From Candidatus Woesearchaeota archaeon (GTDB lineage Archaea > Nanobdellota > Nanobdellia > Pacearchaeales > GW2011-AR1): a DNA stretch of 64,000 nucleotides. Of the stretch, positions 1 to 64,000 are shown piece after piece. Position numbers and translations under genes: made by a program. The notes beneath the pieces are model-generated. The model did not search any database. It was not told the DNA's origin and was given only the letters and a program-made list of their open reading frames with translations. The stretch lies in NCBI GenBank assembly GCA_964509675.1, contig CAZDXC010000001.1, forward strand, positions 115,973-179,972, written 5' to 3'. Numbering within the stretch: the stretch's first letter is position 1; every line of letters starts with the position of its first letter.

Positions 1-1
1 T

Positions 2-331
2 GAGGGCGGAGTTAATATAATTGTTAAAACAGGGCATGGAAAATATTTTGATGTCAAGTCTCTTTCAGGAGGAGAACAGACTCTTATTGCTCTTTCTTTA
101 ATATTCGCAATACAGGAACTAAAGCCTTATTATTTTTATATATTTGATGAGATAGATGCTGCGCTTGACAAGAGAAACTCTGAAAGACTTGCAGAACTTT
201 TGAAAAAATACATGAAAAAGGGACAATATATTATCATAACACACAACGATGAAGTAATATCAAACTCAACTAATCTTTATGGTGTGAGCATGCATGACGG
301 CATTTCAAAAATTGTAAGCTTAAAGATATAA
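2..331 (+). CDS. smc: SMC chromosome segregation ATPase, C-terminal fragment (5' partial at window edge)
   Basis: The frame runs in from position 2 and stops at TAA 329-331. It carries the ABC signature LSGGEQT, Walker B/D-loop FYIFDEIDAALD and the H-loop IIITHN, which match the archaeal SMC C-terminal head. Confidence 0.8.
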   Translation, partial: EGGVNIIVKTGHGKYFDVKSLSGGEQTLIALSLIFAIQELKPYYFYIFDEIDAALDKRNSERLAELLKKYMKKGQYIIITHNDEVISNSTNLYGVSMHDGISKIVSLKI

Positions 332-389
332 TTTTATCTTATTTTCTCTTTCTAAAAAAATTTATATAACTTGTTTTGTATATTAATAA

Positions 390-1010
390 ATGGATAAATC
401 AGAACTTTTAAAGAAGTTGAAAATGCACAATTTTCCTGAAAAAATAATTAAGGCATTTTCAGATGTTAAGAGAGAAGATTTTCTTCCTGAGAAATTAAGG
501 AATTATGCTTATGAGGATGCTGCTTTGCCGATTGGTTTTGAACAAACAATTTCACAACCATATACAATCGCTATGATGCTTTCTCTTCTTGAATTAAAGA
601 AAGATAAAAATCAAAAAGTTTTGGAAATCGGTTCTGGAAGCGGTTATGTTCTTTCCCTCATTTCAAAAATTATAGGAAAAGGAGAAATCTATGGAATTGA
701 AAGAATAAAAAAACTTGCAGATATTTCAAAAAAACATCTGAAAGGATACAAAAATATCGGGATTTATAATGCAAATGGAATAGAGGGATTGCCTGAAAAG
801 GCTCCCTTTGACAGGATTATAATAAGCGCAGGATATAAAGAAATTCCTAAGAAATTAATTTCTCAGTTAAGAAATAGGGGGATTATTGTTGCCCCGCTTG
901 GAAGAGAGCATGAAAAATCCCTGATGCAGTTTGAGAAAGTAGAAGGAAAATTGGTTCTTAAAAAAGAGGTTCCTGGTTTTTCTTTTGTTCCACTGATAGA
1001 AAAAGAATAA
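390..1010 (+). CDS. pcm: protein-L-isoaspartate O-methyltransferase
   Basis: TISQPYTIAMML together with the SAM-binding VLEIGSGSGY are PIMT family hallmarks. The length of 206 aa is typical. Confidence 0.85.
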   Translation: MDKSELLKKLKMHNFPEKIIKAFSDVKREDFLPEKLRNYAYEDAALPIGFEQTISQPYTIAMMLSLLELKKDKNQKVLEIGSGSGYVLSLISKIIGKGEIYGIERIKKLADISKKHLKGYKNIGIYNANGIEGLPEKAPFDRIIISAGYKEIPKKLISQLRNRGIIVAPLGREHEKSLMQFEKVEGKLVLKKEVPGFSFVPLIEKE

Positions 1011-1011
1011 A

Positions 1012-1416
1012 TTACTTTTTCTTATTTTTTTTACTCTTTGCTCCTTCTGCCAAAAAACTCAAAATATTCCCTGCATAAACCATTGCAATATCTGAGATAG
1101 TGTCTATATTAAATAATTTTGAACTTTTGAATACATAAAAATTTTCAAAAGGTTCCCATAAAGCACTAAACATTGTTCCTGCCGCTAATCCTGCCAATGC
1201 TCCTTTAATTCCTCCCCCTGCTTTTCTATAAACAAATGTCCCAAGTCCAACTCCAATAGCAAAATGGTCTACAGAATTGTATTGATTTAAATCATAATGA
1301 AAAACTGCATTAGAAACAGTATTTGCTACCTTCCCAGCAAGCCATGCCACAGCCAAGTTAAATCCTGCTTTGTGCAGGTCTTCATCATTTGTGATCTTCT
1401 TCAAGAGATTTTTCAT
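1012..1416 (-). CDS. hypothetical Gly-rich small membrane protein
   Basis: A 134-aa ORF with a glycine-zipper-like hydrophobic stretch (GVGLGTFV..GGGIKGALAGLAAG). It ends with a Lys tail. Confidence 0.4.
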   Translation of the reverse strand: MKNLLKKITNDEDLHKAGFNLAVAWLAGKVANTVSNAVFHYDLNQYNSVDHFAIGVGLGTFVYRKAGGGIKGALAGLAAGTMFSALWEPFENFYVFKSSKLFNIDTISDIAMVYAGNILSFLAEGAKSKKNKKK

Positions 1417-1472
1417 TTTAATTGAAAATCAAATAAATATAAAATAAAAAAATAAAAAAAATAAAAAGGAAT

Positions 1473-2675
1473 TTAGTAATAACTTTCGCCGAATTCTTCA
1501 GTTTTTTGCGGTTTCTTTGTTATCAACACAATCAATACAACTAACAAAACAAGGAATACTACTGCCAAAATTATTGTTAGCACTAATACAGGGCTTGTCA
1601 ATTGAGTTGATTCTGCTGTTCCTGAAAACTTAACAGTGCTTAAAAGTTCATTTCCAGAGAAAACCAAAACATCGAAATTGTATTCTCCTGTTGTTGGAGT
1701 TTCTATTGTAACAGTTTTGCTTGAAGCAGCTGGTACAATAACACTGATTTCAGTGTCTTCGTATTTCAATGTATAAACTTTAAGCTGGTTTGTCGGATTT
1801 AACAAGGTCAAATCATTTCCGGATTTCATTGCAACATCAGGAACACCATTTGTTACAACAACATCCTTAGTCATTGTAGAACTTGTCTCGTCATTTCCAG
1901 CCTTGACACTAAGGGTATATGTTCCTGCTTTTACATTGTATGGAACTTCTAAGTAAAGTCTTCCGCTTACAGTATTATCATTGTCATCATCTTCATTAGC
2001 TACATTAACAATATCTCCGAAATAAGCTGTTTTTGACAACTTCAAATCAGTAATACTTGCAGTTACATACAAATCTGCTAAGTCATTGTAACCGACATTT
2101 TTCAAAACAACATCAACTGGGAACAATTGTCCAGCTTCAACTGAATTGCTTGTCATTACTGACTTAATCGCAACATCATATGAAGGTCTCTGAAGTTCTA
2201 AATCAGCACTTGCTTCAGTGCTATAATCTGAATTCCAAATTTTAACATCCAAAGGTAAAGATTCCTCTAAATTATCATTTTGAAAATCAGAAGGAACTTT
2301 CAACGTAAGTGTTTTGACATAGGTTACTCCACTTAAAACATCAAATTTTGAAGTAACAGCAATAACATCTGCTTTATTTCCTTCAAGTGTTGCTTTAACT
2401 TTTACATCAGAAGCACTAGTTATGTTTGTTGGAGTAGCTGTTTCTATAGGATCAGGTATTGTAAAATAAACTTTAACAGTTATAGTATCTCCAGCATCAA
2501 CTGCTACTGTTGTTCCATTAAGGGACATTCCATTTACTGTAATATCAGTAATTTCCGCTATGTCTCCTGTTACTGGTGTTGTAGTAACCATAGATGCTAA
2601 GAACAACACACTTGTAATTAACAAAAAAGAAACCAAAATTCTTTTTGTATTCATCTTTGCGTTCTTTTTAATCAT
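1473..2675 (-). CDS. secreted surface protein with a C-terminal TM anchor
   Basis: It has an N-terminal signal/TM segment, a long Thr/Val/Asp-rich beta-type extracellular region, and a C-terminal hydrophobic anchor (VLVLTIILAVVFLVLLVVLIVLI) followed by a basic tail. Confidence 0.5.
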   Translation of the reverse strand: MIKKNAKMNTKRILVSFLLITSVLFLASMVTTTPVTGDIAEITDITVNGMSLNGTTVAVDAGDTITVKVYFTIPDPIETATPTNITSASDVKVKATLEGNKADVIAVTSKFDVLSGVTYVKTLTLKVPSDFQNDNLEESLPLDVKIWNSDYSTEASADLELQRPSYDVAIKSVMTSNSVEAGQLFPVDVVLKNVGYNDLADLYVTASITDLKLSKTAYFGDIVNVANEDDDNDNTVSGRLYLEVPYNVKAGTYTLSVKAGNDETSSTMTKDVVVTNGVPDVAMKSGNDLTLLNPTNQLKVYTLKYEDTEISVIVPAASSKTVTIETPTTGEYNFDVLVFSGNELLSTVKFSGTAESTQLTSPVLVLTIILAVVFLVLLVVLIVLITKKPQKTEEFGESYY

Positions 2676-2835
2676 TTTTTAATTGCAGAAAAACATTGTT
2701 TTTCTGTATTTTTTGTATGCATGAATTTGTTTATAAACTTTATGGTGACAACAACAAAAATTCATTTGATAGTACTAAATGTTAATAACAAAAAGTGAAT
2801 TAAATTTTTTCAGTAATAAATTGGTTCTCTTTTAT

Positions 2836-3144
2836 TCACTTTATTACACAATCTGGAAATTCATATGAAAAAGCAGGAATGTCTGATTCACAATATTCAT
2901 ATTCTGTAAAAGATATTAATCCGACTTTTAAATGCGGAAACTGCTGCACAATTTTTGCAAGCATGCCCTGGTTGTTCAATCTAGGATGACAAATCATGAC
3001 AGGAAATTCTTTTAAGTCATTTTCTTTAAAGAATTCATCAAAAGAATAATAGGGTTTGAAATCTATTCCTTCCTGTTCTAATCTTTCTATGAATTTTCCT
3101 GCAAATTTTATTCTGTGGTCTATGTAAGCTAATTTGGGTTTCAT
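2836..3144 (-). CDS. hypothetical protein, translationally coupled to dnaG
   Basis: A 102-aa ORF whose ATG overlaps the dnaG stop (TAATG on the minus strand at 3142-3146). Confidence 0.45.
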   Translation of the reverse strand: MKPKLAYIDHRIKFAGKFIERLEQEGIDFKPYYSFDEFFKENDLKEFPVMICHPRLNNQGMLAKIVQQFPHLKVGLISFTEYEYCESDIPAFSYEFPDCVIK

Positions 3145-4277
3145 TACAAACTCAGCAATTTTACCTTTGTGTCTGTTGTTGCAAAATTCTTAGCAACTAT
3201 TACTCTGCATCCAATTTCTTCAGCAGAATTTATTATAGAATTTGTCGCTTTTCCGTCAATTACTATTGCTGTTGGTTTATTTCTTAATCTTTTTAATGCA
3301 TTTGCTAAGCTTTTTACTGAGACTCTTTTAATTTCATCCAATGAACTGTCAAGCAGTACTGCTTTTCCGCTCCCCTCATTTTCACCAGAAATTTTCTTCA
3401 TCTTTTTTCTGTCATCAGCATTTAACTCTAATTCTTTTTCTTCTTTTTTATAATTTCTTGGATTTGAAGAAAAAAACTCCTTTAAGGGGAGTTTTTTTCT
3501 CAGGCTCATTAAAATTTCTTTGCCGGTGAGTTCTTCCACTTCCTTTCCGTCTGGTGCAACAGCAACATATTTCACATTTGCATTATCAGCAACATTCTTG
3601 ACAATCAATTTCCCTCCTCTGTCGCCGTCAACAAATAAAATTATGTCTTTTTCTTTGCTCAATTCCTTGATTTCTTCAGGGAGTTTTGTTCCGTTCATTG
3701 CAATGACATTGTTGATTCCGTTTCTCATCAAATTCAAAACATCTGCTCTTCCTTCAACCACAATTATCTCTTTTCCTGTCAGGTCTCCTGCAGAAAGTTT
3801 GCTTTCTCCATATTCTTTGATATTCGCAGTCCTTGCAGAATCTTTGATTTCTGTAGAAATCTCTCTTGAATCTGTCTTGCCGTGAATGTCATGCATGAGT
3901 CTCTTTGCTCTTTCAACAATATAATCTCTCTTGCTTCCTCTCACATCTTCTATTTTTTCTACTTCAATCTGAGAATCACAAGGTCCGATTCTTTCTATTG
4001 TTTCAATAGCAGCAGCAATAAGACTAGTCTCACTCTGGTCAAGGGCAGTCGGAATTTTTATGGTTCCCACTGTATTCTTTCCTTCTTTGTGCAAATCAAC
4101 TTCAATTCTTCCTATTTTTCCTTCTTTTTGCAATTCTCTCATCTCTAATTCAGCTCCCAAAAGTCCTTCTGTCTGCCCGAATATAGCTCCGATTACATCA
4201 GGCTTTTCAAGAGCTCCTTCAACTGAAAAATTTGCATGTATCATATATTTGATTGATACTGGACTTATTTTTGCCAT
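3144..4277 (-). CDS. dnaG: archaeal DnaG primase (TOPRIM)
   Basis: The N-terminus ISPVSIKYMIHANFSVEGALEKPDVIGAIFGQTEGLLG is the characteristic archaeal DnaG start. A TOPRIM region follows (IIVVEGRADVLNL ... ILFVDGDRGG). Confidence 0.85.
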   Translation of the reverse strand: MAKISPVSIKYMIHANFSVEGALEKPDVIGAIFGQTEGLLGAELEMRELQKEGKIGRIEVDLHKEGKNTVGTIKIPTALDQSETSLIAAAIETIERIGPCDSQIEVEKIEDVRGSKRDYIVERAKRLMHDIHGKTDSREISTEIKDSARTANIKEYGESKLSAGDLTGKEIIVVEGRADVLNLMRNGINNVIAMNGTKLPEEIKELSKEKDIILFVDGDRGGKLIVKNVADNANVKYVAVAPDGKEVEELTGKEILMSLRKKLPLKEFFSSNPRNYKKEEKELELNADDRKKMKKISGENEGSGKAVLLDSSLDEIKRVSVKSLANALKRLRNKPTAIVIDGKATNSIINSAEEIGCRVIVAKNFATTDTKVKLLSL

Positions 4278-4587
4278 TTTAATTTATTCCGTTTAATTAA
4301 TCTGAAATCTATGATTTCTAGAAATATCTTTTAGATTTACGAATCTCTCTTTCTCGTTCTCTTTTCCCTTAAAAATGAATCAGGAAATGAATGTGATGTG
4401 ATACTATTAATCTGGTCTAATAGATATTCCTGAATATTGGGGGAAAAAATAGTTTTTAAATGTTGCCTAAGAAGTTCTAAAGATTTTTAAAATTCTTTTT
4501 TTTCTTAATTTTATAATTCCTCTTTTTATGTTTGTAAAATTATGAATTAATAAAAAAATTTATAACATAAGTACATATAATATTGTA

Positions 4588-5304
4588 ATGACTAACAAGG
4601 ATTTACTTGAGAAAATAGATAGTAATATTAGCGAATTGCATAGAGATTATTTTTTTGGAGGAAGAAAAAGGAGAGAAACACATAATTTCATAATAGGTAT
4701 CTTAATAGGTATTGGTATCTCACTTATGGTTGAAGCAGGGATACAACTTTATTTAGGTTATAGTTCTTTTAATCTATATTCATCTGTATTAAGCGAAAAT
4801 AATTTAACTATGCAGAATTTACCCCTTTTTGAACAGATAGACTATGGAAATTTATTAATTAACAATTTACATCTAATGTTTATAATTGCAATTGGATTTT
4901 TAATAACGATAAGTAGTTTTTTTTATTATGCTTCTGTGAACAGACATCTTTTTAACCACATGGTTAAATATTCTTATAAATTAGGAAGAGGGGAGACTTT
5001 GTATTATATACTAAAGAGAATTGAATGTATCTTTAAAGAAATAAAAAAAGATAATAAATTTAGGTGGGTTGGAGGAAAAATATATTATATAGATGAAAAA
5101 GTAGTCTTTTCATTTTATAATAAATTAAAAAAATTCTTAATGTTAGAATATGATAATAAACTTATAATAAAGAAAAATGAAATTATATTACTTTGTCAAA
5201 CTTCTAATTTTGGAGAAGATTTTGGATTATTAATAGAAGAATTTTTAGAGCAACTAAAAAAGAATAAAATAATAACTAATTTAAAAAGAGAAAAAAGAAC
5301 CTAA
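4588..5304 (+). CDS. hypothetical membrane protein
   Basis: A 238-aa ORF with two predicted TM segments, lying in a very AT-rich stretch with no recognisable motif. Confidence 0.4.
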   Translation: MTNKDLLEKIDSNISELHRDYFFGGRKRRETHNFIIGILIGIGISLMVEAGIQLYLGYSSFNLYSSVLSENNLTMQNLPLFEQIDYGNLLINNLHLMFIIAIGFLITISSFFYYASVNRHLFNHMVKYSYKLGRGETLYYILKRIECIFKEIKKDNKFRWVGGKIYYIDEKVVFSFYNKLKKFLMLEYDNKLIIKKNEIILLCQTSNFGEDFGLLIEEFLEQLKKNKIITNLKREKRT

Positions 5305-5495
5305 CAATATAGTTGGTATTATTTCAAAATATTAACTGAACAGGTAAAAATTTTTAAGTATGACTTCCCTTTAAATCTTATGAGGGTTAAAAGAGTGATA
5401 TGGTTGAGGATTAAACAGAGTTTTCTTAAGCAAAATTTAAAAAGTATGCCTTTTAATATTTGTTCTACTAAATTAAGTTACAGAGGTTTTTAAAA

Positions 5496-5717
5496 ATGTC
5501 AGAAGAAATAGAAGAAGTAAAAAAGATTACTGAAGAATATTTAAAAAATTTAGGAATAGATAATCTGAGAATAATTTATGCTAATAGAACTAATGGAAAC
5601 TGGAAGGTTATTGTTAAGTATCCAACACCAGATAATCCAGAAAATATGTCTATGCTTCTGATTGATTGGGCTACTAAAAAAGTTATTACATTTAGAGAAG
5701 GAATATTGCCTTATTAA
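5496..5717 (+). CDS. hypothetical small protein, upstream partner of the aspartic protease
   Basis: A 73-aa ORF whose stop lies 2 nt before the next ORF's start. Confidence 0.35.
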   Translation: MSEEIEEVKKITEEYLKNLGIDNLRIIYANRTNGNWKVIVKYPTPDNPENMSMLLIDWATKKVITFREGILPY

Positions 5718-5719
5718 AA

Positions 5720-6088
5720 ATGGGATTGATAATTAAAGAAGTTGGTATTCTAGGTTCAAAAAATAGATACAAAAAATTAAAAGCACTTTTTGATACAGGA
5801 GCGACACGTAATTATATAAGTGAGAGTTTTAATGATAAAGAGACTATTGATGATATTGGTATTGTTAGTTATCATGGACAAGATTTTGTTATTTTCCCAG
5901 ATGGATTTAAAAAAGAAGGAGAGATAATTAGTTTGAAATTGTTAAAGATCAATGGAGTAGAACCAATTAAACAACCCAAATTTTTTTTATTGGATATGAA
6001 AATGTATGATATAATAATCGGTGCAAAACTAATGCAACAATTAAGAATGGTCCTTAATCCATCTATTAAAGAAATAAATTTTAATTAA
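5720..6088 (+). CDS. clan AA (retropepsin-like) aspartic protease
   Basis: The active-site motif LFDTGATRNYI (DTGA) sits in a 122-aa protein followed by a hydrophobic flap region, which is typical of single-domain archaeal clan-AA peptidases. Confidence 0.6.
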   Translation: MGLIIKEVGILGSKNRYKKLKALFDTGATRNYISESFNDKETIDDIGIVSYHGQDFVIFPDGFKKEGEIISLKLLKINGVEPIKQPKFFLLDMKMYDIIIGAKLMQQLRMVLNPSIKEINFN

Positions 6089-6316
6089 CTAATCTAATCA
6101 AACTCCAATCATTTATTTTATTTATAACCCTCTAATTTCTTTTTCAGAATTCTTAATATGTCTTCAAGATCATCAAAATCAGAAAGATTATTTATCGGAA
6201 CTTCAAAATTAGTGTTGCTTCCTGTAATTGAAACAACATACCTGCTTTTTTTGTCCTCTTTGTCCATGATATAATCATAAGTCCGTAGTTTAAAAGTTTT
6301 TATTTAGAAAAATGTA

Positions 6317-6517
6317 TTATTCCATAACTTTGAAAACCAATCCGCTTTCTTTTAGTCTTCTGCTTAATTCCTGGCTCGCCTTTGTGCTTGCAGCAAATTC
6401 AATGCTCCCCTCTTTTTTATCATATTTGAAATTTCCAATATGGTAATGACTTATAATTCCCAATAAGATTCTGTAATCTTTTATTCTTCCAAGCTTGCTT
6501 ACTTTATATTTTATCAT
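6317..6517 (-). CDS. hypothetical small protein downstream of tuf, in the position where rps10 usually sits
   Basis: A 66-aa ORF on the same strand immediately after tuf. It has no similarity to S10. Confidence 0.35.
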   Translation of the reverse strand: MIKYKVSKLGRIKDYRILLGIISHYHIGNFKYDKKEGSIEFAASTKASQELSRRLKESGLVFKVME

Positions 6518-6560
6518 TTTAAAAATTTAAAAGAAAACTAACCTTATGTTTGTAAGAAAC

Positions 6561-7847
6561 TTACTGTTTCTTCTTAGTTATCTCAATGCAGACGCCTGCA
6601 GCAACTGTTTGTCCCGCATCCCTCACTGCAAATCTGCTCATGAATGGATTTTCTTTTTGAGTTTCCAAGCATAAGTTTCCTTGTGGTTTTATTCTTACTT
6701 TGGCAACATCCCCATTCTTTAAAAAATCAGGATTTTGTTTTACTACTTGCCCTGTTTTTGGGTCAATCTGCTCTATTAGTTCAATGAACTGGCACGGAAC
6801 CTGAGCTGTGTGAACATGGAACACAGGTGTGTAACCTTTAGCCAAAACAGTCGGATGATTTATTACTGCAATCTGAGCAATGAATTCTTCTACAACAGGA
6901 ATTGGCTTCTCTGCTTCACAAATAACATCTCCCCTTGCAATGTCTTTCTTTCCAACCCCTCTTACATTTACTCCGACATTATCTCCTGCCACTGCTTCTG
7001 GCATGCTTTCATAGTGCATTTCAATTGTTTTTATCTCTCCTGTTATTCCTTTTCCGGTTCTTCCCGGCAATACTATTACTTTCTGCCCTACTTTCATTGT
7101 TCCTGTTTCAATCTTTCCGACAGGTACAGTTCCTATTCCAGTAATTTCATAAGCATCCTGAACAGGCATTCTCATTGGCAATTCAGTAGGAAGTTCTGGT
7201 TGAGGGAATAAATCAAATTGTTCCATAACAGTAGGTCCATTGTACCAAGACATATTTTCTGATTTTTTAGTAACATTATCTCCTTTTAATCCAGAGCATG
7301 GAATAAAATTAACTTTCTCTAATTTGTACCCGACTGTCTTCAATAAGTTAGAAACATCTTCTTTTATTTTATTGAATTTTTCCTGATTATACTCTATAGC
7401 GTCCATTTTATTAACCAATACTGCAATATTCTGAACCCCCATAGTTCTCAAAAGCCACAAGTGCTCTTTTGTTTGAGGTTCTATTCCTGTTGTTCCTGCA
7501 ACAACCAAGAATGCGGCATCTGCCTGTGAAGCTCCTGTAATCATATTCTTGACAAAGTCCTTGTGCCCAGGAGCATCTATGATTGTAATCTGATATTTTT
7601 GAGTAACAATCTTTTTGTAAGCCAAGTCAATAGTAACTCCTCTTTCTCTTTCCTCTTTAATCTTGTCCATAATATATGCAAATTCAAAACCGGCTTTTCC
7701 GTGCTTTTCAGCTTCGTCCCTGAGTTTTTTCATTTCCTGCTCAGAAACTATTCCAGAATCAAATAATAGTCTTCCGACTGTTGTTGACTTTCCAGCATCT
7801 ACGTGTCCGACGAAGACAACGTTCATATTTGGTTTTTCTTTAGCCAT
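6561..7847 (-). CDS. tuf: translation elongation factor 1-alpha
   Basis: G1 motif GHVDAGKST plus DAPGH, NKMD and SGLKG; the 428-aa length is typical for archaeal aEF1A. Confidence 0.95.
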   Translation of the reverse strand: MAKEKPNMNVVFVGHVDAGKSTTVGRLLFDSGIVSEQEMKKLRDEAEKHGKAGFEFAYIMDKIKEERERGVTIDLAYKKIVTQKYQITIIDAPGHKDFVKNMITGASQADAAFLVVAGTTGIEPQTKEHLWLLRTMGVQNIAVLVNKMDAIEYNQEKFNKIKEDVSNLLKTVGYKLEKVNFIPCSGLKGDNVTKKSENMSWYNGPTVMEQFDLFPQPELPTELPMRMPVQDAYEITGIGTVPVGKIETGTMKVGQKVIVLPGRTGKGITGEIKTIEMHYESMPEAVAGDNVGVNVRGVGKKDIARGDVICEAEKPIPVVEEFIAQIAVINHPTVLAKGYTPVFHVHTAQVPCQFIELIEQIDPKTGQVVKQNPDFLKNGDVAKVRIKPQGNLCLETQKENPFMSRFAVRDAGQTVAAGVCIEITKKKQ

Positions 7848-8047
7848 TTTTATTTTTCCTTGTTTTGGTTATTTCTCTCTATGTATATTTATGTAAATTT
7901 TCGTAAAGAAAATTTGGTAAATATGTAAAAAAAATTTGGTTTATAAATTTTGTGGTTAGGCTTCTTTGTTACCTAAGCGGGACTTTAGACTCCTTGATTT
8001 TTTAGAAAGCAAAATTTTATAAGTTAGTAACTTCTCATTTATTTATT

Positions 8048-8629
8048 ATGGCTCAGACAAATAAACCTTGGTATAAAAAATGGTGGGCAATTACTCTTTT
8101 TGTTATAATTGGTTTGGCTATTATAGGTTCTTTATTGCTAGATTCAAATAATTCTCAAACAAATACAAATCAACCAAATTCTAATCAAGCAACACAAAAT
8201 GAAAATTCTCTATCAACTCAACCATTAACAAGAATTGAGCAAATTGTTAAGAATGTTGGAAATTATGAAGTAACAATCTGGGATACTGGAGGAAATTTTG
8301 CAACAGAAAGTTCTACGCCTTATGAGGTAATTGTTAATACTCAACCAAATACTTTTAGCAGTTGTTTTGATGCTAAAAATTCTTTATATGAAGTTATGAA
8401 AGGGTTATATTCTGATGCTCAACTAAACGGAAAAATAGCAAGAGTTCAATTTACTGCTTGGGGATATTTGAAGTCCAGCTTAGGTTATGATGATGCAAAA
8501 AATTTGAAATGGGATGTCGGACCTTCAAATTATTGGAAAGTAACTTTACAATACAAAGATTATGAAGATACTTCAAGTCCGTTGGCTCAGCAAACTTGGG
8601 GTGTAAAAATTGACGAAAGTTGTAATTAA
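8048..8629 (+). CDS. secreted/membrane-anchored hypothetical protein
   Basis: N-terminal TM segment (WWAITLFVIIGLAIIGSLLL) followed by a Gln/Asn/Thr-rich linker and a globular domain. Confidence 0.45.
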   Translation: MAQTNKPWYKKWWAITLFVIIGLAIIGSLLLDSNNSQTNTNQPNSNQATQNENSLSTQPLTRIEQIVKNVGNYEVTIWDTGGNFATESSTPYEVIVNTQPNTFSSCFDAKNSLYEVMKGLYSDAQLNGKIARVQFTAWGYLKSSLGYDDAKNLKWDVGPSNYWKVTLQYKDYEDTSSPLAQQTWGVKIDESCN

Positions 8630-8663
8630 TTTTCTACGATGATTAAAGGAACTATTAGACAAA

Positions 8664-8966
8664 TTACGTCTTTATCCTGCAATAAGATGCAGCGTAAAAA
8701 GCGTCAAGTCCAAAAGGATTATTCTCAGAAGATAAGGAAAGTTTCCCTCCGAGCAATAATGCATTTGCATCTCTTTTAACCATTTCTGGCTCATCTCTGA
8801 CATCAACACATGTTGAAGTCTGATTTTTTCCATAACTCACTAATATTGGAGGAACAGGCAATAAATGAAAATCATTGACAAGTTCTTTATTGTCCAATTT
8901 TCTATATATCCAATTTCCTTCTCTGTCTTTTTCACTTTCCACAAAAATTAAATTTTTTAAATTCAT
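8664..8966 (-). CDS. hypothetical protein
   Basis: A 100-aa ORF immediately downstream of fusA on the same strand. Confidence 0.4.
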   Translation of the reverse strand: MNLKNLIFVESEKDREGNWIYRKLDNKELVNDFHLLPVPPILVSYGKNQTSTCVDVRDEPEMVKRDANALLLGGKLSLSSENNPFGLDAFYAASYCRIKT

Positions 8967-8996
8967 AAGTCGAGAATTATATTTGCTTTTTTAAAA

Positions 8997-11186
8997 CTAT
9001 TGATTTTCTGCAAGTCCCTTCCTGTCCCTTATCTTTCTGATAACATCTGCCTGCAGTCCAAAAGGAACACGTTCAAATAACTGATCATATAACGAACTCA
9101 CCCCTCTTCCTTCTGTTGCGCTTCTTAAGTCATTGCTCCATCCAATCATTTCTGCCACAGGAATTTTTGCTTTTATTGACGTTTCCATTTCTTCCTGTTT
9201 TACTTCTAAAAGTTGTCCTCTCTTGCTTCCTACTAATCTCGTTATTGCGCTTAAAAATCTGTCAGGAATTTCAATTAAATGTATTTGAACAGGCTCTAAA
9301 AGGCATGCATCTGCATTTCTCATTGCTCCGGTTATTGCTTCCCTCACAGCAGGGTAAACCTGTGCCGGACCACGATGGATAGCATCCTCGTGAAGTTTAA
9401 TGTCATCCAATGAAATTTTCATCTTAGTGCATGGCTCTCTTGCCAAAGGTCCCTTGTTCATAACCATCTCAAAAGCATCTAATATCATTTCAATTACTTC
9501 TCCTATATGAACTTCTCCTTTTGTGTTGTCAAAGAAAATATTTCCTTTGTAAATATCCCTTATGTTTCTTACAACATCATTGCTCCAGTTAAATCTCGAG
9601 AATTTGGTTGCAAGTTCCTGGCTTTTTTTCTTGATTCTTCCTTCTGGAATTTCTCCGTTTTTTATTGCTTCATGGACATCATCTTCAAGCGGCTCAACAG
9701 AGATAAAGAAACTATTGTGCTTGTTCGGGCTTCTTCCTTCTACTTCATCCGATTTTTTATTTACAGTTTCTCTGTAGACGACAATAGGAGCAGAAGTTTT
9801 GACATCAAGTCCTTTTTCTGTCTTTATTCTGTTTTCGATAATTTCCAAATGCAATTCTCCCATTCCGCTTATCAGGGATTCTCCTGTCTGCTCGTTAATT
9901 TCCACTTTAATAGAAGGGTCTTCTTTTGCAACTTGTTTTAATATCTCAACAAGTTTGGGCAAGTCCATCATTTTTTTTACTTCAATGGATTTTGTAACAA
10001 CAGGCTCAAAAATATGCTTCAGTTCTTCAAAAGGTGTTTCTGGCTGGAGTGTTACAGTTTCTCCGGCTTCTCCTGTAACTCCTGAAATTGCAAGAACATT
10101 TCCTGCCCCGATTTCTTCAATTTGCTCTGGCCTTATTCCGTTGTATACAAATATCTGCTGAACTTTTTGTTCTTTATTTGCAAGATTGAGATGAACCTGC
10201 ATTCCGTTTTTTATCGTACCAGAAAAAAGTCTTCCTGCAGAAATTTCTTTTCCGCTTCTAGGATCGACAACAATTCTTGTTATTACAAATGCTATTTCTC
10301 CTTTTGAATTGCATTTCAGCAAATCTTTTCCAAGTTCGCTGTCCAATTCTCCGTGCCATATTTTTGGAATTCTGTATTTCTGAGAATCCAGAGGATTGGG
10401 AAGATGCTTGACTACCATGTCCAATAGAACCTCATACAACGGAGCATTTTTCCAAACCCATTCTTTTCTTTCCTGCTCTCCCATATCATAAAGAGCAAAA
10501 ATATCTTTGAAATTTATTCCTTTCTTTTTCATGAAAGGAACAGACAATGCCCAGTTCTCTCTTGCACTTCCGAATGCAACACTTCCGTCATTAATATTAA
10601 CAAGCCATTTTTCCTTGAATTCAGGTTCTGCAATTTTGGAGATGAGCTCATTGAATTCCCTGATTATTTTGACAAACCTCTGTTGCATGCTTTCAGGAGT
10701 CAGTTTCATCTCTTTTATCATCCTGTCAACTTTGTTTATGAACAAAACAGGCTGGACTCTTTCTCTTAGTGCCTGTTTAATGACTGTTTCTGTCTGAGGC
10801 ATTATTCCTTCCACGGCACAAACCAAGACAACAGTTCCGTCAATTGCTCTCATCGCCCTTGTAACATTTCCTGAGAAATCCACATGCCCTGGGGTATCAA
10901 TAAGATTAATCAGGTATTCTTCTCCGTGAAAATTATGAACCATTGAAACATTTGCAGCATCTACTGTCATCAATCTTTCCTGTTCATCTGTATGCTGCCA
11001 TGTTGCCATTCCTGCCTTTAAATCTCCTGCACTTTTTGCAGCCATGTATCCGGAAGCAGCCAAAAGATTATCAGTAAGAGCTGTTTTACCATGGTGAATA
11101 TGCGCGCTTGTTGCTATGTTTCTGATATTTTTTTGATTTTTGCTGATTCTCTGTATTTTTTCAAATTGTGATTCTTTCTCTGCCAT
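8997..11186 (-). CDS. fusA: translation elongation factor 2
   Basis: GTPase motifs AHIHHGKT and DTPGHVDF, and a diphthamide loop variant DAIHRGPAQ. The 729-aa length is typical of aEF2. Confidence 0.95.
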   Translation of the reverse strand: MAEKESQFEKIQRISKNQKNIRNIATSAHIHHGKTALTDNLLAASGYMAAKSAGDLKAGMATWQHTDEQERLMTVDAANVSMVHNFHGEEYLINLIDTPGHVDFSGNVTRAMRAIDGTVVLVCAVEGIMPQTETVIKQALRERVQPVLFINKVDRMIKEMKLTPESMQQRFVKIIREFNELISKIAEPEFKEKWLVNINDGSVAFGSARENWALSVPFMKKKGINFKDIFALYDMGEQERKEWVWKNAPLYEVLLDMVVKHLPNPLDSQKYRIPKIWHGELDSELGKDLLKCNSKGEIAFVITRIVVDPRSGKEISAGRLFSGTIKNGMQVHLNLANKEQKVQQIFVYNGIRPEQIEEIGAGNVLAISGVTGEAGETVTLQPETPFEELKHIFEPVVTKSIEVKKMMDLPKLVEILKQVAKEDPSIKVEINEQTGESLISGMGELHLEIIENRIKTEKGLDVKTSAPIVVYRETVNKKSDEVEGRSPNKHNSFFISVEPLEDDVHEAIKNGEIPEGRIKKKSQELATKFSRFNWSNDVVRNIRDIYKGNIFFDNTKGEVHIGEVIEMILDAFEMVMNKGPLAREPCTKMKISLDDIKLHEDAIHRGPAQVYPAVREAITGAMRNADACLLEPVQIHLIEIPDRFLSAITRLVGSKRGQLLEVKQEEMETSIKAKIPVAEMIGWSNDLRSATEGRGVSSLYDQLFERVPFGLQADVIRKIRDRKGLAENQ

Positions 11187-11458
11187 TATCTTAACTTAAT
11201 TGATTTAATCTGATTATAGTGCCTTGGAATTCCAAAACAACCGAAGAATATTCTGTCGCATATCCAGTCACTGACACAGGTAGTTGTTTTTTCATAACCA
11301 ATTTCAACCCATTTTCCTATGTAATTCGCTATGTCTTTTGGTATCTCCGTGCATGTTATTCTTCTAAAAAACTTTTCTTCATTAACTACCACTTCCAAGT
11401 CTCTAAATGCCCCGAATTTTCTCCTTGCACTTTGTAATACTCCTATTTTCTTTTCCAT
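11186..11458 (-). CDS. hypothetical protein, translationally coupled to fusA
   Basis: A 90-aa ORF whose stop overlaps the fusA ATG as TAATG (11184-11188). Confidence 0.45.
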   Translation of the reverse strand: MEKKIGVLQSARRKFGAFRDLEVVVNEEKFFRRITCTEIPKDIANYIGKWVEIGYEKTTTCVSDWICDRIFFGCFGIPRHYNQIKSIKLR

Positions 11459-11792
11459 TTTTAAGAATAATTAATCATAATAAATTTGATTTAAAAATCT
11501 TCGCCTTATTTTTTAGAGATTTATTCATTTTGTTAATAATTAAAATATTAATCAGAATCATCAATGGATGTCCTATATTCTTCAGACGGAAAAATATTTC
11601 TTGTAAGAGGAAAATCTGAAACCAATGTTTGAAGATTTTTTTGGACCTCTTCTGGAAGTCTTTTTAATTTTTTATAGATTTCCTCGGCACATCTTTCAGA
11701 TTTTTTCGATAAGTCAACTTTTATTGTATACATTCAACCCTCTTTAATATATAATTTTTTTTCTTTATAAAAATTTATGTTTTTAGAATAAG

Positions 11793-12119
11793 TTATAGTA
11801 TTCCATCCATTATTTTTTCTCTAATTCCAGAATACTCACAATATGTTTTTTCTAAATCGTTTTTAGTAAATCCTTCTTGTAACATTTCTGTCTCTGTTAC
11901 AAAAGATTCATATCTCATCTCTTTATTATTGCGGGTTACATCAATAACGTCAATATAATCTTCATCTACATTTATACTTTTTACAATAGCTGGATGATAA
12001 TCAAAATCTATTACTCTAGGAACTCGTTCCCAAACAAAATCTCCTTTGGAAATTTGTTCAAGACGTTTTTTCTCTCTTTCATATCTTTCTTTAATTTCTT
12101 CGAATTTCTTTTTCTTCAT
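11793..12119 (-). CDS. hypothetical protein inserted between rps7 and fusA
   Basis: A 108-aa charged ORF on the same strand as the operon. Confidence 0.4.
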   Translation of the reverse strand: MKKKKFEEIKERYEREKKRLEQISKGDFVWERVPRVIDFDYHPAIVKSINVDEDYIDVIDVTRNNKEMRYESFVTETEMLQEGFTKNDLEKTYCEYSGIREKIMDGIL

Positions 12120-12180
12120 ATAATTATGAAATAAAGTTATTTTTAAAGATTATTATAAATAAATGTATAGGATTAAAAGT

Positions 12181-12792
12181 TTATCTCGCAGAATCAGCCT
12201 GTTTCTCAGATTCATTTTTTTTCCGGATTGCAAAACTTTCTCCGTTATTTTCAGATGCAAGCATGATTTCTTCTGCCAATCCTTCTCTCAATGTTTTCTT
12301 TTTATTGAAAGCCCTGTCTGATGCTCCGTGAACAATCCATCTCAAGGCAAGATTAACTCTTCTCAATGGAGACACATCAACTGCCTGAGGATATCTTGCT
12401 CCCCCATATTCAATGACTGTTATTTCATCTCTGGGAGCAGAGTTTTCAATTGCTCTCACAAGAACTTCAACAGGATTTTTCCCTGTTCTTTTTTCTATTA
12501 ATTTTAATGTGTCAAGAACAATCATCATATTTTTTGAATACTTTCCTGTTGATAATCCTTTGATTATTCTGTGCTTTTTCCCCCTGTGTCCTGCAACTGC
12601 AATTCTGTTCATCAGCCTTTCAACAATGTTAACTTTTGTTTGCCCGAATTTGTTTGCATTTTTTCCGTGGCTTTTAAGAATTAACTTTGGCTGAAGATTT
12701 ATCACTAACTTCAATCCGAAGTCATTTACTTCAATTCCTGAGATGTCATACAAATCAAATATCTTGAACATTGGAATAGTTTTTTCTGTCAT
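12181..12792 (-). CDS. rps7: ribosomal protein uS7
   Basis: A 203-aa ORF at the conserved position after S12. Its conserved core RIAVAGHRGKK..NMMIVLDTL..AIENSAPRDE matches the archaeal S7 family. Confidence 0.9.
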   Translation of the reverse strand: MTEKTIPMFKIFDLYDISGIEVNDFGLKLVINLQPKLILKSHGKNANKFGQTKVNIVERLMNRIAVAGHRGKKHRIIKGLSTGKYSKNMMIVLDTLKLIEKRTGKNPVEVLVRAIENSAPRDEITVIEYGGARYPQAVDVSPLRRVNLALRWIVHGASDRAFNKKKTLREGLAEEIMLASENNGESFAIRKKNESEKQADSAR

Positions 12793-12793
12793 T

Positions 12794-13009
12794 TTAATAT
12801 CTTGATAATCCGTTATATACCTCCTCTGCTTTTTCTAAATCAACCATTTTTTCAAAATAAAAAGAATGTGCCTTGCTCCAGTCTATTTCTCTTGCATTCA
12901 CATCAACAGAATCTGAGATCTGTGCAACATTAAATCTTCTTAATGAATCATCAGATACTAATAACATAAGTTCATCAGTTATGAGTAATTTTTTTTCTAA
13001 TATTTTCAT
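12794..13009 (-). CDS. hypothetical small protein inserted between rps12 and rps7
   Basis: A 71-aa ORF whose stop lies 1 nt from the rps7 start. Confidence 0.4.
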   Translation of the reverse strand: MKILEKKLLITDELMLLVSDDSLRRFNVAQISDSVDVNAREIDWSKAHSFYFEKMVDLEKAEEVYNGLSRY

Positions 13010-13055
13010 TTTATCTTATTTGAATTTTTCCTGAAATTTAAATGTGATTTCATTT

Positions 13056-13478
13056 TTAACGCCTGCCTTTCTCTATCTTGCCTTTCACTAACAAATGCAG
13101 GGGCTGGTCATTTACTTGGACTACTTTGAATCTCACGCCCGGAATATCTCCCTTACTTCTTCCTTGTTTTCCTCCGATTCTTTCAATCATAACTTCATCA
13201 TGTTCATCAATGAATTTTTGTGCGAGATTTCCTGGAATGAATGCTAGCACTGTTTTACCGTTTTTTTTGAGCTGAACTTTGCAACATTTTCTCATTGCTG
13301 AATTTGGCTGTTTTGCTTCTTTCTGAACTTTTTGCAGGACAATTCCTTTTGCTTGGTTTGCTCCCTCAAGAGGATCTGCTTTTGCATAAAGATTAAGAGT
13401 TTTCACTTTGAATTTCCTGTCTTTCCACTGGAATTTTTTCCTGTTTTTCATTAATTTTTTCGCGTTTTTTAATCCCAT
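13056..13478 (-). CDS. rps12: ribosomal protein uS12
   Basis: [13 protein letters not shown] and the [13 protein letters not shown] region are universal S12 hallmarks. Confidence 0.95.
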
Positions 13479-13512
13479 TTTTCAATGTCTAGCGATGCGT
13501 ATGCGTAATCCC
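13479..13512 (-). promoter_or_regulatory. conserved GC-rich leader element (copy A) immediately 5' of the rps12 start codon
   Basis: Plus-strand TTTTTCAATGTCTAGCGATGCGTATGCGTAATCC contains the shared core ATGCGTATGCGTAAT. It abuts the ATG on the coding strand as ...CATTGAAAAATG. Confidence 0.5.
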
Positions 13513-13577
13513 TTTTTAGTCCCATGATTATTCATAAAGAAATTAGTTTTTAAATGTTTTCAGAAGAATCAGAGGAA

Positions 13578-13991
13578 TTACACAATTCTCAAATCTTTCC
13601 CAAAAAAATCCTTCACAATTTTTTTCAACTCTATTAATCGCCTTTTGTTTCTTCCGATTAATGCAGCCTTGTTTTGAATTCCTGCTGTGAGAATTATCTC
13701 ATCATCTTTTATTTCCAAATCTTTGAATGTAAGCGGACGAACAATATTTTCTATGAATTGTTTTGCATTATGAATTCCTTTAGGACTTGGAATGACTCTT
13801 ATTTTTTTCCCCAAAATCTCGCTGATTTTTTTTACGTTCTTTCCTCCCTCTCCTACAGCTCTTATGACAAACTCTTTTGGAACGCAAAATATTATTGTAT
13901 CATTGTATTTTATACAAAATCTCGTTCGTATCTTTGTAATCTGGTTAAAAAGATTCAGATGCCTCATATCCTGCATGTTTATCGTATTCAT
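13578..13991 (-). CDS. nusA: archaeal NusA-like KH-domain transcription termination factor
   Basis: A 137-aa two-KH-domain protein (VIRAVGEGGKNVKKI ... LIGRNKRRLIELKKI) in the conserved position between rpoA and rps12. Confidence 0.8.
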   Translation of the reverse strand: MNTINMQDMRHLNLFNQITKIRTRFCIKYNDTIIFCVPKEFVIRAVGEGGKNVKKISEILGKKIRVIPSPKGIHNAKQFIENIVRPLTFKDLEIKDDEIILTAGIQNKAALIGRNKRRLIELKKIVKDFFGKDLRIV

Positions 13992-14047
13992 CTTTTTTTA
14001 TAAGTGTTGTAGAATAATTTGTTTTATAAATTTAATTGTTTCAGAAA

Positions 14048-17000
14048 TTATTTATTCGTGTCTTCAACGATTTTTTTCTTTGCTATTTTCTTTTCTTCTT
14101 CTTTTTTTATTAATGGACCTACAACTTTAACCATCAAACCTGGAAGCCCGGTTCCAACAGGAACAGGCTGATTCAGCATTATGTTTTCTATGACACTGAC
14201 AAGTCTGTCTTTGCTTCCTTTTATTGTTGCATTGATAAATTGTTTTCCGGGAGTTTCAAATGTTGCCCTTGCCAAGATTGAAGATTTTTGTGCTATAATT
14301 CCCATTCTTGTAACTCCTTTTATTTCTCCTGTATTTGTCATGGCATCTGAAATGAGTTTTAGATGTCTCTCATTAATGTCCAATCCCTGCGTGTTTATTA
14401 CATTATAAATTTCATCCATTATTAATTGTCTTGCAACTTCTATTCCAAATGTGTCAGCAACTTCATACAAGTCATTTGAAATAACTCTGTCAGAATCAAC
14501 TTCTTTTAATTCGATTATTTTTTTCAAATTTGTTCCGAGAGTCATTATTATGTAATCTCTGTCTTTCTTAACTATAAGAATCTGCTTAATTCCCTTAATA
14601 CCAGAGATTATTGTTTTTTTTAGTTTTTCTTTAAGCTGATAAATTTCTTTAAAACTGAACTCAGAAGCGTTTAGAGTTATTGAATCTGATTTTTCCCTTG
14701 CTTTAAAGCCCAAATCATTCAGCCTCTCAACAACAGTCTTTATTGAACTGTGAGTTTGCCTTAATCCTGTTTTGTCAATTACTATTTCAATTGTCTTGTT
14801 GCTAAAATTGAGATTTATCTCAGAGGCAATTTCTCTTAATGTTACCTCTTTGATTTTCTCGGCAAAAACTTTGGCATTTTTTTCATTGTTGTATTCTTTT
14901 TTCAGGAAGATTTCCATTTTCGGAGAAGAAGGTTTTTTCCTTGCATCAAAAATTTCTATTAATCTTGGAAGTCCCATTGTAATCTGCATTTCCTGAACTC
15001 CTGCAAAATGGAATACATTCAATGCCATCTGAGTTGAAGGCTCTCCAAAAGACTGCGCTGTGACAATCCCTATCGCTTCTCCCGGATTAATTTGTTTTTT
15101 GAGATGCAGCTTTGAAACATCCATTCCATCATCCCCATATTTAAATTGTATCAGATTATTGTTGCTGTCTCTGACAGTTCCATCGTATTCTATTCTCAAA
15201 TCCTGCAAGGCATTTGCCAGTCTTCTGTACAAGTATCCTGACTTCGGCGTTCTTAATGCAGTATCCATGAGAGAATCTCTTCCTGTAATAGCTCCGAAAA
15301 AGAATTCATCTGGCCTTAATCCTTTTATAAAAGAACTTTTTATAAATCCCCTTGCAGCAGGAGTAAGGTCCCCCTGCCTGAAAAATGATAATGTTCTCCC
15401 ATTATATCCAATGTCAATTCTTTTTCCCCATAAAGCCTGTTGCCCCACACATGAAGCCATTTGAGTAATATTCAGAATATTTCCTCCTCCTCCGGATTTA
15501 ATCATGTGATTCACAGGATTTTCTTTGGGAAATTCTCTCTTGACAATTTCTCCTATCTTTGTTCTTACTTCATTCAGTGCCTGAAGTATCTTTATCTCTC
15601 TTGACTCTTCTTCTGTCTTTCCCGGAATTCTCTCAAGCTCGCCTTTATTGTAGCTTTCTATAATTTCTTCTGTTTTCTTCTCGGCTTTCTTTATTATTTC
15701 TTCTCCTGCATCAATCACGCTTTGATTCAAATCCAAATCTTCAACAGAAATTGTTATTCCCCTGTCTGACAGATATTTGACACCCAAATTAAACACTTTT
15801 CTTATTGTTTCAAATGTTTCATTTGTTCCGACTTTCTCATCAAGGACTTTTATAAATCCCCCGTCTTCGCTTCCGAATAATGTTTTGTCTATTTCTCCTT
15901 TAGTGACTTCTCCATTTCTTATGCTGACAGAATCATTAGAGAAATTTATTTTTGGAAGTATTAATGAAAACATTTCTTTTCCTGTTATGTTCTTTTTTGA
16001 TATTTCCTGATTAATGCCTGATTTGAAAAGGATTTGATTTGCATAATCATTTGAGAATTCCTCTTCTCCAAGAAGATAATTTCCTGTTATTGCGTCTCCT
16101 ATACATCCGATTAAATTTGTGTTATTCTTCGGAGAAATTAAATTTTTCTTTACATCCAAGAGAATTTTTGCTTCTGCCCTTGCTTCTTCTGTCTGCGGAG
16201 AATGTATGTTCATTTCATCCCCGTCAAAATCTGCATTATATGGAGTAACCACAGAAGGATGTAACCTGAAAGTTCTTCCTGGAAGCACCTTAACAAAATG
16301 GGCCATCAGGCTTCCTCTGTGCAAACTTGGATGCCTGTTGAATAAAACAACATCTCCGTCCTGAAGATGTCTCTCAACTTTATACCCCGAATCAAGTTCA
16401 TTGATTATTTCTTCTTTCAAGTCAGGAGTTATTTTTTTTCTCTTTCCGTCAGGTCTTATAATATAATTTGCTCCTGGATATTCTTCTCCCCTCTCAATTA
16501 ATTCTTTCAGTTTTTCAATATTCAAGTCAGTGACACTTTCTGCAACAGTAACTACCTTTGCAATTTCATAAGGAATTCCTACTTCATTGATTGATATGTA
16601 TGGGTCTGGAGAAATTACTGTTCTTCCCGAATAATTTACTCTTTTTCCAGCAAGATTTTTTCTTATTCTTCCTTCTTTTCCCTTTATTCTTTCCATAATT
16701 GTTTTTAATGGTTGTCCTGAACGGTGTCTTGCAGGAGGTATTTTTGCTACGCTATTGTCAAAAAATGTTGTGACATGAAATTGTAATAAATCCCACAAAT
16801 CTTCTATTATTACTTCAGGAGCTCCTGCATTCAGATTTTCCCAAAGTCTTTGGTTTGCTCTTATAATATCAGAAAGCTTATGAGTAAGGTCATCTTCGCT
16901 TCTCTCTCCTGATTCCAAGATAATGCTTGGTCTTACTGTTACGGGAGGGACAAGAAGCATAGTCAAAACAGCCCATTCTGGTCTGCATGTGGTTGGATTT

Positions 17001-17542
17001 ACACCAATTTTTTTCAATTCTTCGTTTGGAATATTAACGAGCATTTCTCTTATTTCAGTAGGAAAAAGTCTTGTCTTTCCAATGAAAAAACTTGTCGGCT
17101 TATCAAGTTTAATTCTTTCATGCACAGCACCACAATGCGGACATTTCTTTGAATCCTTTGCCTTTTTTGCTCTCTCGCTTGGAGTATATTTTTCCAAATC
17201 TTTGTCAGCAATCAAGAGTTTTCCACACTCTCTGCAAAAACATCTTAATGCCAGTTCAATTAAAGAGACATATTTCAAATGTATTATGGGTCTTGCCAAA
17301 TCAATGCTTCCAGGATGTCCCAAACATTCTTTCAGTCTTCCTCCGCATGTTCTGCATCTCACTCCCGGGTCTATCGCACCAAGACGTAAATCCATCAGTC
17401 CTCCGTCAACAGGATATCCATCTATATTATAAAGTTCAGGCGTGACTATCTTTGCAGCAGAGATTTTCTTGATGTCTTCTGGACTAAACAAGGCAAATCT
17501 TATTTCTTCTACTTTCTTCTTTATTGGTTTTTGTTCTATCAT
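14048..17542 (-). CDS. rpoA: DNA-directed RNA polymerase subunit A, a fused A'+A'' single ORF
   Basis: The N-terminal zinc clamp is CRTCGGRLKECLGHPG and the active site is YNADFDGDEMN. The bridge-helix region is GLRPDEFFFGAITGRDSLMDTALRTPKSGYLYRR and the A''-type trigger loop is GEAIGIVTAQSFGEPSTQMALNVFHFAG. All of these lie in one uninterrupted 1164-aa frame. Confidence 0.95.
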   Translation of the reverse strand: MIEQKPIKKKVEEIRFALFSPEDIKKISAAKIVTPELYNIDGYPVDGGLMDLRLGAIDPGVRCRTCGGRLKECLGHPGSIDLARPIIHLKYVSLIELALRCFCRECGKLLIADKDLEKYTPSERAKKAKDSKKCPHCGAVHERIKLDKPTSFFIGKTRLFPTEIREMLVNIPNEELKKIGVNPTTCRPEWAVLTMLLVPPVTVRPSIILESGERSEDDLTHKLSDIIRANQRLWENLNAGAPEVIIEDLWDLLQFHVTTFFDNSVAKIPPARHRSGQPLKTIMERIKGKEGRIRKNLAGKRVNYSGRTVISPDPYISINEVGIPYEIAKVVTVAESVTDLNIEKLKELIERGEEYPGANYIIRPDGKRKKITPDLKEEIINELDSGYKVERHLQDGDVVLFNRHPSLHRGSLMAHFVKVLPGRTFRLHPSVVTPYNADFDGDEMNIHSPQTEEARAEAKILLDVKKNLISPKNNTNLIGCIGDAITGNYLLGEEEFSNDYANQILFKSGINQEISKKNITGKEMFSLILPKINFSNDSVSIRNGEVTKGEIDKTLFGSEDGGFIKVLDEKVGTNETFETIRKVFNLGVKYLSDRGITISVEDLDLNQSVIDAGEEIIKKAEKKTEEIIESYNKGELERIPGKTEEESREIKILQALNEVRTKIGEIVKREFPKENPVNHMIKSGGGGNILNITQMASCVGQQALWGKRIDIGYNGRTLSFFRQGDLTPAARGFIKSSFIKGLRPDEFFFGAITGRDSLMDTALRTPKSGYLYRRLANALQDLRIEYDGTVRDSNNNLIQFKYGDDGMDVSKLHLKKQINPGEAIGIVTAQSFGEPSTQMALNVFHFAGVQEMQITMGLPRLIEIFDARKKPSSPKMEIFLKKEYNNEKNAKVFAEKIKEVTLREIASEINLNFSNKTIEIVIDKTGLRQTHSSIKTVVERLNDLGFKAREKSDSITLNASEFSFKEIYQLKEKLKKTIISGIKGIKQILIVKKDRDYIIMTLGTNLKKIIELKEVDSDRVISNDLYEVADTFGIEVARQLIMDEIYNVINTQGLDINERHLKLISDAMTNTGEIKGVTRMGIIAQKSSILARATFETPGKQFINATIKGSKDRLVSVIENIMLNQPVPVGTGLPGLMVKVVGPLIKKEEEKKIAKKKIVEDTNK

Positions 17543-17555
17543 TTTTATTTTTTAT

Positions 17556-17676
17556 TTCAGTGTTTCGCGAAGTTTTGTTTTGTCTCGCAATGCGTATGCG
17601 TAATGTGTTGTTTTGTCTCGCAATGCGTATGCGTAATGTGTTGTTTTGTCTCGCAATGCGTATGCGTAATCGCTAT
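17556..17676. repeat. three tandem 35-bp direct repeats (TTGTTTTGTCTCGCAATGCGTATGCGTAATGTG) filling the rpoB-rpoA spacer
   Basis: Copies lie at about 17573-17608, 17609-17643 and 17644-17676. The last copy ends in AATCGC and overlaps the rpoB stop codon. The TTTCAGTG leader module sits at 17556. Confidence 0.8.
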
Positions 17677-20600
17677 TCGTATTTGTTTTTCAGTCCGAAT
17701 GTTGTGTGGATGTGCAATCCCTGAAGCTCTTCAAGCAGAAGCTTGAATGCATAAGACATTTCTACTGGCTCTATGTCTTCGCTCCCGCACATAGGACAGA
17801 TTAATTTATTCCTTGCGTTATCATCAATTCCAATGCTTCCGCATTTCATACATATTGGAAGAACAACTTTGTCTGAATCATATCTTTCTTTCAGCAATAA
17901 AGAAGAGCCATGGGCAACTAATGCTTCCTGTTCCATTTCTCCTAATCTTAATGCTCCTCCTCTTGCCCTTCCTTCTATCGGCTGTCTTGTTAATAATGCG
18001 ACTTTTCCAGAAGCTCTTCCATGCATCTTGTTTCCTACCATGTATTTCAGTTTCAGGTAATACAAATTTCCGACAAATATTTTTGCAGACATCCTCTTTC
18101 CTGTTATCCCGTTATACATTGTTTCTTTCCCGTCATACCTAAAACCAAGATTCCTCAATTGCTCTTCCAACTGCTTTTTTCCTATTCCTGAAAAGCTTGT
18201 CCCGTCCATAATTTCTCCGTTAAGGCTCCCTACTTTTCCTGCAATTAATTCTAACAAGTATCCAACAGTCATTCTGCTCGGCAATCCATGAGGATTAAAA
18301 ATTACATCAGGCCTTACTCCCCTTGAAGTGAAAGGTATATCTTCTTCAGGAACAATCATTCCAATAACTCCTTTTTGTCCATGAGATGTTGCAAACTTGT
18401 CTCCAAGTTCAGGAACTCTTTGGTCACGAGTTCTTACCTGAACTATCTTGTTTCCTTCTGAATCTTCTGTTATAAAAACACCATCTACAATTCCTTTTTC
18501 TTCCTGTCTCATCGTAATGCTTGACTCTTTTTTTGTTTTAATGGAAATTTCTCTTGCTTCTGACAAGAATTTTGGGGGAGACATTTTCCCAATCATAACT
18601 TCTCCCTCATCTACTTCTGCTTCAGGATAAATGATTCCATCACTTTCCAAATGTTTGTAACTTGCTTCTGTTCTGTATCCAGAAGCGTCTTTTTCGGGAA
18701 TAGCAATCTCATCTTTTAGCCCTCCTGCATAATTCATTTCTATTGCACTATAAGGACGGAAATAGAAACTTCTTCCAACACCCCTGTCCAAACTTCCCTT
18801 ATTAAATACAAGGGCATCTTCCATGTTATATCCCTCATAAGTCATGATTGCTACAACCAAATTTTGTCCTGCAGGATATGTATTAAGAGTATCATAAACA
18901 AAGCTTCTCACAATCGGTTTTTGGGGATATTGTAAAATACTTACATCAGTATCTAATCTACAAAGATAATTTGCAGAATAAAGTCCAAGTGCCTGTTTTT
19001 GTGTTTTGCTTCCTCTGTTGAGTCTTGAACTTTGGTCATGATTTCCATATGGAACCAAACTTGTAACAACTCCAAGCAAATCCATATTATCAATTTCAAG
19101 ATGGGTGCTCTCTGAAGTTAGTTCCTCCTCGTACAAGGCAACTAATGTGTTTTCTTCTTCGGCAGCATCTATATACTCTATTATTCCTTTATTCAACAAA
19201 TCATTCCATTTTAATTCACCCTGCTCAATTTGTATCTTGTGCTCATTTTTTAATCTCGAGATTCCGTTTTCTGAAATTATCAAAGGACGCAATACCCTTC
19301 CTGATTCTGTGGAAATTAAAACTGTCTTAAATCCTACATCACTTCTAACACTCATTTGTATGGGGAAATTTCCTTCACGTCTTTTTTCTCTTATTTTTTT
19401 TACAAATTCCTCTGGTTCTTTTGCATTTCCTATAAATCTTCCGTTAAAGAACACTTCTGCTCCTTCAAATCCTTCCCTTTCCATTCCAAGAGATTTCAAA
19501 TCCTTGAAAAATTTCTCATTATCAAGTTCTACTCTTGTTGAAATTTTGCTTAATATTGCAAGGTTTTTTCTTAAACCAATTTCAGTTCCTTCTGGCGTCT
19601 CTATCGGACAGAACCTTCCATAATGAGTCGGATGAAGAGTTCTTGCCAGAAAGTTTTCCTGATCAGAAGGAAGCATGCTTGAAACTCTCTGTAATTGAGA
19701 AATCATTGCAAGATAATTTGTCTTATCCATGTTTTGGGTTACCCCGCTTCTTTCTCCTGTCCAGCTTCCTGTTGCGATTGCAGATTCAACCCTGTGGGAA
19801 AATAAAGTTGATTTTGCTATAACACGGATAGAAAAGAATTTTTTTCTTTTTGATGATTTTTGAATTGAATACTGAATATCTCTTATCAAAATTCCGAGAT
19901 TAACTCTGAAAAGATTTGCCAATAAATCGCCTGAAAGCCTGACTCTTTTATTTGAATAATGATCTTTGTCTGTTCTTAGTTCAGGATTTTCTTTTGCAAT
20001 TAAAAATTGTTTTATGAGTTTGCAGATTGTTATTGCCTTGTTTATCCTGTCCTCTTTTTTTTGTCCTATATGGGGAAGCAAATAAGAATCCATTCTTTGC
20101 TTTATTCTGTCAAGAATTTCTTTTTTTGTCCCTTGGAGCCCTGTTTTTTCAGCAATAAACATCATGGCATCTTCTTTTGTTGCAATATCAACAAATTCAT
20201 ACAAATTAACAATAACAGAATCGGTTTCTTTTCCAATATATTTTGCAATATCAGATTCTTTTATTAATCCAAGAGATTTCAAAATGACTATTGCAGGCAA
20301 ATCTTTGAATCTGCTGAATGACAGTTCAATAATTCCTTCCTTGCTTTCCGAAATTGTGATAGGAATTCTGTATGTTCCTTTTAATGAAAATAATCTAAGG
20401 TTTAAGTTTCCCTTGCTGTTCACTTCAATGAATGGCTGGTTTTCAGCAAGGTCTTCTGCCATGACCATTACTCTTTCATTTCCATTTATTATGAAATATC
20501 CTCCTGGGTCTAGAGGGTCAGAATAATTTTCAATCAATTCTTCATCGCTCATTCCATGGGTGTTGCATGCCTTGCTCTTTACCATTATCGGAATTTTCCC

Positions 20601-20927
20601 GACTTCAACAGTCTCAGAATCAACTATGTCTCCTTTTTTCACTGTTATCTCAAGGGTTACAGGAGCAGAGTAAGTAAGATTTCTCAATCTTGCTTCATAA
20701 GGCATTATCAGGGAAGAACTTCCGTCGGCTTCAACGACTTTTGGTTTTTCAATTTTTACTTTCCCCAAGCTGATTTCAAATTCTTCATTATTCATACTTT
20801 CAGAAATTTCATTGACAATCTCCTGCATTCTGTGCTCTAAGAATTCATTGAAGGAAGTAATGTTAGATTCCACTAAAGAATGTTCTTCAAGATATTTTTT
20901 TATTACAAGATGATTGTCTTTTTTCAT
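17673..20927 (-). CDS. rpoB: DNA-directed RNA polymerase subunit B (unsplit B'+B'')
   Basis: A single 1084-aa ORF with Rpb2-family N-terminal, hybrid-binding and C-terminal Zn (CPMCGS) regions. Confidence 0.95.
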   Translation of the reverse strand: MKKDNHLVIKKYLEEHSLVESNITSFNEFLEHRMQEIVNEISESMNNEEFEISLGKVKIEKPKVVEADGSSSLIMPYEARLRNLTYSAPVTLEITVKKGDIVDSETVEVGKIPIMVKSKACNTHGMSDEELIENYSDPLDPGGYFIINGNERVMVMAEDLAENQPFIEVNSKGNLNLRLFSLKGTYRIPITISESKEGIIELSFSRFKDLPAIVILKSLGLIKESDIAKYIGKETDSVIVNLYEFVDIATKEDAMMFIAEKTGLQGTKKEILDRIKQRMDSYLLPHIGQKKEDRINKAITICKLIKQFLIAKENPELRTDKDHYSNKRVRLSGDLLANLFRVNLGILIRDIQYSIQKSSKRKKFFSIRVIAKSTLFSHRVESAIATGSWTGERSGVTQNMDKTNYLAMISQLQRVSSMLPSDQENFLARTLHPTHYGRFCPIETPEGTEIGLRKNLAILSKISTRVELDNEKFFKDLKSLGMEREGFEGAEVFFNGRFIGNAKEPEEFVKKIREKRREGNFPIQMSVRSDVGFKTVLISTESGRVLRPLIISENGISRLKNEHKIQIEQGELKWNDLLNKGIIEYIDAAEEENTLVALYEEELTSESTHLEIDNMDLLGVVTSLVPYGNHDQSSRLNRGSKTQKQALGLYSANYLCRLDTDVSILQYPQKPIVRSFVYDTLNTYPAGQNLVVAIMTYEGYNMEDALVFNKGSLDRGVGRSFYFRPYSAIEMNYAGGLKDEIAIPEKDASGYRTEASYKHLESDGIIYPEAEVDEGEVMIGKMSPPKFLSEAREISIKTKKESSITMRQEEKGIVDGVFITEDSEGNKIVQVRTRDQRVPELGDKFATSHGQKGVIGMIVPEEDIPFTSRGVRPDVIFNPHGLPSRMTVGYLLELIAGKVGSLNGEIMDGTSFSGIGKKQLEEQLRNLGFRYDGKETMYNGITGKRMSAKIFVGNLYYLKLKYMVGNKMHGRASGKVALLTRQPIEGRARGGALRLGEMEQEALVAHGSSLLLKERYDSDKVVLPICMKCGSIGIDDNARNKLICPMCGSEDIEPVEMSYAFKLLLEELQGLHIHTTFGLKNKYE

Positions 20928-21121
20928 TATACCACCACTCTGAAATAAACTCCTGATTTTCTTTCAATTTTGATTATGTCTCCGACATCGCAGTCTTCTG
21001 GCAAAGCCACATCTGTGGAAAGAATTTTTGGCAATTGTGCCTTAGAAATATTTAATCTATTTAATAATTCTTCAACTTCTTTTTCATTGAGTTTTGTGTG
21101 TTTGGGTTGGAGAACGTGCAT
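20927..21121 (-). CDS. rpoH: DNA-directed RNA polymerase subunit H (Rpb5 homolog)
   Basis: A 64-aa ORF starting HVLQPKHTKLNEKEVEELL and ending DIIKIER.S...YFRVVV, which is the Rpb5 C-domain pattern. It sits immediately upstream of rpoB and its stop/start is shared with rpoB at 20927. Confidence 0.8.
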   Translation of the reverse strand: MHVLQPKHTKLNEKEVEELLNRLNISKAQLPKILSTDVALPEDCDVGDIIKIERKSGVYFRVVV

Positions 21122-21296
21122 CTTATAGAGGATAAATTATTTACAATAAATGTTAAAGGAAATACTAAACTTTAACAACTTTGGAATAATAAAAAATAGC
21201 AAAATTTAGTTTTTAAATCTTTGGGTGTCTTTGCTTTGCACAATAAGTCGTTCCTGCACAAAAAGTCTTTAAATAATCGTTTAATCAGTATAATTT

Positions 21297-21437
21297 ATGG
21301 GAAAAACATATAGATGTCCTGATTGTGGAGCCACAGCATTTCATATAGAAGTAGATGAGGAAAATAGGGACAGAATGGTTATAAAATGTTGGTCTCCAAA
21401 GAAATGCAGCAGGACAATAATTGTAAAAGAAATCTGA
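21297..21437 (+). CDS. small C4 zinc-ribbon protein (46 aa), not in the ORF track
   Basis: Hand translation gives MGKTYRCPDCGATAFHIEVDEENRDRMVIKCWSPKKCSRTIIVKEI. It lies divergent from rpoH. Confidence 0.35.
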   Translation: MGKTYRCPDCGATAFHIEVDEENRDRMVIKCWSPKKCSRTIIVKEI

Positions 21438-21460
21438 TTTTATGCAAATCTGATATGGTA

Positions 21461-21596
21461 TGGCCCCGATGGGATTTGAACCCACGACACCTGGATCTCT
21501 TTGCCTATTGTAGTTTCTTTGAGCGCCGAATCTTTCTTTTCTAAAGAAAGTTGGGCATAAAAGTCCAGTGCTCTAACCAGACTGAGCTACGGAGCC
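21461..21596 (-). tRNA. tRNA-Lys(UUU) with a 61-nt intron at the canonical 37/38 position
   Basis: The 5' exon is GGCTCCGTAGCTCAGTCTGGTTAGAGCACTGGACTTTTA and the 3' exon is ATCCAGGTGTCGTGGGTTCAAATCCCATCGGGGCCA. The acceptor has seven pairs (one G-U), the D-stem is GCTC/GAGC, the anticodon stem is CTGGA/TCCAG, and the T-arm is GTGGG-TTCAAAT-CCCAT. CCA is not encoded. Confidence 0.75.
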
Positions 21597-21648
21597 GTTT
21601 CACGTCTCCTCACTGCTATGAAACCTACCCTTAAATTGGAAATTCCAT

Positions 21649-21661
21649 AGAGCTACGGAGC
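21649..21661 (-). repeat. 13-nt direct duplication of the tRNA-Lys 5' end (GGCTCCGTAGCTC), 66 nt upstream of the tRNA
   Basis: An identical 13-mer lies upstream of the tRNA gene, followed by TTTAAGGGTAGG, a plausible TATA-like box about 39 nt from the tRNA 5' end. Confidence 0.5.
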
Positions 21662-21708
21662 CTTAATTCACTAAGTAAATTTGTATTTAAAAAATCTTTG
21701 TATAAGAA

Positions 21709-22035
21709 TTAAACAAACTTTTTCAGCCTGTTTTCAAGTTCGTCTCCAGACATAGCTCCCACAAATTGTTCAATAGGTTTTCCGTCTTTTAGCAAAACAA
21801 AATTAGGAATTGAACTGATATTGAACTTTCTTGCAAGCAACTGATTATCTTCTACATTAACTTTGCCGAATTTTATTTTTTTTCCTAATTTCTCACTTAA
21901 TTCATCAATTACAGGAGCCATCATCAGGCAGGGCATGCACCATTCTGCAAAAAAATCTATGAAAACCATTCCCTTTTTAATGAATTCTTCAAATTCTTTG
22001 TCTGTCAATTCAGGAACATTATCATTATTTGTCAT
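21709..22035 (-). CDS. trxA: thioredoxin (non-canonical CMPC active site)
   Basis: FFAEWCMPCLMMAPV sits in a 108-aa thioredoxin-fold protein. Confidence 0.85.
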   Translation of the reverse strand: MTNNDNVPELTDKEFEEFIKKGMVFIDFFAEWCMPCLMMAPVIDELSEKLGKKIKFGKVNVEDNQLLARKFNISSIPNFVLLKDGKPIEQFVGAMSGDELENRLKKFV

Positions 22036-22068
22036 TTTCAGTGCCTCGCGATGCGTATGCGTAATCGC
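22036..22068 (-). promoter_or_regulatory. conserved GC-rich leader element (copy D) abutting the trx start codon
   Basis: Plus-strand TTTCAGTGCCTCGCGATGCGTATGCGTAATCGC carries the GCGAT/ATCGC inverted flanks around the core. Confidence 0.5.
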
Positions 22069-22162
22069 TTTGTCATTCTAGATTATCATAAAAATGATTT
22101 ATAAAAGTTTTGTTACAATATAAAATAAGAAGATTTAAATAATATCTATTTGGTTTTTCCCC

Positions 22163-23215
22163 ATGCTCAAAATAATGACAGAGTATGAAGTAAGGGAAGA
22201 ATTAAGAAAAGTAAAACCAAGAAAGCTTTCTTATTCTCCTTTTATACGTGCCAGAAATAAAAAAGTATATCCTGAATTAGACGGAGCTATTGAACATTTC
22301 TTTTCTGATTCCAGCATAAATGTGCCTTACTTTAGGGGTATTACAAAACTGCACAATTCTTTGTCATTTTCAGAAGACCCGCTTTTTATCAATCTTGTAA
22401 AAGAAAAAAGAGAAATACTTGATGTAATGAAAGAGATTAAGCGATTATATTTGAATGAAATCGTTAAATTTGACCTTCCTTTATTTAAACTCATTGAAGA
22501 GCATATGCATCCTTTAATAAGAATATTAGATACAAGGCTTTCTGCAGAAGAGTTTTACAGGCGTGCTAAATTAATCAAAGAGAATTTGCAAGAGGAAAAA
22601 AGAACAAAACTTGAAGATAGTGTTCTAAGTCCTGAAATTTATAAAAAAGAAGCAAGAACTCAGAAAGAAAGAGAATTATACAGACAAATATTTGCTAAAA
22701 AAACAAAAAAGAAATTCAGAAAGGTAAATAAATTAAATACTCAGAAATTGTTGTCAAGATATAATCAGTCAATAATAAATCAAATAAGATTAACTCCAAC
22801 TTTAAAAGAATGTGTTGAAAATCCTGATGCTTCCATTTACATCCCATTTATAAAAATAGGTATTAAAGAAGCAGGAGAGAAAGAAAATTCAGAGAAACTT
22901 TCAGTTATTTTTAGAAACAAAGATTCAGTAGCTTACAGAAATTTTATCAGCAAAATAAAAAGGCATTCATTTGTTCAGCAGGCAGTTTTAGACAACATGA
23001 TAGACAATTATTCTTCAGGAACAAAAAAACCGATTAAATTTGAAATAATGAACCTTGACTCAGATACATTAAAGGAAATAATTTCTTATTATAATATGGA
23101 TTCAAGGGCAGGAGATTTCATTATCAGTTTGCATAAAAATTATTCCCGTTCTTTAATCAATTTGATAAATGACTCATATAAAGAATTAATGAACGATAGA
23201 AATAGATGGAATTAA
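22163..23215 (+). CDS. hypothetical Lys-rich protein
   Basis: A 350-aa ORF with no recognisable motif. Confidence 0.4.
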   Translation: MLKIMTEYEVREELRKVKPRKLSYSPFIRARNKKVYPELDGAIEHFFSDSSINVPYFRGITKLHNSLSFSEDPLFINLVKEKREILDVMKEIKRLYLNEIVKFDLPLFKLIEEHMHPLIRILDTRLSAEEFYRRAKLIKENLQEEKRTKLEDSVLSPEIYKKEARTQKERELYRQIFAKKTKKKFRKVNKLNTQKLLSRYNQSIINQIRLTPTLKECVENPDASIYIPFIKIGIKEAGEKENSEKLSVIFRNKDSVAYRNFISKIKRHSFVQQAVLDNMIDNYSSGTKKPIKFEIMNLDSDTLKEIISYYNMDSRAGDFIISLHKNYSRSLINLINDSYKELMNDRNRWN

Positions 23216-23220
23216 ATTCT

Positions 23221-24894
23221 CTATCTTGAATTTCCGAGCATTTCATACTTTGTCTGTTTGTGCAATTCATTGTTATATTCTCTTAAATCAGTTATGTGCT
23301 TGCAGAAATTTCCTTCTGTGCAGAATCCAATATTGCATTTTGGTTCAAGAAAATATTTTATTTCAGGAACAGCACTTGCAATTAACTCTCTTTTTTTCCA
23401 TGATGCTGCATATCTTTCAGGCTCGCATGCCTTGCACAATCTAAGAGGCAATTCCAAATCAATTAAATTCACTAAATCATAAGTTTCTGATGTTCTTAGT
23501 TTTATATTCTTGGGAACAATATACAACGCATCTCTTTTCTCAAAACCTTCTTCAACAAGCCTTCCATAAAACATCAATTGTTTTGCAGTATGATATAAAT
23601 AAGGAGTTAATAGTTCTGGTTGTTTTTTTAATCTTTCATCTATTGAAATTACTTTTTCTAATTCCTGAAGAGAGCTGGCAGGAATATTTCTAAATCCCAA
23701 TGTCGGGAGGTCTAATTCCTTAACTTTTTTGTAGGCTCTGTCAACAGCAGAATAAACCGACTCTACATTTTGTCTCAATGTAGCATGTCTTTTTTGTTCG
23801 CTCCAGACTCTCCATGAAAGAGAATCAGCAATTTTTATCCTGACTGCATCATTGTATTCTCCGACAAAATCCCTCAATGAAAGCATACATTTCATTGATT
23901 CTTCTGTAAGTTTTTTTGGATTGGTTATTTTTCTTGTTTCTTCAAAATATTTTTCTAATCTATTTAATCCATTAATAAAACCATTTCCTCCGTCTTCTTT
24001 AATATCATTAACAGAAACAACCCTTGGTTCAAAAGGCATTCCTATTTTTTCTGCTATCTCCAGTGCAGAATTCTGAACAGAAGGATCTTTGAAAACAGTA
24101 TAATGAAAATAAGTATCTCTTGGAACTCTTGTCCTTTGCGAATACATTATTCCCATTCCTGCTTTTTCTGTTAAGTTTTCAAGCCTGTCTGCTAAATAAT
24201 GCAATTCTCTCGGAACAAAATTTCCGTTTGGATTTGCCTTATCTTGCTCAACTTCAAATTTTAATGTTGCTAAGGTATCAAGAGGCATGACAATAAACAA
24301 GTCTGCAGGATTATTGTAAGGAATTACTTTGTTGAATGTCTCAACTCCTGCAAGTTTCCCGAATTTTTCCTTGAAATCTTTTGCAGCATTAAAAACATCC
24401 CTTGAAATTTTTAAATATTCATTCAATAAATCCTCTCTTTTAAACAAGACTTTTGGAACAACAATTTCCTCTGTTGTTGTTTCTCTTCTTCTTGAACTCG
24501 TTGCCAAACTTCTTGAAACAACAAATCCTGTCAACCCAGAATCAATCATTTTTGTTCCATTAAGCCCTAAAACAATTCCGGCCAGGCCTCCGAGCGAATG
24601 TCCTCTTCCTATTCCTGTTGCTGTTTTTTTGAAAATTGTTTTCTTTAGCCCATGTTCATTTTCTATATCTTGTAAAATATCATTTTCCAGAGTGTTGAAA
24701 TTCATTCCTCCTGAAACCAAGGACTGCGCATAAGAAACTAATTCATCTCCTCCAAGGAAATCACGATTGAAAACCTGATAAAAATATTCTTTAAGTTCAG
24801 GATTTTTTATGCTGACTTTGGGATATACTCCAAGAACATTTGTCTTTAAATCTTCATCAGTAAGAAATCTCTTTCCTCTATATTCCCCTGTCAT
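23221..24894 (-). CDS. hypothetical protein with a C-terminal Cys cluster, adjacent to the RNR operon
   Basis: A 557-aa ORF with a Gly-rich segment (TGIGRGHSLGGLAGIVLG). Its C-terminus reads CKACEPERY...PKCNIGFCTEGNFCKH. Confidence 0.5.
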   Translation of the reverse strand: MTGEYRGKRFLTDEDLKTNVLGVYPKVSIKNPELKEYFYQVFNRDFLGGDELVSYAQSLVSGGMNFNTLENDILQDIENEHGLKKTIFKKTATGIGRGHSLGGLAGIVLGLNGTKMIDSGLTGFVVSRSLATSSRRRETTTEEIVVPKVLFKREDLLNEYLKISRDVFNAAKDFKEKFGKLAGVETFNKVIPYNNPADLFIVMPLDTLATLKFEVEQDKANPNGNFVPRELHYLADRLENLTEKAGMGIMYSQRTRVPRDTYFHYTVFKDPSVQNSALEIAEKIGMPFEPRVVSVNDIKEDGGNGFINGLNRLEKYFEETRKITNPKKLTEESMKCMLSLRDFVGEYNDAVRIKIADSLSWRVWSEQKRHATLRQNVESVYSAVDRAYKKVKELDLPTLGFRNIPASSLQELEKVISIDERLKKQPELLTPYLYHTAKQLMFYGRLVEEGFEKRDALYIVPKNIKLRTSETYDLVNLIDLELPLRLCKACEPERYAASWKKRELIASAVPEIKYFLEPKCNIGFCTEGNFCKHITDLREYNNELHKQTKYEMLGNSR

Positions 24895-24957
24895 CTTAGA
24901 TAAAAATTTTTTTATTTTATAAATAAAATTATACTCTGGAATATATTTTGAATTTTA

Positions 24958-27789
24958 TTATTCTCCACAACCTTTTGGGCTTTCCCATCCGCATTCAGGA
25001 TTAGAGCACTTTTCAAGACAATGCCCTTTCTTAATCATTTTTGCTCCGCATACAGCACAAAATCCTCCAGCTTCTTCGACAATTTCTGCTTGAATATTTT
25101 TTTCAGGAACAAGGGAATCAATTATGATCTCTTCCTTTCCATTATCTTCATCATTTCCATTTTCTAAATTTAAAAATTGTTTTTGTAAGAAATGAAAGAT
25201 GTAATCTATAGGAGAATCTGCTTTGTGGATTTCAGGATGTCCCCTGACAAGCCCATATGGTTCAAACTTCTGATGTCTGAATTTTTTGACTAATGTTTCT
25301 AAAGGTACTCCATATTGCAAAGCCATTGAAGTTAAAATTCCGATAGTATCCATCAATCCTTTTACAGTAGTTCCCTCTTTACTCATATCAATAAATGTTT
25401 CTCCGGGAATTCCATCATCATACAATCCAACTCCCAGATAACCTTCATGTCCTCCGGCAATTTCAAATTTATGAATAATTCCCCTTCTCGTATTGGGAAG
25501 TTTTTTTCTTACTGGTTTGATTTTTCCTTCAAGACTTTTTTCTGAGAAATTCAATGGCTGAATTCTCTTGCTCTTGTCTCTGTAAATTGCAATTGCCTTC
25601 AATCCCATTTTCCATGCATCAATGTATGCCTTTTCTATTTCTTCGATAGTTGCTTCCTTAGGCATATTCACTGTCTTTGAAATTGCTCCTGACAGAAAAG
25701 GCTGAACAGCAGCCATCATTTTCAAATGTCCGTAGATAGAGATTGTTCTTTTTGCATGATTGGGTTTGTTTGAACAATCAAAAATAGCAAGATGTTCCTC
25801 TTTAATATAAGGGGCCCCTTCCATTGTTTCTTTTTCTAAAACATATTTTTTCATCTCATTAATCTGTGCTTCATTATAACCCAATTTTTTTAATGTTGGT
25901 TCTACTGTTGTATTCACTAATCTCAAATTTCCTCCCCCGACTAACTTTTTTGTCTGAACTAATCCGATTTCAGGTTCAATTCCCTTTGTATCACAATCCA
26001 TCATAAATCCAATTGTTCCTGTAGGTGCAAGAACAGTTGCTTGGGCATTCCTAAACCCATACTTCCCCCCAAGCTCAACAACTTCATTCCATCTTTCTTT
26101 TGCAGTATCAAGAATGGCTTCCAATCCTTTTGGCAGTTTTTCTTTTTGAACATTTTTTAATGCATCCCTATGCATTTTTATTACTTCCATCATCGAATTT
26201 TTGTTTTTTTCAAATTCCTCAAAGGTTCCGATTTTCTGCGCCATTTCAGCAGAAGTTTTATAAACATTTGCAGTGAGCAATGCAGTTATTGACGCTGCAA
26301 TTGCCCTTGCCTCATCAGAATCATATGGCAGGCCGAGAGACATAATTAATGCTCCAAGATTCGCATATCCCATTCCTAAAGGACGGAATTTGTGCGAATT
26401 CTCTGCAATTTCCCTTGTGGGATAAGAAGAATTGTCAATTTCCAAATCCTGTGCAATTGCAGTAACTCTTACAGAATTTTCAAGTGCAGAAATGTCAAAA
26501 GTATCATCTTCTTTTCTGAAAGCCATTAAATTTTGTGAAGCCAAGTTGCAGGAACTGTTGTCTATAAACATATATTCTGAACAAGGATTTGATGCTTTTA
26601 TCCCACCTGAATCTTTGCAGGTATGCCACTTGTTCATTGTGTCTCTAAATTGTAATCCTGGATCTCCACAAAAATGTGTTGCTTTTGCAATTGCTCTCAT
26701 CATTTGTTTTGCTTTATATTTGGGCATTTTATGTGCTATATCCTTGCTATGAACAGGAATTGTCTGCCATTCTTTGTCTTCTAAAACTGAATTCATGAAT
26801 TTATCACTTGCTCCTACAGAAATATTTGTATTTTGGTAATTCACACTCTCCTGGGCTCTTTGCCAAGGAACTCCATTATCAATTAAAATATGCAGTAACT
26901 TCTCTTCTTCCATTTTTGAATTGATGAATTCCATAATATCCGGATGGATGTCTTCTAGACTATTCATCTTAGAAGCCCTTCTTGTTTTTCCTCCAGATTT
27001 GACAATTCCTGCAACTTTATCCCAAAATGCCCAATATGCTAAAGGGCCAGAAGGCTTTCCACCAGAACTTAATTTTTCTCTAGAAGAACGCAATGAAGAG
27101 ATGTTGCTTCCTGTTCCAGAACCATATTTAAAAAGCAAGGCTTCTTTCTTGGCAAGTTCCATAATATCTTCCATAGTATCTCCAACGCTCTGAATAAAAC
27201 AAGCCGGTGTTTGTGGGTAAAAAATATCTTCTCCAATTTGAATAGGAATGGCGGTTCCTTTTTTTATATTAAATTTCACATCTCCAAAAGGAGTTGAATA
27301 AATAATTGATTGATTTTTTTCTGCTATTCTCCATGCCTCTTTTCTTTCTTTGCTTGGCTCTGCTCTTAAATGAGTTCCAACATTAAACCAAACAGGAGAA
27401 TTGAATGCCATTTTTTGGCTGTATGAAAGATACGCCAATTCCTCCCTAAATATTTCTGCCTTTTTTCTTGATGAAAAATAATGTTGCTTAATCCCCCAAT
27501 CAGCCATAGTAGAACTTACTCTTCCAATCAAATCTTTGATTGAATTTTCTCTTTGGGAAGTTCCATGCTCTCCAAAAAAATATTTTGAGGCAGTTATATC
27601 CCTTGCTAATTTGCTCCATTGTTTTGGAAATTCTGCATTTTTCTGAACCCATAATTTAACCCCATTATCATCCCTTATCTCAGCATCATTTTTTTCAAAT
27701 TCAAAATAATCTTCCGCAAGCTTATTCTTTTCTATGAAATATCTTTCAATAGTCAATCCCCTTTCTTCTTTTACCTCATATTTTCTCAT
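24958..27789 (-). CDS. nrdJ: class II (adenosylcobalamin-dependent) ribonucleotide reductase
   Basis: Active-site NPCSEYMF with the downstream SSCNLAS, at 943 aa. The C-terminal zinc ribbon is CAVCGAKMIKKGHCLEKCSNPECGW. Confidence 0.9.
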   Translation of the reverse strand: MRKYEVKEERGLTIERYFIEKNKLAEDYFEFEKNDAEIRDDNGVKLWVQKNAEFPKQWSKLARDITASKYFFGEHGTSQRENSIKDLIGRVSSTMADWGIKQHYFSSRKKAEIFREELAYLSYSQKMAFNSPVWFNVGTHLRAEPSKERKEAWRIAEKNQSIIYSTPFGDVKFNIKKGTAIPIQIGEDIFYPQTPACFIQSVGDTMEDIMELAKKEALLFKYGSGTGSNISSLRSSREKLSSGGKPSGPLAYWAFWDKVAGIVKSGGKTRRASKMNSLEDIHPDIMEFINSKMEEEKLLHILIDNGVPWQRAQESVNYQNTNISVGASDKFMNSVLEDKEWQTIPVHSKDIAHKMPKYKAKQMMRAIAKATHFCGDPGLQFRDTMNKWHTCKDSGGIKASNPCSEYMFIDNSSCNLASQNLMAFRKEDDTFDISALENSVRVTAIAQDLEIDNSSYPTREIAENSHKFRPLGMGYANLGALIMSLGLPYDSDEARAIAASITALLTANVYKTSAEMAQKIGTFEEFEKNKNSMMEVIKMHRDALKNVQKEKLPKGLEAILDTAKERWNEVVELGGKYGFRNAQATVLAPTGTIGFMMDCDTKGIEPEIGLVQTKKLVGGGNLRLVNTTVEPTLKKLGYNEAQINEMKKYVLEKETMEGAPYIKEEHLAIFDCSNKPNHAKRTISIYGHLKMMAAVQPFLSGAISKTVNMPKEATIEEIEKAYIDAWKMGLKAIAIYRDKSKRIQPLNFSEKSLEGKIKPVRKKLPNTRRGIIHKFEIAGGHEGYLGVGLYDDGIPGETFIDMSKEGTTVKGLMDTIGILTSMALQYGVPLETLVKKFRHQKFEPYGLVRGHPEIHKADSPIDYIFHFLQKQFLNLENGNDEDNGKEEIIIDSLVPEKNIQAEIVEEAGGFCAVCGAKMIKKGHCLEKCSNPECGWESPKGCGE

Positions 27790-28227
27790 TTACAATCCCT
27801 TCATCTCTCGTTTAAAATCATCTATGTCCTGAAATTCCCTATATACAGATGCAAATCTTATATACGCGACATTGTCAATTTTTTTTATTTTTTTCATGAC
27901 TAATTCCCCAATCTCAGAACTTTTAATTTCCTTTTTTCCCTTTCTTCTTATCTGTTCTTCTATTTCATTTATCATTTTGTCTATTTTTTCTTTTGCGACA
28001 GGGCGTTTTTCAAATGCCCTGTAAATTCCTGCTTCGAGTTTTTCCTTGCTGAACTTTTCTCTCCTGTTATCTTTTTTTATTACATATATGTCTTCCACAG
28101 AAGCTTTTTCATATGTGGTAAATCTCTTTTTGCATTTCAGACACTCTCTTCTCCTTCTTATCCCTTCAGGAGACTCTCTTTTGTCTGTTACTCTTGATTC
28201 TTTGTGTAAGCAATATGGACAATCCAT
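27790..28227 (-). CDS. nrdR: NrdR transcriptional repressor
   Basis: An N-terminal Zn ribbon (MDCPYCLHKESRVTDKRES...RRRECLKCKKRFTTYE) is followed by an ATP-cone, and the gene abuts nrdJ. Confidence 0.85.
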   Translation of the reverse strand: MDCPYCLHKESRVTDKRESPEGIRRRRECLKCKKRFTTYEKASVEDIYVIKKDNRREKFSKEKLEAGIYRAFEKRPVAKEKIDKMINEIEEQIRRKGKKEIKSSEIGELVMKKIKKIDNVAYIRFASVYREFQDIDDFKREMKGL

Positions 28228-28257
28228 TTTTATTTAATCTTTTTAACAAATAATAGG

Positions 28258-28304
28258 ATACAATATATTGTATATCAAATAACCTTTATTGCTACCTATT
28301 GTAT
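28258..28304. promoter_or_regulatory. NrdR-box operator: a perfect 16-bp palindrome ATACAATATATTGTAT plus a degenerate second box 31 bp downstream
   Basis: The first box (28258-28273) matches the NrdR-box consensus acaCaATATATtGtgt. The second box (28289-28304) has its TATTGTAT half exactly one 31-bp spacing away. Both lie 30-80 bp upstream of the nrdR start. Confidence 0.55.
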
Positions 28305-28410
28305 AAGCAAGAAAATAATGAAAGAAGAACTATTTAAACATTTATTTTCACTTGGATAGAGCAACATGAATATACGAATACAGAAATGTGCAGAAATATA
28401 CAAGAAAAAA

Positions 28411-28923
28411 TCAGAAATAATCAATCCATGTATTGCTTTCATCCAATTCTCTACCATGGTGTCTTATCACGTCAAAGAAATTTCTTCCATCCTTAAGCCA
28501 TTCGTATATTTTAACATCACCTGAATTTTTCGGAAGTTGTAAAATTTCTTGTTTTAGGATCCATAAAGGTTTTTCTCTTTCATCTCCTTTACTTATTAGT
28601 TTACCGCTATATTGTTTGGCAGCAAATATGTAGACTAAATAATCAGGAGCATTCTGCCAATTATTAAAAATTCTTCCTTCATTATCAAATAGAATAATAC
28701 CTCTAAATTGTATAGGATTAATTAAAGTTAAACCAGTCTCTTGAGTAGTTTCTCTTATTGCTGCCTCTAATCTACCTTGTAAGTTTGTTCCTTTTTCATT
28801 TTTTTCTAATTTCCCTCCTGGCAAGGTATAAAAGTTTGAGTTGGGGTCACCTTTCTTTTTAGATTTCTTTACCATCAAAACATGGTCTTTTACACATAAA
28901 TAAGATAGAACACCATACATCAT
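28411..28923 (-). CDS. NUDIX hydrolase
   Basis: Nudix box GGKLEKNEKGTNLQGRLEAAIRETTQETGL (Gx5Ex7REUxEExGU). Confidence 0.8.
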   Translation of the reverse strand: MMYGVLSYLCVKDHVLMVKKSKKKGDPNSNFYTLPGGKLEKNEKGTNLQGRLEAAIRETTQETGLTLINPIQFRGIILFDNEGRIFNNWQNAPDYLVYIFAAKQYSGKLISKGDEREKPLWILKQEILQLPKNSGDVKIYEWLKDGRNFFDVIRHHGRELDESNTWIDYF

Positions 28924-29552
28924 ATCAAAAACAAAAATAGAAACTTAATAAAAATTTGTATACTTTATTACTTTTTATGAGAAAAAATCAAATCTTTTTA
29001 AACTCAAAAGCATTTATTAAAATATTAAAAAGAGGATAGAAAAATGGCAAATTATTTGATGTTAGTTTCAGAACAACTGGGAATTTCTCTTTACTTATTG
29101 GTAATTTTGTTTGTATGGAGATATGGAAGGGTTTGGCATTATGGAAATCTGCACGAAAGAAATCTGTTGCATGGTTTGTAGTATTATTTTTGATAAATAC
29201 AGTAGGAATATTGGAAATTCTCTATATTTTTGTATTCTCTGAATGCTGCAAGCCAAGAAAAGCAGCAAGGCATAGAACGAAAAGAAAACGAAGAAGGTGA
29301 ATTAGTGATAATAATCTTTATAAATCATATTTCTATGAGTTATTAATGAAAAAATTAGGTAATGTCATTGCAAAGATACAGACTATTATTCTTATTGAGT
29401 ATAAAAAAGAAAAGCCAAATATGACAAGAATTGAAGACTATGTAAATATGATAAAGATAATTAATAATGAATTTAGCACCCATTATTCAATAGGTTTACC
29501 TCCCAAAATACCACCCTTTCATTCAAAGAGTTGGAGACTCTATGGAAGATAT

Positions 29553-30374
29553 TTATCTAACCTTTAGTAATTCACACATCTTACAAATATTGTTCCTGCT
29601 TGGCTCTCCGCAGATTTTGCAGTATTTTAATTGCTCCTGAGTTTTGAGTTTCTGGATCAAAGGAGACAGATTGTCAAAATTTTTAATGATATTTTCTTTT
29701 TGCTTTGTTGTTAACTTGTTAGTGAATTGCCTGATTTGAATTCTGTAAGAATCAAGAGCACATGGGCAATGCTCATAAACAACAGGAAGTTTTTTCGCTT
29801 TTGAATAATCCCTTATATCTCTCTCTGCTATGTAAAATAAAGGCTTGATTCTTGTTATGAATTTCTTATCTTCTATATTTTTTGTTATTGCTCCTGAATT
29901 TGCACTCAACTGGGGAGAGCCTTTCATAACATTCATTAAAAAAGTCTGAACTTCATCATCAAGATTGTGTCCTGTGGCAATCTTTTCTGCTTTTAATTCC
30001 CTTGCTTCCTTGTTCATAATCCACTTTTTTATAACACCGCAGATAGCACAATTCTTCAATCCTTTTTTCTGCTGAATTCCTGCCCTTATATAACACATTC
30101 CTGAACCCATCTCTCTTTTTATGTCATAGAGATGCAATTTTATATTCAGTTCTTTGCATAATTTTTTTACTGCTTCAAGACATCTTTTGCTGTAATCCCC
30201 CATCCCCAAATCAATGTGAAATCCTTCAATATTATATCCGAATTTTTTTAATAGATAAGCAGTTACAGAAGAATCTTTTCCTCCAGACAGAGCCACGAGT
30301 ATTTTATCCTTTTTAGACAATTTTATTTTTTCAAGAGTTTTCTTAACATGAGATTCAATGTTCATAAGAACCAA
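29553..30374 (-). CDS. PP-loop ATPase tRNA thiolase (TtuA/TtcA/Ncs6 family)
   Basis: PP-loop SGGKDS, an internal CAICG, and C-terminal CxxC pairs (CKICGEPSRNNICKMC). Confidence 0.7.
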   Translation of the reverse strand: MVLMNIESHVKKTLEKIKLSKKDKILVALSGGKDSSVTAYLLKKFGYNIEGFHIDLGMGDYSKRCLEAVKKLCKELNIKLHLYDIKREMGSGMCYIRAGIQQKKGLKNCAICGVIKKWIMNKEARELKAEKIATGHNLDDEVQTFLMNVMKGSPQLSANSGAITKNIEDKKFITRIKPLFYIAERDIRDYSKAKKLPVVYEHCPCALDSYRIQIRQFTNKLTTKQKENIIKNFDNLSPLIQKLKTQEQLKYCKICGEPSRNNICKMCELLKVR

Positions 30375-30399
30375 TAAGAAAAAGAGATTTTAAATTATT

Positions 30400-30750
30400 C
30401 TATAATTCTTCAGGATAACTATTCACAATTCTGATTTTATCTGAACCATTATATCTTGTTCCAAATTCTCCTCTCTCTCCAATAAAACTATATGCACGAT
30501 TATTTAATCTTATTCTAACTTCTTCAATTGCTTCCCAGTTATCAGCATTTTCTGGTATGTATTTCAGTTCTATTCCATCAATTTCAGTATTTTCTTTTAG
30601 TTCAAGAGTTGCAATCTTGTCCAAATCCCCTCCTCCCCAAGGTCTTGTTAATTTTGCTGTAAGTTTATTTCCTTGTTTTAATTGTAGAAGTTCTTGGTTT
30701 TCTCTTTGTAGCATCAAAATATAATCCTGTCCATCAAATAATGCTTTCAT
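30400..30750 (-). CDS. hypothetical protein
   Basis: A 116-aa ORF with no recognisable motif. Confidence 0.4.
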   Translation of the reverse strand: MKALFDGQDYILMLQRENQELLQLKQGNKLTAKLTRPWGGGDLDKIATLELKENTEIDGIELKYIPENADNWEAIEEVRIRLNNRAYSFIGERGEFGTRYNGSDKIRIVNSYPEEL

Positions 30751-30858
30751 TTGAAATTCCTATTTCGAATGAATGGAAATCGAAGATTTGCTTTCATAAA
30801 AAAACTAATAATATTGAAATTTATAAGTTTATAATAAACTGAAAAATATATAATATTT

Positions 30859-33075
30859 TTATATTCTCTTTCTTCTGAGCAGATTTGCATTGCTTACAAC
30901 AGTCACAGAAGATGTAGCCATTGCTATTTCTGCTATTACAGGGTGCAATAAGCCTGCAATTGCAACAGGGATTGCTATGATATTGTAAAAGAAAGCCCAA
31001 AATAAATTTTGTTTTATTTTTCCAAAAGTTGCTTTTGAAAGATTAATTGCCTGAACAACCCCCTTTAAATTTCCTGTCGCCAAAACAATATCTCCTGCTT
31101 CAATTGCGATGTCTGTTCCTGTTCCTATTGCTATTCCAACGTTGCTCTCTTTCAATGCAGGAGCATCATTCACGCCATCTCCGACAAAAGCCACCATGCC
31201 ATGTTGTTTCATCTCCTTGGTTATTTTCACTTTATCTTCTGGAAGAACATTTGCAACAATTTCCCTGATTCCGACTTTATTCGCTATGGCTCTCGCAGTT
31301 TTTTCATTATCTCCTGTAATCATCACTGTTTTGTATCCAGCCTTGTTCAGATGTCTTATAGACTCGATAGAATCTTCTTTAATTGCATCAGCAACTGCTA
31401 TCACCCCCAAAACCTTTTTATTTTCAGAAACTATCATTGTTGTCCATCCCTTTCTTTCAAATTCCTCTACCTCGCTTTCAAATCCTTCTACAGATATCCC
31501 CTTTTCTTTTAACAAATTCCTGCTTCCAATAATCACGTTCTTTGTTCCGATTTTTCCTTCAATTCCTCTTCCTCTTAAAATCCTGAATTGGGAAACTTTC
31601 CTGTATCTCTTTAAATTTGCTTTTTCTACAATCGCCCTTGCAATAGGATGCTCGCTCAGCTTTTCCAGGCTTGCGGCTATGTCCAAGAGATAACTCTCCT
31701 TGATTTTAGTGTAGATTTCAGCAACTTCTGGTTTTCCTTTTGTTATTGTTCCTGTCTTGTCAAATATAATTGTCTTAATATTTCTCATGGTTTGAATTGC
31801 TTCTCCTTTTCTGATTAATATCCCTCTTTTTGCTCCCATCCCTGTTCCAACCATGATTGCAGTAGGAGTTGCCAATCCCAATGCACACGGACATGCAATT
31901 ACAAGGACAGAAACCATTACAGAAATTGCTCTGCTTAAGTCTTTTTGAAAATACCACCATCCTGCAAGAGTCAGAACTGAAATCAATAAAACAACAGGGA
32001 CAAAAACATTGGTTATCCTATCTGCGAGTTTCTGTATCGGAATTTTTGTTCCCTGCGCTTCTTCTACTAATTTTATTATATGAGACAAGAATGTGTCTTT
32101 TCCTATTTTTGTTGCCTTGACATACAAAATTCCATCCTGATTTATTGTTGCCCCTATAACATTGCTTCCCTTTCTTTTCTCGACAGGCATACTCTCTCCT
32201 GAAATCATGGATTCATCAACAGCACTCTCTCCTCTTATTACTATCCCGTCAGTAGGGATTTTTTCTCCTGGCTTGACAATCATGATATCTCCTGTTTCTA
32301 TTTCAGAAATTTCAACTTCAATTTCCTTTTTTCCTCTCAGCACAACAGCTTTTTTTGCTCCCAGTTCCAGAAGTTTTTTTATCTCCTGGCTTGCCTGTCC
32401 TCTCGCTTTCATCTCAACATATTTTCCTGTCAGAAAAAAAGCCATTATCATTGCAGAAACTCCTGAATAATCCAGAGTTACTCCAGTTAAACTCAAAATA
32501 CCTGTGATATATGCCACTACTGTTCCGAGAGCAATAAGAGAATCCATATTAAAATAAAAATTAAAAAATCCTCTAAAGCCTCCTCTCAAGGTATTAAAAC
32601 CAAAAATAAAAATAACAGGAAAAGCAATAATCATAAGGACAATCGTCATAACATTTTCTTCAAAAAATCTCAGGCCAAAAAGCCTTTCAGAAAACATAAT
32701 TAATGCAATAGGAATAGTCAAGAGCCATGCCCAAATCATTTTTCTTCTCCAGATTTTTATCTCTGGCTCTCCCACGGGCTGTTCATGATGGTGTTCGCCA
32801 TTTTCAGTAAGATGCTGTGCATGTTCATCATGGCTTTGAATCTCTTCAGAATTTTCAAATTCAATTTTTGTTGCCTTGTATCCCCCGACTCTTGAAACCG
32901 CTTTTTTCAATTCTTCTTCAGAAACCCTTTCACCATTATCAAATTCAACAAATCCTCTTTTGGCGATTAAATTAACATGAGCACTTTTAACTCCGTGTAT
33001 TTTTTTCAAGCTTCTTTCTATGTTCGCTGCACAGCTCGCGCAATGCATACCTTCAATTTCTATTCTTGCTTTCAT
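30859..33075 (-). CDS. copA: copper-translocating P1B-type ATPase
   Basis: N-terminal [11 protein letters not shown], the TM CPC motif [12 protein letters not shown], phosphorylation site DKTGTIT, and GDGVNDAP. Confidence 0.95.
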
Positions 33076-33261
33076 TTCTTTATTATATCAAATTTATTTG
33101 ACTATTTAATAGCATGTTTGGTTATTTCAAGATTACAACTTTTATATTTTTTGCACCAATCTTCACATTTATTAGCCCAATTTATATCATCATAAATCAA
33201 TTTACAGTCTACACACTGGTAATAGGACTTATTATTTTTATTAATTTTTTTTACCATTCTG

Positions 33262-33441
33262 CTAACAGCACCCTCCACAATTTGATTTTTTAGTAGTTTC
33301 TTTTTCATAATTATCTGCATGTTCTGAACAGCAAAATGTTTTTTCTCTTGTTCCAATAAATACAGGGTCTTTCACATCCCTGAATACTTCTTTGCCCCTT
33401 TCAATTTTCTTTTTGCAGTATTCGCACTTTTTTCTGAACAT
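33262..33441 (-). CDS. TRASH/zf-FCS-like small metal-binding protein (59 aa), not in the ORF track
   Basis: Hand translation gives MFRKKCEYCKKKIERGKEVF...TFCCSEHADNY...NCGGCC (Cx2C...FCxSxH). It sits just upstream of copA on the same strand and overlaps the ORF-track frame 33102..33356. Confidence 0.5.
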   Translation of the reverse strand: MFRKKCEYCKKKIERGKEVFRDVKDPVFIGTREKTFCCSEHADNYEKETTKKSNCGGCC

Positions 33442-33445
33442 TTTA

Positions 33446-33664
33446 TCATTTCTGGATTTGTTTAACCAACCACACTATAAAAAGTATCAGAGCAACTAAA
33501 GCCAATATTCCGAAAATCCATCCGAAAAACATCATTCCAGAACCATAGCTTCCATACATCATATTCATCATTCCGAACCCTGCTCCGCCAAATCCAAAAC
33601 TCGCTAAAAGTAACAATGCAACTACTGCTACTACCGCCCATACGAGTGAATTATTGTCTTTCAT
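33446..33664 (-). CDS. small Gly/Met-rich membrane protein
   Basis: A 72-aa ORF with two TM helices flanking a GFGGAGFGMMNMMYGSYGSGMM segment. It ends 4 nt before the TRASH ORF start. Confidence 0.4.
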   Translation of the reverse strand: MKDNNSLVWAVVAVVALLLLASFGFGGAGFGMMNMMYGSYGSGMMFFGWIFGILALVALILFIVWLVKQIQK

Positions 33665-33712
33665 TTATGCCTCCTTTCAACAATTTATTTATCATTCATA
33701 TTTAAGTTTTCT

Positions 33713-33955
33713 TTATTTGTAATACTCTAAACAATATAAAGTATTTGTATGATGACTCAGATGTTGTTTCCACCAATTCAAATCATCTTCATATTCAGGA
33801 AGCCTGCATTGTTCAGGAATGCTTTCAGAGCGATATTTCTCTAATTCTGCATTGTCATTTATAGCATTTCCTGTAAGTTTGTATCTGTACACAAAAATTC
33901 CTGCAATTAACAAAATCAGAAAAATTCCAATCATAATAAAAATTTTTTTATTCAT
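33713..33955 (-). CDS. small membrane-anchored hypothetical protein (start taken at the internal MNKKIF)
   Basis: One TM helix followed by a soluble domain. The upstream part of the longer ORF overlaps the neighbouring gene. Confidence 0.35.
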   Translation of the reverse strand: MNKKIFIMIGIFLILLIAGIFVYRYKLTGNAINDNAELEKYRSESIPEQCRLPEYEDDLNWWKQHLSHHTNTLYCLEYYK

Positions 33956-34397
33956 TTTTCTTTCCTTTTTTTGATTGATACAGCATAATTCCCGTTCCAA
34001 ACAAATTTGAAACTATTCCCAATATTAAAAAATAAACCGTATATTTAGAAAGACTGGCTAATGCAGAAACTCCTATTAATGCTCCCAAGAATGGAAGTAC
34101 ATTCAGCAGATAGTGGCTGCAGCAGAGTATCATGCTTACAGAGGATATCCCTCCTGAAGCAATCGTGGTAGAACATCCTATTGCATTCTTTCCTCTTAAA
34201 TATGTGAATAAACCAACCTGAAAGCCAAAACCTCCTACGAGCAGGACAAGTAAAATCCAATACTTTCCTATTATCTCTGTCGCCATACTCGGAAATTTCA
34301 GGAGATATAAAACAATTAAATTCACAGATAATACAATTAATACAGCGATTATACCGTTTCTTATAGCTCTTTTTTTTATATTCATTCTCTGCAGCAA
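33948..34397 (-). CDS. hypothetical integral membrane protein
   Basis: A 149-aa ORF with four predicted TM helices. Confidence 0.45.
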   Translation of the reverse strand: MLQRMNIKKRAIRNGIIAVLIVLSVNLIVLYLLKFPSMATEIIGKYWILLVLLVGGFGFQVGLFTYLRGKNAIGCSTTIASGGISSVSMILCCSHYLLNVLPFLGALIGVSALASLSKYTVYFLILGIVSNLFGTGIMLYQSKKGKKNE

Positions 34398-34858
34398 TCT
34401 AAAAGTTTTTTTAATTTTTCAGAAAATTTGGATTTTCTGTCATTATCATTAAGAAAATTCATTTTTGTATCTGCGAGATTTATCTGCCAAAACATTGAAT
34501 AGAGTTCAAAGGCGTCCTTGTACAAATGTTCAGCTTCTTTTTTCTTTTTTTCCTTTAGAAATTTATTTCCTGTTTCTATCAGACGCATGCTTGAAGCAAG
34601 AAGATGCTTGCTCATGCACCATTTCTCGCTTTCGTCTTCATTGACCAATTTCTTTAAATGCTCTTTTCTGATTTCTCTTATCTTATCCAATAATTCCAAA
34701 AATTTCTCGTCTTCTGTTTTTACATAACTGAAATATGCATGTTCTTCCAGACTTACAAGGTTCATTAATGCTATTGAAAGATCCTCTCCGCTGGACAAAT
34801 CCATTTTGTTTTCTCTGTTAAATTCTATAACTTTTTTCACAAATTTTTCAGTATTCAT
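34382..34858 (-). CDS. hypothetical soluble protein
   Basis: A 158-aa helical, charged ORF. Confidence 0.4.
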   Translation of the reverse strand: MNTEKFVKKVIEFNRENKMDLSSGEDLSIALMNLVSLEEHAYFSYVKTEDEKFLELLDKIREIRKEHLKKLVNEDESEKWCMSKHLLASSMRLIETGNKFLKEKKKKEAEHLYKDAFELYSMFWQINLADTKMNFLNDNDRKSKFSEKLKKLLDCCRE

Positions 34859-34863
34859 TTTAA

Positions 34864-35412
34864 TTATTTAGTAATAAGCCAGAATGTTAATGACAAAACT
34901 ACCAATATGATAAACATGAAAGACAATCCTTGATAAGGGTAGAGAACTTTTCCTTTTTTCTTTTTTAGATAATCGCTGAAGCTGAAAGCTCCCCAAACGA
35001 ACAGAGTTCCTGTAATCATTCCGAATAAAAGTTTGTCTATTCCGTAAATTCCCATTCCGAGCATAGAATGATGTTCTGGCATTGATTTCACCATCTCAAA
35101 ATTTGTTATTATCCCTGCAGTGTAAAGAGGAACTGCAAGCAAAGCGAATGACAATAAAACCAAGACAACTTCCTGAAAAGGAATTTTTACCTTTTTCTTC
35201 ACAAGCCATTTGTTGAACCATAATGCTGTGGAGACTATAAAAGCCCCTAAAAATAACCCGACAATTGAATCATCAACTCCGAGATATCTTGCAGTCCCTA
35301 TTCCTGCAACTGCACCGGCAGTGCATAGCGGACAATGAGCAGAAACTAACTGTGAGGTTATAACTACAATGAATGGAATTAACATTGCTGAAATTAATAT
35401 TGCTTTTTTCAT
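34864..35412 (-). CDS. integral membrane protein with a CPLC motif
   Basis: AHCPLCTAGAVAGIG near the N-terminus, a SMPEHHSMLGMG loop, and about five TM helices. Confidence 0.45.
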   Translation of the reverse strand: MKKAILISAMLIPFIVVITSQLVSAHCPLCTAGAVAGIGTARYLGVDDSIVGLFLGAFIVSTALWFNKWLVKKKVKIPFQEVVLVLLSFALLAVPLYTAGIITNFEMVKSMPEHHSMLGMGIYGIDKLLFGMITGTLFVWGAFSFSDYLKKKKGKVLYPYQGLSFMFIILVVLSLTFWLITK

Positions 35413-35662
35413 CTTTGTTTTTAAATAAATAAAAAATAAAAAAAATAAAAAAAATTAACAACCTCCGACCATTGTGTCGTAACCGCTTCTGACAACCTGT
35501 CCTGTTCCGCTTCCTCTCAGAAAAAAGACATAAATGACAACAAGAGCGAGCACTCCTATAACAATCCAGGGTAGTATCTTTTTCCAATCCATTCTGGATT
35601 CTCCTCCTTTATCAGTTTTTTCTTGGTGGCTTTTGCTTGGACTACAACAATCTTCCATTTTC

Positions 35663-36307
35663 TTAACATTCACCTACCATGTTTCCGTTTGTTTGTCCTT
35701 TTTCAATTCCACGGTATTTGTTACTTGCAAGGTTAATGTAGTTAAGTTCTATTCCTTGGTTTTTTAACACAGCTGCTTTTTGCTGATGAATCCCTGGAAA
35801 AAACAAAACTTTCCATTTTCCAAGTTCCTCTAAAATCTGTTCATCGCTGAACTCTGTTCCGTGGTATTTTATCAGATATTTTGCAAGTCCTCTCATAGCA
35901 TAACTATGAGCGCAACCGCATGCAGGGCTTCCGTCACTAAAGATTATTGATGCTGCACCGCAACAATATTCGCATGAAATGCTTCCTGCTATTTTTATAT
36001 ATCTCTGCAGTTGTTCTCCCTGGAGCGTCTCACTCACATCAATCTGTCCGAGCCTTTGAATCGTAGCATCTGCCAATTCTGGATTGTTCACAGAAATGTC
36101 ATTATACCTAACGTTCAACTCTTCTCCATAAATTCTTGGAGTTCCTGTGGGAAGAACTTCTGAAGCAGAAACAGTTCCAAGTCCTGTTCCGATACTGGAG
36201 TTTTTTCCTGTTGTCTTTCCGATTCCATACATTAATAGTCCTGCTAAAACTACAATTACAATCATCTGAAAAACAAACCTGGAATTGTTCTTTTTTTCTT
36301 CTGACAT
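35663..36307 (-). CDS. membrane-anchored Cys-rich protein
   Basis: N-terminal TM segment, then CEYCCGAASIIFSDGSPACGCAHS. Confidence 0.45.
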   Translation of the reverse strand: MSEEKKNNSRFVFQMIVIVVLAGLLMYGIGKTTGKNSSIGTGLGTVSASEVLPTGTPRIYGEELNVRYNDISVNNPELADATIQRLGQIDVSETLQGEQLQRYIKIAGSISCEYCCGAASIIFSDGSPACGCAHSYAMRGLAKYLIKYHGTEFSDEQILEELGKWKVLFFPGIHQQKAAVLKNQGIELNYINLASNKYRGIEKGQTNGNMVGEC

Positions 36308-36396
36308 TTTGAAACCTTGTTATTTAATTAACTTTTTCAAGGAATAGCTTTTTATATCTGCTTTGGAGAAACTAGTTTCATTAAAAAATGAGAAAA

Positions 36397-36870
36397 TTAA
36401 TTCTTCAACACAACAATATTATTCATTCCACGCCTTTTTCTCTCAATTAATTGCTTTGCTTCAAGCTTATCAAGGAGCCTTGTAATTCCGACTTTTCCTA
36501 TTCCCAACTTTTCCATCAATGTATTTTGGAATATAGCGCCATTTTCATCTTGCAGAATGTCAATGGTTTTCTTTTCTTTTTCATCCAATCCGTCAAGATT
36601 CAGTTTCTTTTTTCTTTCTTTTTTTGTTTTGATAATTATCCTTTCTTTTGGTTTTGAAAACATCATCACTAACCCTGAAATAAAAATAACCCCTGTTATG
36701 CTCAGACTGAGCCATGTTTGTGTTCTTATTGTGTTATACATTGTGCAGGAAGGTCCATGAGTGCAGGTTTGCTCAACAATGCTTCCCAATGCAGAATTAA
36801 AAATCCAGACAATAATTGCTATTATAATAGAAATCCCTATAATCAAAATTCCTACATGCTTGTTTTCCAT
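36397..36870 (-). CDS. membrane-tethered winged-HTH transcriptional regulator
   Basis: Two N-terminal TM helices, then a C-terminal wHTH (IDILQDENGAIFQNTLMEKLGIGKVGITRLLDKLEAKQLIER). Confidence 0.5.
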   Translation of the reverse strand: MENKHVGILIIGISIIIAIIVWIFNSALGSIVEQTCTHGPSCTMYNTIRTQTWLSLSITGVIFISGLVMMFSKPKERIIIKTKKERKKKLNLDGLDEKEKKTIDILQDENGAIFQNTLMEKLGIGKVGITRLLDKLEAKQLIERKRRGMNNIVVLKN

Positions 36871-36909
36871 TTTTATTCTATTTTTAAGTCCTATATAAAA
36901 CTTATGAAG

Positions 36910-37305
36910 TTATTTTTTCTTTTTCCTCTCATAGTCTTTAATTGCTGCTTTTAATGCATCGCTTGCTAAATTTGAACAATGCATTTTTATCGGAGGCAGT
37001 CCTTTAAGAGAATCAGCCACGTCTCTTCTCGTTATTTTCTCTGCTTCTCTAAGTGTTTTTCTTTTTGCAAGCTGAGTTATCATTGATGAGGTTGCTATTG
37101 CAGCAGCACATCCGAATGTTTTGAATTTTATGTCCTTGATTATATCTTTTCCTTTTTTGTTTTTTCCTACTTTAATGTAGAGCCACATAATATCCCCGCA
37201 TACAGGATTTCCCACTTTCCCTATTCCATCTGGGTTTTTTATCTCCCCCAAATTTTTTGGATTCATGAAATTTTTCATAACTTCTTTTGAATATTGTATT
37301 GTCAT
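36910..37305 (-). CDS. iscU: Fe-S cluster scaffold protein IscU/NifU
   Basis: GNPVCGD, FKTFGCAAAIAT and KMHCSNLA are the three conserved Cys motifs. Confidence 0.9.
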   Translation of the reverse strand: MTIQYSKEVMKNFMNPKNLGEIKNPDGIGKVGNPVCGDIMWLYIKVGKNKKGKDIIKDIKFKTFGCAAAIATSSMITQLAKRKTLREAEKITRRDVADSLKGLPPIKMHCSNLASDALKAAIKDYERKKKK

Positions 37306-37505
37306 TTTATTTCCTCTATTTCTAATAATTCCTTCTCAGTTTCAGGAACTTTTTTCCATTTGATTTTCTTTTTGATATTGCATTTATGTATAGTTCCATC
37401 GCTATCTTTTACATCTTCAGATACATAGATGCCTGCTTCTATACATGCTTTACAATCTGTAGTTATTATCTTCCCACATTCTGGACATTTGGCATAAGCT
37501 TTCAT
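37302..37505 (-). CDS. small zinc-ribbon protein
   Basis: CPECGKIITTDCKAC...HKC in a 67-aa ORF that overlaps the iscU start by 4 nt. Confidence 0.45.
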   Translation of the reverse strand: MKAYAKCPECGKIITTDCKACIEAGIYVSEDVKDSDGTIHKCNIKKKIKWKKVPETEKELLEIEEIK

Positions 37506-37506
37506 T

Positions 37507-37746
37507 TTATTTTTCTTTTTTACTTTTGTTTAGTTTTTGGATTAATTCATCAATCTGTTTTTTGTTCATTCCGTGTGCTCTGCACCCGTCTTCTAGGGTT
37601 TCATACATTGCCATACCGCATCCAATGCAATGCAGTCCTCTCCCAAACAAAACATTTGCAGAGTTTGGATTTTTTTCCAGGATTTCTGCAAAAGTCATTT
37701 TTTTTGTTATAGTTTCTTTTTTATTTTTCATTTTATTATCAGACAT
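37507..37746 (-). CDS. DUF1858-type redox disulfide protein
   Basis: MTFAEILEKNPNSANVLFGRGLHCIGCGMAMYETLEDGCRAHGM. Confidence 0.6.
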   Translation of the reverse strand: MSDNKMKNKKETITKKMTFAEILEKNPNSANVLFGRGLHCIGCGMAMYETLEDGCRAHGMNKKQIDELIQKLNKSKKEK

Positions 37747-38038
37747 GACTCCAAATTTAGAGGATAGATTGATAAAGAAAAACAGGGGTTTTCTTTATTC
37801 TCCGAATTCATCTCCTTCTATTTCTTCAAAATTTAATCCTTCTTCTTCCAATTCTTCCTCGCATGCTGCCTCATTTTTCAAATCACAATTATATTCCTCA
37901 AATGTTTTTTTATTCTTCATCTTTATCTTTTATTTTAATTGATTCTTCAAAACTGCATGATTCGCAAGTCATCTTTTCCTCATCACAGCATGCATATTGC
38001 TTTTTTCTTTTTTTTGTTTTTTTCATTTTCTCTTTTTA

Positions 38039-39184
38039 TTATCTTGCTATTGGGCTTATCTTCCTTAATTTCATGACTATTTTAGGAAGAACTTCCAAAA
38101 AATAACGTATTTCTTCTTCTGTTGTATATTTACTTATACTTATTCTTATTGAACTGTTTGCCTGAAGAGGAGTTAATCCTATAGCCTTTAATACATGACT
38201 TGTTTCAAGGGTATGTGAAGCACATGCGCTTCCTGTTGAAGTGCAGATTCCAAAATTTTCCAAATATCCTCCAACTGACTCTCCCTCAACATTGTTAAAG
38301 GAGATATTTACGTTATTACAGAGTCTTTTTTCTTTCGATCCATTAAGCCTTATATTTGGAATTTCTAAAATTCCTTCTATCAATTTATCTCTCAGTTCAG
38401 TCATTTTTTCAATATCTTTTTTCTTTGCAACCTCAACTGCTTTTGCAAACCCGACAATTCCAGAAACGTTTTCTGTTCCGCTTCTTATGTTTCTTTCATG
38501 TCCTCCCCCATGCATTATCGGAACTATTTTTATTCCGTCTCTGATATATAATGCACCAACTCCTTTTGGCCCGTAAATTTTATGCGAATTGAGAGTCAAC
38601 AAATCAATGTTCTGCTTTTTTACATTTATCGGAATTTTTGTGAAACTTTGGCATGCATCTGTATGAAATAAAACTCCTTTTTTTCTGCATATTCTTCCAA
38701 TTGCTTCCAGGTTTTGAATTGTTCCTATCTCGTTATTTCCATGAATTACAGAAACAAGAATCGTCTTGTCTGTTATTGAATCTTCCAGTTCTTTCAGGTC
38801 AATAAATCCTTCTGCATCAACATCAAGATACTTGACATCTGCTCCCTGACTTTCAAGCCATTTGCATGCATTCAGCACGCAATCATGTTCAATTCTCGTT
38901 GTTATTATCTGATTTTTTTCAGGATAATTTGCAAAAAATAATCCTTTCAATGCAAGATTATTGCTCTCAGTTCCCCCTGAAGTAAAAATAATCTCAGAAG
39001 TTCTTGCACCTATTGCCCTTGCAATAATGTTTCTGCTTTTTTCAAGCGCATTCTTTGCTTCCTGCCCCATAAAATGAATAGAAGATGCATTCGCATACTT
39101 TTCACTAAAATAAGGAAGCATTGTCTTCAAAACTTCGTCATCTACTTTTGTTGTCGCTGCATTATCAAAGTATATTCGTCTCAT
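38039..39184 (-). CDS. iscS: cysteine desulfurase
   Basis: A class V aminotransferase fold with the PLP-Lys region SHKIYGPKGVGALY and the catalytic Cys loop STGSACAS. Confidence 0.95.
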   Translation of the reverse strand: MRRIYFDNAATTKVDDEVLKTMLPYFSEKYANASSIHFMGQEAKNALEKSRNIIARAIGARTSEIIFTSGGTESNNLALKGLFFANYPEKNQIITTRIEHDCVLNACKWLESQGADVKYLDVDAEGFIDLKELEDSITDKTILVSVIHGNNEIGTIQNLEAIGRICRKKGVLFHTDACQSFTKIPINVKKQNIDLLTLNSHKIYGPKGVGALYIRDGIKIVPIMHGGGHERNIRSGTENVSGIVGFAKAVEVAKKKDIEKMTELRDKLIEGILEIPNIRLNGSKEKRLCNNVNISFNNVEGESVGGYLENFGICTSTGSACASHTLETSHVLKAIGLTPLQANSSIRISISKYTTEEEIRYFLEVLPKIVMKLRKISPIAR

Positions 39185-39204
39185 TATGCAAAATCTCCTT
39201 TCCT

Positions 39205-39238
39205 TTTTCAGTGTTTTGCGATGCGTATGCGTAATCGC
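39205..39238 (-). promoter_or_regulatory. conserved GC-rich leader element (copy E), 20 nt upstream of the iscS start
   Basis: Plus-strand TTTTCAGTGTTTTGCGATGCGTATGCGTAATCGC. A GGAGAT Shine-Dalgarno-like sequence lies between the element and the ATG. Confidence 0.5.
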
Positions 39239-39295
39239 ATTTTGTATCCGCAGGCTTCCTGCCGAGGACTTTGAAAAATTTCCTGTTTTTCATTT

Positions 39296-39595
39296 TCAGT
39301 ATCCTGCAATTATTGTCTCAATTTTGCTTCTTATTTCTGGCTTTACTTCTCTTGTCAGTTCTATGACTCTTTTTGAACTTCTCGTTCTGGCAATCTGCCT
39401 TTCATCTTTATCCAAGATATAATTTGTTTTTATTTCCGAAATATCTCTTTCATCAATTACTGTCTTTATTGCTATATTTTCCAGATAAGAAACTACTTTA
39501 TTATAAGAAAGTATATCAGTCATTAATATCCTTATTCCAAAATAACGGCTGTTAGATAATTTTCCGTTTCCGTTGTTTCTTACCATCATTATCAT
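39296..39595 (-). CDS. hypothetical protein
   Basis: A 99-aa ORF between the ArsR-like gene and iscS. Confidence 0.35.
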   Translation of the reverse strand: MIMMVRNNGNGKLSNSRYFGIRILMTDILSYNKVVSYLENIAIKTVIDERDISEIKTNYILDKDERQIARTRSSKRVIELTREVKPEIRSKIETIIAGY

Positions 39596-39942
39596 TTGTG
39601 ATTATTCATACAGCATTTTCCTTTGCAGTGAACAAGAGCATGCTTGTCAATCAAATTCAAAATAGGAAGTATAGTATCTTTGTTTAATGAATAAATTCTC
39701 TCTTTTCCTTTTTGTTTTACATCAACTATATTGCAGTTTTTTAGTATCTTTAATGCATGAGATATTTTGCTTTGCTCAACTCCCAGTTCTTTTGTAATTT
39801 CTGTGACATTTTTTCCCTTTTTTCTCAGGCTTAAAATAATTCCGATTCTTAACGGATTAGAAAGATTGGTAAAAAAAACATGATATCCACGATGGTTCAT
39901 GTAAGGATTATACATCTTCACCTCATATGTTTTTTTATTCAT
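39592..39942 (-). CDS. ArsR/SmtB-family HTH regulator with a C-terminal Cys cluster
   Basis: HTH LRIGIILSL..VTEITKELGVEQSKISHALKILK, and a C-terminal HCKGKCC. Confidence 0.75.
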   Translation of the reverse strand: MNKKTYEVKMYNPYMNHRGYHVFFTNLSNPLRIGIILSLRKKGKNVTEITKELGVEQSKISHALKILKNCNIVDVKQKGKERIYSLNKDTILPILNLIDKHALVHCKGKCCMNNHK

Positions 39943-40009
39943 ATGAATGTATTTTCATATAGATTTATAAATGTTTAGTATCACTCCTACATTAAGAACA
40001 TAATAAGAA

Positions 40010-40537
40010 TTATCTCCACAAATCTCTAACAGCATCTTTCTGTTTTTTAGGAAGATTGGAGTTTATTATAAGTTCATTTAAATGTTTTCCGACAGTTGGC
40101 TTTACTCCTTTAAAATACTCTGTTAAGTATTTTCTAAATGCTTCTGGGTTTTCAATCTGCTTTCCATAACTGTCATAAGCTTCTTTCATTTCTCCGTTAA
40201 GGAAATAAGCAAATGCTCTTGATTCAGTATCCAACCAACCAACATATCTCACAAAAAATTCTGCATCTATGTTCCCTTTATAGTCACTCAAAAAAATCTT
40301 CTTTGATGTAACTGTTTCTTCATCTTCTGAAATTTTTTCAGTTCTATATGGTCTGTTATAAGGTTTTGGATCAAAGGCAGTTATCTCAAATTCATGGGTA
40401 GCTATAGTTCCTTGTGAATTTAAAAGAGGTAATTTTTCTTTTTTTCCTTCAAATAAAGTTAGGGTATAAACTTCTTCTCCATGTTTTTTGCAGTAATCAT
40501 TTGTCCTGTTTCTCCACTCATATTTGCTTTTTACCAT
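40010..40537 (-). CDS. hypothetical protein
   Basis: A 175-aa ORF with no recognisable motif. Confidence 0.4.
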   Translation of the reverse strand: MVKSKYEWRNRTNDYCKKHGEEVYTLTLFEGKKEKLPLLNSQGTIATHEFEITAFDPKPYNRPYRTEKISEDEETVTSKKIFLSDYKGNIDAEFFVRYVGWLDTESRAFAYFLNGEMKEAYDSYGKQIENPEAFRKYLTEYFKGVKPTVGKHLNELIINSNLPKKQKDAVRDLWR

Positions 40538-40737
40538 TCACTACTCTGAAATATTACACTTTTTAAAGATTATTGCATTCCAAAATATAATATAGAATAT
40601 TTTAAAAGAAATTTTTATTTTGAGTACTCGTCAAATTGCTCTTTTGGGATGCCTTCTTATCATAAGGAACTTTTTTAAAGATTTATATAATAAAGTTATG
40701 TGCATAGGTTCTTAAGATTTATTCAATATATCTGATA

Positions 40738-43314
40738 ATGACACAGATTTTTAATGCAAAAGCAAGAGAAGATGCAGAGACAAAAAAAATATTGCATCCT
40801 TTGGTTAGCGAATGGTTTTTTACAAAATTCAGAGTTTTTTCTCCGACTCAAAAATACGGGGTTTTAAATATTTGGGAAAGAAAAAACATTCTTATCTCTG
40901 CCCCAACAGGAGGAACAAAAACACTTACTGCATTTCTTTCTATAATAAATTATCTTGTAATGCTTGCTGAAAAAAATCAACTTGAGGACAGGATTTACGC
41001 TGTTTACACTTCTCCATTGAAAGCGTTGAGCAATGACATTCACAAAAATCTCATTGAACCTTTGGAAGAAATTTATGATCTTGCTGAAAAAAAGAAAATA
41101 AAACTTCAGAAAATTCGTGTTGGTTTAAGAACAGGAGATACAACAGCGGCAGAAAGAGCAAAAATGGCAAAAAATGCTCCGCACATACTTGTAACTACTC
41201 CTGAAAGCCTTGCAATTCTCTTAACAACGAGCAAATTTATCAACTATCTAAAAGCAGTGGAATTCTGCATTGTTGATGAAATTCATGCTCTTGACAATAA
41301 AAGAGGAGCATATCTTAGCATAACCCTTGAAAGACTGAATGAAGTTAGTATTATTTTTCCTGTGAAAATAGGATTAAGTGCAACTGTTGCACCTTTAGAA
41401 GAAGTTGCTAAATTTCTTGTTGGGATAGACAATGAAAGGGAAGTTTTTATTGCAGACGTGAGATTAAATAAAAAAATAGATATAAAAGTTCTGAGTGTTG
41501 GTGATTTGATTTATGAAGAAAATTTCGGAACAAGCATGTATAATTTAATTGACTCTCTAATCAGGCAACATAAAACAACCTTGGTTTTTACAAACACGCG
41601 TTCTGCCACTGAAAGAGTAGTCAGCCACTTAAAAGAAAAATTCCCTACAGAATATGGAGATGATACAATTGCCGCACACCATTCTTCTCTCTCAAAAAGC
41701 CACAGATTTGACATAGAAGACAGACTAAGAAAAGGAAAGCTTAAAGTGGTTGTTTGTTCAACTTCCCTTGAACTTGGAATTGACATTGGATATATTGATT
41801 TGGTAATAATGCTCGGAAGTCCAAAAAGTTCATCAAGGGCGCTTCAGAGATTAGGAAGAGCAGGACACAAGCTTCATGAAACTGCGAAAGGAAGGTTCAT
41901 TATTCTTGACAGAGACGATTTGGTTGAATGCAGTGTTATTGGAAAAGAAATGTTAGAACACAAGATAAACAAAATATATTTTCCGAAAAATTGTCTTGAT
42001 GTTTTAAGCCAGCAAATTTTTGGAATGGCTATTTACAAGATTTGGGATGTGAATGAAATTTTTGCATTAATAAAGAAAAGCTACTGCTATTTTCAACTGC
42101 CAAGAAACGATTTTTTTGATGTTATCTCTTACCTTGCAGGAGATTATGCACTGGAAAAAAGCAATGTCTATGGAAAAATCTGGTATGATTCAAAGAGCAA
42201 TCAGATAGGAAAAAGAGGAAAAATGGCACGTGTTCTCTATCTTACAAACATAGGAACAATTCCCGAAGAATCTTTCATAACCGTGAAATTGTCTCCAAGC
42301 AATGAACCAATAGGGGCAATAGACGAAGGATTTTTAGAGAGAATGAAAAAGGGGGATGTATTCGTGCTTGGAGGAAAAAAATACCTTTATCTCTATACAA
42401 GGGGGATGAATGTTTATGTTAAATCTGCAATAGAAAGACAGCCTACAATTCCTTCATGGTTTTCTGAAATGCTTCCCCTTAGTTTTGATTCTGCCATGGA
42501 GATAAACAAATTTAGAACTTTAATGAATGAAAAATTCAGAAAAAAAACAAAAAAAACTGAAATTATTAATTTAATCAAAGAATATCTCTATCTAAATACT
42601 GCAACAGCAGAATCTGTATACAACTATTTTAATGAGCAGAATAATTATCTTGAAATCCCCGATTCAAAAACACTGTTAGTTGAGAGATACAATTCCCAAA
42701 AGCATTATCTGATTTTTCATTCCATGTATGGCAGAAGGGTAAATGATGCATTATCAAGAGCAATAGGTTTTCTCTTGGGAAGAGCAGGAGGAAGGGATAT
42801 TGAGCTTGGAATAAATGACAACAGTTTTTATATTGCCGGAGAAAAAATGAACATAGAAAAAGTTATGAATTTTCTCAAGCCTGAAAATCTTGAAGAAGTT
42901 CTGAAGGAAGCAATAGAAAAAACAGATGTTCTGGCAAGAAGATTCAGGCATTGCGCAACAAGAAGTTTAATGATTTTGAGAAGTTACAAGGGAAATAAAA
43001 AAAGTGTTGGAAAACAGCAGATGAAGAGTCATTTTTTGCTCTCTGCTGTGAAAAAAATTTCCTCTGAATTTCCGATTTTGAGAGAAGCAAGAAGAGAAGT
43101 TCTTGAAGATTTAATGGATATAGAAAACTGTGAAAAAGTTGTCACATGGATAGAAGAAGGAAAAATTAAGATAAAAATTCGTAACACGCCTCTACCAAGT
43201 CCCTTTGCTTTGGGAATCATACTGCAAGGACAAAGTGACATAATAAGGATAGAAGATAAGCAAGCTTTTCTCAAGAGAATGCATGAGCTTCATATTAAGG
43301 GTATGAAAAATTAA
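40738..43314 (+). CDS. lhr: Lhr-core superfamily-2 ATP-dependent helicase
   Basis: Walker A SAPTGGTKT and DEIH (CIVDEIHAL), then helicase C motifs (VFTNTRSATE, QRLGRAGH). The 858-aa length and domain order match Lhr-core. Confidence 0.85.
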   Translation: MTQIFNAKAREDAETKKILHPLVSEWFFTKFRVFSPTQKYGVLNIWERKNILISAPTGGTKTLTAFLSIINYLVMLAEKNQLEDRIYAVYTSPLKALSNDIHKNLIEPLEEIYDLAEKKKIKLQKIRVGLRTGDTTAAERAKMAKNAPHILVTTPESLAILLTTSKFINYLKAVEFCIVDEIHALDNKRGAYLSITLERLNEVSIIFPVKIGLSATVAPLEEVAKFLVGIDNEREVFIADVRLNKKIDIKVLSVGDLIYEENFGTSMYNLIDSLIRQHKTTLVFTNTRSATERVVSHLKEKFPTEYGDDTIAAHHSSLSKSHRFDIEDRLRKGKLKVVVCSTSLELGIDIGYIDLVIMLGSPKSSSRALQRLGRAGHKLHETAKGRFIILDRDDLVECSVIGKEMLEHKINKIYFPKNCLDVLSQQIFGMAIYKIWDVNEIFALIKKSYCYFQLPRNDFFDVISYLAGDYALEKSNVYGKIWYDSKSNQIGKRGKMARVLYLTNIGTIPEESFITVKLSPSNEPIGAIDEGFLERMKKGDVFVLGGKKYLYLYTRGMNVYVKSAIERQPTIPSWFSEMLPLSFDSAMEINKFRTLMNEKFRKKTKKTEIINLIKEYLYLNTATAESVYNYFNEQNNYLEIPDSKTLLVERYNSQKHYLIFHSMYGRRVNDALSRAIGFLLGRAGGRDIELGINDNSFYIAGEKMNIEKVMNFLKPENLEEVLKEAIEKTDVLARRFRHCATRSLMILRSYKGNKKSVGKQQMKSHFLLSAVKKISSEFPILREARREVLEDLMDIENCEKVVTWIEEGKIKIKIRNTPLPSPFALGIILQGQSDIIRIEDKQAFLKRMHELHIKGMKN

Positions 43315-43778
43315 CTGTGTTTTTCTAAATGTTTCCATTCCATCCATGTAAGAATTATGACTGCCATATCCAAATCAGTAAGAAACAAAAGAACCAAAGA
43401 AGGATGCAGAATATATCTGTAAATCTGATAAATTATAAACAAGCCAAATACAATCATGGCAATTGGGTATACTTTTAATTTTTTAAACCACAAAGCGATT
43501 ATCAGTCCTACTTTTATAGTTCCATGAATTATAAGGTACAAAGCAAAGAATAATTTAAGAGATGACGAAAAATTTCCTGTTAAATTTATCAAAAAATTCG
43601 CGATAATATCATGGGGGTCCTGTAAAAGTTCATGTCGGAATAAATCTTTAACAAAATTAGAAATTTCAGAAGAAGACACTAACAACAAAGCGATTCCTGC
43701 TATGAATTCAAAAAAACTGTAGATTCCCTTAAGAAAAATAGTTATTCTGAAAAATTTATGCTCCAAAGAATATTTCAT
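43311..43778 (-). CDS. DUF2127-like four-TM membrane protein
   Basis: Hydrophobic profile plus the conserved LIIHG.IK segment. Confidence 0.45.
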   Translation of the reverse strand: MKYSLEHKFFRITIFLKGIYSFFEFIAGIALLLVSSSEISNFVKDLFRHELLQDPHDIIANFLINLTGNFSSSLKLFFALYLIIHGTIKVGLIIALWFKKLKVYPIAMIVFGLFIIYQIYRYILHPSLVLLFLTDLDMAVIILTWMEWKHLEKHS

Positions 43779-43825
43779 GAATATTGGGTTATTATTTCCC
43801 TATAAATTCTTTTATATGATAAATT

Positions 43826-44128
43826 TTAATTCATAATTTCAGCAAATTGTATTGCATCTTCCAAGGAAGAAATATAGTTTTTAAAAAGAGTTAAAATAAG
43901 CATATATTGATACTCTGCAAGGGTTTGAATATTATTATTTTTTTCAAGAACTTCTGATCTTGGCATTTCTTTCCTGAATCTATCTATGAATTCGTCCATA
44001 ATTTGCCCATCAGGATATATAAGTCCTTGTTCTGTTACACTGAAATATTTTAACAATTCATGATGTGGAGACAACTTTTTCAGAAATTCATAATCTATTT
44101 TTGTTTTCTGAATTAGTTCTCTGATCAT
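43826..44128 (-). CDS. hypothetical protein
   Basis: A 100-aa ORF. Confidence 0.35.
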   Translation of the reverse strand: MIRELIQKTKIDYEFLKKLSPHHELLKYFSVTEQGLIYPDGQIMDEFIDRFRKEMPRSEVLEKNNNIQTLAEYQYMLILTLFKNYISSLEDAIQFAEIMN

Positions 44129-44178
44129 ATTACTTAAAAATATGAAAAGTATTTAAATTTAGCACTTTATTCAAATTT

Positions 44179-44913
44179 ATGGCAAACAAAAGTTATGTTT
44201 TCATAAATAAAACTCTGTTTTTCCCGGAGAAAGGAATTCTTGCAATCGGAGATTTGCATCTTGGATATGAATATCAACTACAACAAAGCGGAATTTTGAT
44301 TCCTGAACAGCAAGTAAAAGAAGTAATTCAGGAATTGAAATCAATTTTTAGTGAAATAAAAGAAAAAAAATTCAAAATTAAAAAAATTGTTTTTATCGGA
44401 GACATAAAACACTCTTTTTCTTATGAATGGAAAGAAAAAAATTATTTCAATGAAATCATTAATTTTCTTAAGGATTACATAAAAGACAAAGATATTATCC
44501 TGATAAAAGGAAACCATGACACAATTGATTATTCTTTCAGCGACAGATTAAAGGATTATTACATTGTTGATGACTTGGCCTTCTGTCACGGGCATGAATT
44601 ATTTGAAGAAGTATTTGACAAAAAAATAAAAACAATTGTCATTGGACATTTGCACCCCTCAATTATCCTTTCAGACAAGCAGAATATTAAGAGAGAGAAA
44701 TACAAGTGTTTTTTGGTTGGAAAATTCAGAAACAAGAAAATAATCATAATGCCCTCCTTCCTATCAACAATAGAAGGAACAACAATCAATTCTCTTGAAT
44801 ATGAATACGAAGATTATTTTTCAATCATCCCGAAAAAAACCCTGATGAATTTTGAAGTTTATGTTGTAGGAGACAAAGAAGTCTATGATTTTGGAAATAT
44901 AAAAAAATTATAG
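44179..44913 (+). CDS. calcineurin-like metallophosphoesterase
   Basis: GDLHLGYE, GDIKH, GNHD and GHLHP are the conserved metal-ligand motifs. Confidence 0.75.
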   Translation: MANKSYVFINKTLFFPEKGILAIGDLHLGYEYQLQQSGILIPEQQVKEVIQELKSIFSEIKEKKFKIKKIVFIGDIKHSFSYEWKEKNYFNEIINFLKDYIKDKDIILIKGNHDTIDYSFSDRLKDYYIVDDLAFCHGHELFEEVFDKKIKTIVIGHLHPSIILSDKQNIKREKYKCFLVGKFRNKKIIIMPSFLSTIEGTTINSLEYEYEDYFSIIPKKTLMNFEVYVVGDKEVYDFGNIKKL

Positions 44914-46359
44914 ATGCTTATTTACTCCGAATGCAGAACTATGGTTGTGGTGATGCCTGATAAATCTGAACGGAGAAGGCAGTAACATTTTTTTAACTTC
45001 TTTTTCAAATTCCCCTTCTTTATATGTTTCCACTTCTCTGACCTCTCTGACTTTCGGAGCCATTAACATATAAGCAAAGAATCTCATAATTCCACTTAAA
45101 AGAAATACAAATAATATCGGACTTAATCCGAAAAAATTAATGCTTGATGAAGCCAAGATTCCTCCAAGAGTGGCTCCTATAAATACAGCCACCCCGTTGA
45201 AAACATTATAATAAGCAATACATAATGCAAGTTTTTCTCTTGTGACAGCATCATATATAAAATTAATCGCGCAAAGATTGAATCCTGACCAAATAAATCC
45301 CGAGAAAAGTTCCAAGACAATTAAATAACCAATTACCAAAGGAATATTTATCTTTACCAACAAAATTGTCAATAACCACAGAATTGGAATCGGAGATACA
45401 AGGATGCCTGTCCAGCGAAGAACTCTGAGATTGCCGAACCTGTCTGCAAATTTTCCCCATATTGGCATGGACACAAAAGCGCTTAATGAATTGGAGATTA
45501 TGACAACAGTCCATACAATATAACTAAAATTAAGATTCTTCAGCATATAAACAGAGAAAAAAGGAGATGCTATTGCTGCTCCAAAGGTTATCAAAGAAAT
45601 AAAAACAGCAAATTTTCCGAAATTGCTTTTGGGTATTCTTTTGATGAATGAAACGAGAGTGAAATAATAACTCTTCTGCAATTTTAATTTTGGATCATAA
45701 TGTTTTGACAGAAGATACCCTGAAACTAATCTCGCTATAAATGCAATTCCAAACAAGGCAAGAAAACCAAAAAACAATAAATTTAATTTCTTGAAATAAT
45801 TCAATACTAAACCGCAAGCCAGCATTACTACAAGTGCTACTGCAGTCATTATTCTGTTTCTTTTTGCAAAATAACTTCCTCTTCCCTTGAGAACAATATC
45901 TTTCATCATGGAATTCCATGCAGGAGACAAAAAAGCTCCGAAGATAATAAATAATGTATAAAAAACAATTACAAGCGTGGCACTGATGCCATGGTCAAGT
46001 CCCTTGTAAAAAAAGAAATAGCCAACCAGAATTATGGGTATCCATATTAATGCCTGAATAAATGCACTTATTACAATTATTTTTTTTCTGGAATATTTTT
46101 CTATTGCTTTTGAGGTAAATAACTGGGAAAAATTCCCCAACAATATAGGAATAGAAGTCAGCAGTCCAATTTGAGTATTATTAGCGCCGACAGCAAGAGC
46201 ATAAGGAGTCATGTATCTCAGCCCTGCACCATCCATAACGCTCACAGAAATACCTTCTTTTATGGATGTTTTTTGGGTATCTTCTCTGCGCAAAGCCTCT
46301 TTTGTGCTCTTAATTATTTTTTCCCGCTCTTTAGCATCTATTCCCTCTTTTTGTTCCAT
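44908..46359 (-). CDS. MFS-type transporter
   Basis: A 483-aa ORF with about 12 TM helices. Confidence 0.75.
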   Translation of the reverse strand: MEQKEGIDAKEREKIIKSTKEALRREDTQKTSIKEGISVSVMDGAGLRYMTPYALAVGANNTQIGLLTSIPILLGNFSQLFTSKAIEKYSRKKIIVISAFIQALIWIPIILVGYFFFYKGLDHGISATLVIVFYTLFIIFGAFLSPAWNSMMKDIVLKGRGSYFAKRNRIMTAVALVVMLACGLVLNYFKKLNLLFFGFLALFGIAFIARLVSGYLLSKHYDPKLKLQKSYYFTLVSFIKRIPKSNFGKFAVFISLITFGAAIASPFFSVYMLKNLNFSYIVWTVVIISNSLSAFVSMPIWGKFADRFGNLRVLRWTGILVSPIPILWLLTILLVKINIPLVIGYLIVLELFSGFIWSGFNLCAINFIYDAVTREKLALCIAYYNVFNGVAVFIGATLGGILASSSINFFGLSPILFVFLLSGIMRFFAYMLMAPKVREVREVETYKEGEFEKEVKKMLLPSPFRFIRHHHNHSSAFGVNKHL

Positions 46360-46443
46360 TTATTACCAAGTAAATTTTTTTAAAATGGGCACTAAGGCTA
46401 AAATTCCACGAATTTTGCTAACCATGCCTCTTTAATAGTTGAA

Positions 46444-46514
46444 TGGGCACGGAGGGAATCGAACCCCCATCTTCTGGTCTGGAGCCAGATAGTCTTCCAC
46501 TAGCCTACGCACCC
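46444..46514 (-). tRNA. tRNA-Trp(CCA)
   Basis: GGGTGCGTAGGCTAGTGGAAGACTATCTGGCTCCAGACCAGAAGATGGGGGTTCGATTCCCTCCGTGCCCA. The acceptor is GGGTGCG/CGTGCCC, the anticodon stem TCTGG/CCAGA carries the loop CTCCAGA, and the T-arm is GGGGG-TTCGATT-CCCTC. The D-stem is imperfect. Confidence 0.7.
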
Positions 46515-46564
46515 TAAACAGTATTAAAAGAAATAACTTATTTTTAATTGTTTTTATTCAAAAA

Positions 46565-48736
46565 TCATCTCTGCCGCATTGATAGTTTTTCATTCCCTTT
46601 CTTTTTCTTGAATAGTCTTCTCAAACCAAGATAGAGGGTTATTAATATTCCAACACTAACAACAGCAATTATACTCGTATAAAAAATAGTTGAAATTGAA
46701 AAAATGCCCATACATTCTCCTTCTTTGCACCCATAACCACATTTTTTTGTTATCAGCCATGTTGAATTTCCGACACACATTTGTATTTGGTCATTAAAGC
46801 ATCTTTTGCTCCCGATTTCACATTCATATTTCCCGAAGAAAACAAGGAATGTTGAAAACCCAGGAGACAATGCACTAAAATAATAATATTGATTATCTTC
46901 ACTTGTATAAGTTGTTGAAAGAATATTCCATTGGCTTTCTAAATCCTGCTTTCTGTAGAGTGCAATATCTCCTACTGTTCCGTTTTGTTCTGCAAGCCAA
47001 GCCTTATTTACCTTAAAGTCAATTGTTGCATTATCAATTTTTTCCTCATTTATTCCTCTTGTGTTTATTTCAAATATTTGGTAAGAAGTTCCAACAGGGA
47101 ACCCCAATTTTAAATCTTTTGGTAAAATATTTATTTTTGAGATTGTTAATGAAGCATTTTGAATTAATTCTGTTACACTAACAGTTATCTTTGTTAAGTC
47201 TATCTCCTTACTGTCTATTATAATTTCTGTCGGCTGATTTGGAGAGATTGAAGACAGAGACTGACTTGTTATTGGCACATTTTGTATTATTTCCCCGCCA
47301 GGCGCATTAACAGTATAAGTTGCTGTTGCAGAGCCAGTATTTCCTACAATATCTGCAAAAGTGCATGTTGTTGTAAATGTTCCTACTTGCGATGTTGAGG
47401 GATTTGGTGTATATAGTGTTAAACTGCTATTAATCCCTGAAAAAACATCACTCGGAGTACAAGAACATGTAATGGTTCCCCCAACAGTAACAGAAGCAGG
47501 AGAACAGGTAAATACTGCTGTCGGGTTTATAGTGTCTACTGAGAATTTGGCTAAATAAATATTTTCATCTTTAGTTCCAGTAACATAAATGTCTCCCAAA
47601 GAAGACTCAATTGCAATCCCATAACCAAGATCTGCCACTATAGCTGAACCTTTGATAGTTGCGTTCCATAAATTGCTTCCTGATGAATTGAATTTTCCTA
47701 TATAGATATCATCATATAAATCAGAACTCCAACGAGAAAATCCTGTAATATAAATGTTAGAACTATTATCCAATGCAATTCCATAGCTGAAATCATTATC
47801 ATTTTGGGGGCCATTAAGAGTGGCATTCCATAAATTGCTTCCTGATGAATTAAATTTTCCCAAATAAATATCTGTAGTTGAAGCATTACTCCAGTAAGAA
47901 TATCCAACAATATAGATAGAATTATTATCTACTGCAATTCCATAACCTAAATCATTCTTATTTTTAGGGCCATCTATAGTTGCGTTCCATAAATTGCTCC
48001 CAGAAGAATTGAACTTTCCCAAATAAATATCTGTAGTTGAAGCATTACTCCAACGAGAAAATCCGGTAATATAAATAGAATTATTGCTTATTGCAATTCC
48101 ATGTCCTTCATCATCTTTTCTTTGAGGACCATCTATAGTTGCATTCCACAAATTGCTTCCAGAAGAGTTGAACTTTCCTACATAGATATCTCCGCTTGTG
48201 GCATTGCTCCAAAGAGATTTCCCAATTACATAAATAGAACCATTACTTACTGCAATCCCATAGCCAAAATCACTTTTATTTTGAAAACCATCTATTGTAG
48301 CATTCCAAATATTTGCTCCGTTTGTTGAGTTGAATTTTCCAATATAAATGTCATAATAAGTAGCAGAGTTCCAAAGAGAAGAGCCTACAACATAGATATT
48401 TGATTCATTATCAACTGCTATTCCATAACCAACGTCGTCATTATTTTGGGGGCCATTAAGAGTGGCATTCCATAAATTGCTTCCTGATGAATTGAATTTT
48501 CCTACATAGATATCTCCGCTTGTAGCGTTACTCCAATAAGATTGCCCCACAACATAGACATTTGAATTATTATCTATTGCAACCCCATAACCATAATCAT
48601 AACTATTTTGGGGTCCATCCATTGTAACATTCCACAAAACAGTTGCAGGATTTTCTGCAATAACAAAAAGATATAAAAATATGGCAATTACAAAAAACAA
48701 AGAAAAAAATATTATCAACCTCTTCTTTTTAATCAT
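46565..48736 (-). CDS. large cell-surface protein with about eight tandem repeats of about 48 aa and a C-terminal TM anchor
   Basis: Repeat unit S(G/N)(D/T)IYxGKFNSSGSNLWNATxxGPQN...GYGIAxDN. A Cys-rich module (CEIGSKRCFNDQIQMCVGNSTW..CGYGCKEGEC) is followed by a TM helix and an RRLFKKKK tail. Confidence 0.6.
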   Translation of the reverse strand: MIKKKRLIIFFSLFFVIAIFLYLFVIAENPATVLWNVTMDGPQNSYDYGYGVAIDNNSNVYVVGQSYWSNATSGDIYVGKFNSSGSNLWNATLNGPQNNDDVGYGIAVDNESNIYVVGSSLWNSATYYDIYIGKFNSTNGANIWNATIDGFQNKSDFGYGIAVSNGSIYVIGKSLWSNATSGDIYVGKFNSSGSNLWNATIDGPQRKDDEGHGIAISNNSIYITGFSRWSNASTTDIYLGKFNSSGSNLWNATIDGPKNKNDLGYGIAVDNNSIYIVGYSYWSNASTTDIYLGKFNSSGSNLWNATLNGPQNDNDFSYGIALDNSSNIYITGFSRWSSDLYDDIYIGKFNSSGSNLWNATIKGSAIVADLGYGIAIESSLGDIYVTGTKDENIYLAKFSVDTINPTAVFTCSPASVTVGGTITCSCTPSDVFSGINSSLTLYTPNPSTSQVGTFTTTCTFADIVGNTGSATATYTVNAPGGEIIQNVPITSQSLSSISPNQPTEIIIDSKEIDLTKITVSVTELIQNASLTISKINILPKDLKLGFPVGTSYQIFEINTRGINEEKIDNATIDFKVNKAWLAEQNGTVGDIALYRKQDLESQWNILSTTYTSEDNQYYYFSALSPGFSTFLVFFGKYECEIGSKRCFNDQIQMCVGNSTWLITKKCGYGCKEGECMGIFSISTIFYTSIIAVVSVGILITLYLGLRRLFKKKKGNEKLSMRQR

Positions 48737-48775
48737 AATTATTATAACAGGGAGAACTATAAAAATATTTCTTAT

Positions 48776-49453
48776 TTATCTTAATTTTTCCATTTCTTTT
48801 ATCTCGCCATCAGAGATAGAAGCTCCATTAAATTTTAATGCATAGAGAAGAGCATCAAGAATGTTGTGATTTTTCAGTTTTATAATTCCCTTTTTGTAAG
48901 CAATATAGATTAACTCAGTTGAACGTATAAACTTGAAATTCTCAAACATTTTTAGGTTTTCTTTTTGGGTTCTTATGGGTGTATGAAGTTTTTTCTCCAA
49001 TAAAATTAATAAATTTTCGGGTTTTTCCCCCAAAAGTCTTGTTGTCCTTTCATCAACAGACAAAACATTTTCTGTTCCTTTCTCACTTAGAAGTTTGCTT
49101 AACACCAAACATGAAGTCTCTCCTGAATCAATCAGGTGTATTGCACTCTTTTTTCCAAAAAAAGTATTATTCGCAAGTTTCATCATCTCAGAGGTCATTT
49201 TTGATAATTTATTTTCATCAATTCCCAAAGAAGAAGGCATTTCAAGAACTTTGTCTGTAATTAATTCCTTGAGTTTTAATGCTTCAAGTTCAAATCTTTT
49301 TATTTTCATTGGCTTGTCAACAATTTCATTCACAACTTCTCTTGTCACCAAAAATTTGCCATTAAATGATTTTTTCAATTCTCTAAATTCCCTCAGCAAG
49401 CCATTCATTGTAAAATTTATCAGGGTGCTTGAATCAAAAATTATTGCTTTCAT
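48776..49453 (-). CDS. PIN-domain-like protein with a C-terminal extension
   Basis: IIFDSSTLINF (D1), TREVVNE, HLIDSGETSCL and VLSVDERT give the acidic-residue spacing of a PIN nuclease. Confidence 0.45.
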   Translation of the reverse strand: MKAIIFDSSTLINFTMNGLLREFRELKKSFNGKFLVTREVVNEIVDKPMKIKRFELEALKLKELITDKVLEMPSSLGIDENKLSKMTSEMMKLANNTFFGKKSAIHLIDSGETSCLVLSKLLSEKGTENVLSVDERTTRLLGEKPENLLILLEKKLHTPIRTQKENLKMFENFKFIRSTELIYIAYKKGIIKLKNHNILDALLYALKFNGASISDGEIKEMEKLR

Positions 49454-49487
49454 TTAAAATCTTCTTTGCATTTAATTTCCTTTTTAC

Positions 49488-50048
49488 TCATCTGAACATG
49501 TCCATCGCAGTTTTAATCCTTGATTTGACATCAATGGTTTTTGTAAGAGAAATATTTGCATCTGGTTTTTGTCCTGCATAGCCCGCGAGTTCAAACATTG
49601 TAATTCCCAAAAGAGCTGCAGTTTTTTCCATAGAAATACCATGTTCATAAATCTTTGATGCTTTGTTTATTTGCGCTTTCCTAAAAACATCCTTGATATA
49701 AGTCTTAAGTTTCCCTGAAAGTTTTGAGACAGCTTTTCTGATAGATATCAAGCTATTTTTGAGTTTCTGCGTGTTATCTTTTTTTATAGCATCTATGGAA
49801 TTATCAATTGCAGAAATAATCACTTTGTAAAAATCTTTCCATCCTGCAAGACTTCTGTATTCTGTTCTTTCAATTATCTTACTTATTGAATAAACAGCCA
49901 CTGCAACTGCGATATTATCCGGATCTTGTGTAAGCGAAGCCGTATTATTTGTCTGATTGCTCAATTCTTTCAGCTTAGCAGAATCATTGTCTTTTATATC
50001 TTCCCTTGTCTCCTTAAGAATTCTCAAAATATTCTCTTTCTCTTGCAT
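49488..50048 (-). CDS. hypothetical protein with a C-terminal HTH-like segment, upstream of the PIN gene
   Basis: A 186-aa ORF with ISMEKTAALLGITMFELAGYAG near the C-terminus. Confidence 0.4.
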   Translation of the reverse strand: MQEKENILRILKETREDIKDNDSAKLKELSNQTNNTASLTQDPDNIAVAVAVYSISKIIERTEYRSLAGWKDFYKVIISAIDNSIDAIKKDNTQKLKNSLISIRKAVSKLSGKLKTYIKDVFRKAQINKASKIYEHGISMEKTAALLGITMFELAGYAGQKPDANISLTKTIDVKSRIKTAMDMFR

Positions 50049-50155
50049 TTGAATAACCTCATTAAGTTCAAGTGCAAGTTAAAGATTTCCAAATTCAAAT
50101 GGAGAGTCTTTGACCTGCATAATAAAAAATAGAAAAGAACATTAATAAATGTTTT

Positions 50156-50515
50156 TTATTTGTCAAAAAATTTTACATAAGAATCTTTTATTTCTTTATG
50201 CAGCTTTTTTGTTAAGCATCTCCTATTTTTAAACGGAGTATCTGTGCTAAGGAACATACTAACAAAATTTTCCTTTTCCTCTTTAGAATCCCAGTAATCA
50301 ACAAAATTAACAAAAGCTATCTGAGTGTAAGCAATTCCTTCCTTATATCTTTTAAACATAAAAGCAGGCCAATCTTCATCACCCATATCAACCTCTGCCT
50401 TTATCTTTTCTCCTATAAACCTGACAAGATTTCTTGCTTCTCCTGCATTTAATGGTTTCATAAGGCGATAATATTCCCAACAGATTTTTGGTTCCACATT
50501 AAAAAGATTAACCAC
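50156..50515 (-). CDS. hypothetical protein
   Basis: A 119-aa ORF. Confidence 0.4.
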   Translation of the reverse strand: MVNLFNVEPKICWEYYRLMKPLNAGEARNLVRFIGEKIKAEVDMGDEDWPAFMFKRYKEGIAYTQIAFVNFVDYWDSKEEKENFVSMFLSTDTPFKNRRCLTKKLHKEIKDSYVKFFDK

Positions 50516-50577
50516 TAATTTTTAAAGATTCTTGCAATAAAAGATGCATTTTTAAAAGAATATGTATTATTATTAAA

Positions 50578-50946
50578 ATGAAATATACAGTCCTTGATGC
50601 CAACTTTATACTTTCATGCATAAGAAAGAAAATAGATTTTTTTGAAAAAATTCCACTAATGGGAATGAAAATTTTAATCCCTTTGCAGGTTTTGGATGAA
50701 ATAAAAAAAATTTCATTTTCGGGCAAGGGAAAATTCAAGGAAGAAGCCAAGCTTGCATTAACACTTTTAAGAAATCAGAAGTTCAAAAGAGTGGATTTAT
50801 ACACAAAAAATGTTGACAATGGATTAATAAAACTTGCAAATGAAAATGAGAATTACATTATTGCTACATTAGACAAAAAAATAAAAAACAAAACCCAAAA
50901 TCATAATTTAGTGATAAGGGGGGAGAAAAATTTAGAAATTATCTAA
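50578..50946 (+). CDS. PIN-domain nuclease (VapC/Fcf1-like)
   Basis: YTVLDANFIL at the N-terminus, a Q.LDEIK motif, and YIIATLDK near the C-terminus. Confidence 0.55.
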   Translation: MKYTVLDANFILSCIRKKIDFFEKIPLMGMKILIPLQVLDEIKKISFSGKGKFKEEAKLALTLLRNQKFKRVDLYTKNVDNGLIKLANENENYIIATLDKKIKNKTQNHNLVIRGEKNLEII

Positions 50947-51005
50947 CTTTCAAAGCTTTCAAAGATAACCTTTAAAAAGCATTTTTTATTATAATTTTTG
51001 ATAAA

Positions 51006-51608
51006 ATGTTCTATTTAACTGAAGTAGAGGACTATATTCGGGTAGAACCAAAATTATTCGGTTTGCCTACTATAGAGTCTGTTGAGCAACAGCTTAAAGA
51101 AAGTTATACAGATTATTATGACAAGGAAATCGGAAGCGTCATAGCAATAATTGAAGTTCTTGAGGTTGGAGAGGGAGTTATAATTCCTGGAGATGGCGCT
51201 GCTTATTATCGTTCGACATTCAAATTGCTTGTATGGAAACCTGAATTGCAGGAATTGGTTTATGGGGTGGTCTCAGAGATAACAAATTTCGGGGCATTTA
51301 TGGATTTGGGAGTAATGAAAGGAATGATTCATATTTCACAGACAATGGACGATTATGTGAGTTTCAGCAAGACAAATTCCCTTGTTGGAAAGGCTTCCAA
51401 GAGAACATTAAAAACAGGAGACTTGTGCCTGGCAAGAATTGTTGCAATAAGCCACAAAGGAGGAGAATTAAAAGTAGGATTAACAATGCGGCAGCCGGGT
51501 TTAGGGAAACTAGACTGGATTAAGGAAGATGAAATTAAAAAGACAAAAGCAGAACAAAAAGCACTGAAGGAAGAAAAAGCAGCGAAGGGAGGAAAAAAGA
51601 AAAAATGA
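51006..51608 (+). CDS. rpoE: RNA polymerase subunit E' (Rpb7 homolog)
   Basis: MFYLTEVEDYIRVEPKLFG...GSVIAIIEV..GEGVIIPGDGAAYY...FGAFMDLGVMKGMIHISQTMDDYVSF matches Rpb7/E' closely. Confidence 0.9.
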   Translation: MFYLTEVEDYIRVEPKLFGLPTIESVEQQLKESYTDYYDKEIGSVIAIIEVLEVGEGVIIPGDGAAYYRSTFKLLVWKPELQELVYGVVSEITNFGAFMDLGVMKGMIHISQTMDDYVSFSKTNSLVGKASKRTLKTGDLCLARIVAISHKGGELKVGLTMRQPGLGKLDWIKEDEIKKTKAEQKALKEEKAAKGGKKKK

Positions 51609-51868
51609 TAGAAATGCACACATTCATACCAAAAGAAAATATTGATTTTAAGAATTTATTTGCTAAAAAAATCGGTTATTCAAAAGATGTTTTTTATTTC
51701 GGGGAAACAAAAGAAGATAAAAGCCTTTATTATGTAGCAAACACAACAGCAATAGTTAATGAGTATAGCATATTAATAATTGGTGAATTAAGAGACATAG
51801 AAAAATCACGTGCACTTTTGGAAGATAAATTAAAAATGAAATTAACAGAATCTATTTTAAAAAACTAA
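51605..51868 (+). CDS. hypothetical protein inserted between rpoE' and spt4
   Basis: An 87-aa ORF coupled on both sides (4-nt overlap upstream, 1-nt gap downstream). Confidence 0.4.
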   Translation: MIEMHTFIPKENIDFKNLFAKKIGYSKDVFYFGETKEDKSLYYVANTTAIVNEYSILIIGELRDIEKSRALLEDKLKMKLTESILKN

Positions 51869-51869
51869 A

Positions 51870-52052
51870 ATGAAACAAAAAGCATGCAAAATTTGCAAGA
51901 CAATATATGAAGGAGAAAAATGTCCTAGATGCGAATCCAAGGAATCTACTGAAAGTTTTAAGGGAAGAATAGTATTATTAAATCCCGAAAAGTCAGAAAT
52001 TGCTCAAAAGTTAAAATTAAAAGAAAAAGGAAATTTTGCAATTAAAATATAA
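51870..52052 (+). CDS. spt4: transcription elongation factor Spt4 (RpoE'')
   Basis: A 60-aa ORF with the zinc ribbon ACKICKTIYEGEKCPRCES and the C-terminal GRIVLLNPEKSEIAQKL...KGNFAIKI. Confidence 0.8.
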   Translation: MKQKACKICKTIYEGEKCPRCESKESTESFKGRIVLLNPEKSEIAQKLKLKEKGNFAIKI

Positions 52053-52060
52053 TTTCTAAA

Positions 52061-52378
52061 ATGAAAAATTTGAAAATTTTAGAACAAAAAGAAAATCCTC
52101 TCTTTAACAGAAAGGAAATAGAGATAATCATAGAAACAAGTATAGCTCCGAAGATTCAGGAAGCAAAAGAATTTATCGCAAAAGAATTTTCATCTGATGC
52201 AGAAAATATAAAAGTCAAAAAAATAAAAGGAAGATTCGGTTCAAATAATTTTATAATAACTGCAAACATATATGGTTCAAGGGAAGACAAGGAAAAAACA
52301 GAACCCAAATCAAAAAAAGAAAAAAAGTTTGAAGAACAAAAAGCAGCTGAAAATAAAACAGAGGAAAAGAAAGAATGA
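52061..52378 (+). CDS. rps24e: ribosomal protein S24e
   Basis: NPLFNRKEIEIIIE...KGRFGSNNFIITANIYGS, with a Lys/Glu-rich tail. Confidence 0.85.
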   Translation: MKNLKILEQKENPLFNRKEIEIIIETSIAPKIQEAKEFIAKEFSSDAENIKVKKIKGRFGSNNFIITANIYGSREDKEKTEPKSKKEKKFEEQKAAENKTEEKKE

Positions 52379-52635
52379 TGTATGGCAAATTATACCACAC
52401 AATAATTGATTTCCCTGCATACATAAATATACCTTTCCATTCATCTTTAGATAAATTGTATGGAAGAACAATTGCAGCAACAACCCAATTATTAGTAGGA
52501 AGTATAGATTTATTATTGACAAAAGATAAAAAAAGATATATACATGTTAGAAATTTTAGAAATATGGCCAAGAATAAATTGTTGGGAGATAAAGATTACA
52601 CATTAAAATGGATGAAGGAAATAGTTAAAGAATAA
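52375..52635 (+). CDS. hypothetical protein inserted between S24e and S27ae
   Basis: An 86-aa ORF overlapping its neighbours by 4 and 1 nt. Confidence 0.35.
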   Translation: MMYGKLYHTIIDFPAYINIPFHSSLDKLYGRTIAATTQLLVGSIDLLLTKDKKRYIHVRNFRNMAKNKLLGDKDYTLKWMKEIVKE

Positions 52636-52850
52636 TGGCAAAAAAATCAGCAGTAAAAAAAGGAAAAAAACCGCACAAGAACAAACCCACAAGCAAGAAA
52701 TATACCAAATATAAAATAGAATCTGGTTCGAATACAATTGTGCGAGAAAAAACCTGTCCGAGATGCGGTCCAGGAGTTTTTTTAATGCAGGCAAAAGACA
52801 GGGTTTATTGTGGCAAGTGCCATTACTCTGAGTTTGAAAGCAAGAAATAA
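52635..52850 (+). CDS. rps27ae: ribosomal protein S27ae (eS31)
   Basis: A basic N-terminus followed by the zinc ribbon CPRCGPGVFLMQAKDRVYCGKCHY. Confidence 0.85.
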   Translation: MAKKSAVKKGKKPHKNKPTSKKYTKYKIESGSNTIVREKTCPRCGPGVFLMQAKDRVYCGKCHYSEFESKK

Positions 52851-52951
52851 TCACAATAAACAGTGCCAGATTTTAGACTGGATTATTTTTAATAATTATT
52901 TCTTAAGGTTGATAATTAATTTCAAGAAATTATTTCAAACCCTGGGAGATT

Positions 52952-53002
52952 CTTCAGATTGATCAAAAAGATAATCTGAAGCCTCTCCTGGGGAAAAAGA
53001 GG
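52952..53002 (+). terminator. tandem hairpins downstream of the rpoE-spt4-S24e-S27ae operon
   Basis: A perfect 9-bp stem CTTCAGATT/AATCTGAAG (loop 12 nt) is followed by a CCTCT...AGAGG stem and a T-rich run. Confidence 0.45.
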
Positions 53003-53205
53003 TGATAAGAATTATAATATCATTTACTATATAAATCTTTCTATTTTGTTACTTTTCTAAAATGACAACCCATAGTAAACATAAAGTAGTGAATTTATTT
53101 TTTGAAAAAGACTTTATTAGGCACTACAAATAAATTTATTAACCACTACATTCTATATTATTAGGCACTACAAAACAATTTTAAATACAATTTCATTATA
53201 TAATT

Positions 53206-54027
53206 ATGGAAAAATCAGAAAAAGAGATAAAATCAAGTGTAAAACAAGAGCAAATTCATGACTTGTTATTTAACAGAGAACTCGGATGGCAGGAAATAAT
53301 CTATGATTTGATAAATACAGAACAATTAGATCCCTGGGACATAGACATAACTATTCTCTCTAACAAGTATTTAGAGAAGATAAAAGAAATTGAAGAAGCA
53401 GATTTTTTTGTTTCAAGCAAGGTTCTTCTTGCTGCTTCTCTGCTTTTAAGAATAAAATCAGAAATTCTCCTGAATAGGTACATAAAAAGCATTGATGAAA
53501 TACTATTTGGAAAAAAAGAACAGCCAAAATACTCTTTGGAGAGAATTGAATTAGATGAAGATATTCCTGAACTCATACCAAGAAGCCCTCTTCCAAGATT
53601 TAAGAAAGTAACATTGCAGGAATTAATGGAATCACTAAACAAGGCAATAATAACAGAAAACAGAAGAATAAAAAGAGAAATAGTAACAAAAGACACTTTC
53701 AGAGAGGCTGCAATTGCTCTCCCAAAAAGAAAATTCAGCATAAAAAACAAGATAATAGAAGTTTACAGGAATCTCAAGGAAAAATTCAAAAAAGACAAAG
53801 AAAAAAATAAAATTTCCTACAATGAATTTGTAAATAATAACAGAGAAGAAAAAATATTCTCTTTTCTTCCATTGCTGTATTTGGAAGAGCAAAAAAAAGT
53901 CTGGCTTGAACAGGAAAAGCCATTTGAAGAAGTTTATATCTGGCTAAAAGATGTTTTTCTGAAACACAATCCAGATCCTTTTACTGATTTGAAAGAAACA
54001 GATGAGGAAATTGAGAAGAAAGATTAA
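53206..54027 (+). CDS. scpA: segregation and condensation protein A (kleisin)
   Basis: N-terminal ELGWQEIIYDLINTEQLDPWDIDITILSNKYLEKI (the kleisin N-domain) and a C-terminal winged-helix region. Confidence 0.75.
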   Translation: MEKSEKEIKSSVKQEQIHDLLFNRELGWQEIIYDLINTEQLDPWDIDITILSNKYLEKIKEIEEADFFVSSKVLLAASLLLRIKSEILLNRYIKSIDEILFGKKEQPKYSLERIELDEDIPELIPRSPLPRFKKVTLQELMESLNKAIITENRRIKREIVTKDTFREAAIALPKRKFSIKNKIIEVYRNLKEKFKKDKEKNKISYNEFVNNNREEKIFSFLPLLYLEEQKKVWLEQEKPFEEVYIWLKDVFLKHNPDPFTDLKETDEEIEKKD

Positions 54028-54348
54028 TCAAAAGTCTCTTGCAACAATTTCTCTGTCTAAATAATAATCTTTACCTTTTTTGACTAATTTTACCTTATCA
54101 CCAACATCGTATCTAAAATCTGCACTATTAGCAGAATCTTTGAATTTTCTAATATAAATGATTTTGCCAGAAGAAAGTTTTATTTCTGCATCCCATTGAC
54201 TAGAATCTGCAAAAAAACCACCACCAGTCGCAGGAGTGTATTTTTCTTTTATAACATTTCCTTCTACCGTTAACTTTTCTACACATGAAGAAAGTCCACC
54301 AATAGTTAAAATCCCTGCCAATATCGGAGCAATTAAATTTCTTTTCAT
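54028..54348 (-). CDS. small lipoprotein-like secreted protein
   Basis: Signal peptide with a lipobox-like LSSC, in a 106-aa ORF. Confidence 0.45.
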   Translation of the reverse strand: MKRNLIAPILAGILTIGGLSSCVEKLTVEGNVIKEKYTPATGGGFFADSSQWDAEIKLSSGKIIYIRKFKDSANSADFRYDVGDKVKLVKKGKDYYLDREIVARDF

Positions 54349-54432
54349 ATTTCAAGCATGAAATAGCTATTTTTAAAGATTTATATAATAAATTATATAT
54401 TTGAACACATAAATCCTTAAATATTAATTTTA

Positions 54433-54798
54433 ATGAATTTTTTAATGCCAGAATTAGATATTAAAAATCTAGAATTTTATGTAAATGCAGAGTGGCTAAT
54501 CTATTTAAAAGAACATCCTTGGATGACTTTTGTTGCTGAAGAAGCTACAGATTCTAATGGTGTAACATATTTGAGAAATCATAAGAAAAAAGATTCCTTA
54601 ATTTATAGAAAGACTGAGGAGGGGTATGTTTGCACAAATTGTGACTCAGAGATACAACAAGCAACAATTATACATTCTATTTGGGATGGTCCTTTCTCTT
54701 GTTCTGGTTCAGGTAAAACTGCAAAAGAGTTTGTTCCTTATTGCCCAAAATGTGAAGAAAAACCGAGTTCTAATGGAACACCAATAAGCGTGAAATAA
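54433..54798 (+). CDS. hypothetical protein with Zn-ribbon cysteines
   Basis: CTNCDSE ... CPKCEE in a 121-aa ORF. Confidence 0.4.
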   Translation: MNFLMPELDIKNLEFYVNAEWLIYLKEHPWMTFVAEEATDSNGVTYLRNHKKKDSLIYRKTEEGYVCTNCDSEIQQATIIHSIWDGPFSCSGSGKTAKEFVPYCPKCEEKPSSNGTPISVK

Positions 54799-54827
54799 TT
54801 TTTAAACTTTCAATCTTTTCTTTTCTT

Positions 54828-55502
54828 ATGAGCAAAGCAGCAGTTTTATTCTCAGGAGGAAAAGATTCAACTTATGCGGCATACTTGGCAAGAGAAGCAG
54901 GAGCAGAAATAAAGTGTCTGTTATCTCTTTTTTCAGAAAACAAGGCTAGTTACATGTTTCACACCCCGAATATAAAATTAGTAAAAGTCCAGGCAAAAGT
55001 AATGAAAACGCCATTGCTAACAGACAAAACAAAAGGAATAAAAGAGGAAGAATTAAAAGATTTGACAGAAATAATAAAAAAGGCAAAGAAAAAATACAAG
55101 ATAGACACAATTGTGACAGGAGCTCTTCATTCTAAATATCAGGCAAGCAGAATTCAGAATATTTGCAATAAACTAAATCTAAAGTGCTTCAATCCTTTAT
55201 GGCATAAAGATGAAATATCTTATTTGAATGAATTGGTTGACAATGAATTCAAGGTAATGATTATAGGAGTGTTTGCATATCCTCTTGACAAAACCTGGCT
55301 TGGAAGAATTATAGATAATGAATTCATCAAAGAAGTTGAAGAACTCAAGGAGCAATACAAGATTCATGCTGCAGGCGAAGGCGGAGAGTTTGAGACGTTT
55401 GTTCTTAATTGCCCTCTTTTCAGCAGCGAGATAAAAATCAAATCCTTCAAGGATTTCCAGGAAGGGGAGAATGCTTGGAGAAGAGAGATAAGAGTTAGTT
55501 AA
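54828..55502 (+). CDS. dph6: diphthine-ammonia ligase (Dph6, MJ0570-family PP-loop ATPase)
   Basis: AVLFSGGKDSTYA PP-loop, the GEGGEFETFVL signature and a 224-aa length. Confidence 0.8.
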   Translation: MSKAAVLFSGGKDSTYAAYLAREAGAEIKCLLSLFSENKASYMFHTPNIKLVKVQAKVMKTPLLTDKTKGIKEEELKDLTEIIKKAKKKYKIDTIVTGALHSKYQASRIQNICNKLNLKCFNPLWHKDEISYLNELVDNEFKVMIIGVFAYPLDKTWLGRIIDNEFIKEVEELKEQYKIHAAGEGGEFETFVLNCPLFSSEIKIKSFKDFQEGENAWRREIRVS

Positions 55503-55503
55503 G

Positions 55504-55965
55504 ATGAAAAGAGAAGAATTTGATTATTATATCTTCATGGATTACTCTGAAAATTTAATTGGATATATAATTATTGATAAACAAAAATTGAATGAACTTT
55601 TACCTAAAATTACCAAATTAAAACATTATAAAGGACTAAAAAATAAAGTGCAATACTTAAATGCCGCAAAAAAATTATTTAAGAAAAATAGAATTTTAGA
55701 TATAGTATCCAAACATAAGATAGCAGAATTGAGGCAAAATGTTGAGCTCTGTTCAGAAATTTTAGATTTTTGCAGAAAAGAGTCTGAATCCAAGATGTTT
55801 ATCTCTGTTGATGACAGACAACATAGGGGCTTCATGAAAATTCTCTCTTTAATTGATGGAAAAAGGTTTAAGATTATAAAAGAGGGGCAGTTAAAGGTAA
55901 ATTCTCCAGAATATCAAATGAACTTAATAATAGATACTTTGTTAAATCTAAAAAGAACAAGATAA
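55504..55965 (+). CDS. hypothetical protein coupled to dph6, with a possible RNase H-like fold
   Basis: It starts 2 nt after the dph6 stop. Its N-terminus YYIFMDYSENLIGYIIID resembles the first two beta-strands of RuvC/YqgF-type folds; this is weak. Confidence 0.35.
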   Translation: MKREEFDYYIFMDYSENLIGYIIIDKQKLNELLPKITKLKHYKGLKNKVQYLNAAKKLFKKNRILDIVSKHKIAELRQNVELCSEILDFCRKESESKMFISVDDRQHRGFMKILSLIDGKRFKIIKEGQLKVNSPEYQMNLIIDTLLNLKRTR

Positions 55966-56213
55966 AATTAATAGAGTAGTAGGTCCGTCAATCCTACTAA
56001 CCGCCTCTAAGGACGGGATTCGTCAGGACCTGTTTCCCTATGATTTATATAGATATCCAAAATTTAAATATCTTTCTGTTTTCATTTCATATCAACAGAT
56101 ATAAAATAAGTTAAAAAGTTCAAGGATGTCCAAGAAAGGAATATGGTTGGAGAAGAGAAATTGAGGTTTTGTGATATATAAATTCTTAAAAGCAATATTT
56201 TCTTTTTGAAAAA

Positions 56214-56610
56214 ATGAATAAAGATTACAAAATTTGGACACCAGTTAAAAAAAACATAAACAATAATAGATCTCATCCTATAGGATATAAAGCAAGAGAT
56301 ATTTGGATTTGCAATATTGGTGAGAATATCGGATTTGAAGAAGATGGGAAAGGGAAATGAATTTATTCGTCCTATATTAATTTTGAAAGTTTTTAACAGA
56401 CAATTTTGTCACGTTGTTCCTCTTTCTAAAACAAATAAAGGCGGAAAGTTTTATTATTCTTTTGATGGAAAAACCGGGAAAACAAGTGTGGCTTTGTTGA
56501 GTCAATCAAGGGCAATTGATTCAGCAAGATTACTTCGTAAAATTGGCATGGCAAACAAGAAAGATTTTGATGAAATAAGGAATAAATTAAAAGAAGTTTT
56601 ATCTTTATAA
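56214..56610 (+). pseudogene. MazF/PemK/Kid-family endoribonuclease toxin gene interrupted by a +1 frameshift
   Basis: Frame A from ATG 56214 encodes ...ARDIWICNIGENIGFEEDGKGK and stops at TGA 56358-56360. The +1 frame (ORF-track 56317..56610) continues with NEFIRPILILKVFNRQFCHVVPLSKTNKGG...SVALLSQSRAIDSARL. Together these align along the full length of Kid/MazF, which has a D(L)IW block and HRP, NR, VP.T, QxR.ID and RL motifs. Confidence 0.55.
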
Positions 56611-56745
56611 TTGTTCATCTCTGCCCTTGCGAGCAGAGGACATCCCGAAGGAATTTGTAATATTATGAGGATTTCAAGGTTTAAATAATTTTTGATGGTG
56701 TTTCAGTAATGGGAGTTAGGAAGGGAAGGTTTAGGAAGGAGGAGA

Positions 56746-57213
56746 TTGGGGGGAGTTGGGAATGGGGGGAGATTTTTTAAAGATAAAGAGAACTTAATTA
56801 GTATGGGTAAATTGGAATTTGATTCTGAAGGAAGAGTAAAAGTTCCTGAAATTAAAAAAGAACCTAAAAGAAAAATTCTTTTTTCAGAGAAAAAAATAAT
56901 TTTGAAATATTGTGGAGTAGAACAGGATAAATTAATTGAATGTGAATGGGAAATAAAATTACCAAAAGAGGCAAAAGCAAAAGAAGTTTTTGAGATTAAA
57001 AATTGGGTAGATAAAGTAGTTGATTTGCATAAGCCTGCTTGGATTTATATCAAAAAGATAAATGATTCTCCATTGGAATATTCATTGATAATTAAAGGAC
57101 GGGGACAAGATGAAAGATGCACTTGGTGTCAATCATTTCGTACCTCATTAAAGACACATTTTAAAAAATTAGGAATTGAATTAAAGGAAATTGGGGGATG
57201 TAGGTTTGTATAA
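56746..57213 (+). CDS. hypothetical protein
   Basis: A 155-aa ORF whose likely true start is MGKLEF at 56803. Confidence 0.35.
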   Translation: MGGVGNGGRFFKDKENLISMGKLEFDSEGRVKVPEIKKEPKRKILFSEKKIILKYCGVEQDKLIECEWEIKLPKEAKAKEVFEIKNWVDKVVDLHKPAWIYIKKINDSPLEYSLIIKGRGQDERCTWCQSFRTSLKTHFKKLGIELKEIGGCRFV

Positions 57214-57270
57214 ATAAATTATATTTTAAGATATAGATATTTTTTTATATACTCATCCGATTCATTTATT

Positions 57271-57735
57271 ATGGATAATATTGCTGAAGAAAGATTTAAA
57301 GAATGGTTAGATAAAAATAAAATTCCTTATTGGTATTTAGATCAATCACTAGAAAGTTTTTCACCTGCATTAAAAGAATATCTAAAAATAAAAAGACCTG
57401 ATTTTATAATACTACTACCAAACTTTGGTTTTATTTTTGTTGATATCAAAGAAAAGAAACCCGCAAAAGATTATGACAAGTTTTTTGTAGATGGTGAAGA
57501 AGTTGAGAAATATTTGAATATTCAAAGAACATTTAATATACTTACATGGTTTGTTATTTCTAATGAAGAATACCATTATAAAACATGGTTTTGGGTACCT
57601 GTAACAGATATAATGAAAACAGGATTTCTTTTAAAAGAAAAGAATGCTTATGCAGTTCCTATAAATGAATTTATCCAAGTTTCAGATAATGATAATTTAG
57701 GAAGAGTTTTTAGTAAACTTCTTAAGATGGGTTAA
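57271..57735 (+). CDS. PD-(D/E)xK nuclease-fold protein (Hjc-like?)
   Basis: N-terminal AEERFKEWL, then RPDFIILLPNFGFIFVDIKEKK (PD ... D-x-K spacing as in Hjc PDIIA...IEMK). Confidence 0.4.
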   Translation: MDNIAEERFKEWLDKNKIPYWYLDQSLESFSPALKEYLKIKRPDFIILLPNFGFIFVDIKEKKPAKDYDKFFVDGEEVEKYLNIQRTFNILTWFVISNEEYHYKTWFWVPVTDIMKTGFLLKEKNAYAVPINEFIQVSDNDNLGRVFSKLLKMG

Positions 57736-58769
57736 TTTATTATTCTTTTATTTACCAGTAAATTCCTAAATACTCTTTGTTTATTATACAATGAATTTAA
57801 ATATTTCTTATCATATTTCCTATTTAATATGTTTAGGAAAATCTTTTCTAAGTCAGACTTATTTATATCCTCAAAAAAATGTTCAATATCCAAATCAGAT
57901 TTGATTTTATTTTGTTGTTCAGTTAAGACCTTTTTTATTTCCCTAGGAATTGTATTTGTAAAAAATAATGAAATATCAAAAAATTTAAAGTTCTCTCTCA
58001 ATGATTCTAAATTTTTCTTACTAACAACTAAATCTTCCAATTTTAAAAAATGAGTAATTAAGAAGCTATTTTCATCCTGAACAAAAATATTTTCTTTACT
58101 GAAATTGATATAATTCAAATAGAATGAAATATTATATAATTGGTTAAATCCCTTTTCTTTAACTTTTTTAACATATTCTATAATCTTCTTATTTTTGCTC
58201 TCATTTAATAATTTTATAACTAAATCCCATTCTTTTTTTTGTTGTAATAGTAGATTTTTTTCTAGATGCCTTCTTAAATTTTTAATTTTCCTTAAATCCT
58301 TTTGTAAATCTTCCACCTTTATAAAAAAACTAGTTGAAGACTGATAACCCAACTTTTTAAATTTCAATTCTTCTGTAAGGAATATTGTATAGTTTCTTCT
58401 ATTTGTTTTCTCCTTATCTTCTAATTTTTTCCTTAGAAATTTATCAACAACTTTTTGATCCTCTTCACTAAATCCAACTTTAGGAAGTCTTGGAAAAGCA
58501 AAAATAATTAATAATAAATAATCCCCTTTAATAGTTTCCAGTAATCTTTTTTTATCAAATATTTTCTTATCTAAAATTTGCCTTAATAAAATTGCTTCAT
58601 CTTTTTCTTTTTTGGCATTATTTAATTTTCCTTTTATTGATTTTAGTTCTTCATTTACTTTTCTATCTCTTCTAAGATCTCTATATCCCTTTACCCATGG
58701 AATTTTATTTGTTAGCAGAATCCACAAGTCTTTAATAAATCTCCAAATTACATTTTCTTTTTTTAACAT
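57732..58769 (-). CDS. hypothetical Lys-rich protein
   Basis: A 345-aa ORF with no recognisable motif. Confidence 0.4.
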   Translation of the reverse strand: MLKKENVIWRFIKDLWILLTNKIPWVKGYRDLRRDRKVNEELKSIKGKLNNAKKEKDEAILLRQILDKKIFDKKRLLETIKGDYLLLIIFAFPRLPKVGFSEEDQKVVDKFLRKKLEDKEKTNRRNYTIFLTEELKFKKLGYQSSTSFFIKVEDLQKDLRKIKNLRRHLEKNLLLQQKKEWDLVIKLLNESKNKKIIEYVKKVKEKGFNQLYNISFYLNYINFSKENIFVQDENSFLITHFLKLEDLVVSKKNLESLRENFKFFDISLFFTNTIPREIKKVLTEQQNKIKSDLDIEHFFEDINKSDLEKIFLNILNRKYDKKYLNSLYNKQRVFRNLLVNKRIIN

Positions 58770-58910
58770 TTTAATTCCTTTAGAAGCAATCAGAGAGATG
58801 AATCTCTGACCACCTCTCTTTTTAATACAAAAACAAGATTGTTAAAGTATTTATAATTTTCTATTCTTTCGGCTTAAAATACTTTTCAGCAAATTCTCTT
58901 ACAAATTTAT

Positions 58911-60044
58911 CTATTTCTTAAAAACAGATTCCTTCCCACTCTTCATATCCTTAACCTTGTATCTCTTTGCCCTGACTTCTTTTTCTCCGACAAAGATAAC
59001 ATTTCCGTAGTCATAGCTGTTTGCAAATTCCAATGCTTTTGTTGGCTTTCCATAGAATATTGAAGCATTTTTTCCCTGTTTTCTTAAAATTCTTACAACT
59101 TTAATTGCTTCTTCATCCTGCTCAAGGCTTACAACAAGAAACTTTTCTCTTTGGAGTTTTATTTGGGCAAGTTGTGAAATCCTGTCCAAACCAAAAGAAA
59201 TTCCTGTTGCCTTTTTTCCATTAATTTCATAACTTCCTCCTGCGCAGATTGTTTCCTTCATGTTTTTTGCTTTTATTTCAAAAACACTTCCTGTATAATA
59301 ACTCAGTCCTCTGACAATTGTGGGAGAAAACAAAACATTAACCCCATACAATTTGCAATATTCTTTTAGGCTGATTATGTCTCTGTAAGAATCAAACTTA
59401 ACCAAATATTCTTCTCCCTGACTGACTGCCTCAAGCAATTTTCCTGCTCCTAATCTCCGAAGAGCGAATTGGGTTTTCTGAAGCCCCTGCTTGTCTAGTT
59501 TATCCAACTCCCTCAATATCTGCTTCCTGTTTTTTCTGATTTTCAAATCATCCAAAACCTCATCCAATAATTTTCTGTTATTAATCAATATATCAATCTT
59601 AATCCCAAGCTTGTCAAAAATTTCTTTTGTCAGTGTAAGAATTTCTGCCTCGTCTTTTATTGTTGAGCCGATTGTGTCAATATCACACTGAGTAAACTGG
59701 CGAAATCTGTTTGAGCTTGTTGGTTCGTCTCTAAAAACTTCTCCTATTTGATATCTCTTGTAAGGAAGTTTTTTGTTTTTTGCAATTCTCTTCAGTTGGA
59801 AAGTGAATTCATATCTCAAAGCCAGTTTTCTTCTTCCTTTATCTCTCAGTTTGTAAATATCACTAACTGCTTCATCATTTGCATTCTGTCCTTTGACAAA
59901 CTCCTCGCTTTCTATAATAGGAGTTTCTGCAAGTTCAAATCCATATCTCTTGAAAGTCTCAGCTAAGATTCCTTTTATTCTCTGCCTTTTCCCTGCTTCT
60001 TCCCCTGTATAATCTCTGAATCCTTTAACTGCTTCTGTTTTCAT
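58911..60044 (-). CDS. hisS: histidyl-tRNA synthetase (compact, 377 aa)
   Basis: Class II motifs GFRDY (motif 1 region), YQIGEVFRDE (motif 2) and GGSYE...GISFGLDR (motif 3/His-A), plus a C-terminal anticodon-binding domain. Confidence 0.9.
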   Translation of the reverse strand: MKTEAVKGFRDYTGEEAGKRQRIKGILAETFKRYGFELAETPIIESEEFVKGQNANDEAVSDIYKLRDKGRRKLALRYEFTFQLKRIAKNKKLPYKRYQIGEVFRDEPTSSNRFRQFTQCDIDTIGSTIKDEAEILTLTKEIFDKLGIKIDILINNRKLLDEVLDDLKIRKNRKQILRELDKLDKQGLQKTQFALRRLGAGKLLEAVSQGEEYLVKFDSYRDIISLKEYCKLYGVNVLFSPTIVRGLSYYTGSVFEIKAKNMKETICAGGSYEINGKKATGISFGLDRISQLAQIKLQREKFLVVSLEQDEEAIKVVRILRKQGKNASIFYGKPTKALEFANSYDYGNVIFVGEKEVRAKRYKVKDMKSGKESVFKK

Positions 60045-60613
60045 TTTTCCTTGTCTTCTTCTTCCTTTTCTAATTGTTTAAGATTTAGTAAAGCATCTAA
60101 TTTATTATCTATTTTAACAAGAGTTTTAGTAAGTTCATCTTTTTTCTTAAGCTCTTTTCTTTGAATATCCAATAATTCTATAACTGCTCCATAAAATTTT
60201 GAATTAGCAACATTTGCTCTCCTTTCACTTTCTTTTTTCGTATTTTTTAATTCCTTATCAATTTTATCTATCTTCTTTATTTCTTCTTGAAATGAACTTC
60301 TCATTTTAATCTCTCCTTTTACTCCATATAAAATATTTTTAAGTGCAATTGATTTTTTCTTCAAAAGTTCTTTTGACCAATCCTCTTTAGGTATTCCTAA
60401 ACGAAATACTTGAATATTTTTAATATTATCAATTTCTTTCACTCTTTCATTATCTTTTAAGACTATTTTAACAAAATTTCTTAAATCTAATCTCATTTTC
60501 TCTAAAACTGAAGATTTTTTTAATAAATCGGGTTCATTAATAACATTATTTCTTTTCTCCATTAATTCAGTAATGAATTTTATTTTTTCTTCTTCTAACT
60601 TTTCAGTGTTCAT
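60041..60613 (-). CDS. coiled-coil hypothetical protein coupled to hisS
   Basis: A 190-aa Lys/Glu-rich ORF with 4-nt overlaps at both ends. Confidence 0.4.
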   Translation of the reverse strand: MNTEKLEEEKIKFITELMEKRNNVINEPDLLKKSSVLEKMRLDLRNFVKIVLKDNERVKEIDNIKNIQVFRLGIPKEDWSKELLKKKSIALKNILYGVKGEIKMRSSFQEEIKKIDKIDKELKNTKKESERRANVANSKFYGAVIELLDIQRKELKKKDELTKTLVKIDNKLDALLNLKQLEKEEEDKEK

Positions 60614-61029
60614 TTCCCCTCCATTTTCTTATTTAATTCATCAACTCTTCTTTTAATTTCCAATACAATCCTCTTAATATTCTTTTTGTTCATTCTTTGC
60701 TCATCTCTTATTCTCCATATTGCAACTTTCCTTTTAAGAGGAACTAGTTTGTAATCAAAAATTACCATTGGAACGTCATTTGCAACAACTATGATTTTGT
60801 CTGCTTTAATCATTTCTTGTAAACTCAATGGAAGAGGTTTTCTTTTTGCGAGATTTACTCCAAGAAGCTGTTTTGCTATTTTTCTCTGTTCTCTGTCAGA
60901 ATCTCCTCCCATGATAAATCCTCTGCTTCCCATGATTTTAACATTCTTGTTTCTGTTAACTTTTCTGAAATATTCTTCAGCAATCCTGCTTCTAAATGCA
61001 TTATATTTGCAAACAAATAATATTTTCAT
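60610..61029 (-). CDS. low-molecular-weight phosphotyrosine phosphatase / ArsC-family protein
   Basis: The P-loop ILFVCKYNAFRS (C-x5-R) lies near the N-terminus. The start is taken at the internal MKILFV, because the ORF-track N-terminal extension runs through the tRNA-His gene. Confidence 0.7.
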   Translation of the reverse strand: MKILFVCKYNAFRSRIAEEYFRKVNRNKNVKIMGSRGFIMGGDSDREQRKIAKQLLGVNLAKRKPLPLSLQEMIKADKIIVVANDVPMVIFDYKLVPLKRKVAIWRIRDEQRMNKKNIKRIVLEIKRRVDELNKKMEGK

Positions 61030-61098
61030 TTTCACCTTCTTTTTTGTCCTCGCTTCGCTGCGGATGAAACATTCCTTTGAAGCGGAAATTTCATAAAG

Positions 61099-61170
61099 GG
61101 CGGAAGGAGAGAATCGAACTCTCGTCTTACGGACCACAACCGCATGTTCTGCCACTGAACTACAACCGCC
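61099..61170 (-). tRNA. tRNA-His(GUG) with a genome-encoded G(-1)
   Basis: G-GCGGTTG-TA-GTTC-AGTGGCA-GAAC-A-TGCGG-TTGTGGT-CCGTA-AGAC-GAGAG-TTCGATT-CTCTC-CTTCCGC-C. The anticodon is GTG and the extra 5' G opposite C73 is the His identity element. There are two U-U mismatches in the acceptor stem. Confidence 0.7.
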
Positions 61171-61365
61171 ATTGAAAACCTCCAGCGGGTTTTTCACAAT
61201 TCCAGCACCCAACAGGAAGTTGATATTTAATTCAGTTAAAAATAGTATAAAAATATTCGCCTGACTAAAAAAATCATTTCTAATGATGCCGGCAATAAGA
61301 CATTTTTGATGTCATAAAAATCTGAAATAAGAAGGCTTTTTAAATTTAATCTTATAGAAATTAAT

Positions 61366-62601
61366 ATGAAACAATCAGCCATAAGTCAAATCCAAAGGAA
61401 GATTAAGCGAAGGAAACCATTGGTGTCCTCGCAATATGAACTCCTTGCTCCCGCAGGAGATTTTTCTATGCTGAATGCAGCAATAAATGCAGGAGCAGAT
61501 GCAGTGTATTTTGGATTAAAAGAGTTTAGCATGAGAGCAAATGCAAAGAATTTCACAATAAAAGATTTGGACAAAATTGAAAAAATATGCAAGAAAAAGA
61601 AAATAAAAAGATATCTCACACTAAACACAATAATCTACAATTCAGAATTAAAGCAGATAGAAAAGGTAATCAAAAAAGTCAAAGGAAAAATAGACGCAAT
61701 TATCTGCTGGGACTTAGCAGTTGTTGAATTTTGTAGAAAATACAAAATACCTTTTTTCATTTCCACACAGGCAAGTGTTGCAAACATTGAAGCTGCAAAA
61801 TTCTATAAAAAACTTGGAGCAAAAAGAATTATTTTGGCAAGAGAATTAAATCTAAAGCAGATAAAAGAAATCTCAAAGATAATTGATGTAGAATGTTTTA
61901 TTCATGGCGCGCTATGTGTTGCAGTTTCAGGAAGATGCTTTACAAGCCAGTTTCTTTTTAACAAATCTGCCAACAGAGGAGAATGCCTGCATCCTTGCAG
62001 AAGAAGTTATATTGTAAAAGATGAAGAAGGAAATGAATTGAAAATAGAAAACTCAAAAATTCTCTCTGCAAAAGACCTCTGTGCTTTGCCATTCATAGAA
62101 AAAATGAAACAGGCAGGAATAAAAGCATTCAAGATAGAAGGAAGAAACAGGGATGCGAGATATGTGGATGCTGTTGTAAGAGTTTACAGAAAAGCCCTCG
62201 ACAAAAAACTAACAAAAAAAGAAATAGATTCAGGAATAAAAGAATCAGAAAGAATTTACAATAAAGGATATTCTTCTGGCTTCTATCTGAAACTTCCAAC
62301 TGCTGATGATTTTGCAAAGATAGAACACAATGCATCAAGAGAAAAAAAGCATTTCATAGGAAAAGTCATGCATTATTTTTCAAATATAAAAATTGCAGCA
62401 GTAAAACTCGTCCATGAATTAGAACTTGAAGATGAAATTGTGATAATAGGCAAGACAACAGGCATTGTAAAAGGAAAAATCAGTTCTATTGAAATAAACA
62501 ATAAACCAGTAAAAAAAGCAAGAAAAGGGGATGAAATTGGAATACCTGTATCTGAAATAGTTAGAAAAAATGATGAAGTCTACTTAATTAAGAAAAATTA
62601 G
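61366..62601 (+). CDS. peptidase U32 family protein
   Basis: YELLAPAGDF at the N-terminus and ECFIHGALCVAVSGRCFTSQ are U32 signatures. Confidence 0.85.
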   Translation: MKQSAISQIQRKIKRRKPLVSSQYELLAPAGDFSMLNAAINAGADAVYFGLKEFSMRANAKNFTIKDLDKIEKICKKKKIKRYLTLNTIIYNSELKQIEKVIKKVKGKIDAIICWDLAVVEFCRKYKIPFFISTQASVANIEAAKFYKKLGAKRIILARELNLKQIKEISKIIDVECFIHGALCVAVSGRCFTSQFLFNKSANRGECLHPCRRSYIVKDEEGNELKIENSKILSAKDLCALPFIEKMKQAGIKAFKIEGRNRDARYVDAVVRVYRKALDKKLTKKEIDSGIKESERIYNKGYSSGFYLKLPTADDFAKIEHNASREKKHFIGKVMHYFSNIKIAAVKLVHELELEDEIVIIGKTTGIVKGKISSIEINNKPVKKARKGDEIGIPVSEIVRKNDEVYLIKKN

Positions 62602-63109
62602 TGAAAGTATTTGTCTGAGAGCAAAATCTCTCCTTCCCTGCTGAGTCCTTGAAAAATACAGTAACATCCAATCTGTCTACTGAAGCAAGAGTAGTATCTA
62701 TCCCTGTCTGCTTCTTTCCAACAAGAACTTCTATGTTTCCGTCAACACTTATCAGATTAGAGCTTTCTCCTGCTACTGAATCCCTGAATACTAACTTGAC
62801 TCCCTCAATCTCACTGGCTTCTGTCCCGCTTCTCATTAATTGAACATCGCATACCTGATTTCCTCCTACGCTCGTGCAATTTGCTGATGTGGCTTCAACA
62901 ACAGTACTCAGACATTTATTGTTAATTTCAATGCCTTCTGTCCCTCCGCTGAGTATTCCTCTTACTACAACCCAAACAATTCCGACTGCAACAAGAGAAA
63001 TAAGAATTATAATTAAAGTTACAACAACAGTAGATAAACCCTTACGATTTTTTGTAAAAAAATTGTAGTGGAAAAATCTTTGACTTTTATCTCTTTTATC
63101 ACCAAACAT
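62588..63109 (-). CDS. archaeal type IV pilin-like protein (class III signal peptide)
   Basis: KNRKGLSTVVVTLIIILISLVAVGIVWVV is a prepilin peptidase site (K/R)G(L)(S) followed by a hydrophobic helix. The start codon may be downstream of the annotated one. Confidence 0.55.
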   Translation of the reverse strand: MFGDKRDKSQRFFHYNFFTKNRKGLSTVVVTLIIILISLVAVGIVWVVVRGILSGGTEGIEINNKCLSTVVEATSANCTSVGGNQVCDVQLMRSGTEASEIEGVKLVFRDSVAGESSNLISVDGNIEVLVGKKQTGIDTTLASVDRLDVTVFFKDSAGKERFCSQTNTFTNFS

Positions 63110-63152
63110 TTTAACTTATTAATCTTTAGTAATTATAGTTTAAAAAGATTTC

Positions 63153-64000
63153 TTAACATCTCCTGTTAAAATTATCCAGCATTCTGAAAAATTCTTCCCT
63201 GTCCATAACCTTGTCGTTCTCTGAAAGCCCGATTTGCTCTGCAAATTTCCAGAATGCCTGTGGCTTATAACCCTGCTTTTTTAGTGATGCAATCGTAGGC
63301 AGTCTTTTGTCATCCCAACCAGAGTATTTTCCCTGCTCAATTCCCTTTCTCATTTTTGTGCTTGAAAATTCCATATTTTTGAAATGAAACTTTCCTAAAA
63401 AAGCTGTCCATGGAAACTTTCTTTTTAAGACATCAAAAATCATCTTCTGCCTTTCAGCATTATCTCTATGGTCCTTTGCTCTGATTATATGTGTCATTTT
63501 CATCTCAATATCATCTGCAGAAACAGCAAGATTCATCAAAGGCCAAACACGGTATTTAACTCCTTGCAAAGGATGTCTTGTTAAATTTATTCTTGCCAAA
63601 GGAAAATCCCTCATTGCAGGATTTTTATGTTTCATTGAAGATTTGAACCTGACAACTGCCTCTTCTTCCTTGTAACCTTTTTTATCGAGCATTTTTTTCC
63701 ATTTCATAATATTTTCCTTAACGCTATTATTTCTGCATGGACAGTTTTTCTTTTTCTCTACAAATCCTTTAAATTTTTCAGGAGAACATTCGCAAATATA
63801 AGCTGCTTTTTTATTAATCAGTTTCTCAATATATTTGTAATAAATTTCCATTCTTTCTGACTGAATAACAATCTTGGCAATTTTATCAAAAAGCCAGTCA
63901 GATTCTTTTTTAATCATCTTATAAGCAGGAACATAGATGTTTTCGGGGTTGGTATCTTCTATCCTTACATAAAACTTTCCCCCGTATTTTTTCACATACA
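63153..64000 (-). CDS. gltX: glutamyl-tRNA synthetase (class I), C-terminal part; the 5' end lies beyond the window edge
   Basis: FYVRIEDTNPE (the class I Glu/Gln-RS catalytic-domain signature) and a KMSKS-like KMRKG. The frame stays open to position 64000. Confidence 0.8.
   Translation of the reverse strand, partial: YVKKYGGKFYVRIEDTNPENIYVPAYKMIKKESDWLFDKIAKIVIQSERMEIYYKYIEKLINKKAAYICECSPEKFKGFVEKKKNCPCRNNSVKENIMKWKKMLDKKGYKEEEAVVRFKSSMKHKNPAMRDFPLARINLTRHPLQGVKYRVWPLMNLAVSADDIEMKMTHIIRAKDHRDNAERQKMIFDVLKRKFPWTAFLGKFHFKNMEFSSTKMRKGIEQGKYSGWDDKRLPTIASLKKQGYKPQAFWKFAEQIGLSENDKVMDREEFFRMLDNFNRRC

What the first reader, a model, noticed from the sequence alone, without database searches (positions are those of the whole stretch)
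56214..56610. MazF/PemK-like toxin gene split by a +1 frameshift at AAA-UGA-A, with no detectable antitoxin
The N-terminal 48 codons (…DIWICNIGENIGFEEDGKGK) stop at a TGA. The rest of a full-length MazF/Kid homolog (EFIRPILILKVFNRQF...SVALLSQSRAIDSARL...) continues in the +1 frame. The junction lies in a GGGAAAGGGAAATGAA run. It may be a decaying solitary toxin or a homopolymer sequencing error. More speculatively, it could be a +1 recoding site of the RF2-like type (shift at a stop codon after AAA). No small antitoxin ORF precedes it. The flanking genes are a PD-(D/E)xK nuclease-fold protein and Lys-rich unknowns, so this region (55.5-58.8 kb) looks like accessory or defence-type DNA.
Basis: seen in the sequence. 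Interest (0 to 1): 0.55.

Follow-up and report, generated by a model that had tools for sequence, protein, structure and literature searches.

The report
Broken MazF toxin with RNA partner
This is a MazF-type toxin gene recently knocked out by one extra A, which is ordinary decay rather than recoding, but its whole subfamily lacks a protein antitoxin and is instead always paired with a small structured RNA gene that is still intact here and is the likely antidote.

Summary
ORF 56214..56360 (48 codons, stops at TGA) and the +1 frame up to 56610 together encode a full-length 131-aa PemK/MazF protein.

The split comes from one extra A in GGGAAATGA (56355-56357). The two closest orthologs compared base by base read GGG-AAT / GGA-AAT there, and nearly all of more than 140 homologous proteins are single 130-131-aa ORFs. 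An independent Logan assembly of SRR14802574 carries the same base. dN/dS against the closest ortholog is 0.10 in both halves. Two other relatives carry different frameshifts at other sites. AAA-TGA-A also ends two other long ORFs in this window. I read this as a recent inactivating mutation, not RF2-like recoding.

"No antitoxin" is true for proteins, and across the whole family: no neighbouring ORF is conserved in about 80 loci. Every intact copy examined is instead followed by a convergent small-RNA gene. On the minus strand it reads 5'-ACAAAU, then a 3-bp UUCG hairpin, then a covarying GNRA or UUCG hairpin. A TATA box in archaea, or TTGACA/TGnTATAAT in bacteria, places the transcription start on the same A. 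The window copy (about 56658 to 56612, TATA at 56679-56692) is intact. No Rfam family matches it. I propose it is an RNA antitoxin; this is inferred, not shown.

The parts
56174..56183 (+). TATA-like box (ATATATAAAT) about 35 nt upstream of the mazF ATG. It implies a monocistronic mRNA with a short leader or none.
   Evidence: Sequence. All 14 archaeal relatives have a TTTATA/TTTAAA-type box 25-40 nt upstream of their ATG. The function is inferred.
56214..56360 (+). N-terminal fragment of mazF: codons 1-48 in frame 0, ending at TGA 56358-56360.
   Evidence: It aligns to residues 1-48 of intact 131-aa homologs. In the model it covers the N-terminal helix (residues 5-17) and strand 1.
56355..56357 (+). 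Frameshift lesion: an AAA run holding one extra A compared with orthologs (window GGGAAATGAA; orthologs GGG-AATGAA and GGA-AATAAT).
   Evidence: DNA alignment A2. The same base is present in the independent Logan contig L001.
56347..56610 (+). Remainder of mazF in frame +1 (GKGNEFIRP...SL, stop TAA 56608-56610). It contains the conserved Arg52-Pro53 and Ser71.
   Evidence: Pfam 46.1 bits. Arg52 and Ser71 align with Arg25 and Thr48 of B. subtilis MazF, PDB 4MDX. This part is annotated separately as the 88-aa protein P0094 in the NCBI record.
56612..56658 (-). Core of the predicted small RNA. On the minus strand it reads 5'-ACAAAU (56658-56653), P1 UCC-UUCG-GGA (56652-56643), linker, P2 CUCUGCUC-GCAA-GGGCAGAG (56638-56619). 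The 3' end is undefined and may run into the mazF 3' end.
   Evidence: Minus-strand fold is -16.3 kcal/mol with z = -2.67; plus-strand z = -0.72. The element is conserved next to mazF homologs in about 90 copies. P1 and P2 covary. Minus-strand loops are UUCG or GNRA. No transcript data were available.
56679..56692 (-). BRE/TATA box of the small-RNA gene (minus strand AAAATTATTTAAAC), centred about 26 nt upstream of the predicted start at 56658.
   Evidence: The motif sits at the same position in all 14 archaeal copies aligned. Bacterial relatives have TTGAC(A/T) and TGnTATAAT at the matching distances.
56064..56168 (+). Decayed, frameshifted duplicate of the last ~31 codons of dph6 (54828..55502). 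It marks an insertion junction upstream of the mazF module.
   Evidence: tblastn of the Dph6 C-terminus, E 0.12 in a 3.5-kb target. DNA repeats D3 and D12, 75-83% identical. The evidence is weak but consistent.

Best explanation
Window 56174-56692 is one copy of a roughly 0.5-0.6-kb two-gene module: a MazF-fold endoribonuclease gene with its own promoter, and a convergent small-RNA gene just past its stop codon.

In this genome the toxin gene has recently been inactivated. One extra A in a short A run (56355-56357) ends translation at codon 48, before the catalytic Arg52 and Ser71. The RNA gene and its TATA box remain at consensus.

Shown:
- the lesion and its absence from the two closest orthologs and from the intact homologs;
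- that no neighbouring protein is conserved across the family;
- the conservation, covariation, strand and promoter placement of the RNA element.

Inferred:
- The RNA is the antitoxin. I think it most likely binds MazF directly through its single-stranded 5' ACAAAU and the UUCG hairpin (type III-like). Less likely, it acts as a cis-antisense RNA on the toxin's 3' UTR (type I-like).
- Losing the toxin while keeping the antidote is the expected harmless route of decay.
For: Lesion:
- A2 shows a single inserted A compared with the 85% and 77% orthologs.
- More than 140 homologs were found, almost all of 130-131 aa.
- The Logan assembly is identical over 8,633 nt.
- The window is 86% coding.
- The repaired gene has dN/dS 0.10 against L003, 0.12 upstream and 0.08 downstream of the shift, so the decay is recent.
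- All invariant family residues are retained.

Independent lesions elsewhere:
- L025 has a 2-nt loss in a (GA)n run near codon 28.
- L124 has a 1-nt C loss at the Arg52-Pro53 codons.

MazF identity:
- Pfam E 1e-13.
- AlphaFold pLDDT 82, with Foldseek top hits all MazF, probability 1.00, TM 0.7-0.8.

No protein partner:
- Neighbour clustering over about 80 loci gives only mazF paralogs, in 7 loci.

RNA:
- The element is present after essentially every copy.
- P1 is 88% paired against 61% in shuffles, 0 of 500 shuffles as good.
- 15 of 18 pairs change on both sides.
- The minus strand is the more stable one in 56 of 80 cases, p = 3e-6. Its loops are UUCG 45, GCAA 21, GAAA 15.
- Promoters suited to each domain place the start on the same A.

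Reciprocal search:
- 28 of 38 metagenome hits to the RNA's first 20 nt have a convergent mazF. Seven are orphan RNAs.
- No intact mazF lacks the element.
Against: - No reads were inspected, so a consensus error or a mixed population cannot be formally excluded.
- No transcript, binding or toxicity data exist for the RNA or for this MazF subfamily.
- The antitoxin role rests only on gene architecture and the presence/absence asymmetry.
- ACAAAT is not avoided in the mazF ORFs (35 observed, 27.8 expected), so nothing supports it being the toxin's cleavage site.
- The P2 covariation count used arms taken from each sequence's own minimum-energy fold, which inflates the 100% pairing.
- A covariance model could not be built properly.
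Confidence: 0.75

Rival explanations
1. Sequencing or assembly error: the real genome has AA, not AAA, and mazF is an intact 131-aa gene.
For: - The change is a single base in a homopolymer within a GGGAAAGGGAAA run.
- The rest of the gene is flawless.
- The NCBI MAG and the Logan contig may derive from the same reads.
Against: - Two assemblers give the same base.
- A 3-nt homopolymer is not error-prone in short-read data.
- The window shows no general excess of broken genes: 86% coding, median ORF 173 aa.
- Real frameshifts occur in two other members.
Confidence: 0.08
2. Programmed or leaky +1 ribosomal frameshifting at AAA-UGA-A. Lys-tRNA would slip from AAA to AAU while the stop codon waits in the A site, giving low levels of full-length MazF (...GKGK-EFIRP...).
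For: - A stop codon after a slippery AAA resembles known +1 sites: RF2 CUU-UGA-C and Euplotes AAA-UAA/UAG (my own knowledge).
- A G-rich tract lies just upstream.
- The +1 product would have the family's length of 131 aa and keep the family's conserved residues.
Against: - The site is not conserved. The two orthologs aligned base by base read GGG-AAT and GGA-AAT at the site, and almost all homologs are single 130-131-aa ORFs.
- Other broken copies have unrelated lesions.
- Two other long ORFs in the window end with exactly AAA-TGA-A, and TGA is a regular stop in 11 of 62 long ORFs.
- No downstream stimulatory structure is evident.
Confidence: 0.05
3. The conserved downstream element is not an antitoxin. 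It could be only a 3' UTR, terminator or stabiliser of mazF, a recombination site of the mobile cassette, or an RNA substrate or cofactor of the nuclease. The toxin would then be controlled in some other way, for example by its N-terminal helix.
For: - No functional data exist.
- The module is flanked by 40-nt direct repeats in L003, so some conserved sequence could serve mobility.
- The subfamily has an extra N-terminal helix, residues 5-17.
- ACAAAT is not avoided in the ORFs.
Against: - Conserved promoters on the opposite strand, swapped between the archaeal and bacterial types, and minus-strand terminators in bacteria show an independent minus-strand gene.
- UUCG and GNRA loops exist only on the minus strand.
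- Orphan RNA copies and toxin pseudogenes with an intact RNA occur, but no intact toxin lacks the RNA. That asymmetry is the one expected of a toxin and its antidote.
Confidence: 0.3

Closest known systems
MazF/PemK/Kid endoribonuclease toxins of type II toxin-antitoxin systems (Pfam PF02452; e.g. B. subtilis MazF/EndoA, PDB 4MDX)
   Same: - Full-profile Pfam match.
- The predicted fold superposes on MazF structures.
- Arg52-Pro53 and Ser71 align with the catalytic Arg25 and Thr48 of B. subtilis MazF.
   Different: - About 25 extra N-terminal residues form a helix.
- No MazE/PemI-type gene, or any other conserved protein gene, lies next to it in about 80 loci.
- A convergent small-RNA gene takes that place.
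- This particular copy is frameshifted.
Type III toxin-antitoxin systems (ToxIN, CptIN, TenpIN)
   Same: - An endoribonuclease toxin is paired with a small structured RNA rather than a protein. ToxN has a Kid/MazF-like fold (my own knowledge).
- The primary sequence of the RNA is conserved, as expected if a protein recognises it.
   Different: - Type III antitoxins are tandem repeats upstream of the toxin on the same strand, and the toxin processes them.
- Here there is one copy, downstream, on the opposite strand, with its own promoter.
- No tandem repeats were found.
- The toxin is PemK-family, not ToxN-family.
Type I systems with convergent, 3'-overlapping antisense RNAs (B. subtilis txpA/RatA, bsrG/SR4; E. 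faecalis par)
   Same: - The geometry matches: the toxin gene and a small RNA gene are transcribed towards each other and meet at the toxin's 3' end.
   Different: - Those toxins are small membrane peptides.
- Their RNAs are longer and not conserved in sequence across phyla.
- Here a ~50-nt core with ultra-stable tetraloops is conserved across two domains of life.
CjrA (RNA antitoxin) / CjpT of Campylobacter jejuni plasmid pVir (Shen et al. 2016, Mol Microbiol 101:909; cited in PMC10470494 and PMC7826846)
   Same: - pVir carries a distant homolog of this MazF subfamily (40% identity over 105 aa, WP_011117588) with no annotated antitoxin.
- Two hairpins follow it, and a TGATATAAT promoter points back at it.
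- An antisense RNA antitoxin has been shown experimentally on this plasmid.
   Different: - I could not read the paper, so I could not verify that CjpT is this PemK-like gene.
- The pVir RNA lacks the ACAAAU-UUCG signature.
Programmed +1 frameshift sites (prfB/RF2 CUU-UGA-C; Euplotes AAA-UAR)
   Same: - A stop codon follows a codon that can re-pair in the +1 frame.
   Different: - The site is not conserved in any relative.
- The same heptamer is an ordinary stop elsewhere in the window.
Rfam pemK RNA motif
   Same: - By name, it is an RNA motif associated with pemK genes.
   Different: - It gave no match at E <= 10 in the window element or the L033 element, and none at gathering score in 14 loci.

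Membership tests
PemK/MazF toxin family (PF02452) | Profile match above the curated threshold over the whole domain | tested here: met
   51.9 bits against a cut-off of 23.1, profile positions 2-109 of 109, for the joined translation. PHROG 9567 'MazF-like growth inhibitor', E 1.7e-17.
PemK/MazF toxin family (PF02452) | MazF/Kid SH3-like barrel fold | tested here: met
   AlphaFold pLDDT 82.3, pTM 0.78. The top 50 Foldseek PDB hits are all MazF or MoxT, probability 1.00, target TM 0.66-0.80.
PemK/MazF toxin family (PF02452) | Catalytic Arg and Ser/Thr (Arg25 and Thr48 in B. subtilis MazF) | tested here: met
   Arg52-Pro53 is invariant and Ser71 nearly invariant (at least 90%) in the 99-sequence alignment A6. 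The two residues align with VRPVL and ITAQ of 4MDX.
PemK/MazF toxin family (PF02452) | Intact reading frame, i.e. a functional gene | tested here: not met
   TGA at 56358-60 after codon 48, caused by one extra A compared with orthologs.
Type II toxin-antitoxin system | Adjacent co-oriented gene for a protein antitoxin (MazE/PemI or other) | tested here: not met
   No conserved neighbouring ORF within 1.5 kb in about 80 loci. The mazF genes have their own promoters. Neighbours in the window have no Pfam hit. BLASTP at 1e-4 could miss very divergent small proteins.
Type III toxin-antitoxin system | Antitoxin RNA encoded as tandem repeats upstream of the toxin | tested here: not met
   TRF finds no tandem repeat in 55400-57300. 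The RNA element is single-copy, downstream and on the opposite strand.
Type III toxin-antitoxin system | The RNA binds and inhibits the toxin protein directly | not testable with these tools
   Suggested only by conservation of ACAAAU and the UUCG hairpin down to 35% protein identity.
Type I toxin-antitoxin system | Antisense RNA overlapping the toxin mRNA | tested here: inconclusive
   A convergent promoter and RNA lie 2-50 nt beyond the stop. Whether the mazF mRNA extends through that region is unknown.
Programmed +1 ribosomal frameshift (RF2 type) | Shift site and split frame conserved among orthologs | tested here: not met
   The two closest orthologs are in frame at this position, and almost all homologs are single 130-131-aa ORFs. 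The two other split copies are split elsewhere.
Programmed +1 ribosomal frameshift (RF2 type) | Shift heptamer avoided at ordinary stops | tested here: not met
   Two other long ORFs in the window end AAA-TGA-A.
Rfam pemK RNA motif or any other Rfam family | Covariance-model match | tested here: not met

The most novel reading that the evidence does not exclude
A widespread MazF subfamily has swapped the protein antitoxin for a dedicated ~50-nt RNA: 5'-ACAAAU, a UUCG hairpin, then a GNRA hairpin. It occurs in DPANN archaea and CPR/Patescibacteria and, more sparsely, in Coriobacteriia, Clostridia, Verrucomicrobia, Deinococcus and Campylobacterota plasmids. The RNA is encoded convergently and neutralises the nuclease, probably by occupying its RNA-binding groove as an uncleavable mimic. 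The ~0.6-kb toxin-RNA module moves between Archaea and Bacteria simply by exchanging the RNA gene's promoter type. The window holds a copy caught just after toxin loss.
Probability: 0.5. Interest if true: 0.75.

Novelty: new variant of a known kind. Interest (0 to 1): 0.5.

Why it matters
The frameshift on its own is ordinary gene decay and should not be listed as recoding.

The context matters more. "Solitary" MazF genes are common in ultra-small archaea and bacteria and are usually written off as orphans. If they are in fact guarded by a conserved small RNA, three things follow:
- MazF would gain an RNA-antitoxin branch, bridging types I, II and III.
- There would be a compact toxin-RNA pair that works in both domains of life.
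- It would explain why annotation pipelines find no antitoxin.

The idea can be tested directly with a two-plasmid toxicity rescue in E. coli and a gel-shift assay.

Tried and rejected
- **Stop-codon reassignment (TGA as sense).** Rejected. The frame changes at the junction, and TGA ends 11 of 62 long ORFs.
- **Integron attC site as the identity of the downstream element.** I found no R''/R' (RYYYAAC/GTTRRRY) inverted cores by eye, and the promoter evidence points to an RNA gene.
- **Rfam.** No family matches, pemK motif included.
- **Covariance model from an N-padded structural alignment.** The model was useless: 2 spurious hits. I replaced it with a motif scan and an exact-pattern metagenome search.
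- **First AlphaFold run with 24 sequences.** It failed at pLDDT 36. A rerun with 99 sequences worked.
- **Is ACAAAU the toxin's cleavage site, and so avoided in its own mRNA?** There is no avoidance, so the test was uninformative.
- **PADLOC defence models.** No hits for MazF or its four neighbours.
- **Viral contigs.** Only three distant hits at 28-33% identity, not followed up.
- **Literature.** All ten searches found nothing describing this RNA. The one likely precedent, Shen et al. 2016 on CjrA/CjpT, is not held, and I could not link it to the pVir PemK homolog.
- **A third copy of the dph6 3' end downstream of the module (56713-56750).** The similarity is low-complexity purine-rich sequence only, so I make no claim.

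Full report
**1. The observation**

Frame 0 runs from ATG 56214 to TGA 56358-56360 and gives 48 aa ending ...GFEEDGKGK*. Frame +1 stays open to TAA 56608-56610 and reads ...KKMGKGNEFIRPILILKVFNRQF...SL*. The junction is GAT GGG AAA GGG AAA TGA A at 56343-56361.

The joined 131-aa sequence matches Pfam PemK_toxin over the whole profile, positions 2-109 of 109, at 51.9 bits and E 1e-13. The C-terminal piece alone gives 46.1 bits. A database search found more than 140 homologs, nearly all 130-131 aa, and the 23 aligned are colinear with the joined sequence from residue 1. The best are 85% (P0001) and 77% (P0002) identical.

**2. What the lesion is**

I aligned the window DNA with the two closest orthologs. 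There is exactly one indel: the window has GGGAAATGAA where L003 has GGG-AATGAA and L002 has GGA-AATAAT. One extra A therefore sits in the run at 56355-56357.

- **Real base or artefact?** The protein database holds the 88-aa C-terminal fragment (P0094), listed from NCBI and Logan, with a longest contig of 221,803 bp. An independent Logan assembly of run SRR14802574 (L001) matches the window exactly over 8,633 nt, extra A included. The window is 86% coding with long ORFs, so it is not an error-ridden consensus.
- **Age of the lesion.** With the A removed, dN/dS against L003 is 0.10. It is 0.12 upstream and 0.08 downstream of the shift. All family-invariant residues are retained. The gene was under purifying selection until very recently.

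**3. Programmed recoding?**

The evidence points against it.

- The two closest orthologs lack the extra A, and the homologs in general are single 130-131-aa ORFs.
- L025, from a Nanoarchaeota MAG, has lost 2 nt in a (GA)n run near codon 28.
- L124, a metagenome contig, has lost one C in the Arg52-Pro53 codons.
- That makes three independent and different lesions among roughly 120 copies, which is sporadic toxin inactivation.
- TGA is a regular stop here, in 11 of 62 long ORFs, and two other long ORFs end with the same AAA-TGA-A.

A trace of +1 slippage at AAA-UGA cannot be excluded without an experiment. Nothing indicates it is selected.

**4. Identity of the protein**

An AlphaFold model built with 99 homologs has pLDDT 82. 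All of the top 50 Foldseek PDB matches are MazF or MoxT structures, with probability 1.00 and target TM 0.66-0.80.

A profile search of the PDB aligns Arg52-Pro53 and Ser71 with VRPVL (Arg25) and ITAQ (Thr48) of B. subtilis MazF, 4MDX. I know these two residues as the catalytic pair from my own reading.

The subfamily carries about 25 extra N-terminal residues, modelled as a helix at positions 5-17. The premature stop comes before Arg52, and the internal-start fragment lacks strand 1. Neither piece should be active; this is inferred.

**5. "No antitoxin"**

I fetched 80 genomic loci. They come from Pacearchaeota, Woesearchaeota and Nanoarchaeota; many Patescibacteria, including the cultured Minisyncoccus archaeiphilus; and a few Coriobacteriia, Clostridiales, Verrucomicrobiales and Deinococcus.

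I clustered all ORFs of at least 35 aa within 1.5 kb of each mazF. The only family shared by more than four loci was mazF itself, as tandem paralogs in 7 loci. The 14 archaeal copies listed each have a TATA-like box 25-40 nt upstream of the ATG. The lack of a protein antitoxin is therefore a property of the whole family, not a peculiarity of this window.

**6. What is conserved instead**

In the window, L002 and L003, the non-coding 50 nt after the stop are better conserved than the gene. The downstream sequence of about 90 copies shows the same element down to 35% protein identity.

Read on the minus strand, the element is 5'-(U)ACAAAU, P1, a short linker, then P2. P1 is 3-5 bp, usually with a UUCG loop. 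P2 is 5-13 bp, usually with a GNRA or UUCG loop. Bacterial copies add a U run.

- **P1 covaries.** Pair types are GC 21, UA 11, CG 3 at one position and CG 21, GC 12 at the next. Pairing is 88% against 61% in shuffles, and no shuffle of 500 did as well.
- **P2 covaries.** In a structure-anchored alignment, 15 of 18 pairs change on both sides and slid controls drop to about 50% pairing. The caveat is that the arms were taken from each sequence's own minimum-energy fold.
- **The strand is minus.** The minus strand is the more stable one in 56 of 80 cases (p = 3e-6). Its hairpin loops are UUCG (45), GCAA (21) and GAAA (15), which are special only on that strand.
- **The window copy.** It folds at -16.3 kcal/mol with z = -2.67 on the minus strand, against z = -0.72 on the plus strand.

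**7. It is a gene**

I aligned the minus strands on ACAAAT.

- All 14 archaeal copies have AAAATTATTTAAAC (BRE/TATA) at about -34 to -22.
- The 66 bacterial copies have a consensus TTGAC(A/T) near -35 and TGnTATAAT at -15 to -7.
- Two different transcription machineries are thus directed to start on the same A.
- In bacteria, P2 followed by a U run forms a minus-strand intrinsic terminator.

No Rfam family matches the element, the pemK motif included.

**8. Reciprocal test**

I searched metagenome contigs for the first 20 nt of the archaeal-type RNA and found 38 occurrences.

| Outcome | Count |
|---|---|
| Convergent mazF homolog next to it | 28 |
| Contig ends too early to tell | 1 |
| Complete two-hairpin RNA, no recognisable mazF | 7 |
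| Partial match only | 2 |

No intact mazF in either set lacks the element. Two of the three frameshifted toxins, the window and L124, keep a consensus RNA. L025 has also lost the TATA box and carries an insertion in ACAAAU.

The overall pattern is that the RNA occurs without the toxin, but the toxin never occurs without the RNA. That is the asymmetry expected of an antidote and its poison.

**9. Mechanism**

- **Shown:** the anatomy described above.
- **Inferred:** the RNA neutralises MazF.

I favour direct RNA-protein inhibition. The only single-stranded segment (ACAAAU) and the adjacent UUCG hairpin are conserved in sequence across both domains of life, which a purely antisense RNA would not need. 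The RNA starts at the A, so it would lack the nucleotide 5' of a U^ACA-type cleavage site.

This is speculative. ACAAAT is not avoided in the mazF ORFs.

A type I-like antisense effect on the toxin's 3' UTR is the main alternative. Transcriptional interference from the convergent promoter is also possible.

**10. Mobility and context**

- In L003 the ~600-bp module is flanked by direct repeats of 40 nt (95% identical) and 16 nt, copied from the 3' end of the upstream gene.
- In the window, 56064-56168 is a decayed duplicate of the last ~31 codons of dph6. This suggests insertions at the 3' end of that gene.
- Distant homologs lie on Campylobacterota plasmids and are annotated as PemK/MazF with no antitoxin. 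The Nitratiruptor copy has TGTATAAT, 7 nt, TAAATC, P1 and P2 on the minus strand. C. jejuni pVir has two hairpins and a TGATATAAT promoter.
- An RNA antitoxin, CjrA, has been reported on pVir (cited in PMC10470494 and PMC7826846). I could not verify that its toxin, CjpT, is this homolog.

**11. Verdict**

The finding as written is a real but ordinary frameshift pseudogene of a MazF toxin. The recoding idea is not supported.

The supposedly solitary toxin belongs to a subfamily that is always paired with a conserved convergent small RNA. That RNA is absent from Rfam, and I found no description of it in the literature I could search. It is probably the subfamily's antitoxin.

Noticed in passing
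window 56064-56168 (compare 55410-55502): A decayed, frameshifted duplicate of the last ~31 codons of the diphthamide-synthase-like gene dph6 (54828..55502). It lies after the 153-aa ORF 55504..55965, as if that ORF had been inserted into the gene's 3' end and brought a replacement end with it.
   Followed up: partly
window 55975-56040: A GC-rich island (GTAGGTCCGTCAATCCTACTAACCGCCTCTAAGGACGGGATTCGTCAGGACCTG) in an AT-rich spacer after ORF 55504..55965. The fold z-score is only -1.7 on the plus strand and -0.8 on the minus strand. It has no Rfam hit and no copy in the other fetched loci apart from L001, the Logan copy of this window.
   Followed up: partly
L003 107-172 and 709-760: The mazF + small-RNA module of the closest ortholog is bracketed by direct repeats of 40 nt (95% identical) and 16 nt, derived from the 3' end of the upstream gene. 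The ~600-bp module therefore behaves as an inserted cassette. How it moves is unknown.
   Followed up: partly
L025 5001-5394; L124 1041-1430: Two further family members are frameshifted by different lesions: loss of 2 nt in a (GA)n run near codon 28, and loss of one C in the Arg52-Pro53 codons. Toxin inactivation recurs in this family.
   Followed up: yes
L093, L109, L111, L116, L117, L119, L120 (metagenome contigs): Complete two-hairpin small-RNA copies with no recognisable mazF beside them. These are orphan RNAs, in two cases convergent with unrelated ~310-aa ORFs.
   Followed up: partly
L005 4437-5460; L057, L064, L075, L078; L037 5439 and 5642: Several genomes carry two or three tandem mazF + RNA modules. 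L037 has a second RNA copy about 200 nt from the first.
   Followed up: no
L087 (C. jejuni 81-176 pVir 30630-31130); L088 (Nitratiruptor plasmid): Plasmid-borne distant homologs are annotated as PemK/MazF toxins with no antitoxin, yet convergent promoter-plus-hairpin elements follow them. These may correspond to the published CjrA RNA antitoxin, which I could not verify.
   Followed up: partly
window 21461-21596 (minus strand): Rfam reports a 136-nt tRNA match that ARAGORN does not call. It is probably an intron-containing archaeal tRNA, which fits an archaeal (DPANN-like) host along with Dph6 and the archaeal relatives of this locus.
   Followed up: no
window 56715-56775: A purine- and G-rich tract (GGGAGTTAGGAAGGGAAGG...GGGGGGAG) lies just beyond the small-RNA promoter. 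Similar G-rich tracts follow the module in L003, L005, L006 and L008. Their meaning is unknown; they may mark the cassette boundary.
   Followed up: no
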